Part shown: positions 1 through 50,860 of the stretch, one piece after another
Numbering within the stretch: the first letter of the stretch is position 1
Layout: every line of letters begins with the position of its first letter
Source of the DNA: Girardia tigrina
Taxonomy: Eukaryota
Length of the DNA stretch: 50,860 bases
Reading direction: 5' to 3'
Assembly: GCA_001938485.1 (NCBI GenBank)
Contig: MQRK01225506.1
Span: forward strand, 90,835-141,694
Program-made: the position numbers and the translations under genes
Notes under the pieces: generated by a model
What the model saw: the letters and a program-made list of their open reading frames with translations, nothing else
Database searches by the model: none
What the model was told of the DNA's origin: nothing

Positions 1-1394
1 TAAATAAATATTTAATATTTTTGTTTTCTTGACATTTTTAATTTTAAGATATTTAATAGATACATTAAAAGATATTTTTTATTTTTAAATAGATATTTTA
101 TTTTTTTATGATTTTCTTTCATCATATCATTTTAAATTTTTTTTAAAATATTTAAAAACACATTAAAAAATATTTTATTTTTAAAAACGTTTTTGATTTT
201 TTAATAGTTGTTTTATTATATCATTTTTAATTTTAAAATATTGAATAAGCATATTAACATAAAAATATTTTACCCTTTAAATTAAAAAATAATAAATTAT
301 TCAGGCGAGATAAAAATTCAATTTTATTGATTAATTTTATTTAAAGATTTAATATTGAAATTGTTGTGATAACGGATGAAATAATCCGTTTGTTTTAATT
401 AATTATTTTACGAGAGTAGAATGTATTTAAAATAAAACATTGCTCGTTATTGTTGATTTTTGATTTATTGCAGTAAACTTAAAGCTATCGCAGCATGAAT
501 AGAATTATGTTCACGGACGCGGTTCAAACGTTTAATGGATCAGGGGATTGCAGTGATTGGTGCCGGCAGTTCGAGACATCTTCAGAGTGGAAAAGTTGGG
601 AGTCGCGCATTCGAATTATTTATTGGTTTACCACTTAATGAACATGAAAACTATAAATAAATTAAAGCGGCATTGGCAGTCGCATTTGACCTAGATCCAA
701 AAACCTCGTACGAGGAGTTCATATGGCGAGATGGTTGAAAAGTTCGTTGCTGCATTACGGCATCTGGTGAAAATAATATGTCAAGGGGAAGTATCATAAG
801 ATTTTTTTATTAAGCAGACGTTTTGGCAGGTCTTCCTCGGATGTAGCTAGGCACATCGCATCAGAAGAGGTAAAGTCGCAAGTAACCTTCCAAGACTTAA
901 TACCAGTCGCCCGAATGCTGCTCAGCATCAACCAAACGGCAACAGCTAATGAAACATATCCAACCGAAACATCTGTATCAGTAACCAGCGGAATGAAGGC
1001 CACAGTGGTAAAAAGATGTTCCAATTGTGGCAGATGGGCGCATGCAAAAGAGGTCTGCAGAGCAAAAGGGGGAACATCGGACAACACAGCCGAGAGAAGC
1101 AAGCGTTGCTACCTTTTCGGCAACCGAGACCATTTTTATGCGGTCTGCCCTCAGTCACGCAAGAACACGGGAAACGAGTAGCAGCCCTTCTTTATTGCGC
1201 GGGTGGGGCATCTGCATGGAATTGCGCGCAGTTACCGATTGTGGTAGTGAGAGTTGACGGTATATTGATTAAAGCTCTGGTTTAGTTTTAGTTTTGTTTA
1301 AACCAATTACGGAAACTCCGTAATTGGTAAAATTGTTATAGTTAAAATTAATCAATAAAAATATCATAATTGAATTGCATTCTGAATTTTGATA

Positions 1395-1929
1395 ATGGTA
1401 GGAGAAAAGTATGAGCGACTGGATACAACCGATTTTGATACCCCATTAAAAAATGAATGTTTTGTTAAGAGAAGAAAAATTACTGATAAAAACTCATTGG
1501 AAATTGACGGATACGAAAACGTAAATAACATTCAAAATAATTCCGAAAAAAACTTCAACTGCAGATTCTAAGTCATGCCAGAAATGTAACAAGCATATAA
1601 ATGAATATGAAGTGACCGGATTCTCGGATTGTTAACATCGGTTCTGTCCTGAATATATTCGAACATCAGGCGACGAAAAACGTTTCAGATGTTCGATTTG
1701 TAATGTCGAATATTTCTGGTTCTTTCAAGTTTCAAAGGGAAATCGATTATTTATCGGATCTTTTGATCCGCTACGAGCAGCAATAATAGAAACGGTCAAC
1801 CAAAGCAAATATTTGATTACTGAATTCCAAACGAAAATAAATTCGAAAAATCCGTTTTTAATGTGGATAACGTGCGACGGACGCGAATTTGTGAGGCGGA
1901 ATCAAAGACTTGCGAGAACAGATAACTGT
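1395..1929 (+). pseudogene. RING-finger (C3HC4-type) protein pseudogene inserted into the Gypsy protease
   Basis: Frame from 1561 reads SCQKCNKHINEYEVTGFSDC*HRFCPEYIRTSGDEKRFRCSICNVEY, i.e. Cx2C...CxHxxCxx(C>Y)...Cx2C. One stop at 1633 and a frameshift in the poly-A near 1546 link it to ORF 1389-1571. The frame stays open to the gap at 1930. Confidence 0.65.
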
Positions 1930-4623
1930 NNNNNNNNNNNNNNNNNNNNNNNNNNNNNNNNNNNNNNNNNNNNNNNNNNNNNNNNNNNNNNNNNNNNNNN
2001 NNNNNNNNNNNNNNNNNNNNNNNNNNNNNNNNNNNNNNNNNNNNNNNNNNNNNNNNNNNNNNNNNNNNNNNNNNNNNNNNNNNNNNNNNNNNNNNNNNNN
2101 NNNNNNNNNNNNNNNNNNNNNNNNNNAATAATAATAAAAATAACAGTAAAAATAATAGTAAAAGTATTAACAAAAATAAAAATAAATGCAATAAGGATAA
2201 AATTAACAGTAACGATAATAGAGATAAAAACGATAATAATAATAAATTAGAGAACATCATTATCGAACCCACTTCCCTCTCCTTGATGACGCGCGGAGAT
2301 GATATAAGCTTCCACTGCGCTGCTACTGCAACACTCTGGTTGACACAGGATGCTCGGCAACGATAGTGGATCGGCGAATAATAGATCCGGAACACGTGAA
2401 AAGAATCTTTTAACGTATTCAAACCGTGAACCGATCGAGGTGCGGGTAGAAGCGTGGCTACATCTTGAGGCCCAAGAACATCGGATACGGTGCTGGGTAT
2501 TGCTGGCAGACGATCTCAGTGGGTTAGGAGTCGAAGTCCTGCTTGGAATGAATGCTGTGACGATGCTGGAAGGAGTAACAGTCGATGGATCGCCGTGACA
2601 TTTGGATTGGAGCGAACAACCGCACACAAGAGCGGTCAGAGGAGGCATAAAACGACTGGAAGGATCCAGCGTTCATGACGGCGTTATTGACGAGAATTGA
2701 GGTGAACCGAGGATCGTCGACACAACCGGTCGACGGGTCGGCACCTCTAGCAAAGATAATTGGTCTGGATTCACGGGAATGGTTGGTCAGTATCGTGGCA
2801 TTGGAAAGGGGGACAGGTCCCACCGGTGAACCATAGCGAGGCAAGTACGGCTCGGTTAAACCTCACGAAGACGAAATTATCGCAAAATTAGACGAATGGA
2901 AGAGGAAGGGATGGTTGTTGGAGTGCGAGAGCCATTCAAGACCAACGTTCCCGTTAATCGCGGTATTCCAAGGATCAAAAGAGAAAGTCCGGCCAGTCCT
3001 CGATTACTGGGATTTAAACGAATCCATCTCAAGCCATACTGCCAGGAGAAAATGGTGCCAGATGGGAAAGAATCTGGAAATAGTGGATCTCAAGAGGTCG
3101 TACTTGCAAATCAAGGTGGACTAGTCCTTGTGGAGATATCAGGTAATAAGTCACCAGGGCAGATACTGGTATTTAACCCGTTTAAGATTTGGCCTGAGTG
3201 TAGTTCCGAAAATAGTGAGGCGATTATTGGAACACGTGTTATCTACAGACGAGACGGTGAAAGCGGGAACAGAAGCCTATTATGACGACATTGTTGTAAA
3301 CAACGATATAACGACAACCGTTCGGTTAATGGCAGTACTGAAGCAGTTCGGATTAGAATCAAAACCGCCAGTGCCGCTCGATTGGGGGCCAGATATTGGG
3401 ACTGGCAGTAAAAACAGCAGTGAACGGAACACTCCAATGGCGGAGAGACGGATCAATACCAAACATATCGCCAACATTAACCCGTCGAAGTATTTTTGCG
3501 TGGACCGGCCAGTTATTAGGGCAGTATGCGGTGTGCGGATGGCTTTGACCATCGTGCAGTTTCCTTAAAAGAAGCGCGGGAGGCGGAAATTGGGATGCTG
3601 AAGTGAAGAAACTGGCATGCCAGTTGGAAGAAAGAGTCAAGTCAGATGATGCGGTCCATGGCAACTGGGAGATTCCGTAAGTCGAGAAAGAGTGTGTATT
3701 GTGCAACGCCAGCTCAATTGCGGTAGGAGTAGCAGTCGAGATTGCCGGAAAAATAGTGGTAGACGCATGCTGGCTCCGATCCAAACGCCACAGTAATCAC
3801 ATAAATCTTGCAAAGCTCGAGGCGGTCAATCAAGCCGTAAAAGAAGTAGTGAAATGGGGGCTCAGCACTTCGAGTTGATGACCGATTCGGCCACGGTGTA
3901 TAAGTGGCTCCCTGCAGCAATATCCGGGACCGAGCCAATCCGATCATAAGCCCTCAGTGAGTTGTTAATTAAACGTAAAATTGAACTTCTTAGACAGGTG
4001 ATCAAAGAGGAAGGCATTACAGTGGAGGTCAATCTAGTGCGGTCAGAGGTAAAAAAGGCGGGCACGCTGACCCGGGTACCCAGCAGTTGGTTGGCATTAA
4101 CAAAAGAAACAAAGGTTGCAGCGAAAACCATAGCGACAGCGCAAGATGAGCGTATCGACGGGTTAGCAAAACTACACGAAATCAACCATTTCGGGATGAG
4201 GCGCACCATGTTTTTAGCAAGAAAAGTGTGAGAAAAAGCGGGAGCGAACCAGGTGTCAGAAGATCAGGTCAAGGCAGTAGTGAAAGGAAGCAACCATTGC
4301 GCATTAATAGACGCTGCACCAATCCAGTGGGACAAAGATGAATTAGCGACCACAAAAACGTGGCATTGGCTGGCAGTCGACATAACGCACATGAAAGGGG
4401 AGAAATTCCTAACAGTGGGGAATTGCGGTCCCGGTTGGTTCGCGATTTGGCGCCAAATTCAGTCGGAGAGAGAGGAAGAGGTATGTAAGGCCCGCCAGAA
4501 GAGATTCTTTTGGATAATTTTAAAACATTCTGGGGAAACGGAGTTAGAAAGTTCCTCGAAACCTCAGGAGTGGAAGCCCGGTTCAGATTCGTAAACGGCC
4601 AAGTGAAAATGGTATCGTTCAAC

Positions 4624-4810
4624 GGGCGACCCGACAAAAGCGCCACCCGAAAAAAGCGCCATAATTATTTCTACTATTATTATACTGTTTTAATCCCAAA
4701 TATTAATGAACTTTTTGAATTTTTATAAAAAATTGTAAAACTTATATTATTTTGGATTTAAACAATATAATGATAGTATAAATAATAGCGCCCCGATAAA
4801 AGCGCCCAAC
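4624..4810. mobile_element. Terminus of a probable MULE-like DNA transposon that truncates the integrase
   Basis: Starts GGGCGACCCGACAAAAGCGCC with repeated cga(c/a/t)aaaagcgcc units (4633, 4648, 4793), exactly where integrase homology stops. Confidence 0.4.
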
Positions 4811-5392
4811 ATGCAAGAAACAATAACAAATGCAACAAAATGTTTAAAATAAAAGTAATAAAATGAAAAGAAAAAAGTAAAAAAAATAACACATTATTTT
4901 ATATTTCCAGATTATATGACAATCGTTTTAGATAATTTATAATATCATTTTGATTATAATTTTCTGTTAATATTTTTATCGTTTCTTTAGGCAATATATT
5001 TTTTTACGAGAGTAGAATTTATTTAAAATTTAACATTGAAAACTTAAACCACGGCCAAGTGTGGTGCGACGCAATCTCTATCACAATTGATATCTCTGTA
5101 CAGATAAGAGGAGCTGTGATTCAGAACACCTCGCGGTTTAAATTAAAAATTAGCTCTTCATATATGTATTAAATTTTTTAGTCCTTACAATTTCTGTAGA
5201 ATAAACTTTAATTTTTATATCCGTCCTCTCTTCATTCTTGCTAAAGAATAAACAATATGGAAATGCTATTTTACAGGACCAAAATATCCTAAACGGTGTC
5301 AGTGTGTGTACGTCTTAGTGATTGTGTGTGTTAAGGCGTGTGATTGCGGTTGAAATTGTGTTATGTCCATCAATATCCCCCCGAAATGAAAA

Positions 5393-5408
5393 CCTGGCTA
5401 CGCCGCTG
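5393..5408 (-). mobile_element. Isolated hAT-like terminal inverted repeat
   Basis: cctggctacgccgctg is the reverse complement of CAGCGGCGTAGCCAGG; no partner end found. Confidence 0.35.
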
Positions 5409-7544
5409 CATATCTTCGATATGTCCGTCTATTCGATATATCAGTTTCATATATATATATATATATATGGAGTGCATTGTATTTATGAAGTTGAAAGTTA
5501 ATGAAAGAATAAATAATGTGCTTCTTCAGGAGGAGAAAATATTCAATTAGAAGATGAAATTTACACATTATTTACAATAATTTGATCATTAAAAACTGAT
5601 GTTCAAAAATAAGAAAAGACTTTCAAAAGGTCTAGTCGAAGTTCCTTCAAAGATCATGAAGATCATCAATATTAAAAATCCCGAAATCAAATTTATAATT
5701 TGAGAAAAATAAATAAATTCAAAATATTAGTAAATTATTTCAAACAATCAAACAAATAATTATTCACACACTAAAATTATTAAACGCCGATCAAAGACCG
5801 GCAAAGGTCTTCATCATAAATTTATTAAAGACTGTTTTAACACCCTGGAAGTCTCGATTAAAAATAAAATCAAAAGAAAAAAAATCTGATAAAAGTAAAC
5901 CATTAATTTTCACCGGAAATTGATTTAATTTAAAAACACGAATTTCCTCAAATTGTTTTTTAATACAAAATAATAATAATGATAATAATAATATTTTTAT
6001 TATTAAAATAATCGATAATACCCTTCAAAGTCCATCAACAGTCGATAAAAAATCGATAATTTCAAAATAAAAGAAACAAATCTTTTTTTATCATTTTGAA
6101 AGAAAAAAAACACTAATTCCCATATTGTTTCTCTTTCTGTCTCTCACTCCCAGACCCTCTTCCTTTCCCTCTTTTTCTGTATTACACATTTCAATGCAAT
6201 TTGTTTTTAATGAAAATCCAATAGAATTCCTGACTGAAATTAGTGGTCAAATCAGCAAAATCATCAAAAGTCTATACATTGGTCTACGATAAATTATTGC
6301 TTAATTAATTTTTGCTTTTATCTTTCCCTAATTAAGGGGTTTCCTCCATTTTACAACCGTAATCGCCCAACAATACCGAACAATAATCGGTTTCCGCCGT
6401 TACAATTTCATTTTAAAACGTGATTTCACACATCACTCGGTATTTTCACACTTTAGATCAATATTCAAACACATAAAATAATCGATTTGCGGCTAATAAT
6501 AATTAATCGTTTAATTTGAATTATTTTTTATTTATTTATTTATTTTCATTTATTTAAAATAATAATTTTTCCAATGTTGTGTTTTTTTCTATTTGAAATT
6601 TTTTTTATTTTTCTTTCTATCTCTCTTAAAAATATATAAAATTTGCAATTTATATCATTAATTAATTAGAAATTTTACAAAAAAAATATTGAAATATTAG
6701 AAAATTTATTTATTTAAATTAAATATTTTCTAATTGAACAAAAAAAATACATACTTTTTATTAATACTATTTATATTTCATTTTAAATTTAAAATGATTT
6801 AAATTTTTTTCAATATTTCTTGTTTTTATGCATAAAATAATGATACTTTCATACTTTAAGGCAATTATTATTATTATTATTTTTATGATTATGATTATTA
6901 TTTCTATAACAATAATAATAGTTATTATTATTATTATTATAATTAAAACAGAACTATTAATATCTTTTATTTATGAAATATTAACGAATTTTTTCGGTCT
7001 GTGAGAGAATCTAACAACAAAGCAAATAAAATAACTTTTTTTCTTTTACAATTTTTGTTTTTCCTTTTTTTCAGCGAATATTTTCCACGTTCCGGAATAT
7101 TTGCCATAAAAATTAATAATTAATTAATTAAAGCAATTTCTAATGATTAAATAATATGGAAATTTTATTTTAGTCATGATAATTTTAGATATGATTAAGT
7201 AAAATGTAAATCATTGAAATAATGGAACTTGAGTTTCGTTCTGTCAGTAGATTCATTCAAGGGGGTTCAAAATAGGCAGGCCAAGGTCCAATAAAAGCGT
7301 TGATTTTTTTTCGGGGCCCTCAATATGAAGTATAAATCGATTACAGTACATGTTTCGGAATATCCTCCATCATCAACTATTTTATAGTTACTATTTTAAT
7401 GTTTCTATTGAATAAGGTTATTTAAAAAGGTTCAAAATTTTTTTATTCATTTTATAAATTCAAGATATTATTGGATAATAATGGCAAAATGTTAAAAAAA
7501 TTAATTAAAGATTTTAAGATTTGAAACTTTTTTTGTTCATTTTG

Positions 7545-8372
7545 ACTGTTTATTTATGGATTGTAGTGTCGTATTAATAATGATTCACAGAACTGCCGCT
7601 CATAGTGTGAATCGAAACCCTTCTGTAAAACAGAAATCCATCTTTTGAAACAGAAGAGATTCTATTTTTACAGTGTAACCAATGATCAAGAACCTTACTC
7701 GATCGAATTGATTGTGTATGCTTACTAATCCGCGTTTCTCCAATGTGCGAGTTTTTACATCCGTGACAATTAAATTTATAAACCAGATTAACTTAAAATC
7801 CACAAATCGTTTTCGATTTATTCGAGAGAAAGCTTTGAACTTTGAATGCAATTGAAACTACTTTGACACTACTTATATTCTTGCAAATACTTTTCTTAAA
7901 TGCTTTAAATCTTTCAGAGTATGATAATTTGTTCATTTGTTTGTGCTCTTCAATGCTTTCTTAATTTAATTCTTTCCTAACCCGTCTTTGTGAATGTAAT
8001 TTGTCCAATGTAACCTAAATATTTTGATCTATAGTTTTGTTTGTGTACATGTTATCCCTCAAGCGTCCCTTAAGAATATTTAAACCATGATCTGCAGTTT
8101 TAAAATTAGAAGACAAACTCAAAACTCTGTGAACTAAACCCTTTATCATACTCTCCCTATATTTTTCCTCACAAAAACTCTGTGGTATAACCGTAATATT
8201 TTTAACCTTAATATTTTGTGTAGAGACCGGTATCTGTTATCTTTCTGTATAATTCCGTTTGATATTTCCCATTCATCCTATTGATAAAAATGTCAAGAAA
8301 AGGAAGTTTGTTATTAACTTCCAATTCTGTAGTGTATTTAATTTTAGGATGAAGATCATTCAAGAAAACTAT
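7545..8372 (-). mobile_element. Penelope-like element fragment (RT C-terminus plus GIY-YIG endonuclease)
   Basis: Minus strand reads FLNDLHPKIKYTTELEVNNKLPFLDIFINR..TELYRKITDTGL, then KYRESMIKGLVHRVLSL, the GIY-YIG motif VYKFNCHGCKNSHIGET (about 7783-7733) and ESLLIRHYNP. Multiple stops and frameshifts. Confidence 0.85.
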
Positions 8373-8569
8373 ATGGTTCTATAAGGGATTGGTTTTTGAA
8401 AACAAGAAAGATATAATATACATATCTCTTGTAGATCACAGGGTTTTTTTCCAGGGTATGTATCAATTTTAACCTCAAGATACTTCATAAAAATTGATGC
8501 CAACTATGTTGCTAAATGACCCCGCACTTGAAAGTGCCATGCCTTACCACCAAAATCAACAAAGAGAGA

Positions 8570-8720
8570 GATAATTTTCTAGCTAAAACTAATTAAAAAC
8601 TATCTGAGATCGACAATAACTCAGGATAGATTAAATAAGTTATTATGTCGATGTCAGATTTAATCAAACGAAACTTGTCGAAAATTTCAATATAAAAAAT
8701 CCAAAAGAAAAATAAGAATT
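8570..8720 (+). pseudogene. hAT transposase C-terminal dimerisation-domain fragment (ZMYM1-like)
   Basis: KLIKNYLRSTITQDRLNKL matches the hAT consensus KLIKNYLRSTMxQxRLN. Confidence 0.6.
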
Positions 8721-10432
8721 TATTTATATACCATCAACTTTTTTAGGAGTCACCGTTTTAACCTTTACGCCCTGAATTAATTTCTAAAACTTAAAATTAT
8801 GAATTATTTCTAATTTGTCTAGTAAGTGGTAAATAGATAATACTTTTTTTAATAGATAATAGTATATGTACTAGATCAAATATATGACACAACAGTCACA
8901 ATTGCTTCTTCGGCTCACACACATAATTACACTCGGTATAATCTTTGTTTTTCTGTGACGAATTTTATACAGTTGTGCGTCAAGATTAATACTTTTATCA
9001 CATTGTAAAAATTAATTGTAAAATCCAGTATCCTGTACGTTTTTATATGACACAGTTTTACAGTATTGGTTTACTCGTCTGTGTATGATAAAAATCTGTC
9101 AGATGTTATTTCTATCATGTCACATGTTTTATAAACCAATTAAAATATTGATTATCGAAACCAGTGATTCCAAACCTGGGTGCCGCGAGCGTCTGAAAAG
9201 GGTGCCGCGAGCTCGTGAGATGTACGAAATTATAAAATAATAAAATATGTATTACACATAAATATATAGTATATAAAAATATAAATAAATGAAAAAATGA
9301 AAATGTACAAAAAATGTTAAAAATATAGAATTGCTAAATAATAAATCCCTAATATGTGCATGTCGTCAGAATGTTCAGTGCATTGAATGGTAGGAGCATA
9401 GTGTATACCACGACAGCGACTGTTAGTTATGCTTATATCGACATTCGTAATAAAAGTTTTTTTTTAAAAACAATAATATAAATATTTATTGATGACATTT
9501 CAAACAAATGTTCATCTACCATTTTCATTTCCCTCATATCCAAACTTTTACAATTTCAATTAACTTTTATATATTGGAAGAACCGCGTTGCAAAAAGTTG
9601 CCATTTCTGCAACTTTTTCGGTTGCCCTATTTATAACTCTAATAAATTTCAATACAAATATTTATGTAATCACTTTTAAAAAATTTATAAGCTCAAAATG
9701 ATTTTTTATGTTATTACTTAAAAAAATATATCTCAATTAAATTTTATATGTAAATACTTTTAAAAATTTTACAAATTTTGAATTATTTAAATCTCAGCAT
9801 TTCAGCGAAACGATAAATGAACTATATTCTCATAGCTACATAAATTCTACAAAAAATATTAGATATGGTGAAAATCTCAGCAATTATTACTTGTTTGTTT
9901 TAATACACAAATATAGCCGTATATCTTGAAATTTTTGTACTTTTTTTGTATCTTTATAGCTGGTGAGCTTATTTGACAATTTATGTTAGAATTTATTAAT
10001 AAATAACTCTTAGGTAAAATGAATAAATTTCTAAATCGAAAAAGAACTGCAGAATATATCAAAGTTTCTAAATATGAGACTCCAACAAACTCTAAAAAAA
10101 GTAAAATTCGTCAGTACCAAGATAAATTTTTAGACTTAGAATTTACATGGTGGGGGACAAACTTTACCCAAAACCTAAATGCATTGTATGTGGAGAAGTG
10201 TTCTCAAATGAAGCAATGAATCCCAGTATATTAAAGAGACACTACTACGAAACATAAATCTTTGTTAAATGAACCACCACAATATTTTAAAAATTTGTTG
10301 AAGTCACAAAAACAACAAAGTAGAATGTTCGTTAAGAAAGTAACTATAAGTGACAAAATTCAAGAAGCCAGTTATATAAGGCAGAACTAATAGCGAAAAA
10401 TATGAAGCCTCATAATATTGGAGAAACATTAA

Positions 10433-10649
10433 CCCTTAATAACCTAAAGTTTCAATTTTGATACCAATCTTTTAAACGTTCTTTATGGCGATAATGTCTG
10501 AAGTATCAAAATTGATACCTGTTTTTTTCTAAATACATATGTAAAATAAATATTGTGATTTTTTTAGCTACTTTTCCCTTCATCTAGACCCTCAAGCAAA
10601 CACAGTAATATTAAAAATAAATCACTTTCATAAATCAGGCTACTAAGGG
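10433..10649. mobile_element. piggyBac-type MITE (217 bp) inside the hAT transposase
   Basis: TTAA|CCCTTA...TAAGGG|TTAA with an internal inverted repeat (gtttcaattttgatac / gtatcaaaattgatac); precise excision restores the hAT reading frame. Confidence 0.85.
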
Positions 10650-10788
10650 TTAATACTTCCGGTTTGTTCGGCAATTGTTAAAACATTGTTTGAAATCGAG
10701 GCAGAAGAAGAAATAAAGAAAATTCCCTTGTCAAACAATACAGTAGACAGGCGTATTGATGATTTATCAGACAATATTGAAACACGCC

Positions 10789-11080
10789 TGTTAGGAACGA
10801 CATTGGTCGCATAAATGTCTCCTGTTTCTTCCGACATTCAAATAACAAAAGAAATAAGCCTGGATCAAAATAATTTATTAATCGACAACTTTTAAATTTT
10901 CCACAAAATTTCTGTTTATTTAAACAACTGAATTTATTTGAGGATATTTTTAGTATTTCTATTTTTAACCGTTTCTTATAAATATGGATATGGATATAAA
11001 TATAGATATTTAATAACATTAATAATTATTTAAATGTTGAGAATTAAAATATATTATAAATTATACTTACAAATCTTACA
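10789..11080 (-). repeat. 3' LTR of element B
   Basis: Direct repeat of 15527-15818, adjacent to the PPT. Confidence 0.97.
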
Positions 11081-14000
11081 TCCCCCCTTTTTTTAAGATT
11101 TTTATTTTTCTCAACCTTACGGGTGACTACTTTGTTGTCGGAGTTACGACGTATGTAGCTCCTATCGTGGATTTTGTCTATAATTGTATATGGACCTTCG
11201 TACTTGTCTTGGTGCTTGTCTCGAATCTCTTTCTTTATCCAAACCACCTCCCCTATCTGAAAATGTCGTCGTGTTTTTTCGGTGTTCTCTATTTGTTTCT
11301 CTCTAATTTTTTAATAATATCTGCCGTGGGTATCTTGTTCATTGGTAACCAACCCTAACGGTTAATCTGCCTTCCAAATACTACCTCTGCTGGACTGAAA
11401 CCTGTCGTTTTCTGTACTATGGCGTTCAAACTAAATTCTATTTCAGGAAGTAATGTAGCCCAATCTGCTTTGTCTCTGTCTTTCAGCGAAGCATTTATAT
11501 ATTCCCGTATCGTTCTGAATTGCCTTTCTATGATTCCGTTAGTATTATGGTGGTATGGGCTGGAAAATATTAAGGTAGTGCCTACTTCTGCCGCTAGGTC
11601 TGCCATCTTCTTAGATATGGAGCTCTTTCCACAATCCACATGTATTTCTTTAGGTGAGCCAAATTTCATAATCCAATTCTTATTGATGATGTTTACCATT
11701 GTGTTTTCTTCTTGCGTTGCGCATGCTGTCAGAACTATGTATTTACTGAAGTGATCAATAATAGGGATAATATATTTTTCCTTTTTCAAAGTTTCTCTAA
11801 AAGGCCCGCAGATGTCAATGTATATTTTCTCGAATGGTTTATCTGACTGTATCTTTATTGTTTTTTCTTTCGTTTGTGTTGTCAGGGTTTTTATCTGTTG
11901 GCATGAAATACAGCCTTCAATTGTATATTTTACGGCTTTCCCCTTGCATTCATGTCGAAATTGTTCTTGATGTATTTGTCAGTTTTTTCCGCACCTGCAT
12001 GACATAATAATTTATGGATGTGTGTAATAAATTCTGTTTTCTTGTTATCTGGTATACATATCTTTCCGTCTTCCGTATATACTGTTCCATTCTTGACGAT
12101 AAACTGTCCCCCGTCTACTGACTCCTTAATCATCTCGATATCCTTGTCATTTTCCTACCAGTATGAGATCGTTTTTATTGGAGACATCGTTAATATTCGT
12201 GTTTTCATTTTGTGTTTCTTGACGTCTTCATGCTCCATCAAACATTGTGTACACATACCACAATCTTTTCTTGACAACATGTCCGCGTTTCCGTGTTGTG
12301 AACCTTTCCTGAATCGCATGTCAATGTCTAAACTGCTGAGGTAGTTGAGCCAAGTCTGAAACTGTGCCGTGATCGGTTTCTTTGTATTCATCATAGACGT
12401 TATAGCCTTGTGGTCCGTCCTAAGGACGAATCGTTTCCCGTACAGATAATGCTTGAAATGATCACAAAAATAGTATACAGCCAGAAGTTTTTTTCTGGTT
12501 ATGTAATATCCTTTCTCATGGCTATTCATCGCTTTCGACCCGTACGCGATCACGAATTCCCTTCCTCAAACATCCGTTTGAGATAGTACCGCCCCAATGG
12601 TATCGAAGCTGGCGCCAGTGTCTAATATGAATTCTTTCCTAAAATCTGGGAACGTCAGTATCGGGGCTTCCATTAAAGCTTTCTTCATTTCGTCAAAAGC
12701 TGTCTCACAGGTATCTGTCCAGACTAGTTTCGCCTGATTATTCCCACACATACTTTCCAGGGTTCTGGATTTTCTGGCATAGTTTTTAATGAATCTTCTG
12801 TAGTAGTTACAGATTCCAAGAAAACTTCGAACACTTTTGATGTATTTAGGTCTGGTGAACGTTCTGATGTCCCAGAAATTTGACTTCTTTTCTCAGGAAT
12901 TTGCACTTCTCGGGATTCAAACGGAGTCACCCGTCGCCAACTCTCTTGATAACTTCTTCTAGGACTGTATAGTGTTCGTCTAAAGTCTCGGTGGCCACTA
13001 AAATGTTATCTAAGCATACTGATGCCCCACTCTTTATAGTTGCGAGTATTTTCGTCATAACTTCTTGAAATGTACCGGGGGCCGCCGCTATTCCAAATGG
13101 CATTCTTGTGAAACAAAATTGGCCCGATTTTGTCGAAAAGGCTGTTTTTTCTTGTGACTCCGGGTCTAGTTCGATCTGATAAAATGTGTTAATCAAGTCT
13201 ATTGTACTGAAATACTTTGTCCCGTGTAAGGTATCCATCATTTCTTCCGCATTGGGCATGTGAAAGGCTTGTCTTTCAGTAATTTGATTTAACTGTCGGA
13301 AGTCTAAACATAATCTCACGTCTGCACTTTCTTTCTTCCACACGCATACTAATGGTGTATTCCAAGGGGAGTTACACTTCCGAATGATTCCATTGTCGAA
13401 CAGATTTTTGATTGTTTCTTCTATTTTACCTTCTAAATGCATCGGTTGTCTCCAAGGTTTCATATTTATGGGTCTACCATTGGTAACAATCTTATGAGTT
13501 ATTAGTTTTGTACATCCTATATCCCATTTATTCGCCATGAAAACACCCATGTCTCTGGAAATTATATCCATCAATCGAGGAGACTTCTCCAGGTCATAGA
13601 GACTTCTCCATAGTCATCCTTATTTTTTCCATTCTGTCCTCATTCGTTATTCTCTGTCCGAATTTAGCCTCAATGTTGCAAATAAATTCCTCTGGTTTGT
13701 CAAGTGTTATGTCAATCCATTGTAATTCGAGACCCAGTTGTCTCTGCATATCAATTCCAGCAATCACTGCTGGGCTAATATTCTTTACCACCACAAATAT
13801 AATTTTCGCTTCTCTTTTGCCAATCGACACTTCTAATTCCCCTTTCCCTAACACTTCTAATTTACTGTCATTCGCACATCTTAACTTGTCGGTTGACGGT
13901 TCTATCTTTGCACCTGGTATGCGGTTAGCTATATCCGCACCCATGACATTGACACTCGCACTCGTATCCAATAAACAATCCACATACATGCCGTGAATAT

Positions 14001-14220
14001 TCACATTTAAGCTCGGTTTCCCTTGCATTTTTTCGTACGATATAATCTCCGTGGTCCTAGTTCCCAGTGTTTTATCTGTTGTCCTGATTTCGCAGATTCC
14101 GTTTGTCTCTATTTTCTTAAAAAAATTAACAATTTTAATTTCTTCCTGACGTGTTTCTTTTTTCTGTAAATCATTATCATTGCGGTCTTTCATCGGTCCT
14201 ATATCGTTTTTCATATCCAC
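11044..14220 (-). pseudogene. pol: pol of element B (PR-RT-RNase H-IN), fragmented
   Basis: ORF pieces 13594-14220, 12927-13574, 12566-12751, 12155-12553, 11930-12133, 11355-11789 and 11044-11247 carry the canonical motifs in order. Confidence 0.95.
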
Positions 14221-14375
14221 ATTATGATTAACATTATTACGTAACTCTTTATAATCTTTATTAAAATTATTTACAAAATTACTTTTATTATACTTGCCAA
14301 TTGTACTATCAGCTACATGATTATTATAAATAGAAAATATACTACTATAACATGAACGGTTAGAAATAGAATTAC

Positions 14376-15575
14376 CTACTGCATGGCTCCGATTGACTCC
14401 TCTACAGTCGGGCCGTGACCGTTTGGGCTATCGGTGTCGCGATCGTCGTTTCGAGCTTCCTCCATCTCGATCAAGGCAATTTCTTTTCCTCTCCTGAATC
14501 CTCTCTCATAATCATTTTCCGGATATCGTCTTCCACTGTTATACATTTCCTCATTCTGTCTGTGACGATTCGGGCAATCTGTGAAATTCTTTCTTCGATC
14601 TCTGTTCGAATACATCGGCTGGTTGTTCAACTCTGACTCTCTGTACCATGGAGTTTCACGCCTTCTTGTTAGGTTTGGGTAGCAGTCATTCGTATTGTGG
14701 CCATTTGTTCCACACCTTGAGAATTTGATTAAACAATTCCGTCTGATATGACCGGTCCTTCCGCATCCGTAGTAAATTTGAGTCTTCCGTGTGGGGCAAT
14801 TTTTGCTCAGGTGGCTGGTTGAATTGCAAGTCCAGCATTTTCTTGTTTCTCTCGGACTTTGCCTCGTTAAATGACCGGCTTCGGATGGTTGCCTCTTATT
14901 CGGTGGGTGATTCTGAAGTACATTGCTGTATGACCGTCGGGCATATGGTCCGTATTCTTCCGTATATCTCATTTTCACCGCCTTATCTTCGCCCATCGCA
15001 TTGATTTTGTTGTATTTCTTTTGGATTATATCCATTTTTTTCATTGTTTCTTTGATATCTCCCATTTCTTTTTTATCGCTCATTTCAACTTCTTTTATAA
15101 TTTCTTTATCGTCCAGACAATGTTGCAGGATTTCTTTCTCCAGCTCTTCTTCATTCCATTTGTATGACGCCAATTTTGCTGCAAATATTTTGATATTTTT
15201 GAAATAATCTTCTAAATAATTTTAAAATAATTTAATCCCGTCGATAATCTAATATTTCCACCATATCTTTAAATCTAGAATTTTTTTTGTGAATGCTTTC
15301 CGCAATTTGTCATCGAAATTTTTTATATTTACGTCGACTTCTTCGTATATTTTAATTGATTCGTCATCCAATAGAGTCTTCACAAGGATAGCTTTCATGC
15401 TCTCTCTGGTGTTCGTCAGCTCGAAGAATCGCTTGCATTTGGTGATGAATAATTCCACATCTTCGCCTTTTGTGTACCACTCTGGAATTGCTCTGGCCAG
15501 GAGTATTTCCGAGGTCTTGGTCGCCATGTTAGGAACGACATTGGTCGCATAAATGTCTCCTGTTTCTTCCGACAT
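14376..15575 (-). pseudogene. gag: gag of element B (frameshifted)
   Basis: ORFs 15249-15575 and 14376-15173; knuckles CWTCNSTSHLSKNC, YGCGRTGHIRRNC and SRCGTNGHNTNDC. Confidence 0.9.
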
Positions 15576-15818
15576 TCAAATAACAAAAGAAATAAGCCTG
15601 GATCAAAATAATTTATTAATCGACAACTTTTAAATTTTCTACAAAATTTCTGTTTATTTAAACAACTGAATTTATTTGAGGATATTTTTAGTATTTCTAT
15701 TTTTAACCGTTTCTTATAAATATGGATATGGATATAAATATAGATATTTAATAACATTAATAATTATTTAAATGTTGAGAATTAAAATATCTTATAAAAT
15801 ATACTTACAAATCTTACA
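15527..15818 (-). repeat. 5' LTR of element B
   Basis: Direct repeat of 10789-11080, immediately followed on the minus strand by PBS TGGCGACC. Confidence 0.97.
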
Positions 15819-17243
15819 ACGCCTATTAAATAAAATTACTGTATCTAAATTATTTAGCTTGTAACTGGATGAATCGACAAATGTAGTAGGAAAAGCACAT
15901 TTACTTGTTTTTATTCGTTTCATTGAAGAAAATAAAATTGTGGAAGATTTGTTACGCTATAACCAATTTGGTAAAACTACTACAGGAAAAGATGTTTTTG
16001 ACATAATGGATACATATTTTAGATCTGTTGGATTATCAGGTATCTGATGGTGTACTGATGGTGTATCTTCCATGGTAGGTTACTTCAAAGGATTTATATC
16101 GTATGCTAAAAGACAAAATGAAAATATCATACTGACTCATTGTTTTACTCATCGCGAAGCTCTACTAGCAACAACAATGGGATCTGAACTCAAACAATTT
16201 TTGGATGAAGTGATTAAAGTGGTTACTTATATAAAAAGCAGGCCACTTAAATCGAGGATTTTTGAACATCTATGTGAAGAAATGGTAAATCAAAAGAGAC
16301 GCTTAATTTTTCATACGGAAATAAGATGGCTTTCTAAAAGTCGCGTTTTGAATCGCTTCTTCGAATTAAAGAAAGAAATTGAAGAATTTTTTCACCGAGA
16401 AGACAGAAAAGAGAAAATAAGAGAAAAAAATTAAGAAATACAAAAAAAAACAGAAAAAAAACAAATTATTAGAAAATCAATTATGGTGTTTAAAAGTTTC
16501 ACATTTGACAGACTTATTTGGTCATTTAAATGCACTTAATTTAAGCATGCAAGACAAACATAAAAATATTATGTCTTCTACAGATAAAATTAAAACCTTT
16601 CAAGCTCAAATAAGAGAAGACAACATAAGTATGTTCGTAAAAGTTGCGGAAAGTAAAACTGAAACATTGCATTTCCTGCTATGATTGGATACGTAATCCT
16701 TTTGTTGAATTTATTCATGATTTAAATCTTTCGTAAAAAGAGGAATTATTAAGTTTTCGTAATGATCGTTCACTGCGACTTAAACATTCTGAAATTTATA
16801 TTGATTCGTTTTGGGTAGATATTCGAAAAAAAATATGTAAATATAGGGGAAAGAGCTTGCAAAATTCTATTTTCTACTTCGTATTTATATGAAGCAGGAT
16901 TTTCTGCTCTCATAAACATAAAAACAAAAAAGTGCAAGACTCAATTCTGTTGAAAATGAATTGAGAATACGTCTCTCAAATATTAGACCTGACATTGACA
17001 CATTAGTTGCAAATCACCAAGGTCAAGTGTCTCATTAGTAATTGTGAAGAACCGAAAGTGTCTTCACTTTTTAAAATAAAAAAACCGAGAATAATATTTC
17101 CAAAATATATTTCCAACGTCTAACAATTTAACATTTTATTTCGTCAATTTGTTAATCGATTTAATTNNNNNNNNNNNNNNNNNNNNNNNNNNNNNNNNNN
17201 NNNNNNNNNNNNNNNNNNNNNNNNNNNNNNNNGTTACGTTGTT

Positions 17244-17589
17244 TCAAACAATTTGAAAATTATGTTCGAATCTTGATTTGATTTTGTTACGGAATTCGTT
17301 ATTTAAATGTGTGAAATCAATTTCCTCAAATGGTTTTTTTGCACAAAATCTGTTTCGTTTCTGATTTACAATTGTTTTGATGCCATTTATGATCAAAAGG
17401 AATGAATTTTTTTGATTTTTCACAATTTTGTATGGTCCGTCGAATCTGCCAGTTATGTTATCTCGGACTAAAGCTCTAAAGTCAGAGAAAGTATTTGTAA
17501 ATGTTTCATTGATTTCCTCAGTTAACAATTTGTTGATGTTCTTAATTTGACCTACGGAAGTGATGTTGTTAACGTGATTTTGTTTTTTT
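17244..17589 (-). pseudogene. Integrase C-terminal (GPY/F) remnant of the boule-carrying element
   Basis: ALVRDNITGRFDGPYKIVKNQKNSFLLIINGIKTIVN lies just upstream of the 3' LTR. Confidence 0.7.
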
Positions 17590-17807
17590 NNNNNNNNNNN
17601 NNNNNNNNNNNNNNNNNNNNNNNNNNNNNNNNNNNNNNNNNNNNNNNNNNNNNNNNNNNNNNNNNNNNNNNNNNNNNNNNNNNNNNNNNNNNNNNNNNNN
17701 NNNNNNNNNNNNNNNNNNNNNNNNNNNNNNNNNNNNNNNNNNNNNNNNNNNNNNNNNNNNNNNNNNNNNNNNNNNNNNNNNNNNNNNNNNNNNNNNNNNN
17801 NNNNNNN

Positions 17808-19000
17808 AAGTTTTAACGTCATTTTGAGAAATATGTAGAATTTCGTGTCTTGGAGTCATTGGACTCAACAAATGTGTTGTGGTAGGTGTTACATTAGGAG
17901 GAGAAAGATTCTGGGATTTTGTAGTAGACATCCCCTCTAATGTTTGAGCAGTCGTATTAGAACTATTATTACTAGAAGATTGCAAAGGAGATTGAGGAGC
18001 TGCTGTTAATCCAGCTAATGTAACACATGGTGTTGCAGTGGTCGAATCAGNNNNNNNNNNNNNNNNNNNNNNNNNNNNNNNNNNNNNNNNNNNNNNNNNN
18101 GTCTAGTTTGTAGAGATGCCACTTGTTGTGCATAATTAGGGTTAGGAATTACGGCAGCAGGAATTTGATGAACGTACTGAGGTTGCGGTAAATACATCGT
18201 TGTGGTCGATTGAGGTAACGTCATAGTTGCATATTGTGGAGACAACACTGTGAAATTGCACAGGAACCTGACATAAAAATGATCCATTTTGCAAAGCATA
18301 TGGAACTAGTCCATTATATGAAACTGTTCCAGAAATTTCTTGTCGAGGATATAAATGTTTCTTTCTTACAGCTTGTTTAATGTTTAATTTTCTCTCTTTA
18401 AAGATCAATGTTTCAGATTCATTCTTGGTGAGATTTTCAGCAATTTCTTCATTTTCAAAAGTCACAAATCCATAGCTTCTTTTCGATAATCCCGTACGAT
18501 CATTTATTATATTTGCGTATTTAATTGGACCATAATGTGAAAAGAAAATTTTCAAAAGTCACAAATCCATAGCTTCTTTTCTATAATCCCGTACGATCAT
18601 TTATTATATTTGCGTATTTAATTGGACCATAATTCGAAAAGAAAATTTTTAATTCGTCCTCAGTTGTATTTGATGTGAGTCCACCCACAAAAATTCTGTT
18701 TGGTATAAGTGTACCAATTTTCGGTATTGATACATGAGAAACAGAATTGAGCTGATTTATTTGATTGATCTTGTTATGCTTCACTTTCTTTATAGTTTTA
18801 GAAATTCCCAATGCCAATAAAGAGTATTCAATATTTTTTTGTACATCGAAAAGCAGTCTTTCCATAACGTTTAATAGAAAATTGTATTTTATGTTCAACT
18901 GCGATAAATTATCTTGTTGATCTTGATATATGGATAATACTTCCTGGATTAACTGATTGAAATTTTTTTTTGAAGAACTTTTCTTTTTTAATAGAGGCAT
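17808..19000 (-). pseudogene. boule: Intronless boule (DAZ-family RRM) copy fused behind an ~85-aa non-Boule N-terminus
   Basis: PKIGTLIPNRIFVGGLTSNTTEDELKIFFSNYGPIKYANIINDRTGLSKRSYGFVTFENEEIAENL...LIFKERKLNIKQAVRKK matches the Boule RRM signature (GTVIPNRIFVGG...DRAGVSKGYGFVTF...KKLNIGPAIRKQ), followed by P/Q/Y-rich and S/T/P-rich tails. Disrupted by a 97-bp tandem duplication, a TAG at 18581-18583 and a frameshift near 18260. Confidence 0.88.
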
Positions 19001-19020
19001 CTTCTTTTTTCTTTTTTTTT

Positions 19021-19032
19021 CTTCTGACACCA
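19021..19032 (-). promoter_or_regulatory. Primer-binding site complementary to the tRNA-Leu(CAA) 3' end
   Basis: TGGTGTCAGAAG lies 2 nt after the LTR-terminal CA and is complementary to ...CUUCUGACACCA. Confidence 0.85.
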
Positions 19033-19219
19033 ATTGTGAAGAACCGAAAGTGTCTTCACTTTTTAAAATAAAAAAACCGAGAATAATATTTCCAAAATAT
19101 ATTTCCAACGTCTAACAATTTAACATTTTATTTCGTCAATTTGTTAATCGATTTAATTATATTATAGGAATTAAATCCTATATAAATTAAATCACTACAG
19201 TAATTATTAATAATAATTT

Positions 19220-21813
19220 TGGTGGATACGTCTATCCAGAGTCCATCTTTAATTTTGCTTGTTTTTTGTGATGGTTGATGGTAGTTACTGATAGTTGGGT
19301 CAGGTTCTTGGTTCAGGATTAATTCTTTTTTAGGAGATATGAAAGAGGTCTTTTTAATCTTCTTCATATTGTCTAGATAAAAAATCAGCAACTATGTTTT
19401 CAGAACCGCTGGTATAATTGATATGAAAGTTGAACTGAGACAAGAATTGAATCCAACGCAATTGTCGATTTGATGGGTTTTTCATAGAATTTAGACAGAG
19501 TAATGGTTTGTGATCGGCTTTTACTTAGAACTTGGAGCTTCCGAGGTGGTATTTGAAGTGTTTCACTTCGATGACTATCGATAGCAGTTCCCGATCGACA
19601 TTGGAATATTTACTTTCTGTGGTCGAGAATGTCCTAGAGAAGAATTATGCTGGCTTCAGTTTGCCACTGGAGTCACTATGGTTAAGGCTACTACCTACTG
19701 CTGTGACTGAGGCATCTGTGCACAGAATGAAAGAGTCGTTGTTGTCCGGTGGGTATCTTGGCTTGATATTTCTAACTTAAGTTATGGCTTCTTCATGAGT
19801 GTTCTCCCAGACGAATTTTGTCCGATGATTCTTGACTGTCAGCTCGCATAAAGGAACCAGTGTTTCAGAAAGGTTTTGAATAAGCCTGTGGTAGAAAGTG
19901 ATAGCTCCGATAAATCGTAAGAGAATCTTCAAGTGGGAGGACTAGACCAAATATTAAACGTGTTTTGTTGTAAAGGTTCAATTCCAGCTGGTGTGATTTT
20001 GAAACATAAAAACTCAATTTCGCGGATTTTCCGGCATTATTTGCTTGAGTTGATTCTCAATTTGGTGACTTGTAAGCATTGCATAAATTCTTGAACGTGT
20101 TTTTGATGATCTTGTTCGTTTCGGGAGAAGATAAAGATGTTATCAATGTACACTAGAGCATATGATTAGCAAACACGTAACAATGTATCCATTAGCCGTT
20201 AAAAGCTTTAAGCGGCATTCCGCAAACCTAATGGCATGAAATTGTATTCGAACAGCCAAATGGTGTGATTACTGCGGTCTAGTGTTTATCCTTTTCTTCT
20301 AATGAAACTTGGTGATATGCTTTTTCGACATCAATACTGGAGAAAATCTGACAATTTGTGACTTAGTCCCGAATATCGGTTAAGCTCGGTAATGTTAATC
20401 GGCATGGTCTGCTTTTTCCGTTGAGTACTCTGTTGTCGCCACATGGGCGGAAAGAGCAGTCTCTCTTTTTGACTATGACTAATGCAAAAGACCAGTCACT
20501 TTTCCTTTCACGGATTATTCCTCTCTGGAGAAATTCAGTGAATTGTTTTCGGACGTTTTCTAGGATCATTTTTTCCATTCTTCGGGCTTTCTAATTAATT
20601 GGTTGACCTGTAGTAGCAATGTTCCGAACAGGTAATGTTGATATATGATTGATTTGGGCAGGGCTTTGGAGTAAAATATTGTGGCAAACGATGAGGAGCT
20701 CGTGGGCTGCCAGGAAATGAGAATCAAGTATAGATCGGCGGACGTCTGCAAACAGTAATACCGTCGAAGCATAGTTATACGAAATTTTTATAATTTTTCT
20801 CCGTATACCTTTATTGAGGTGTTATTGGTTGAGATTAGTTCTCTTCGAGTGATTTGTGAATCTTGTTGAAACATTTGGGCTGGTAGCACACTGATGTCTA
20901 CTCTTGAATCGATTAAAAAATTAAAAGATACTTTTCCGGATGTGGCATGTACTGATAATATGGCGTTGAAATTAGCTTATGGCGGTTTTACCTGTGAGAA
21001 ATCGTGTATCGGGGGTTGATAATTAAATTTTGGGACCTCTATATTCGACTTTACAGGGTCTCTTTTCCTTTTCCCAACGGTTTGGAATTTGGCCATGAGC
21101 ATGGTTTTAGTCATTTTTGCATTATGTCCAAATTTATGATGACAGCATCACACTGGTTGACTGTCTAACGGTGAATTACATATATATTTCTTGAGACAGT
21201 TCAATTCTTTCTTCATATCTTCAAGATCGCATGGAAGTGGTTGACTTAGCGGTTCGATCCCGTATAACTGATCCATTTCGATGGAGATATAAAGGTCTGC
21301 TTTGGAAGCCAAATCATCTAGTTGATATGGTTCATAGACAATTAGATGACATCTGATATGTGGGTAAAAAATCCAGAAATTGATGTCTAAGTAATTCGCA
21401 TGCATTCAAAGGAAGTTGTCGGTCTCAAGACTTTGGGGCACTGTTTCAGCTCTTCGAGTAATCAGGGAAGGTTTGATGTGTCGGTCCGTTTTGAGCTGGG
21501 TAATTTCCCGCAGAGCTTGTTGAAATTCTTGATGAATGCCATTTTGAGTTTGTTGGACGGTACTGAGTAAGTTTAGATCCATAGCCGAAGAAACAGAGTC
21601 CAATGTTTATGGCAGAAGATTTGTTAATAAGTGGAAAGGATTGGTCTTCTGATTTGTAATATTCGTCAATTTAAAGTCAGCTTCCACTTGAGAAATCCAT
21701 TTGGCTGGGTTTTTGAAGAAAGAAGGAATGTTAACCTGAATGTGGTTGTTCTCAGCTACGCTTCTGACACCATTGTGGAAGATTTTATCTTTATTTAAAC
21801 AATTTGAACTCAT
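19220..21813 (-). mobile_element. Decayed Ty3/Gypsy internal region (element C: gag-PR-RT-RNase H), no LTRs seen
   Basis: Gag IPSFFKNPAKWISQVEADFKLTNIT; knuckle CCHHKFGHNA; protease FLIDSRVDISVLP; RT WSFALVIVKKRDCSFRPCGDNRVLN, MPLGLRNA, YIDNI; RNase H DASVTAVG, DRELL, TDHKPL, NIVADFLSR. Truncated before the integrase core. Confidence 0.88.
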
Positions 21814-22246
21814 TGAGTAATCAACAATAAGACACTTTTTCAAATTTTATTTTTGTTTTTAAAACATTACATTTAAACAACATAATTATTAATATTTTTT
21901 AATATATTTAATTTAAATAAGTAGGTGTTAAATATGCCTACAAAATCTTTTTAAGCTATTTAGATTTAATCATAGTTTTCCTAAATATTCTGTGTTCGAT
22001 ACCGACTCTTTTTGTTTTGGCTTCAACATCTTTTCTATCAATGGACGATGCACCTCATGATGTTCTGTTAAGAACAAATCATGATATAAATTGTAAAATA
22101 ATAAATGGTTACTCAATATATATATATATATATATACAGTCAGGTGCAAAAGTTTGTGAACGCTTGTTGTTAAATTGTTTTTTGCACCCAACTGCAATTA
22201 TATTGACAAAAGCACACCAAAATACAAAGATTTTATTAGAACATTA

Positions 22247-24533
22247 TGTCACGACCCACTTGTTCGCAGCAGTTTTGCAAGCTCAGAGCCCCCAGTGACT
22301 GTTAAAGGTCAGCCACAACCCTATTTGAACTTATATTATCTATAGGTTGTTTTTAATATTCATTTAAACACTAGACTTATTTATGGGTCGGACGCCTCTT
22401 CTTGCTCGACATCTGTCTAGCAGTGCCGAGTCTGAAGGGCCTGCGGGTTCGGTTCAAGACGGGACGGGCTATGGGCCCCCCGCCTAGCGGAGCGTCGCTC
22501 GGGGATGATTTTATTCGAGTTAGAACTCTTAGCATTTACTATTACGTGTATTATGTAATGTAGAACTTACGGCAGTGTTGTGTTTGAATGTGACTTATTG
22601 CGTTTGTATGTTGTGTCTTTACTAACTTGTGGCACTGTGTATGTTGTTGCGTAACTAGAAGAAGTATATCATATAAGAGTCACTATTAATGATCATTATA
22701 TTATCAGGAGACCCATAATCGACAACAGCTCTAACGTATCCTACTCCCATGTCTATGTCGCCTATATCAGACAATATAACTCAACTTAACCCGTTACGGA
22801 TTCGCAATTCGCTAAATTCTTTTCGCTAGTCTATTTTCTGTCCTATTTCTTTTGGGGAAATTATCCATATATGAATCCTTCAACACTCAAGGATTCCCCT
22901 TTAAAATGGGCCTCGGGTTAAACAATTGCTCGAGATATATTAATTATGATTATAGAATGAACTTCGGGGTGAATTTTGAAATTTTATTTCAAAGCGTAGG
23001 ATTCTGATAATAATATAAGAAAANNNNNNNNNNNNNNNNNNNNNNNNNNNNNNNNNNNNNNNNNNNNNNNNNNNNNNNNNNNNNNNNNNNNNNNNNNNNN
23101 NNNNNNNNNNNNNNNNNNNNNNNNNNNNNNNNNNNNNNNNNNNNNNNNNNNNNNNNNNNNNNNNNNNNNAAAAAACTTTCAAAATTAAAATTAAAATAAA
23201 TCATGAGTTCCAAAAATTGCATAAATCAAATTATCGTTTTCCGGAATAAAATTTAGAATATCACTTAAAACTAAATTATCGCTTAAAATAAAATGAGTAA
23301 CAACATTATAAAAAAATAATTTGTATTTATTTAAATAATAACAATGTTGTTCTTATTCAAATTTCCCGATAAACATTCGTCAGTGTTTCTGGAAATGACT
23401 CGTAAATCGGTCGCCAAGGACCGTTTTGCGGCTCCAACCGATCGAAAACGGAGGCCCCGGAAATACCCTCCGAAAAAGCCATGTCTGATATCGATGAGAC
23501 ATACACGATCACCGGGACNNCGTGGTCTCGCTCGGGCGCTGATACTTCAGCGATCTGTAACCGATCCTGTGACATTCTGGAGGCGGGCGACGGCGACGGT
23601 GGACGTTCCACTAAAGCTCTAAAGGTAAACTATACTACCCTCTCTAATTTAACCGAATCGGGTTTTGCCGTTATTATTTAGTATCGTAAAAAATGCGTAT
23701 AATTTAAATATTAAATTAACACATGAAATGTAAATATATATTTGAAGAATAATAAGGAAATTTACATTTAAAATTACTCTCGATATAGTCGCGTTGGATT
23801 CTCCAGAGGAATATTCTTCGGCCGTTAAATATAATATGTTTTTTTTGTCTGCTTTATTGTCGTTTTGTGTGAACTTTTGTGTTTTTAACTGTTTCTTTTA
23901 TAGTTGCAGGACGACACACCGGCTCCAGATTCCACCAATGGTCGGGATGGTCTGGTTTTTTCGGATTCCCGATTGGATGGCCAAGTATGTAGGTCGTTTA
24001 AATTTTTGATATTTTCGTTTTCATTATAGGATTCACTGCCCGTGTGCCGACCTACATCTGCATGTGATGCATCGGCATGCGGTCAATTAAGGGCATTGCT
24101 GTTATTTTTAGCTCCGAGGGTACGTTTTTTAATTAGTCTTTGTTATTTGTATATTAATTTTTGATTCTTTGCAGGGTTATATCTCTTTATCCAAAGGTCA
24201 CATGAAGATGCGGTTTCTCGTCCTCGATATAGTCCTTATCCAAATCTATACGGGGAGGGTTTGCTAATCAATTTCGACCACCGGGTAAGTTTTGGCGTAA
24301 CGTTATATGTTTTGTTCCTTTATGTGGTTGTTTTTAGTCTCATTGCAATGCCCACAATGTTCTGTCGGACCGCTGGGGTGTCAGGGACCATTCCAGGATC
24401 TCGGTGCTCGCTCAGCGACCCATTGTCATGTATTGTGTCAAGCTCATCAAAGAAATGTATTATACCAACTTCTCGTTTCTTCTTTCTTTTGTTATGCATG
24501 TGTATGTTAATAAATATATTTTGGACCGTAACA
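22247..24533 (+). mobile_element. Long solo-LTR-like insertion (TGTCACG...CGTAACA) within the Tc1 element
   Basis: LTR-type inverted termini; AATAAA at 24509-24514 near the 3' end; sits between the Tc1 TIR and the Tc1 stop codon. TSD imperfect (ttat) and there is an internal N gap. Confidence 0.5.
23395..24510 (+). pseudogene. Multi-exon gene or pseudogene of unknown function inside the LTR-like insertion
   Basis: GC-richer exons separated by AT-rich GT-AG introns at 23625-23903, 23985-24029, 24120-24174 and 24285-24337; basic RKRRPRK N-terminus and a Cys/His-rich last exon. Confidence 0.5.
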
Positions 24534-26001
24534 TTATAATAAGACATAAATTTATCAAAACTTGTCATAACTGGCACATAAACCACGAAAAACTAGTCTA
24601 TATTTAGTATTTTGTGTGTTTACCCTTATTTTTGAGAACAGAACGAATTTCGTCAGGCATCGAACGGCATAATTTTTTACAATAGTCTGGTGACACTTTT
24701 GAGTTCAAACAGTTTCCACTGCTTTGATCATATCCTGCAGGAATTTGGGTGCATGGCAGCAACCTGTTTCTTCACCTGGGTCCAGGTATTCTCAATCGGA
24801 TTGAGATACGGTGAGTTTCCTTGCCAAGGACCAAGAATTTGGAAGCCTGACTACGCTAACCTCTCTCGAAGAGCCTTGACATTGTGGAAAATTGTGGCAA
24901 GGTGCTTCGTCATGCTGAAAGAAGGTCATTCTGTGTAACTCCATAAATGGTGGCAACTTTTCCTTTAAGATTTCTAAATAAACTGTACCATTTATGGTGG
25001 TTCCAAAAATTAATATTCAAGCTTCACAATCAACTTCTCTGTTAAAAACTTTCAAATAGACCCTTTTATAAAATTAATATTGATTTTGTCAAAAGTCATC
25101 GTAACAACGGATCTTTACGCGATTCATTTTTAATCTTAAATTTTGCTTATTTTATAGTAAAACTACTGATTTTAATAAGTTGAAAAATTAATTAATTTAA
25201 TTAACCTTAGTCTTCTTCAGATTCAAGCAATATTCCAAAATTTTTATACCAGTTAGAATCAAACGATACTCATTAATTTGCTAAGATAAAAAATTCCAGT
25301 ATCTCATTTTCGAACATTTGTTTTCGTCATGTATAAGAATCTCATTAATGAATAATGGATATTTTTCCACAATGTTCAATGTTTCACTCCATATGTTTCA
25401 GTACTTATATTTTTTATATATTGTAATTAGATCAGACTTATTATTGTTGAAAAATTAATAAGAAATAATTTCAGAAAATTCATAAAGAATATCTACAGCA
25501 CCATACAAACAATAAGAAGGTGCAAAAAGCACCTGAACATCCGAAGGAAAATATTAAAAAAACATTAAGAATTTATAAATATTTGTTATTAATTAGTTAG
25601 AGAACATGTTCCCTATATGGTACAGGACAAGGCATGCTAAAATTATTCCTGGAAGAGTAGTGGTTTTTAGTGAAGTTTAATTATTCTTATACGAAATATT
25701 TAAGAGGAAAAATTCTAAATGCGAAATAAAAGTTTTATTCTATAAGGTAATTCACTCCTTGTGTTATTTTTGTGTTATTTTATTATTTTACTTGTGTTAT
25801 TTTCATGTGTTGCTCCAACAACAACTCAAAATCATCAACGACACAAAATTCACATTCCGAAGCCAAATCCCAAATCTGCAAAGACAAACGTTAAAATATT
25901 TTCTGAATTTATTTTGTTTAAATAATATTTGCCATTTGATTGTAATTTGAAAATATTGTTCGCCATTGTAATAAAGTAAAACCTCTATAAATCTATAAAT
26001 A

Positions 26002-26198
26002 CAGTAAAACCTCTCACTCTATTATTTGGGACCGAGAAAACTACCTCTCTATAAGAAAAGTTGCTTATAGAGAGGTAGTTTTTAATCGTTTATTAATCTC
26101 ATTGTTTAACATATTTTCTTTTTTTTAACATAAAAAATATTGTTCCTTAAAGAGAATTACATCTTATAAAGAGGGAACTTTATAGAGAGGTTTTACTG
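26002..26198. mobile_element. pogo/Tigger-like MITE
   Basis: TA|CAGTAAAACCTCTC ... GAGAGGTTTTACTG|TA; a partial inverted copy lies at about 26466-26505. Confidence 0.85.
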
Positions 26199-26739
26199 TA
26201 CATAATTTGATATGGCTTTATTCGTTTTTTCTATTAAAAAGGAAATTATCAAAATTAACTTTTTCAAAGGAAAAGAGTTGGACAGTTATAATCAAATCGG
26301 ACAACGCCGACTTACTTTCGTAATGTCAAATAATCATCAAGCAATGAAACTAATATTTAAATTGAGAAATCCAAAGATATTAAATAATCAGTGGAACACG
26401 GCGTGGAATTAGTCTTCTGATTGGGTCAATCAGTAAGACTAATTCCACGCACTCTTTATAAGATCTTCCCTTTTTATAAGATGTAATTCTCTTTAAGGAA
26501 CAATAAAAAAACATGCTCTCCCAGCTTTGGTATGAAACCTGGGAGCGAACAGGTCTACCTGAACTTTATTCAGGTCAATTGAACTTTATTCCGATCAATA
26601 TTATTCAGGAAACTACATAACCAATAACTTGAAAACAATACTGTGTGACTAAATAAATTTCTAAAATTCGTACAGAAACAAATAATGAAGCACAAACATT
26701 AATTTTATTCCTCAAAAATAAAATGTTATTGCAAAAAAA

Positions 26740-27030
26740 TTCAATCTATTTTTCCGTACAGCCATTTATCGCTTAATGTTAACCGATTTACTTAGATGCT
26801 AAAGAAAATGAATGTTTAAAAAAAATTGGAGCACTCCACACATTTACTGGAAAGTGAAGGAATGTCTTTATGAAAAATTTAGTAACCGGATTTCGCATTC
26901 ACTTTCCTAATTTTTGCCCCCTAAGACACCAGGCATTGATCTTACTTAGTACTGAGTTTATGGAACAAAAAAACATGTTTACATTCGAAATCCTGGAGGT
27001 ATAGATGAATTAAAACAATTTATTTTGAAA
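26740..27030 (+). pseudogene. Highly decayed mariner/Tc1-superfamily transposase C-terminal relic
   Basis: Piecewise GA.H..KVKECLYEKF...LPPKTPGIDL...KKHVYIRNPGGIDELKQFI resembles the WPPRSPDL..K..VY...ELK.I region. Confidence 0.45.
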
Positions 27031-29299
27031 GAATTTTATAATTAATTCATTAATTTTGAATTTAAAAATCTTATAAAATTAAAAATTTTTGAGTAATAAA
27101 TCTCCAACTACTTTGAGTCTATGTTCAAGCCTTGTTTATATATTTTCTAGTAATCAGCGTAATGCCACATATATTAGACAGATTTCTCCTCATCTCTTTT
27201 AAAGAGATTCTCAAAAGTAACATTTTGGATTCCATGGAAAAAATCTTATCATTATAGGATTAAGTTGAAACAAGATAGTCTAACTCCAATCTTTCAGTTT
27301 GTAACTCAGCTATATACTTGACAAAATTCACTACTTTCAATATAGTCCTTTTAAAGTCACCGCAATTATTTAGTAATTATGAAAATGTTTTTTGATGGAA
27401 AGTTATTTTGAAAAATAAATCAAAAATTCGGAAAAAATTGAGGTTCTTCTGTATTAAAAAAAAGGGATTCAAGAACTCAAAAAGTTGAAGAATCACTACT
27501 CTATGGCGGGGGATACGTAGTGACCTCTTTGAGCATTGATATTTTGTCAATTTCCAAAAATTAATCCGAATAATTTTACGTAAATAATAAAATAATTTTA
27601 TAATTAATATTATTAATAATAAAATAAATTTAATAATTAACCAAAAATATTAAATTAGAAAACATATAATCGTTAAATTAATTTTATTTCTTATCAAATC
27701 AAACCGATTTTTTTTCGACATCCTGTTCATTTTAATTTGTACATAAAACATTCTTAAAAAAAAGAATCAACAAAACATTCATAGAAGAACAAACAAAATA
27801 AACAATCATTTTTTTCGTTTATTTTTTTTTTTTGCTTTTTTCAAATGTTAAACGTTTTCGAGTTTTCTTCGACAAGGAAAAGAAAGAAGAGAACTGAAAA
27901 GAAAAGAAAACCCTACGAAAAAAAACGAAAGTTTTTCGAAGGTTCAAATTTTATTCGAAATTGAGAGAAAAGTATAAATTATTTAACGATAAAAAAATGA
28001 ATAAAAAAATATTTAAACGTTCGATATTTGTTTTAGACTATTTATTGACAACTTCATTTTCGTTGTTTGTATTGTTGATCATTATTGATATTTATTAATT
28101 GATTATCAACAACCGCTGAAAGATAATGTAAGAGAAAATAAATATCTAAAGAAATCCCTAATGGCTTACTCAAATGATGTCGCAGTTCCGTTGTGTGAAG
28201 GCTTATTAGAAAAACAAATTGGAACAATAAATGACAGTGATGATGCTGTTAGAAGGCGAGTACGAGTTATAGTCAATTATCGGAATCGTTTGATGGATAA
28301 ATATCTGAGTATACATAGAGACGGGGTCCTGTTGTATTTAATGGGAACAATCTGCCAATAAAGTGCGAGAGATACTTATTAGTTAGGATGTTTGGAGAGT
28401 AACAGTCGCCGGTTGTAATTTATTGTGGCAATAAATACGGATTTGTTCATTTATTATATTGTTTATCAATCTGTTCTAGAATATTAACAGGGTAATGATT
28501 ATTATTATTTATTTTTTGGGGCTTATTGTTATTTTTAATGACCGTAATAAACATGCAATTTTAAACTCGTTATCACTATTAACACTCAACATTCCATACG
28601 AATGTTTTAATGATGGCTAAATCTCGTTTTTATAGTCCCATTTGAACAATGTCTCGGTTCATATATATTTGATCAATTAATTGCCTGATTGTTTCCAATG
28701 CCTTTTGCATTATCATGCATTAAATTATTTTCCAACCCCCCACATAAAAAAATAGAACAGCAAAAATAATTTTAGACGCAATTTTTATTTATCAATTTTA
28801 TTTGTTGTGTTTGTTTTTCTTGTTTCAAAAATAGAAATTAATTTTTTTATGATGAATTAAAATTCGAATTAACAAAATACTACTAGTCAATATCAGTAAT
28901 CAAATTTATTAATTTCAAAATAATAAATTGTTTTAATCTACTGTAATTTTGTTTGTGAGTTATAAATTATTGAATTAAAGAAATTAAAACGATTAAAATA
29001 TTATGAAAATAATTATTTTTAGTACTTAAATTTATTTAAATATTTTTTTCGGGTTTTAAGTTCGAAATTTTGGTAATCATTAACTGGATGCAATATCCAT
29101 GAATGTCGTTGGTACTTTCCTCTCTGCACTACTTAACTTCCAATCTTGTCTTCTTTTTCATACCCTGTGTAAATTCTGATTACTTACTGGTACAGAGCTG
29201 AAACTTTAATTGATTTCAATGGTCGACAAATTCTATCAAATATTTAGAGTTTTCTAGTAAACATTAGACTGATATTATTTGAATAAATAATTGATAAAG

Positions 29300-29820
29300 T
29301 GGTTTGTTGACGCATGGCTTGATATTTCCTTACTGGCCCCATGATTTTTCAAGTTCTTTCAGACATTCGATTTGGTCTTCTTTCATGTACGGAATGATTT
29401 TTTTGTTCCTCGGCCGATTGGTTCGGTTTTGTCGGATTTCACGGTATACGATCCGCCCGCGGACGACTCCCAAAAATACTGCTCAACGTCGTTGCCCTTC
29501 GAGCTACTGTTGGCTGAAGTTCCGTTGAGGATTAACATGAAGCTGGATGAGAAGAAGCAAAGTTCCTGTGACAAAGTATTCAGAGTTCTGAACAACTCGT
29601 TTGGATTAACCAGGCGTTCGTTGTATGGTCGGCTTGGGGGTTTTCATCTTTGGGACGGTGACACAATTAACGAAAACGCGTTACAAGTTAAAAGGTTAGT
29701 CTCTAAAATTTATGACTTATCTAAGGCGGCATTTAAGGCTGGGTTTCCGTTTGAGTTGCAAATGGAGCTCGATCAAGGGGGGATCGACCGTTTGACGAAA
29801 TGATCGAGTGTAATCGGAAG
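29300..29820 (+). pseudogene. Gag-like relic
   Basis: [10 protein letters not shown]...GDTINENALQVKRLV...AFKAGFPFELQMEL resembles the retrotransposon capsid C-terminal homology region. Confidence 0.4.
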
Positions 29821-30029
29821 TATCTCGGAATCAAAAGTTGTTTGTTAGATGGAACCAGATGTTTATACAGATATTTATCAGGCAAGTGGATTCTGCATTT
29901 GTTTATCGAGATCAATAATTTGAAAAGAGTAATGTGTTTCACAAAAATTTTTAATGTTAAAACTGAAAAAAGAAACTTCTGTCGTTCTTAGTAGTAACTG
30001 ATGAGCAATGGTTCTTTGAGTCGCCTATT

Positions 30030-30748
30030 AGAAATGCGGTTACAAGAAGATCATTAGTTGGCCCTATAGTAGTTAGCACTGTTTAAATTATTATTTAAAA
30101 ATTTATTATCATTACAATTAGAGTCAACTCCGTGACGACTCTCGGAAGACTATTTGTCATCTTTCTAATAAGTATTATTTCTGGTTCTTTCATAATAATC
30201 CTTCGAACGAATTTCCGCATTTTTTTCAATCACATTTATTTTTTTTTTAATTTTAAAGTACATTTAGATATTTATTTAGATATGTTATTTAGATATTTGT
30301 TATAAAATTAATCAATTTGACGTTTTAACTTGAAAATTATTTTATTTTAATTGCCCTTAAAATTCATTATGTAAAAATATTTTAAAATACAATTATATAA
30401 TAAAAACTTAGTTTATATTTTAGTTTATTTGAAAAATATTTCTTTAAATTATAAAAACTAATTAATATTAATCGTAATCTTTAAATAAAACACTAAACAT
30501 GCTCTTTATATTTGTGACAAATATTACTTATATTCAAAATTTACTCTAAATTCTTACTTTTTAAATTTAAATTTTATGGGAATATTAAATTTTCATTAAC
30601 TTAAAATTTTCTATTTTGTACGAATAATCAGATATCGAAAAAACAATAAAACACAAATTTTCCAACTGGGTGGAAGAATCACAATTCCAATTTCAACATA
30701 CTCACATCAACGCACCACATTCATACACAATTTAAAATATTCCTCATA
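30030..30748 (-). repeat. Solo LTR related to the LTR at 43484
   Basis: Minus strand t(a)tgaggaatattttaaattg...gtgattcttccacccag and ttagaaagatgacaaa...gagagtc align with 43484-43945. Confidence 0.65.
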
Positions 30749-31482
30749 GGTCCAATTATTGACAGATAAAAAATAGCCAAGAGATGCCTGAGAATAAGAA
30801 GTTTTTGTTATAGTTCCTATAAGTTTTACTTGGCTTGATTACTATCAAATTTCAGAGAGTGGAGATTCACTTGATACCGAAGAGTACGTTGCTTTTCTCG
30901 AAGATACAATCACAGATCACATCACATATCGAATGAGACAAGATACAATAACTCTACATTGGGAATCTTGCATGCTTGTATTAGACAATTCAAAAATCAT
31001 GTATCCGATTTATATACGAATTCTTGGAATGAAAACATTGTTGCGTTCAAAGACAACCAGTTTGCACTACAAATACTAATATATGCAACGACATGACTTT
31101 CCCAAAGTTAGAGAATAAGAGATACCATTTGAAATTCGAGACAGAAGATAAGCTGAAGATCTACAAGGGTTTTTTTGTGAAAAGCATTAATGTGTTGTAC
31201 AGATGTTACTACTGAAAGCAGTTTCTCTTAACAAATCCACGGACAACTTAAGACTATGAAGAGCATCTAGAATTTTTAAATTTATATTGATAAATTATTG
31301 ATAGAAAAATAAAATTTTATGTAATTAACTGGTATATCAGGATTCGTTAGAAGTACATTAAAATATTTAGTGAAGGTTTTAGCTGTCATTACTTACAAAT
31401 TCGAAACAGACTTGAAGGCTATAGCTGAACTGACGACGAACGAGTTAACGAGTACAATATTATGAAGGATTTTACTCATTAA

Positions 31483-31552
31483 CCCTTTCGGCGCTGAATA
31501 CGACTATTCTATAATTTTGTGGTACATATATGTACCGCTAGGACCGAAAGGG
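31483..31552. mobile_element. 70-bp piggyBac-type mini-element
   Basis: TTAA|CCCTTTCGG ... CCGAAAGGG|TTAA; internal palindrome ggtacatatatgtacc. Confidence 0.75.
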
Positions 31553-32699
31553 TTAAATGAGGTTTTACTTAGTATATGATTGATTCAAAGTACAAATTAA
31601 AAATATAATATTTGGAGCGGAAATTTGGTTTGACCGAACATTTATCAGTTTAAATGAAAGTATATAAATAAAATATATAATTAAAATAATTAAATTAAAT
31701 AACGATAAAAACGATTTCATAAATAAAAAAACTGTCGAGTAATTTTAAATTCGATATTATTCGTTTTGGATTTGGAAAACTTGGAAAATTCTGATTCCGG
31801 TGAGATTTAAATTTATTTGTCATGAGTGATTGTCAATTTCAAGACAAAAATTATCGGTTGGTATGTAAAATGAAATCCTGTACGTGTATGTGTATTGCCT
31901 AAATGAAATGTAAATATGTGTGTGTTCGATCGATTCATTGTCATTTTATCAGATAATTAGTCAAATGGTGAACCTCCATTTTTTGTTTTTTAATTAACTC
32001 TCGCAATATGATTGCGTGTGTGCAGGAATGTCATGTGCATGTTTGTGTGTGTAATGATTGTGATGATTGGTGAATTGGGTGTGCATGTGTGTCTTTGAAA
32101 AATGTGAATTTTTATCACAATTAAATTTTAGTCTTGAAAAAATAATAAAAAATTTTTCTCGCTTTATTTCTTTAATTACAAAAATAAAGATTCAGTTAAA
32201 TATGAACTTGATCACGGTTATTTCATCTCTGAAACCTAAAGAATACGACTTGATTAAGAATTTTATTGATCGGTTAAATCCACTCAGCAAACCGTTGTAT
32301 ATCTATAGTGAAGATATTTGGAGAAATTCATTTATTATTATTAGCGATTTATCATCGTATTTAGAAAATAAAGATGATACATTATAGAAGTAGTAGAAGT
32401 TCACTGTGACGAAGTGGCGTCGTGTGAAAATGACACTAAACCGCTATATTTTGAGATCTTATACAAATTGAAGTGTCAAGAGAAAGATAATAAAAACGTA
32501 TTGTGTCGAGATTCCAGTGACTTCTTAAAAAAATTAAATGAAATCATAACAGCCAGTTTTTCTCTTTCCAAAATAACAAGGAAACACGGCTTCCTGTCCA
32601 GTATTTATTAAAATATTTTAATATATTATTTGTTATTCTCTCTCGTTAGTTAAAACCAGTTATAAATATTGAATAAATAATTCTTTTCTTCATTGTAAT

Positions 32700-32890
32700 T
32701 GTGAGGAATGTTTTGAATTGTGTGTTGATATTGTGCATGTTGTATGTTGATTCGGATTGTGTCTCTCCTACCCAGATGGAGGATTGATATTTTCTTGGAT
32801 TCCTACTAATTAAAAATAATTTAATTTTAAAGTAAAAAGATTTTCAAAATAATTTTTGAATGTATTATTTAATTTTTAACGTAATTTAAA
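32700..32890 (+). repeat. Partial LTR of the same family as 43484 and 30748
   Basis: tgtgaggaatgttttgaattg...gtatgttga...cccagatgga. Confidence 0.55.
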
Positions 32891-32891
32891 A

Positions 32892-33267
32892 TCTTATCTT
32901 ATAAAAGCCCAAGTCACTCACTGCCTCACTGCCTCACTAACGCTCATATTAGTTACTTACAATTGTAAGTAGATAATTAAATTAATTTAATTTTTTGTGG
33001 CACAAATCGTTTTACGGGTTAGGGATTAGGTTAAGGNNNNNNNNNNNNNNNNNNNNNNNNNTTTGGGTTAAAATTACGGTTTGGTTTCGGGTTAGAGTTA
33101 TGGTTTGTAAAGAAAATTAAAAAAAATAAATTTAAGAAATTTGAAAATTTAAACACCCAATTCAAAACAATAAATAATAAATTATAACTACGATTTTTTT
33201 AATTAAAACAGAAACTTTCAAAGACGAAATTTAACTCTCCCGTCATACATGACGGGTCTTTTCCTAG
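32892..33267 (+). mobile_element. Non-autonomous Helitron
   Basis: A|TCTTATCTTATAAAA 5' end, ctcactgc repeats, 3' hairpin cccgtca-taca-tgacggg (33239-33256) followed by CTAG|T; no TSD. Confidence 0.8.
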
Positions 33268-33539
33268 TTTTAATATATTAATTTAATATGTACTTTTTTT
33301 AAAATGTTTAGATTTAATTTTAACCAATTAGATTATTTATAATTAATAATTTTTATTAAAAGATTTTCATTTTTTGAAAAACATTAGTATGAATTGATTA
33401 AGAAAAATGTCAAATAGTGAAGGCGTTTGTGATAATAATAAATGATTAATAACTCATATTAATGTTGTTAATAGTAATTATTAAATAAAGAAGACCAAAT
33501 TCATTAAAATTTTTATTCTGCATACTGTTAATTACGATT

Positions 33540-34134
33540 TTATATTAATAATGAAATAAAAGGAAATATGGTGCACATAATAATAAATAATGTGGAAACA
33601 TTTGTTCTAAATGATAATCCGACATCAATATCTGAGAACAACACTCCGCTAGTTATGTCACAATTTCGGTTAATTTTATTTAAATTATAATTTTCTTGCG
33701 TATTACAGCGACTTACATTACATCGGATATACGCTTTAAAGGAGTAAATATCTCTCATGAAATAATAATAATGTCGATGAATTAGATCCTGGATACAAAC
33801 GGGAAAATTTGCAACTAGTCCTCCGCGTTCAAAGTTAAACTCCATATAAATCTATACATATAGATTATATTTATAAATAAAATCAAATTTCACCCCGCAA
33901 TAAGTACAATTAGATATCAAATTATCAAATGAAAGATCGTAGCAATCCAACGGTTCTTTTGGAGGGTCAGGGTCAGGTATAAGATAAATACCTGAATTGG
34001 AAAAACTTATAAATATCATAAATTACAGATGGAAAGTGTTATAAATTACCCCCCATTTTTTCGTCAAGAATGTCGATATTTTTATATCCATTATTTATGG
34101 AAAATAAACATAGAGTTATCGCAATTTTTATCAT
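33540..34134 (-). CDS. Intact 3-exon gene: 164-aa secreted, probably GPI-anchored Ly6/uPAR (three-finger)-like protein
   Basis: Exons 34134-34050, 33991-33894 and 33851-33540; GT-AG introns of 58 and 42 bp with matching phases (1, 0). Signal peptide MIKIAITLCLFSINNG; LDCY..., C-x11-C-x2-C-x19-C-x24-C-x4-CN; hydrophobic C-terminus TLFIIMCTIFPFISLLI. Confidence 0.8.
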
Positions 34135-36607
34135 ATCTATATCGCTTAAGAGTATTAATGTAAAGTATTTTATTGGTGATCAATAATCTTATAAATAATA
34201 TAGTATTAATCATAGTTAATATCCCATATTCATGCATGTTGAATAAAAGTCAATCTATAAAAAATTAAATGTTTATTATCTCTATGAAAATTATATAATA
34301 TTGAGACAGATGACAAAACACCACTCTTCCTCTACATCATAGAAGACAGAAGGTTGTAAAAAGAATGAAAACTCCAAGGTGATGTGAGTTCTCGGAAATT
34401 ACAGAGGAGAGGATAACATTTTTATGAGATTCACATTGTGTTATTCAAACGGATTTCACTGACAAAGCTTACAGAAACCTTCTTTTGTTAAATTCATTTC
34501 TTGTTTACTAAATAATTTGCAACAAAAACAATAAATACAGTTATTTTTTGGAGAATATAATAACCATTCACGATTGAATTTTTCCCCATTTGGCATCAAC
34601 CTATAAAAGTAGTGTGAAGAAAATGATTTTAATTGACTTACCTTTGATTATGTATGTATCAAACAGTGTTTTTTGATAACGGATTTTAAATTTCTCAAAA
34701 TTTAATTTTTTACACTTGAAAATTTTCTTCTATAAATTAATTAATGTAATTTAACAAATTTTGATTTTCAAATAAAACATATAGTAAAAAAAATTATAAA
34801 TTTTAAAAAATATTTTTTTCAAAACTTAAACTATTTACTTGTACAATAAATTTGTAAAAAAAATTCTACTTTTGTCCCCTGTGTAATGGGCACACAATGA
34901 ACGCTGGGTAGGAACACTACTAGGTAGATTACGAACTATTTGACTTTCTTTTTGAAGACTTAATCATTGATAATGACTCACTTCAATTGATATATTATGG
35001 GGGAGGTGGTCAGGAAATTCGTGACATTTTGTGACAGAGGGGAGGTGGCATAAAGGTTCTGTAATGTCCCGTTTTTTGTATTAATAATAGTTGTAATAAC
35101 CTCACAGATTTCTTACACTCATGACAAAAGGCAATCTTATTTTTCTTGTCTCTTGTAAAGGTATTTGTATTTTTGGGTATGAGTTTAACAACCTTTTGTC
35201 TTTATGTAATTTGCATTTTTCTTTTCGTTTGTGATAAAAAGACATTCGATCTTACCTAATGCAATACTTTTAAATTTTCAAATGCTTTTCTGTTATGTAA
35301 TAGTTCTTGATTATGTACCGACGAAATTTATTTTATTTTTTTGTATTTTTATTATTTTATTTTATTTATTTATTTGGGTTTATTTTATCTGAAAGAAGGA
35401 AGTCAAGAAATTATATAAAGACAAGAAATTATAAGAAAGAGCGAAGGAATTATTAAACTTGTTAATTATTTATATTATAAAAATTATATAATTGATTAAG
35501 TAATCAATTAAAAAAATAATAAAGCAAATCAAGCAATTACTTACCGACGGATATCAGACTATTCTGCAAAATACTGGACTAATTATCAATCCCAGAGTTT
35601 TACCGAAATTTACTTGATTCACGGACAGTATTTGATGAATCTATCGTATCAACTTTGTTTCTATAGTACCGGTTATTACTGATTAAATTTGGCTAGTTAT
35701 TATACGGTTTTTTTAGTTAACTATTATATCGTTATTGTCAATTGTTTGTACTGACGTTCATAACCATTGAGTTAATCAAACAAGCCAAAGTACATATAGT
35801 GGTTGGTTAGCTCAGTCAGACATCGTTTATAACTGATTTTTTTTACCTAAAAACTGTTAAAACTCACTCTTTGGTCCTCATCGATTAGTGAACAAAGATT
35901 GAGTTTTACAATAGTCAAAAAAAGTGTAATTTAAAAATAAATTTTTAATAATTGTATCTGTTCTAGAAGTAAAACCTATCATTTAATATATGTTTATTTT
36001 TTAAAATGTAACACTAAGTATGTATTTTATTTGATTTTTAAAATCAAGCCTTAATAAGGTGAAGCTGATTATGTAATGACAGAATAACTTTTCTGAATTG
36101 AACTTAAACTAAAGATTTAGAGTTCTAGTAGCTTTTCAGAACTCAATATACACTCAATTCTCTTTTTATTCGGTAGATGCATTCCTTAGAAATTCTTGTC
36201 AAAAACCTTGTAAAAATACAGTCAACAAATAGTAACTATGAAGATACGTTCCCTCTTTCAAAAAATCGTGTAAGAAATTATAAAATTTAAAGGAAGTAAA
36301 TAAAAAATCATTAGAAAATCATAAGTTACTATTAATGTATTAAATACATATAAAATGTATATAATTTTAGATAAATAAGAATGTTTATAAATGAGGAATG
36401 AATATGAGATCATTGAATATTATTTAGATTTCATTTTAATGTGGTAATTTGTTTTAATATTGTAACTAAATACAGCTTAATCAAATGAATTCCTAACAGT
36501 ATCTATAGATAATATTTCAAATACTTGATTACTTGAACAGTAAAAACGTAAGATAATTATTTTTCCTTGTTGCTATGTTTAATTGTTGTAGTATCATACA
36601 GTCACTA

Positions 36608-36641
<34 letters not shown>

Positions 36642-37199
36642 ATTATATAAATTATTAATTAATAAATATTGATTAATTAATGCTATTTGGAAACATTTTA
36701 TTAGGATTTCTTTTCGTAGGTTTATCAATTTTTCCATTTATCTCGGTTTCCGAAGGATGTTTACCATGTAATTATAAAACTGTCAACAGTGGATTTTAAT
36801 ACATTTCTTGTGATATAAACAATTCAACAACAGCAATTTCCGATCTCAATTCATCGAATCTCACCCTCACTCACTGCCATCGGCTGTTCCTCAATATCAA
36901 CAACAAAAATTCCACAAAACTCAACAACAAAAATCTCTTTTGAGTTTGATCGAACAAATCCAATTGCATTAACAATGATCCATCGTTACAAAAAAATTAA
37001 CGTAGTTGTTGATATTCAAAGCCATTATGCTTTCTTTATGTATATCTGATTGTTGGTATATTATTTTATTATATAGTCGTTATATTAAAATTTATTTCTT
37101 ATATTTTTATTTATCCATATTAGTTGTTAAAAGAGTTCAATGAAAGATACGTTTCAGTTAGCTCTTTTACAATTGTCATTAGTGTATGCGACACACTAG

Positions 37200-40020
37200 G
37201 AGAATTTTGATGATGATGATTTTCTATGACTTTGAAATTGCCGCATTTCAAACACAATGAAGAAAAATAAACTATTTCAAGCTCTCTTCAAGTCATTTGT
37301 TGAAATATATCCAGTGCAAGCCAAGACCTTACTTTAAAAAGATGACGTGGAACTGTGGAACAGAGTTAAGAACGAACCAGTTTTTCAAAACAAAGTTGAA
37401 GATATTCTGCAAAAAATAAAGCTAATAGTAACAAAAAGAAGGAAACTTTGTTAACAATGTTTGCAAGGCAAGAAAACAAGATCATTTCAACTTCAAACTC
37501 TCCTGTAGATGATACTCCGTCAATGTTAACCACACACACAGACATTATAGGGGAAAAATCACAATCCCCAACAAAAAAAAATTTATCAGAGCCTCAGACA
37601 GCTTCATTTTCTGAAAGTCTTCCTTACAAAGCACTTGTGCAGATATGTTGTGCACATGCTGTCTTTTAAGCATTTGGATTAAATAAAGGTTTTTGAAAAT
37701 AAAAAGAAGAAACTGGAATCACAACAGTATATGAAAGTTTTGGAACAGACTCGTAAGCAGCGGAGTCGTGAAAAGTAATATTCCAATACTAAGAGTACCC
37801 TAGGACATTTTCCTTTTTCCAGCTATAACTGAAAGAATTAGTTTCATTTGTTCAGCACACGAAAAGAAAAAGAACAACCACAGCAATCGAAAACTATAAT
37901 TGATATAGTGTGTCATAATTCTACAGTTCATAAAAGAATACAGGAAGATATTTATTGCAGCATAAGAACTCTCAGAGAATTATCAGATGAGCTTAAGAAA
38001 AATACCTCTTTGATATCAAAAAAGCAGTCTATATACGGTTACTTCCAAAGCGCAGCTCTACCATGGAAGGAAAGCTTTATGTTAATATTGTTTCATATCG
38101 TCTGATTAAAGCTCAAAATGACAAAAATGCTTTTCATGTTTAGGGAAAGTTTTGCACAGCATCAATCCATCATTTAGAAGAATTTTCATCACTTTTTGGT
38201 CCAGAACAGGTCTGCTTTTGAAGCCAAGATGACCAAGCAGGAGTGTAAATAGGGGTAACTGCTGCAAATAAATATGTCCCAACGGTCATGCATGTGGACC
38301 ACAGAATTTTTTTGCATATTCCTGATTTCATTGTTGCAGAAGGAATAAAACTCATTCCTACAAGTTATAACTGGAAAAGCCAAATTTACTAGGAAAGACA
38401 AAGGCTGTGGGTTGTGTTGGTCCGATCTATGTTGCTGTAAGACCAGACAAATAATCAAACTCAACTACCTATAGTGATGGTCTGTATTTTGAGTATTTAC
38501 TTCAAATTCCTGAATTCAATAGCATCAAAAAATCTGAAAATGTTGTTAAGCCAATTACTGTCACCATTGTTGATGCAGGCCCTGATGAAAATCAAAGATA
38601 CCAAAAAGTCATTGATGCATCAGTTCATCACTTTTTGAAGCATGAATTGGATGCCCCTTATTTTGAAACAAATGCACCAGTTCGAAGTGCATTTAGCAGA
38701 CTAGAACGCAGAATGGCATTATTATCAAAGGAGCTTACTGGTGTAATATTTCAATATGATCCCTTTGGAACTCATCTGCATTCTCAGGGTCGCACTGGGA
38801 GACATTCGACTTTGAACATGAAGGGAAAGTGCTAGCAAAAATCTGGTCTAATATAATATTTGATGGATATTCAACTGTGTCGGAGTATATTCAACCTAAT
38901 GTGCATGAATTGAAAATCAATGACTTGATTAACAAGTCATCTGATTGGTTTGCTAAGCATGCGCTAAGTAAATATTTTTTGCAAATCGTAAAGTGCACAG
39001 AAGATAATTATTAGTGGTTCTTGGAAACTCGTCAGAATTATTAATATCAGACATTAAAACTTTTATTATACCACAAAAAAATGTTTAAATCTAATATTTA
39101 AACAAATTTATTTTTTTTGAGNNNNNNNNNNNNNNNNNNNNNNNNNNNNNNNNNNNNNNNNNNNNNNNNNNNNNNNNNNNNNNNNNNNNNNNNNNNNNNN
39201 NNNNNNNNNNNNNNNNNNNNNNNNNNNNNNNNNNNNNNNNNNNNNNNNNNNNNNNNNNNNNNNNNNNNNNNNNNNNNNNNNNNNNNNNNNNNNNNNNNNN
39301 NNNNNNNNNNNNNNNNNNNNNNNNNNNNNNNNNNNNNNNNNNNNNNNNNNNNNNNNNNTTTAGTAATTTTATTTTTTCGAATGTTACATATTTAATTATA
39401 TAAAAAATTTTAATTTGTACATATTTAATATAACTTTCTTTCAAAAATTTTCCTAACATTTTTAATTCCTAACAATAATTGTGACTTGAATTTTTGAATT
39501 GATTTGCTGAAAGTTATTCAGGAACAATTTATGCCTCCTCCAGTTCCAATCATTCAAAATTTTTAAGGTCTACAAACAAATCTGCTGACAAAGGTGACCC
39601 AAATTTTCCAAATCTTTTTGTCAGCCAAATGATTAAAGATAAAATTATTCTCAAGAAAAGTTGAACAAGTTCTCACATCTTCCATATGATGTATTTTGCC
39701 CTTCTGTCCAAAGTTCTTTTGGAAGCCGCATCTGCAAATTTTGCGGTTTATATTCTGTCTCGATTATATGTAATGGCAAAAAGCATCAGCTTGTTCACAA
39801 AGCACAATAAGTCTTATAAAACAAAATGAATTGCTGTCAGGTGTCAAATGGAACTTACGACAATAATTGCTTTTAAAAAATGAAGACGTTGAATGATTAA
39901 ATGAAGAAAATATATATGAACAGCTGAATTGTAGGTACCAAAAACTGTAAACGAAGAAAACACACTTCTTCCTTTGATTTCACTTACACAATATCAGAAA
40001 TACCCTTGGGATGAAAACTG
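37200..40020 (+). mobile_element. Zator-like DNA transposon, transposase pseudogene
   Basis: SQDDQAGV*IGVTAANK (38222), VDAGPDENQRY (38569) and TNAPVRSAFSRLERRMALLS (38668) parallel the TP36/ISAZ013-related DDE motifs (DGGPDE, PGxSxxNxxExR). Many stops. Confidence 0.7.
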
Positions 40021-41259
40021 ATTTTTGATTTGATATTCCAAATGTATGATAATTACGAATCTTTATCATAGTACAGGAATGTTATGATAACAGTTAACTG
40101 TACTTTGTGATATTAAGTATTAATAAAGGATTTTTACTGCGTTTATGGGGCCCTCTCTGCGTGTGTTACTTACTGTACACATATTATTTTCTAAATAAAC
40201 CTTTTTATTCAAATTCTTCCTATCTAAACTCATAACTGCATTCTTATCATAACCTATCATAATTATCATAACCTATACATATTTCCTATTTCTTCATAAG
40301 GAAAAAGACCCCCCTTTTTTCTTTATTCGACCATACATTCACTTTTCTCTAGTCTGCAAATCATACTCATGTTTGGGTATGTACGTGCTTATATATTTAT
40401 TTTCAATTAGAAAAGAACAAAAACAAGACTAATTATTTTCAATATTTATAATTGTTATGTACAATTATTACAACAGGTTAAAATTAAGAAAAATCTTCAA
40501 AATTTAATACTAGTGAATTTAGATAGAATGCGAGACAATTAATGTCATTGCGGTTCTGAATTTAAGGTATATACATAATATTATTAATTAAATATATATG
40601 ATATAATTGATATCTCACGCTTTTATTTCGATCTTTTATTAATCATCTAATTTCGAGTTTTTGTTTAACTTCTGCGACTCCTTTTTATATTTAACGACGA
40701 TAACTAATTATTCGACCATTGTGAATCAATAATTCGTTGGTTTGAATAATTAATTCGAAGCTACATCTACGAGTGACATAATTTTAAAGTTAAGTTAATT
40801 AAGGTTTACACTCTTTTTCTCCACTTCTACTTTTATATAATGCTTCTTCTGTTTTATACTTCTCTTCTAATTTTAACTAATTATATCAAGAAATTTATAT
40901 TTTTATCATTATTTTCACATTTTCATAGTTTCATTATTGATGATTGATCTTTTTAATCTTTATATTTATATATTTTTATATTTATTTTAAGATATAAGGT
41001 AGATAAAATCATATTATACCAGTTAAAACAATTCGTTATTTAAAAATTTATTTTTTTCATAAAATAAAATTTTCAATTACTCATCACTCAGTTAATGGTA
41101 AAAAAAATTTTGGAAGAGGGGGAGGGTAACAAATGTTATGACATACTTATTTTAGGGGGGTGTGTTGTGCACCACAACAATTTAACATTATTCAAATTAA
41201 ATTAATTATGTTTAATTAATTTTTATTTTTATTCATTTTAATGTTTTGGTGCCAAAGAT

Positions 41260-42118
41260 AATTTGTATAATGATAAATGAAACTAACGCAGCATTATTTT
41301 TTTCGACCGAAATGATTGAAACCTTGCATAACTTTGACACTATTTGTTATGATGGAACCTTTTTTATTGTGCCGAAAATTTTTGACACAGCTGTTCATCA
41401 TTTATGTACCTAGTGGGCCTCGAATGTTGCCAACATTTTTCGTTCTCATGAAGTCTCACCAATATCTCCATTACAAACTTTCCATGGCAAAAATAAAAGA
41501 GCTGGTTCCCCAATTCAATCCTATTATGGCTATTGGTGACTTTGAAAAAGCCCCAATTCGTGCACTTCGTGAAGAATTCAATGAAATAAATTGTCGAGGA
41601 TGCAATCTTCATTTCAAACAGGCAGTTGTGAAGAAGTCAGTGAACTTGGATTGAAAAACTTCTACACAAAAAATAACCAATTTAACAAGTTGATGAACTT
41701 GGTAATGGCACTCGGTTTCTTGCCCACTGATAAAATCATGATAGTCTTCAACGAATTAGAAGACTTCCTTATTGGATATTCTGACCAACAAAGCAAAATC
41801 GAAGTTTTTTTTCGATACTATCAATGTACATTGTTGACAGATTTATCAATAATCAATTGGTTTAATGCTGCTATCTTGACAAAAAAATTTTCCGAGACCT
41901 TTAATAGGAAGTTGAAATTGAAATTTCGAATACATCATTGTAATCCTTGGGTCTTCACCGAGAAATTGATAAATATTATCGATGACATGAAGTTAGAAAG
42001 CTTACGAATATGAAATAACATAATTCCAATGAGAAATTAATTCCAATGCGAAATTGATTCCAACGCGAAATTAATTCTGTGATAAATTAATTCTAACGCG
42101 TAATTAATTCCGCAACCC
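41260..42118 (+). mobile_element. MULE (Mutator-like) transposase fragment with 3' terminus
   Basis: DGTF, GDFEKA and GCNLHFKQAV motifs; ~17-bp tandem subterminal repeats taattccaatgcgaaat at 42021-42110, ending CCGCAACCC. Confidence 0.85.
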
Positions 42119-42288
42119 ATAAATTTAACAACCATTTTTGATTTATTTCGATGAAAGTATTTGTCGATGAAATTCGTTATAGTATATATTATATTATCGA
42201 TTAATGGTTTAATTTTAATGGTTATAAATTATTTTTTATGGATTTCAATTCGACGAAAGAATAAAAAAAAATTTCAGTGAAAGTTATA

Positions 42289-43147
42289 CAGTGCGGTTCA
42301 TAAGTAAGTTCGCACCCTAACAATTTCAATATTTCTCAATAAAACGATGAAAAAGTCTTTATTATTTTAATTGCATTGTTTAAAATGATTAAAATTGATC
42401 ATAATCTTGTATTTAATTTAAATATTTATAGATTAATTTCATATTTGATGTTNNNNNNNNNNNNNNNNNNNNNNNNNNNNNNNNNNNNNNNNNNNNNNNN
42501 NNNNNNNNNNNNNNNNNNNNNNNNNNNNNNNNNNNNNNNNNNNNNNNNNNNNNNNNNNNNNNNNNNNNNNNNNNNNNNNNNNNNNNNNNNNNNNNNNNNN
42601 NNNNNNNNNNNNNNNNNNNNNNNNNNNNNNNNNNNNNNNNNNNNNNNNNNNNNNNNNNNNNNNNNNNNNNNNNNNNNNNNNNNNNNNNNNNNNNNNNNNN
42701 NNNNNNNNNNNNNNNNNNNNNNNNNNNNNNNNNNNNNNNNNNNNNNNNNNNNNNNNNNNNNNNNNNNNNNNNNNNNNNNNNNNNNNNNNNNNNNNNNNNN
42801 NNNNNNNNNNNNNNNNNNNNNNNNNNNNNNNNNNNNNNNNNNNNNNNNNNNNNNNNNNNNNNNNNNNNNNNNNNNNNNNNNNNNNNNNNNNNNNNNNNNN
42901 NNNNNNNNNNNNNNNNNNNNNNNNNNNNNNNNNNNNNNNNNNNNNNNNNNNNNNNNNNNNNNNNNNNNNNNNNNNNNNNNNNNNNNNNNNNNNNNNNNNN
43001 NNNNNNNNNNNNNNNNNNNNNNNNNNNNNNNNNNNGATCAATTTTAATCATTTTAAACAATGCAATTAAAATAATAAAGACTTTTTCATCGTTTTATTGA
43101 GATATATTGAAATTGTTAGGGTGCGAACTTACTTATGAACCGCACTG
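42289..43147. mobile_element. Tc1/mariner-type element with long TIRs (interior in gap)
   Basis: TA|CAGTGCGGTTC; inverted repeat of at least 112 bp (42289-42400 vs 43036-43147) with one mismatch; TA duplication. Confidence 0.9.
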
Positions 43148-43229
43148 TATATACCTTACTCCTTTATGATTTTAACTATATATTACTTAATAATGAACTT
43201 TATGTAATTATTATTGAACTTTATTACAA

Positions 43230-43970
43230 CATAAAGGAAACTACAACAGAAGGAAAAAGTGGAGAAAATGAAAATAAAAATATAATTGAAACAAAGCGAA
43301 TATTTCAGGTCGCAGATAAAGTCTTGATAAAGAAAGTTAACCCATCAAAAGATGATGACCGTTATATGGGACCAGCTAAAATTATAAAGCAAAGACACGA
43401 TAGAAGTTATGAGATACAACTAGAGGACGGCAGAATCTTGATCAGAAATGTAGAATGGCTAAAGCCATTTAAACCGAGGGGGATGTGAGGAATATTTTAA
43501 ATTGTTTGAATGTGTATATGTATGGATGCTGTACGTTGATTTAAGTATGTTGAATTTAGAATTGTGATTCTCCCACCCAGATGGAAATTGGTATATTTAA
43601 AAAATATTTAGCATTTAAATTTAAAGTCATTGATTATTCGAAGATAATTAAAAAAATCATTTGTTAAGTTTATATTTTTGATTTCATAATTAAAATTAAG
43701 TTTAATAATTTTTAGTAAAATTTAAATTGAATGCATTTTTTATAATTTGATGACATTTTCATTATTTTGGGATTTATTAAGAAATTGTAAAAATTATTAT
43801 TTTTTAATTAATATTTTTAGAGGTTAAATATTTTAAAAAATAACTTAGAAAATTATTCGAATAATTACGATTAAAAACAGAAATAAGAAAGCCAATTAGA
43901 AGGATGACAAACGATGAAAGACTTTCTGAGAGTCATAATGACTCTAAATGTGATTGTAATAAAAATTCAA
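43230..43970 (+). mobile_element. 3' end of a Gypsy element: integrase tail, PPT and 3' LTR
   Basis: FQVADKVLIK...RYMGPAKIIKQRHDRSY...RNVEWLK is similar to the element B tail; PPT gaggggga is followed by TGTGAGG at 43484. Confidence 0.8.
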
Positions 43971-46900
43971 ACAGGACTTGTTTAAATGTTCTTAATAAAA
44001 AAATCATTTGATAAGTTCATATTTTTAATTTCACCAATATAATTTGTTAATGTGGATAAACAAATCCATCCCAAAAGTGCAAAAAAGACTGAATAGAAAT
44101 ATTAAAAATAGTAAAATTAAAACAAATAAAAGTCATGTTACGCTTAATTAGCCTTCCAAAAATTTTCTGAAAATTCTATTTTTGGAAAGTCCAAAAATGG
44201 CACTGACGTGTTCCAATAAAAGTTGATCGTACAATTCCAAAACGTACTTGGACCAATTAAGAACGGATACGCGAAAATTCTAAAACAGAATCCCAGTATA
44301 AATACTGAGGATTTTGCAGAAAATCAGAACAAACAAAAAAGAAGAAGCAAAAAATTGAAAAACTAATTCGAGAATTAATTGAGAATCAATTTCGTTGACC
44401 GAACCGTAAAAAAAAGAAACAAAATTCGTGATTCAAAAACAACTTTTTGTTACAACGAAGAAGACAACATGAAGTTGGTATCGTTATTTTTCACAGAGGG
44501 ATCAAGTAATGCGTTACTCTCTCTCTCGGTCCCCGTAATTAAAAATTATGTAATGGGCGGATTGATGGTTTCTTTTTGGTTAAATTAATTTTCACTGGAT
44601 CGATTTATTTAAATTTTTTGTAAATTTGGATCGACATTTGACGATTTCACAAAACGGCCCTCTTTAGGGCCAAAAATGGTGATTGGACAGTAAATTTTGA
44701 TAAAAAGAAATCGAAAACAAGACACGACTTGAAGAACTCTGGGCGTGGCTGCCGCGCTCAACCTGCCGCTCTGCGATCACGCTTTTAATTTTTAATTAAA
44801 ACTAAGGTGGAGAAACTCAGTTCACATAAATATGTGGTGTAAAATGGCAGTAAAATTCAATAGTATTAGTCTGGGTTGATTGCATGAAAGTAGTACTCAA
44901 ATTTTTGTTGCAGCAATGTTAAATGTTGTTGAGCCAAATCCAAAATTATTTGTGTGTTTTCAATCCTGATGTGGTTGTTCCTTTGAAACATTTATAGTGA
45001 TCCTTGTTTTAACAATGTCTGCCAAAGTTCCAGTTTCGATTTGAATCCGTTTAATTTGTCAGAGCAATAAATTTTTATTCGGACACTGCATTTTTTGATT
45101 AAGTTTATTCATGTGTTCTAATATATCAGCCATGTATGCTATTTTGACAATCCAATGATTATTTTCGCAGAGCTGATGTAGTTCTGACATATTTTGATTA
45201 AGTAGAAACTGACTATCCTGGTGACGAAGATCAAGTAATCTGACCAAAACTTTACCTCGGGATAGCCAGCATACTTCAGTGTAATACAACAAGGATGTAT
45301 ATTCTGATCACATTTCTATGCATAATGCTTCGAAAATTCGCGAATTTAGGGTTCTTGATCTAACGATTTTTATGATTTTCACGCTTTAGCTCATTGTTTG
45401 TAATAATTCTTCATTAAAGTTCCTAGCCATCAATGCTTCGCGATGTATGCAGCAGTGTGTAAATTTTAATATCGGATTTTGTCGTTTTATACATGAGACA
45501 AACCCCTTTTTATTGCCCATCAGTGCAAACGCTTATGCAATTGCTCCATTGAATTTCATAAATTTCGAAGAAATCATTTGTTAAACGGAAAATTTACTCT
45601 CCAATTCTTGAGATTGGAAGCTCTTTGCAAAATAAATAATGTTCTTTTATTGAATACTCGTCAACAAAACATACAATACTAATCAGTTGTGCTGGGTTTT
45701 CAATGTCTTTTGATCGTCGATCTAAAGGGGAATTTTTTTGGCCGTTTTTAGTTTTTTAATCAGTGTTTCAACAACATCGCTCGACATATCACCAATACGT
45801 CTTTTAATAGTATCAGCTGACAAATAAATTTTACTAATTTCTTTAACTTCATTAGACCAAAACAATATTCGAACTATTTCCATGCACGCTAGTTTGATAA
45901 GCTTCTCACAAATTGTATGAAGTTTTTTCTGACGCGCAATTAGTTTTACAACATGAAAACTAGCTTCCAACGCTTTTTCAGAAACTGTGAAAGACGTAGT
46001 CATAATTTGCGTCTGTTTAAGATTTTGATTTAAACACCGCTTAAAATTAGTTATCTTTCTTGGCGTAAGTGGGATGTTTTGAATTTACATGGCGAATCAG
46101 TTTACTTTGTACCATGGCCTCATTAGAAAGCTGTTCTCTGCATATGACACATTCTGGTTTCGGAGAAGTTTCTTCACCACACCATGAAAATCCATATGCA
46201 ATGTACTCATCATTGTAGAGCCTTATTGAAATCTTCGGTATTTTGCGAACACAGCACGTACTGGGTTCATCATCATTTGGTGATGATGCAACATTTTCTT
46301 TCCGCAAAAACTTGTCCATATTAAAATAAAATTTCCAATTGATGTAATCTTTACTGTATTGCCCACAATTTGTAAAATTTAATTTAAATTTTGAATTATT
46401 TTTTTTTAAATGTTTGCAGAATTTGACATTTGATATTCACATGTTCTAATCCAATTTAACTTTATCATTTTTACGATCCATAATTTTGTTGTTTCCTAGC
46501 AACTTGTGATCGAAATAATTGGACAAACATTATTACAAATAATTAAAATAAAAACAATTGGAAATAAAACTTCAATTGAATTTTGTTTCAATAATATATT
46601 TTTTGATTGTTTTTTAATTGTTATGCGATCCGAGATTTGCCAAAGTAACATGAGCAATTATCGCAAAACACAAAAAAACTAAGAAATACTTACTTTATTT
46701 TAGTTACAACAGCAATTATTATTTTGTTAAATAATATCGATTTTTTTAATTTAAACAAATACTTTTAAGATTTAACAATTTAGAAAATTAAAACTTTAAA
46801 TTTACAGACTTTTTTCTTATTTAAATAAAAATAACATTATCTATTATTCAAAAACACAAGAAAAAATTAAAAATACTTACTTTATTTTAGTTTCAAAATA

Positions 46901-47982
46901 AGACTTTTCAGGAATTTTTCTATTTATTAAAAATTACACTAAATAATTATTACAGAACACAAAATTAAATATTAAAACGATTACTTTATTTTATATTGCA
47001 CTTTAAACTTATCGAACTTTCAAATTGTCACTAACAAATGAAAGGAAAATTATTTAATGATACACGAAATTTTTTTTAAAGTTTTTTTCGATTTCAAGAG
47101 AAATCGCTGTAAATATTGCTAAGGCTTAACGATGCCATTTGTTTTTTTGTAAACTGATAAAGTGTTTTCTTTGCATTTTAAAATTTATTTGTGATTTTTT
47201 TTCTTAGAGGAATGTGTTAAGACCAGTGAGTTTTTCCTTCACGTCAGCCTCGGGCCTATTCATTGCACCAGCACCGAGACAGGCGAAGGAAAAACTCCCT
47301 AAATCAAAAAAACAAAAATAAAACATATTATAATTTATAATTAATTAATTAAAAAATAGAAACTTTTAATTGGTTTTGACCCTTGGATCCTGTCGATTTT
47401 AATATTTTCTTGTGAGAATTTGATGGCCTGATTTGTTGACGTGGGTTTAATCGGAATTTTGGCCATCTCCGGGTTGTTTCTACCTTAGGACTGTTGACTT
47501 AGTGATGGATGATTGAAGGTTGACTGTGAGAATTGTCTGCTTGCTGGTTCTGTGAGTTTTTGTGACGAAAGATTAGTATAAATTCGTCTGAATTGTACAC
47601 TCTACCAGATTTTTTTATTCATCAAATATATTTTTAAAAAAGAATTTGACTTGGTAAATTTTACCTTTTATTTTTTTTGTTGTTGATGGAGGTTTGGAGA
47701 TGTCCTCATGGTTGCCGATCCGTCGATGAGTAACGGCAGGTGCTGATAGTGCCTGCCGAGACTGTTGACGATCAGGCAGTAAATATTTCTCGAGGATATT
47801 TGAAAGTTACCGACCTGTCAATAAGGAACGGCGGGTGCTTTTAGTGCCTGTCGGGCCTGTCGAGGATCTGGTTGTGAAAAGACGTTATCGTTAAACTGAG
47901 GATTTGTCTTTACTTATCTCCATCAAATATTCTTTTTTTGTTTTATTACATCAATGAATCCACTTTTCATCCTCATTTAGTA

Positions 47983-48807
47983 ATGAATCGACCGATTTAT
48001 GAAAAAGAAGATAGAGGGTTGCTTCGTGAGCTTCAGAAAAGGAGGGAAGAAATCGACAGAATTAAAAAAGAGTTGTCCGAAAAAACAACAGAGCTCGAGG
48101 AATACAGAAGAATTTCCGTTCCTTTATCCGTACACAAACCGATGGTGGACAAATAACTGTTATCGCAACAAAAAATAAAGGCCTTACAAGCTGAAATTAC
48201 CCAGTTAAGGATTCAACAAAATATGTTGGAGTACCACAAAAAGATAATAAAGAAACTTTCCCAAGAAGATCCTGCGATGATCTTGGAGACTGCTTCTAGA
48301 ATTGCAGCAAAGGAACCCATGGATGCGAAAGATGTAAACCTTGCTTCATCTTCAACAATTCATGCGTCTATCGCAAAGGAAGATATGATGACATCAATAA
48401 CCAGCAAAATGAGCCGAACAAAGAAAAGGCGCGAGCAAAGAAAACGAAAGGCGCAACTATTCCAACAAGCAGAAATTGAATTAAAAGAGATTCAAGGTTC
48501 AGACCATCCCGATTCGTACCAAAAGAAGCAGAAACATACCCGGCAAAGTGGCTTAGAATTAGAAGAGACTCCTTGCTTTAATATAAATGAACAATCCATT
48601 GCTACAGACCCTGGTGGTGTATTCAATGAAATGCAAAAATTGTTCGAGGTTAAATCAAAGGAAAAAAATCCTCAAGGAACAACAAGCTCGCCTTCGCTTT
48701 CGATCCATTACGACTGGACAGGGAGAGGAGTTTATAGTTTTATCAGATTCGGAAAATTGATGATGAGGAGTGGATTAATTGACTTATTGGATGATTTCAA
48801 ATTTTAA
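47983..48807 (+). pseudogene. Intronless ~274-codon ORF of unknown function with one in-frame stop
   Basis: ORFs 47938-48156 and 48223-48807 are in the same frame, separated only by TAA 48154-48156; coiled-coil-like N-terminus and basic RTKKRREQRKRK. Confidence 0.55.
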
Positions 48808-48999
48808 TCAATATTTAATATGCAAAGTTTTGTTCATATTCTTTTAACTTTAATCTCTGATATGAAATTGATAAACTCATAATAAGCAATATAATAATCA
48901 AATAAAAAAGGAAACATGTTGAGAAAGAATAAAATAATCAATTAATTAAATAGAAGTGGCATAAATCAACTTTCATAGACCTAATATATTTAAATATAA

Positions 49000-49231
49000 T
49001 GTAGGACCCCAGTAGGTACTTAATCAGCTTCACTGGCGAGATAAAAGGGCCAGATGGGGTTGATGGGGTACGATATGGATCTCTAATAAGTGTGAGTTAG
49101 AAGCACTTAGAGGAGAGACATATCTAAATAATATGTTGGGTCAAAATAAACTAAGATGCTAAAGCATAACATGAAACACCTGAATTTAAATTAATAAAAT
49201 TTAAATAATAATATAAAATCCAGCACCAACA
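49000..49231 (+). repeat. Probable solo LTR
   Basis: TGTAGG...CCAACA termini, GC-richer 5' part, internal AATAAA; TSD matches only 3 of 4 (ataa/atat). Confidence 0.45.
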
Positions 49232-49785
49232 ATATCGCACCCAACAAATGAATATTTTTTTTAAAAATTATTGAAGAAAATTATTTTTTGAAGAATTTCT
49301 TATGCATTCGCTGCGGCACACCGGTTGCGGAGCACTGTTCTATTCAACTACCCGTCATAAAATCAAGTATTAAGTTATTTTTAAAACCTTATTATTAATT
49401 GGTAAATTGATATTCTTAAATATTGGTATATCACGTTTAACTTTTCATTTTTTTGAATAGCGAAATATAATTTACACCAATATTGCAACAGAGAGATAAA
49501 TTATGCATGTATTACAGAAGTCTTGAATTGTATTGTATACCACTTAAATAAACATAATAAACACAAACACAAAAATGTTTATTATCAAAATTCTGTTTCT
49601 CATTAAATTTCGAATTCATACCATATAATTAATAGTTTCAAATCGAATAGCGGAAACTTGTTCAAAAATGAAATGAACTAAATTATTACTTTTTAATTGA
49701 TACACCATTATTTTAAATTTTCTTTATTTCCAAACTTTATATTTAAATATTTTTAAACAAAATTTCTTTGTAAAGAAATTCCTAG

Positions 49786-49824
<39 letters not shown>

Positions 49825-50005
49825 AAAATTTTTATAACAGAAATTAAATTAATTGGGAAACCGATTCGTTGTTTAAATTTATTAACGTGTATCTGAAAAT
49901 TTAAAATTCAAAAAATACAGAAAACCAATTTATTTCATTTTTTTTTTAAAATTTTAATTTCATTATTTTACACGTATACATTCTCTATGCTCATTTAAGT
50001 CGATT

Positions 50006-50400
50006 ATGAAATTCTTTTTCACGAGCGCTATTTTCTGGATGTTTAAAAATTTCGATTTGATTTCAATAATTCTCGCGACTTGTTTGACTTGGATTAGTCG
50101 ATTTGATTTTTCTAAAAGGTAGAGATAAGATTTTTGTTGAGAACGAAATGAACAAATATGACCATTGTTGTTTTCTTCTCTTCCAGTGTCACGGTGATCG
50201 TCAGAGACCAATTGTCTCCGGAACCGTTCTTTCTTTCGACTTCTGTCGTTCACGATTATTCCAATGGGAGTCTCGAGTCCGCTCTCAGACGATTCCCCAA
50301 TCGTGATCTGATAATCGTCTATTCATATTCTCACTGGGACGCAGAAAGTTTGACACACAAAGACGAAATTGAGCGATTTGCGGAAGCCGTGCAATACAGG
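50006..50400 (+). CDS. TXNDC11: First two exons of a TXNDC11-like ER membrane thioredoxin-fold protein (continues downstream)
   Basis: Exons 50006-50118 and 50187-50400 join through a phase-2 68-bp GT-AG intron. Hydrophobic LISIILATCLTWI, then PEPFF..SVVHDYSNGSL...DLIIVYSYSHWDAES...EIERFA, which resembles TXNDC11 PPVSFF..SPVLDL..GQL...VLLFFYAPW..S...EIEQAA. Donor GT at 50401. Confidence 0.72.
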
Positions 50401-50860
50401 GTGAAATTATAGTTCTATTCATACTGTATAGTAATCTGATTTTAACATAAGTTTTATATTTTATTTACATTTGATTGCTCTTAATTGTATTTTTTTCATC
50501 ATTTAAGAACAAAACAAAGAAAAAATAAGCGCTTCAAAAAATCATACGTCATTGAAATAATGGATAAAACATATTTTAACAGTAAATATATTTAACAGTG
50601 GTAAAATATTCATTAAAACAATGATTAATCCCGAGTACATATGATGCATACACCGAGTTAACGCAAATATCCCTCATCACATTTTGCATTTAACCTAATT
50701 TTCCATGCTTTATATTAGCTTGCTTTCTCTCTATATATATGTATATAACAGAATTTTAAAAAAAATACTAAGCACTTTTCATAATGCACTCAAAAGGACA
50801 AAATAACTTTTCTGGGTCAGAAAAGACAATTTTAGTGTACCCTCAGTTTTCAATTATTCC

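Follow-up and report, generated by a model that had tools for sequence, protein, structure and literature searches.

A probable family of non-autonomous Gypsy-type retroelements with a captured boule1 segment in planarian-like flatworms

Can a small LTR retroelement take up part of a germ-cell RNA-binding protein and continue to move with it as a unit? This question is raised by a locus on the reverse strand of a contig from Girardia tigrina (MQRK01225506.1, positions 90,835 to 141,694, of assembly GCA_001938485.1). The whole stretch of 50,860 nucleotides that was analyzed is here referred to as the window, and the locus occupies window positions 17043-19199. A first-pass annotation had described the locus as a Gypsy element with a boule payload. 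We conclude that it is very probably a copy of a non-autonomous Ty3/Gypsy-type family from a planarian-like flatworm, which captured boule1 and was mobilized in trans. The features of the element and its neighbors are listed in Table 1.

Table 1. Positions in the window of the parts of the element and of the sequences that surround it.
Feature	Position	Strand	Description
5' LTR	19035-19199	-	165 nt, TG..CA ends; hairpin predicted at the U5 end, just before the PBS
3' LTR, readable part	17043-17166	-	124 nt, 100% identical to the 5' LTR; then runs into a gap
Left TSD copy, GTAAT	17038-17042		Overlaps stop codons of the hAT-type remnant
Right TSD copy, GTAAT	19200-19204		Perfect match to the left copy
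PBS, TGGTGTCAGAAG	19021-19032	-	12 nt, complementary to the tRNA-Leu 3' end; two bases from the LTR
Putative boule1-derived intron-free segment	17808-18724	-	RRM and Q/P/S-rich tail; enters gap 17590-17807, 3' junction hidden
RRM domain	18358-18694	-	RNP2 and RNP1 present; tandem duplication inside
N-terminal domain, element-derived	18734-19000	-	89 residues; gag-like by position only; 90-95% common to boule-less P0047
Putative integrase C-terminal (GPY, SH3-like) tail, element-derived	17247-17588	-	Predicted fold, weak alignments
Single fusion reading frame, broken	17244-19000	-	Two frameshifts in readable sequence, plus gaps 17590-17807 and 18051-18100
Assembly gap	17167-17232		Spans the remainder of the 3' LTR and the site of the polypurine tract in relatives
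Older Gypsy neighbor	19205-21942	-	5' LTR 21773-21942, same PBS 21761-21772, protease-RT-RNase H; no integrase or 3' LTR
Degenerate hAT-type transposase remnant	10019-17040	+	Split by a complete Gypsy element, 10789-15823

The outline of the element is given by a direct repeat, in which window positions 17040-17166 match 19032-19158 at 100%, and this comparison agrees with the earlier description of a 165-bp LTR with a second copy identical over the 124 visible bp. The perfect GTAAT target-site duplication was also recovered, and a 5-nt match between the flanks is expected by chance with a probability of about 0.002 at the local base composition, according to our own arithmetic. Likewise, the primer-binding site had been assigned to tRNA-Leu, and its 12 nt are identical to the Leu-tRNA site printed for the retroelement Steamer (PMC8905726); a probe complementary to mouse tRNA-Leu(CAA) begins with the same 12 nt (PMC7997516). 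The 12-mer occurs as two exact copies in the window, as compared with 0.11 expected by chance if one mismatch is allowed, and no tRNA genes or Rfam families were found in the window. A purine run stands directly before the LTR in two relatives that are described below (L003 and L004), and the corresponding place in the window lies under the gap at 17167-17232. Window 17043-19199 is confirmed to be a real copy of an LTR retroelement.

Neither RT and RNase H, as had been reported, nor an integrase core was detected between the LTRs in searches with Pfam and tblastn, and the interior leaves no space for these domains because it spans only about 1.8 kb. Since protease, RT, RNase H and integrase core are all absent between the LTRs, the element is non-autonomous. 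No autonomous partner sharing the LTR was found, and the nearest RT-bearing relative is L008/P0131, with 56-68% identity to the gag and protease of the gag-protease protein P0007. The older Gypsy element to the right of the locus was considered as a partner and rejected, as its LTR is unrelated except at the ends, it is devoid of an integrase and its proteins are about 40% identical to those of the relatives of the family. No related element was identified elsewhere in the window by tblastn with the N-terminal piece and the tail.

The interior had been described as boule placed between the primer-binding site and an integrase tail. Boule is indeed present there, but the frame is broken and its first 89 residues are element sequence rather than boule. 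Both readable halves of the RRM are recognized by Pfam RRM_1, and among solved structures DAZL is the best match to each half. All named best matches of the intact relative P0010 are boule proteins, and in an RRM tree that had no genuine Musashi or hnRNP outgroup the chimeras form the sister group of Boule1 of Schmidtea mediterranea, with 89% and 83% identity. For Boule2 the identity is just 56%. The RRM matches and the tree support the assignment of the payload to the DAZ family, as proposed, and point specifically to the boule1 type. The tail of the payload is homologous to the tails of the flatworm boule proteins P0011 and P0034. The RRM is 73-89% identical to that of Schmidtea mediterranea Boule1 (UniProt A0A172RVQ0, P0002) and the tail is homologous to those of boule1-type models (P0011), whereas the element differs from Boule1 in lacking its first ~45 and last ~100 residues as well as its introns, and in being fused to element pieces.

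The claim that the payload is intronless was substantiated by a boule gene from another flatworm (L002), which has two introns within the RRM, both of which are absent from the element. Small insertions are found at the two intron positions in the Schmidtea-type gene models P0003 and P0011. These observations support a spliced mRNA as the probable source of the payload, with the parental introns being seen in another flatworm and presumed for the source species.

The payload is flanked by protein pieces of a different origin. For the N-terminal piece, there was no Pfam match and no detectable homologue outside the family. Pfam also gave no match for the tail, which the first-pass annotation had called an integrase GPY tail. 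An AlphaFold model of the tail has pLDDT values of 75-87 in the core, and its top Foldseek matches are retroviral integrase C-terminal domains (E 4e-4, target TM 0.7-0.8). The tail aligns weakly to rve-bearing Gypsy polyproteins, every time within their last 60-100 residues. Even without a Pfam match, the predicted fold and the position-consistent similarity to Gypsy proteins agree with the annotation and support the interpretation that the tail is an integrase C-terminal domain. The same tail ends P0007, the gag and protease of which match Ty3/Gypsy polyproteins, and by way of this common tail the element-derived parts appear to be of Ty3/Gypsy descent. We also considered whether planarian Boule might naturally end in this tail, which was ruled out because P0047 and P0007, neither of which contains boule, terminate in it as well, and the C-terminus of boule1-type proteins is a different one.

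The homologous stretches of the reading frame in the window copy contain no internal stop, and one of the two frameshifts was created by a short tandem duplication in the RRM-coding part. The units of this duplication differ at 3 of 97 positions, as compared with 0 of 124 in the LTRs, which hints that the copy was broken before it moved or, alternatively, that the assembly has mixed two family members. The flanks of all three gaps keep the order and strand of the ungapped relatives: those of gap 18051-18100 align collinearly to L001 and to the P0011 tail, which is of the boule1 type, gap 17590-17807 separates the boule tail from the integrase-like tail, an order also seen in P0010, and at gap 17167-17232 the tail is followed by the LTR with a spacing that resembles L003. 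The continuity of the frame across the gaps cannot be judged because the N counts are estimates, and the pieces on either side of a frameshift were used as separate queries in the searches. The LTRs are identical and the target-site duplication is intact, and the insertion in the window is therefore recent; as read from its sequence, this recently inserted copy appears incapable of encoding the full protein.

Three chimeric copies are known, two of which (L001 and L003) come from short flankless contigs of JGI samples, possibly from other species. Two of the three copies are broken and L003 is intact. L001 is 93% identical to the window from inside the LTR through the primer-binding site into the RRM. 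L003 consists of a primer-binding site, a leader, an intact frame of 452 aa (P0010), a purine run and an LTR of ~165 nt, after which the primer-binding site is found again; the fusion frame ends at the polypurine tract and the LTR, and the LTR is 85% identical to that of the window. The 5' fusion point and three bridging residues are common to the window copy, L001 and L003. The idea of a family that moves as a unit is supported by L001 and L003, both of which share the junctions from the LTR through the primer-binding site and the N-terminal piece to boule, and L003 additionally carries the end that runs from boule through the tail and the polypurine tract to the LTR. A boule-less sister element (L004/P0047) has the primer-binding site, leader and N-terminal piece in common with the chimeras (92% at the nucleotide level) and a tail of the same kind, with a zinc knuckle at the position of the RRM, and its purine run and LTR start are the same as in the family. 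Scans of JGI metagenome contigs with P0010 recovered only an unrelated RRM, and viral contigs yielded no match.

The RRMs of L001 and L003 differ with a dN of 0.070 and a dS of 0.713, corresponding to a ratio of 0.10 over 83 codons, and the dS for the N-terminal piece of the same pair is 0.074, all as computed on contiguous aligned ranges. With a dN/dS of 0.10 at a dS of 0.71, the capture must be old and the RRM has been kept by selection. The earlier suggestion that the chimera was mobilized recently consequently holds for the insertion of the window copy, but not for the capture.

How could such an element have arisen? The ancestor was probably already shortened and similar to L004, in that a gag-side piece at its N-terminus was followed by a zinc knuckle, some filler sequence and the C-terminal tail of an integrase. 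A fragment of a spliced boule1 mRNA would then have been gained by two template switches during reverse transcription, that is, by LTR-mediated retroposition, with the boule piece placed exactly at the position occupied by the zinc knuckle in the sister element. The product would have been a single in-frame protein composed of the N-terminal piece of the element, the Boule RRM and tail, and the integrase C-terminal domain. The chimera would have retained the parts needed in cis, namely the LTRs, the tRNA-Leu primer-binding site, the polypurine tract, the leader and both ends of the coding region, and may therefore have gone through repeated rounds of copying by enzymes that an autonomous relative supplied. 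The lineages would have diverged, with the RRM being under purifying selection meanwhile. This scenario retains the capture of boule from the first-pass proposal of a Gypsy element that swapped most of gag-pol for boule, but the donor had probably lost much of its length beforehand. It is tempting to speculate that, in a gag-like protein, the Boule RRM took over RNA binding from a zinc knuckle of the nucleocapsid type, or that it links the element RNA to germ-cell translation, and that selection on germline spread kept the RRM, although we consider such a role for the fusion protein unlikely.

The same observations could be accounted for in other ways. The intact 452-aa frame of L003, the strong purifying selection on the RRM and the small number of copies in very large databases are what might be expected of a domesticated host gene, in which case the fusion was fixed in planarians and retained because it serves the host, the LTRs are leftovers and the window copy is a decayed paralogue. 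This is quite improbable given that the LTRs of the window copy are identical over 124 nt, next to an intact target-site duplication and primer-binding site, that the LTR, primer-binding site and purine run have been retained in L001, L003 and L004, that two of the three copies are broken and that the boule-less sister has the same ends. Yet another concern is that different repeats were joined across the gaps and that the element and its duplication are not real at this locus. The 2.2 kb of the locus contain three gaps, the left contig stops inside the LTR, and the 3 mismatches in the tandem duplication could reflect two merged family members. Furthermore, the flanks are two different and unrelated older elements: on the left the copy adjoins stop codons of the hAT remnant, and on the right it adjoins a Gypsy element at its broken end. 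Such mixed flanks fit a simple insertion only if a junction pre-existed there. However, independent contigs from other datasets repeat the order of the parts across each gap and the junctions, the two LTR parts are 100% identical as compared with a difference of about 15% in other family members, and the match of the 5-bp flanks is hardly a matter of chance. An assembly artefact is in our view very improbable.

Least probable of all is that boule1 was captured independently or repeatedly by related elements, rather than once by a chimera that then spread. The tenfold difference in dS between the N-terminal piece and the RRM of a single pair of copies is suggestive of such a history, as is the finding that the RRM of L003 has a higher identity to Schmidtea Boule1 (89%) than to L001 (83%). 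Against it, all copies have the fusion point at the 5' side and the three bridging residues in common, and the mosaic of ages is more simply explained by recombination between co-packaged RNAs or by an RNA-level constraint on the 5' region. We therefore favor a single capture followed by the spread of the chimera.

LTR-mediated retroposition and secondary retroposition have precedents in animals (Tan et al., 2016, Genome Res, PMC5131818). In these retrocopies, an intron-free copy of a host mRNA is situated inside a discontinuous LTR element on the same strand, where it can be in frame, and secondary retroposition has occurred in a few cases. The boule chimera differs in being a diverged family with an old capture, long-term purifying selection on the RRM and both fusion points in frame with protein pieces of the element. 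Bs1 is also a low-copy LTR element that has no enzymes of its own and in which fragments of host genes are part of a hybrid reading frame, but it is copia-like, comes from a plant and contains parts of three genes, whereas the boule element is an animal Gypsy-type element with a single germline RNA-binding gene. In replication-defective transducing retroviruses, the viral genes have mostly been replaced by spliced host sequence that is fused in frame to gag, and replication depends on a helper. The in-frame fusion of a gag-side piece to host sequence and the need for a helper make these viruses similar to the boule element by analogy of architecture only; the boule element has no envelope, and nothing points to infection or to an effect on the host.

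Steamer, a Gypsy element with short LTRs and a tRNA-Leu primer-binding site whose sequence relationship was compared at the PBS, has an LTR of 177 nt as compared with 165 nt and the same LTR start, TGTA, but it is an autonomous element (gag-pol) from bivalves (PMC8905726). Elements of the LARD/TRIM type, such as ta-TRIM from cestodes (PMC4558846), are likewise small, flanked by LTRs with a primer-binding site, without RT and copied in trans, but TRIMs are non-coding and the boule family has retained a long reading frame. The literature searched contained no account of a planarian retroelement that carries boule. LTR-mediated retroposition with secondary spread is hence known, and it is the payload and the long-conserved in-frame fusion that are new.

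Documented LTR captures of host mRNAs are mostly single, young and decaying copies. The boule case differs in that a key germ-cell RNA-binding protein was captured, that it is fused in frame to element pieces on both sides, and that purifying selection persisted as the unit diversified and continued to insert. If selection works via the element, this would be a natural example of a mobile element that borrowed a germline regulator, and if it works via the host, a new boule-derived gene would have been born on a retroelement. On a practical note, planarian boule1 probes, RNAi triggers and read mapping may also match the element copies.

The first-pass annotation had read the element at 17043-19199 (minus strand) as a small LTR retroelement with a boule-derived payload. 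That observation is confirmed and its interpretation is supported, with four refinements: codon comparisons date the boule capture as old and show the RRM to be under selection, the fusion keeps the reading frame, and the window copy is broken. Elements of this kind are already known; what is new is the boule payload, the double in-frame fusion and the long conservation in a mobile family.

Features of the element, its parts and its flanks (window positions unless a contig is named)
Feature	Position	Strand	Remarks
5' LTR	19035-19199	minus	165 nt, TG..CA ends
3' LTR, readable part	17043-17166	minus	124 nt, then gap 17167-17232
Primer-binding site (PBS)	19021-19032	minus	TGGTGTCAGAAG, 2 bases past LTR
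Predicted U5 hairpin	19035-19060; L001:38-60; L003:61-83, 1652-1675	minus (window)	
Single fusion frame	17244-19000	minus	between PBS and 3' LTR; broken in window copy
N-terminal piece	18734-19000	minus	element-derived
Boule-derived piece	18724 to at least 17808	minus	
Tail (C-terminal piece)	17247-17588	minus	element-derived
Neighbouring Gypsy	19205-21942	minus	protease-RT-RNase H; no integrase, no 3' LTR
Neighbouring Gypsy 5' LTR	21773-21942	minus	
Neighbouring Gypsy tRNA-Leu PBS	21761-21772	minus	same 12 nt
hAT-type transposase remnant	10019-17040	plus	degenerate
Complete Gypsy splitting hAT-type remnant	10789-15823	minus	297-nt LTRs, 98% identical

Positions 17040-17166 and 19032-19158 are identical without a mismatch, including 124 of 124 readable nucleotides of the 3' LTR, and GTAAT immediately flanks both LTRs on the outer side as a target-site duplication (chance of such a flank match at this site ~0.002). 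The Leu-tRNA PBS of the bivalve Steamer elements is exactly the same 12 nt (PMC8905726), and a mouse probe complementary to tRNA-Leu(CAA) begins with them (PMC7997516). One further copy in the window adjoins the neighbouring Gypsy LTR, where 0.11 matches would be expected by chance in the window with one mismatch allowed. The LTR pair, the duplication and the tRNA-Leu PBS were thus all borne out. The left GTAAT copy overlaps the stop codons of the hAT-type remnant, itself split by a Gypsy with gag, protease, RT, RNase H and integrase frames, and the right copy touches the neighbouring Gypsy at its broken end, where its integrase ought to start; the element thus either lies on a junction or created it. 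In every LTR end of the family, the U5 end is predicted to fold into a 7-9 bp hairpin immediately ahead of the PBS. At one end in L003, an outside contig with a chimeric relative, the stem letters are changed and the pairing is retained; single-sequence z-scores were not significant.

Both RRM pieces of the window copy, whose frame pieces were searched separately without joining, matched Pfam RRM_1, and the best solved structure for both was DAZL (E ~1e-8, compared with ~3e-4 for Musashi). The named best matches of P0010, the 452-aa protein of L003, were all boule or boule-like. In a neighbour-joining tree of the RRM, for which the solved-structure ranking was used in place of a true Musashi or hnRNP outgroup, both intact RRMs from chimeras were sister to Schmidtea Boule1 (89% and 83% identity), within the flatworm boule group and far from Boule2. 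The post-RRM tail is homologous to the boule1-type tails of two flatworm proteins (P0011 and P0034) until ~100 residues short of their ends, and the first ~45 residues of Boule1 are missing from the boule-derived piece. Furthermore, the flatworm boule gene on contig L002 has two introns within the RRM, whereas the element has none. Schmidtea-type gene models contain small insertions at both intron sites and at one more place, which we infer to be mis-spliced intron ends. Thus, both the boule identity of the RRM and the intronless payload hold. As for the deposited Schmidtea mediterranea Boule1 (P0002; UniProt A0A172RVQ0, 154 aa), the 19 residues at its C-terminus resemble an alternative frame, and the stretch giving them is read differently in other flatworm boule proteins and in P0010; the entry may represent a truncation through a frame change, or a short isoform.

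The C-terminal piece had no Pfam match, and only two proteins among 1.84 billion representatives were matched, with P0010 and P0007 as their cluster mates. P0007 (679 aa) consists of a gag-like part, a knuckle, a DTG protease and low-complexity sequence, followed by the same tail at its end, and its gag and protease match Ty3/Gypsy polyproteins. An AlphaFold model from eight natural tails gave a small five-stranded barrel (core pLDDT 75-87), whose best matches among solved structures were all retroviral integrase C-terminal domains (E 4e-4, target-normalised TM 0.7-0.8). The tails also align weakly with full rve-core Gypsy polyproteins, always at their last 60-100 residues. Together, these lines identify the tail with fair confidence as an integrase C-terminal (GPY) domain, as had been proposed. 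The N-terminal piece is "gag-like" by position only, because homologues outside the family were not found.

The same fusion is present as one intact frame in P0010, and the 5' fusion point is common to all chimeras. Contig L001 (1087 bp) is 93% identical to the window from inside the LTR, across the PBS and N-terminal piece, into the RRM, and the match goes on through the tail. In L003, an LTR end, PBS, leader, the 452-aa frame, a purine run, LTR, PBS and the frame start again follow one another, so that the contig is a permuted or tandem assembly; its LTR (~165 nt) is 85% identical to the window LTR, and the stop codon of the frame falls in the opening bases of the LTR. A boule-less sister element on L004 has in common with the window the PBS, leader, N-terminal piece (92% of nucleotides), purine run and LTR start. 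Its protein P0047 (444 aa) has an N-terminal piece ~90% identical to that of the window and 95% to that of P0010, followed by a C-X2-H-X9-C-X3-C knuckle, a low-complexity stretch and a tail of the same type, without an RRM.

For the RRM part, the comparison of L001 with L003 gave dN 0.070 and dS 0.713 (ratio 0.10, 83 codons), which argues for an old capture and for maintenance of the RRM by selection. The N-terminal part gave a dS of 0.074, and either exchange among family members or constraint as RNA would account for the 5' region. The window tail is 38% identical to that of P0010, compared with 78-86% for the N-terminal piece and RRM, which points to a mosaic family history. The suggestion of a mobile chimeric unit is supported in that the same 5' junction recurs in L001 and L003, but the capture itself is old.

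The window copy has two frameshifts in readable sequence, one caused by a short tandem duplication within the RRM-coding part, and no internal stops in homologous stretches. The duplicated stretch is single in L001, which is broken elsewhere. The duplication units differ at 3/97 positions and the LTRs at 0/124; either the copy was already broken on moving, or two family members were merged by assembly. Two of the element's three gaps lie in the frame. Flanking letters of all three keep the order and strand of ungapped relatives, which supplied coordinates only, the gaps being left as N: gap 18051-18100 is spanned collinearly by L001 and the boule1-type tail of P0011, the boule tail and integrase-like tail on either side of gap 17590-17807 stand in the same order as in P0010, and gap 17167-17232 lies between frame end and LTR with a spacing near that of L003. 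Since N counts are estimates, frame continuity across the gaps cannot be judged.

The layout, as read from sequence, matches LTR-mediated retroposition, in which template switches between element RNA and host mRNA would occur during reverse transcription. This process is known across animals, with secondary retroposition in a few cases and maize Bs1 as a plant example (PMC5131818). The parts kept around boule would form the expected cis set, namely LTRs, PBS, leader and 5' coding region, 3' coding end and purine run, and the enzymes for copying would have to be supplied from elsewhere. Our search found no autonomous partner; the nearest RT-bearing relative, L008/P0131, shares its sample of origin with L004. 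The neighbouring Gypsy has the same PBS, but its LTR is unrelated and it lacks integrase. In an autonomous Gypsy relative, residues 127-195 of the gag frame (L007:3-1550, plus strand) match the Pfam ubiquitin family at 27.7 bits (cut-off 25.4), ahead of the DUF7041 gag domain; this may be another host-derived domain within gag.

The window is AT-rich (G+C ~30%) and unlike human sequence, contains nine N-runs and is rich in mobile-element remains; among named proteins, the best matches to it come from flatworms, including the planarian Schmidtea mediterranea, and no tRNA genes were found in it. A G+C-richer island at 22300-23700, with short Arg/Pro/Gly-rich frames and a 146-N gap inside, had no Rfam match. 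Finally, a 116-nt inverted repeat (42285-42400 and 43036-43151, 99% complementary) flanks a 583-N gap and is followed by an integrase-tail-like frame at 43135-43488.

Follow-up and report, generated by a model that had tools for sequence, protein, structure and literature searches.

A 2.1-kb non-autonomous Ty3/gypsy LTR element occupies the minus strand from 19199 to 17043 of the 50,860-nt stretch of Girardia tigrina DNA analysed here (the window), and its interior carries, in one reading frame, a segment similar to the N-terminal region of a Cut/CUX homeobox protein followed by the first part of a boule-type RRM. The preferred reading, held at a probability of roughly 0.6, is that pieces of host cux and boule were captured by template switching in this element and have been copied with the aid of a helper as passive cargo.

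Structure of the element

All features of the element named below are read on the minus strand, except for the sequence gaps. The unit is flanked by a 5' TSD at 19200–19204 (ATTAC) that is identical to the 3' TSD at 17038–17042; the duplication measures 5 bp, or 4 bp (TTAC) if the LTR end is shifted one base further. The visible part of the 3' LTR (17043–17166) agrees at 124 of 124 positions with the 165-bp 5' LTR (19035–19199, TGTAG...TCACA). The start of the 3' LTR and the polypurine tract of the window copy fall within an N gap at 17167–17232, while in another copy, seen in the loose ends of public contigs, a G-rich polypurine tract abuts the LTR start (19199). These contigs come from four of the 24 listed public runs (X1–X4, X4 being RNA by guess), and loose ends occur at 17233 in three of the four runs compared.

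The primer-binding site (PBS) TGGTGTCAGAAG at 19032–19021, presumably of the tRNA-Leu type, is a 12-mer that occurs only twice within the window, here and after the LTR end of a neighbouring gypsy at 21772. It is followed by an A-rich leader of 20 nt and by the ATG at 19000, which the first-pass annotation had singled out as the start of a frame running from just past the PBS into an RRM. That frame is indeed open through 90 codons into SIPKIGTLIPNRIFVGG, and it comprises 139 codons in total. The ATG and about eight basic codons at its start (18977–19000) have no cux match, the cux similarity beginning at about residue 9. At most these first eight or so codons may be element-born, possibly a residual gag start, their position being what points to gag.

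At the opposite end, an integrase C-terminal remnant with a GPY motif (about 17438–17430 by motif scan) and a stop occupies 17244–17589. It is 43% identical over 49 aa (E 2e-11) to the tail of P0004, one of the related proteins described below. The switch from cargo back to element is held by an unsequenced gap at 17590–17807. Contig 10 of run X2, which spans 17233–18480, bridges this gap with 217 letters and keeps the phase; its codon starts share a single phase from the RRM to the integrase tail, and the letters visible at the two edges of the gap (27 and 14) are open in that phase when read by hand. The earlier suggestion that the boule tail may run into the integrase tail across the gap therefore holds as far as phase is concerned, but most of the letters are unseen and a stop among them is possible. 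No knuckle, RT or integrase core was found within the element by motif scan or by Pfam on the ORFs between the LTRs, the latter giving RRM matches only. The LTR pair, PBS, polypurine tract and TSD, together with the occurrence of more than one copy, are those of a non-autonomous LTR retrotransposon.

Two of the DNA runs gave 1432 and 1053 contig records on a 3.3-kb stretch that includes the flanks, over a wide range of identity. The LTRs of the window copy are identical over the 124 letters, yet its interior differs from the public runs at many near-fixed sites; a diverged lineage may have inserted here recently, or the assembler may have collapsed the two LTRs. A loose end at 19022 in run X4 carries a related LTR end whose PBS differs slightly, a hint of a further family with the same leader, and the same run has no cover over most of the element flanks. 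In X1 and X3 the head has a greater summed contig depth than the tail, depth being no measure of copy number or expression.

The element landed in or beside the pol of an older, decayed gypsy (19205–21772, minus strand), at its RNase H end. This neighbour has the same PBS, a DUF7041-like gag (E 0.001, below the curated cut-off), RT, and RNase H whose motifs were read in translation. Another gypsy at 10789–15823 has 297-bp LTRs that are 98% identical, a CCHC-type gag and a decayed pol. Decayed pieces of hAT-type transposase are presumably present at 15865–16684 and 45725–46436, as judged from translation; 15865–16684 gave no Pfam match. The stretch 41316–43151 includes a MULE transposase fragment (Pfam E 6e-5) and, at 42285–43151, a 116-bp inverted repeat pair that surrounds an N gap.

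The cux-matching head

The segment at 18736–18976 is similar to the N-terminal region of a Cut/CUX homeobox protein. The 90-aa head is 74% identical (E 2e-39) to residues 100–186 of P0005, a 1353-aa Cut/CUX protein with three CUT domains and a homeodomain. Searching 1.84 billion representatives with the head gave three matches (P0001–P0003), and further searches added P0004 and P0005; in protein searches the head was found only in these five. At the DNA level, contig 29 of run X4 aligns with 18886–18736 at 14 differences in 151 nt (about 91% identity) and then diverges, and hand translation of its 30 loose letters past 18736 yields the 10 residues that come next in P0005. Thus, a cux sequence exists that has the head and continues as cux. 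The N content of the head is 0.14 and that of the cux sequence preceding it 0.13; the respective values for Q are 0.14 and 0.12. Capture would have gone from cux to the element. The source of P0005 is a 4.4-kb Logan contig, and the N-terminal 400 residues of the protein are unmatched in the other Cut proteins compared.

The first-pass annotation had presumed the head to be a Gag N-terminus. Its position agrees with that view, the ATG lying where gag would start, but its identity does not, and the assignment was rejected on the Cut/CUX match together with sequence and fold evidence. Neither a Pfam gag nor a DUF7041 match to the head was obtained, and tblastn of the head against the neighbouring gag with the same PBS gave no match. 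The best ESM Atlas scores were 0.80 for the head and 0.79 for the knuckle region of P0004, both at chance level. An AlphaFold model from 15 sequences (mean pLDDT 68) predicts one 59-residue helix, a disordered linker and the RRM. The helix covers residues 14–72 of the head at a pLDDT of about 53–79, from a shallow alignment, and no capsid-like multi-helix fold is predicted. No gag was among the top fold matches listed from PDB and BFVD, in which RRMs dominate, and a heptad scan found moderate periodicity only (at best 9 of 14 a/d positions hydrophobic). A weak Vip3A_N match on P0001 (E 0.011, below the cut-off) was dismissed as helix noise. Nor is the head a part of boule: it is absent from all 13 aligned boule proteins, a set from which P0015 was left out and which does not include the host's own boule, and to that extent the earlier view of the head as foreign to boule is borne out.

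The opposite direction of transfer, in which an element-born head (a much-changed gag remnant) entered the cux of this lineage, or in which P0005 is a mis-joined contig, is considered distinctly unlikely. In its favour, and against transfer from cux to the element, the head is known from a single CUX protein record and a single contig, and it occupies the gag-body position in P0003 and P0004. On the same side is the result that a profile of the head had no match in the N-termini of 111 other, non-flatworm Cut proteins (best E 0.62; reversed control 3.1) and that the head had none in 119 whole Cut proteins. The blank in the 111 N-termini is weak, however, because P0005 was the sole flatworm CUX in the compared set; no other was named among the 120 listed of 263 Cut matches. 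PMC4815179 holds nothing on cux. Against the reversed direction, the frame of P0005 is open throughout, extends 99 residues ahead of the matched segment and about 1170 beyond it, and includes no other element-like domain, and the X4 contig continues in the same way as P0005, although it may share its source. In addition, gags of the CsRn1 type are conserved over their length, according to the accessible text of PMC2582038, yet the head has no match above chance to the neighbouring gag, in Pfam or in the Atlas. Capture out of cux is therefore preferred here.

The boule-type RRM and its junction with cux

The RRM of the cargo, with its PKxGTLIPNRIFVGG sequence, is closest to boule, boule-like sequence continues beyond it, and DAZL is among the top PDB sequence matches. 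Over their overlap the RRM cores of P0001 and the window copy are identical at 49 of 50 positions. The P0001 core is 65–72% identical to 11 flatworm boule proteins and 55–60% to two others, and 12 of the 14 RRM proteins among the 17 search matches are from parasitic flatworms, which points to a probable flatworm host, presumably a free-living one. DAZL recognises GUU RNA (accessible text of PMC9638919); in the cargo RRM conserved positions are altered. RNP2 is preserved in it, as is the aromatic core of RNP1.

The junction of cux with boule was placed at 18727–18736 by hand comparison of the window with the X4 loose end. Similarity to cux stops at 18736; after three mismatches there is a 6-nt in-register match to the cux continuation (18732–18727, by hand), which would represent either residual homology or microsimilarity. 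The aligned flatworm boule proteins mostly have S or T and then I or L directly before PK. A short stretch at the junction could thus be common to both parents, as the template-switch model described in the accessible text of PMC5131818 expects. The cargo is collinear with the boule proteins.

In the window copy the first part of the RRM, with RNP2, lies at 18548–18733 (Pfam RRM_1 E 3.5e-10; tblastn with flatworm boule). A premature stop at 18583–18581 inside it, missing from the first-pass annotation, ends the ORF at 139 aa. This stop is held by a 97-nt tandem duplication within the RRM (18451–18644, units 97% identical), which breaks the frame. The duplication is absent from P0001, and 18547/18548 is bridged by none among the 32 public-contig pieces listed, with 2575 more beyond these; it is either private to the window copy or an assembly artefact. 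The rest of the RRM, with RNP1 and the start of the tail, follows in the next frame at 18255–18547 (Pfam RRM_1 E 1.1e-9), its translation being 51% identical over 107 aa to the Schistosoma boule protein P0014. A second frame shift lies near 18255, where contig 10 of X2 has 11 extra letters. Beyond it, 17808–18254 holds the boule tail in a shifted frame, with a YATM.LPQ box as in P0014 and then an S/T/P-rich part that, by its composition only, would also be assigned to boule. The N gap at 18051–18100 within this tail corresponds to 9 letters in three of the four runs compared, contig 10 of X2 included, and to a related 9-letter joint in the fourth. With a stop inside the RRM and a frame shift, the window copy cannot make a whole RRM.

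Run X2 has two contigs of similar depth over 18548–18739, with 2 and 28 differences respectively, and the same head contig joins both. At 18319 there is a loose end that is about 75% alike, and in X1 a variant letter at 18577 accounts for 47% of the depth. This second boule version (18578–18709 and near 18319) could represent another subfamily, or sequence captured anew from a paralogue of boule. In run X4 the summed depth reaches about 390 over 18609–18719, compared with 5–80 elsewhere in the element, and there is a loose end at 18602; the peak is possibly due to another RRM-bearing transcript or to a host boule transcript.

Other copies and sister elements

P0001, which begins with an LTR end and PBS, has its head in frame with a complete RRM and is 91% identical to the window copy over 139 aa. 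The two share the same cux–boule junction, in accordance with the earlier proposal that the frame was kept at capture, and since P0001 is an independent copy the fusion is not due to chance. The search for intact copies that the first-pass annotation had proposed is answered by P0001 in part: its RRM is whole and in frame with the head, but the frame shifts beyond the RRM. P0002 has a frame shift after residue 55. Thus, the window copy, P0001 and P0002, which either carry boule or are truncated, are all three broken, each with lesions of its own.

P0003 and P0004, which are 89% identical to each other, follow the head as far as SFSH and then enter a CX2HX9CX3C (CHCC) knuckle instead of an RRM. 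P0004 is an unbroken ORF of 444 aa ending in a GPY tail; its head is identical to that of the window copy at 71 of 81 positions, while the tails share only the 43% given above. The head therefore occurs on two distinct bodies and has recombined at least once more, as seen at the protein level. The earlier idea of an RRM standing in for a zinc knuckle is correct as to place, because P0003 and P0004 go into the CHCC motif at that point, but the role in binding or packaging RNA that went with it is unsupported. Scans for the DNA of the JGI copies yielded 393 pattern matches with none confirmed and 0 matches in metagenomes, and 22 matches with none confirmed in the viral set.

Selection on the cargo

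Of 40 differences listed between the window copy and the public contigs (263 more exist), 30 are coding. Synonymous changes account for 3 of the 18 near-fixed and 4 of the 12 variable differences among them, where a fraction of 0.25 is expected without selection. The X4 cux contig covers 50 codons; 10 of their residues are different in P0005, for 14 nt differences from the contig, a ratio such as neutral change would give if the contig and P0005 represent the same gene. The RRM of P0001 departs from flatworm boule at 11 of 63 conserved positions, whereas 11 hosts depart at 0–4 each. Its changes include K151N and G162R (P0001 numbering), at sites invariant in all 13 aligned hosts, and some of them may be changes of the host lineage. 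These tests are small and weighted towards the window's own copy. From the sequence comparisons, the classed differences are probably near-neutral and the protein not selected residue by residue.

These data bear on the possibility that a working fusion protein is made, in which the cux helix oligomerises or docks on helper particles and the boule RRM binds element RNA in place of the knuckle. The junction falls where P0003 and P0004 enter their CHCC knuckle, contig 10 of X2 keeps a single phase from RRM to integrase tail, and in P0001 a single frame runs from the head through the complete RRM, with a model that keeps the RRM fold beside the 59-residue helix. Also on this side are the intact RNP2 and RNP1 aromatic core, and planarian Burro elements bear host-like domains in their ORF (accessible text of PMC6431247). 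However, no excess of synonymous change is seen, 11 of the 63 conserved boule positions are altered, K151N and G162R among them, the window copy, P0001 and P0002 are all broken, and the protein has no capsid-like part. A working protein is thus judged unlikely. The RNA-packaging role put forward in the first-pass annotation fares no better, as the window copy lacks a whole RRM and the classed differences look neutral.

Proposed origin of the cargo

In the preferred reading, passive cargo captured from two host genes, a gypsy RT copying element RNA would have jumped, close behind the PBS and start codon, to a cux mRNA packaged alongside it. A second switch near 18730 would then have led onto boule mRNA, and a later one back to an element's integrase tail; the junctions themselves are observed. 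Because both LTRs, the PBS and the polypurine tract were kept, the product could be copied again; these cis parts are observed, as are several copies. The unit of PBS, ATG and cux head also stands on the second body, whose knuckle is CHCC and whose integrase tail is another, so that the head recombined at least once more, whether earlier or later. Escape from nonsense-mediated decay, by which element RNAs with early stops would be degraded, may be the sole reason why the long frame has stayed open.

Two observations count against passive cargo, namely that three junctions are in phase and that P0004 is unbroken over 444 aa, which is more than such cargo needs. Protein searches, on the other hand, favour open frames, and the in-phase ORFs should be read with that in mind.

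A further alternative is an effect at the RNA level, in which copies of the element feed small RNAs that silence host boule and cux, and an influence on the germline, rather than a protein, is the reason why the family persists or is tolerated. The cux part is still about 91% identical in DNA to the cux contig (the 14 differences in 151 nt), even in the diverged window copy. Silencing of a parent gene by its LTR-borne retrocopies has been described for Pxyfem (accessible text of bioRxiv 10.1101/2022.04.04.486979), and loss of boule in planarians removes male germline stem cells (accessible text of PMC4858218). The cargo is sense-oriented, however, and the in-phase junctions are left unexplained by silencing, which makes this the most improbable of the alternatives.

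Comparison with known systems

Capture of two genes and re-amplification by LTR elements has precedent (Tan et al., 2016; PMC5131818, main text). The chimeric animal LTR retrocopies CG4799_CG11924_r and CG17604_r reported there resemble the present case in that partial host genes replace the interior of the element, two parents are joined, and the product is copied further as a non-autonomous element; the short similarity at their joint may have a parallel in the 6-nt match at 18732–18727. Likewise, cux-like and boule sequences replace the interior between the PBS and the integrase tail in the window element. The retrocopies of Tan et al. are described in that text as young, polymorphic and few. 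Unlike them, the two-gene cargo described here is coding, in frame with the element start and apparently with the integrase tail, has been seen in runs of two organism labels, and shares its head with a second element body. Maize Bs1, as described in the main text of PMC5131818, is similarly an LTR element with a hybrid ORF derived from several host genes. In contrast to Bs1, a plant element for which a functional hybrid protein is reported, the present one combines a transcription-factor fragment with a germline RNA-binding domain.

Among the gypsy clades, CsRn1 (accessible texts of PMC2582038 and PMC3630058; the clade name was taken as a lead from that of PMC6238403) shares the CX2HX9CX3C knuckle with the sister proteins P0003 and P0004, and has the GPY motif in the integrase tail and short LTRs. 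The window element differs in that knuckle, RT and integrase core are all missing, and possibly also in its TSD, which would measure 5 bp against 4 in the clade. The PBS of the clade is of the tRNA-Trp type (TGGTGAG/CCCCGT; accessible text of PMC2582038), unlike TGGTGTCAGAAG. By these sequence features membership of CsRn1 is not established, since the sister knuckles fit and the PBS does not. Burro, the giant gypsy of planarians, is also a flatworm gypsy with host-like domains inside its ORF, but in the accessible text of PMC6431247 it is autonomous, exceeds 30 kb and has a typical gag, whereas the window element is non-autonomous and measures 2.1 kb. The Masculinizer retrocopies of Plutella that make up Pxyfem are, again in the accessible preprint text, multi-copy partial cDNAs of a reproductive regulator attributed to LTR elements. 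For Pxyfem, silencing RNAs and W-linked tandem arrays have been demonstrated, while the window element is known from sequence alone.

In the literature covered, which lies outside most subscription journals and Repbase, no publication on this element or on a cux–boule capture was found. Judged by the main texts, the process is the known one of multi-gene capture by LTR elements, of the type of Bs1 and Tan et al. (2016), and the cargo is unusual; the supplements of Tan et al. may hold closer cases.

Significance

The element is an animal counterpart of maize Bs1, in which parts of two developmental regulators have been placed in one frame inside an LTR element and multiplied, with the head on two bodies. 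It offers a direct test case for whether it is the protein, RNA stability or chance that keeps such frames open. In planarians the germline depends on boule (accessible texts of PMC4858218 and PMC6225667), and since the cargo is boule, a testable route is provided by which a transposon could influence fertility. In practical terms, anyone who uses probes or RNAi fragments for boule or cux, or maps reads to these genes, in this flatworm lineage can hit copies of the element.

If the cargo is passive, as is judged likeliest, the element is a clear example of a known process but nothing out of the ordinary. A bolder proposal, regarded as doubtful, is that of a flatworm LTR family in which the cux helix is a reusable head replacing gag and the zinc knuckle has been swapped for the Boule RRM, the family being kept because the hybrid protein or small RNAs act on germ cells or on element RNA. 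Were a family with cux head and Boule RRM to act on germ cells in this way, a transposon would be interfering with a master gene of fertility in animals able to alternate between sexual reproduction and fission.
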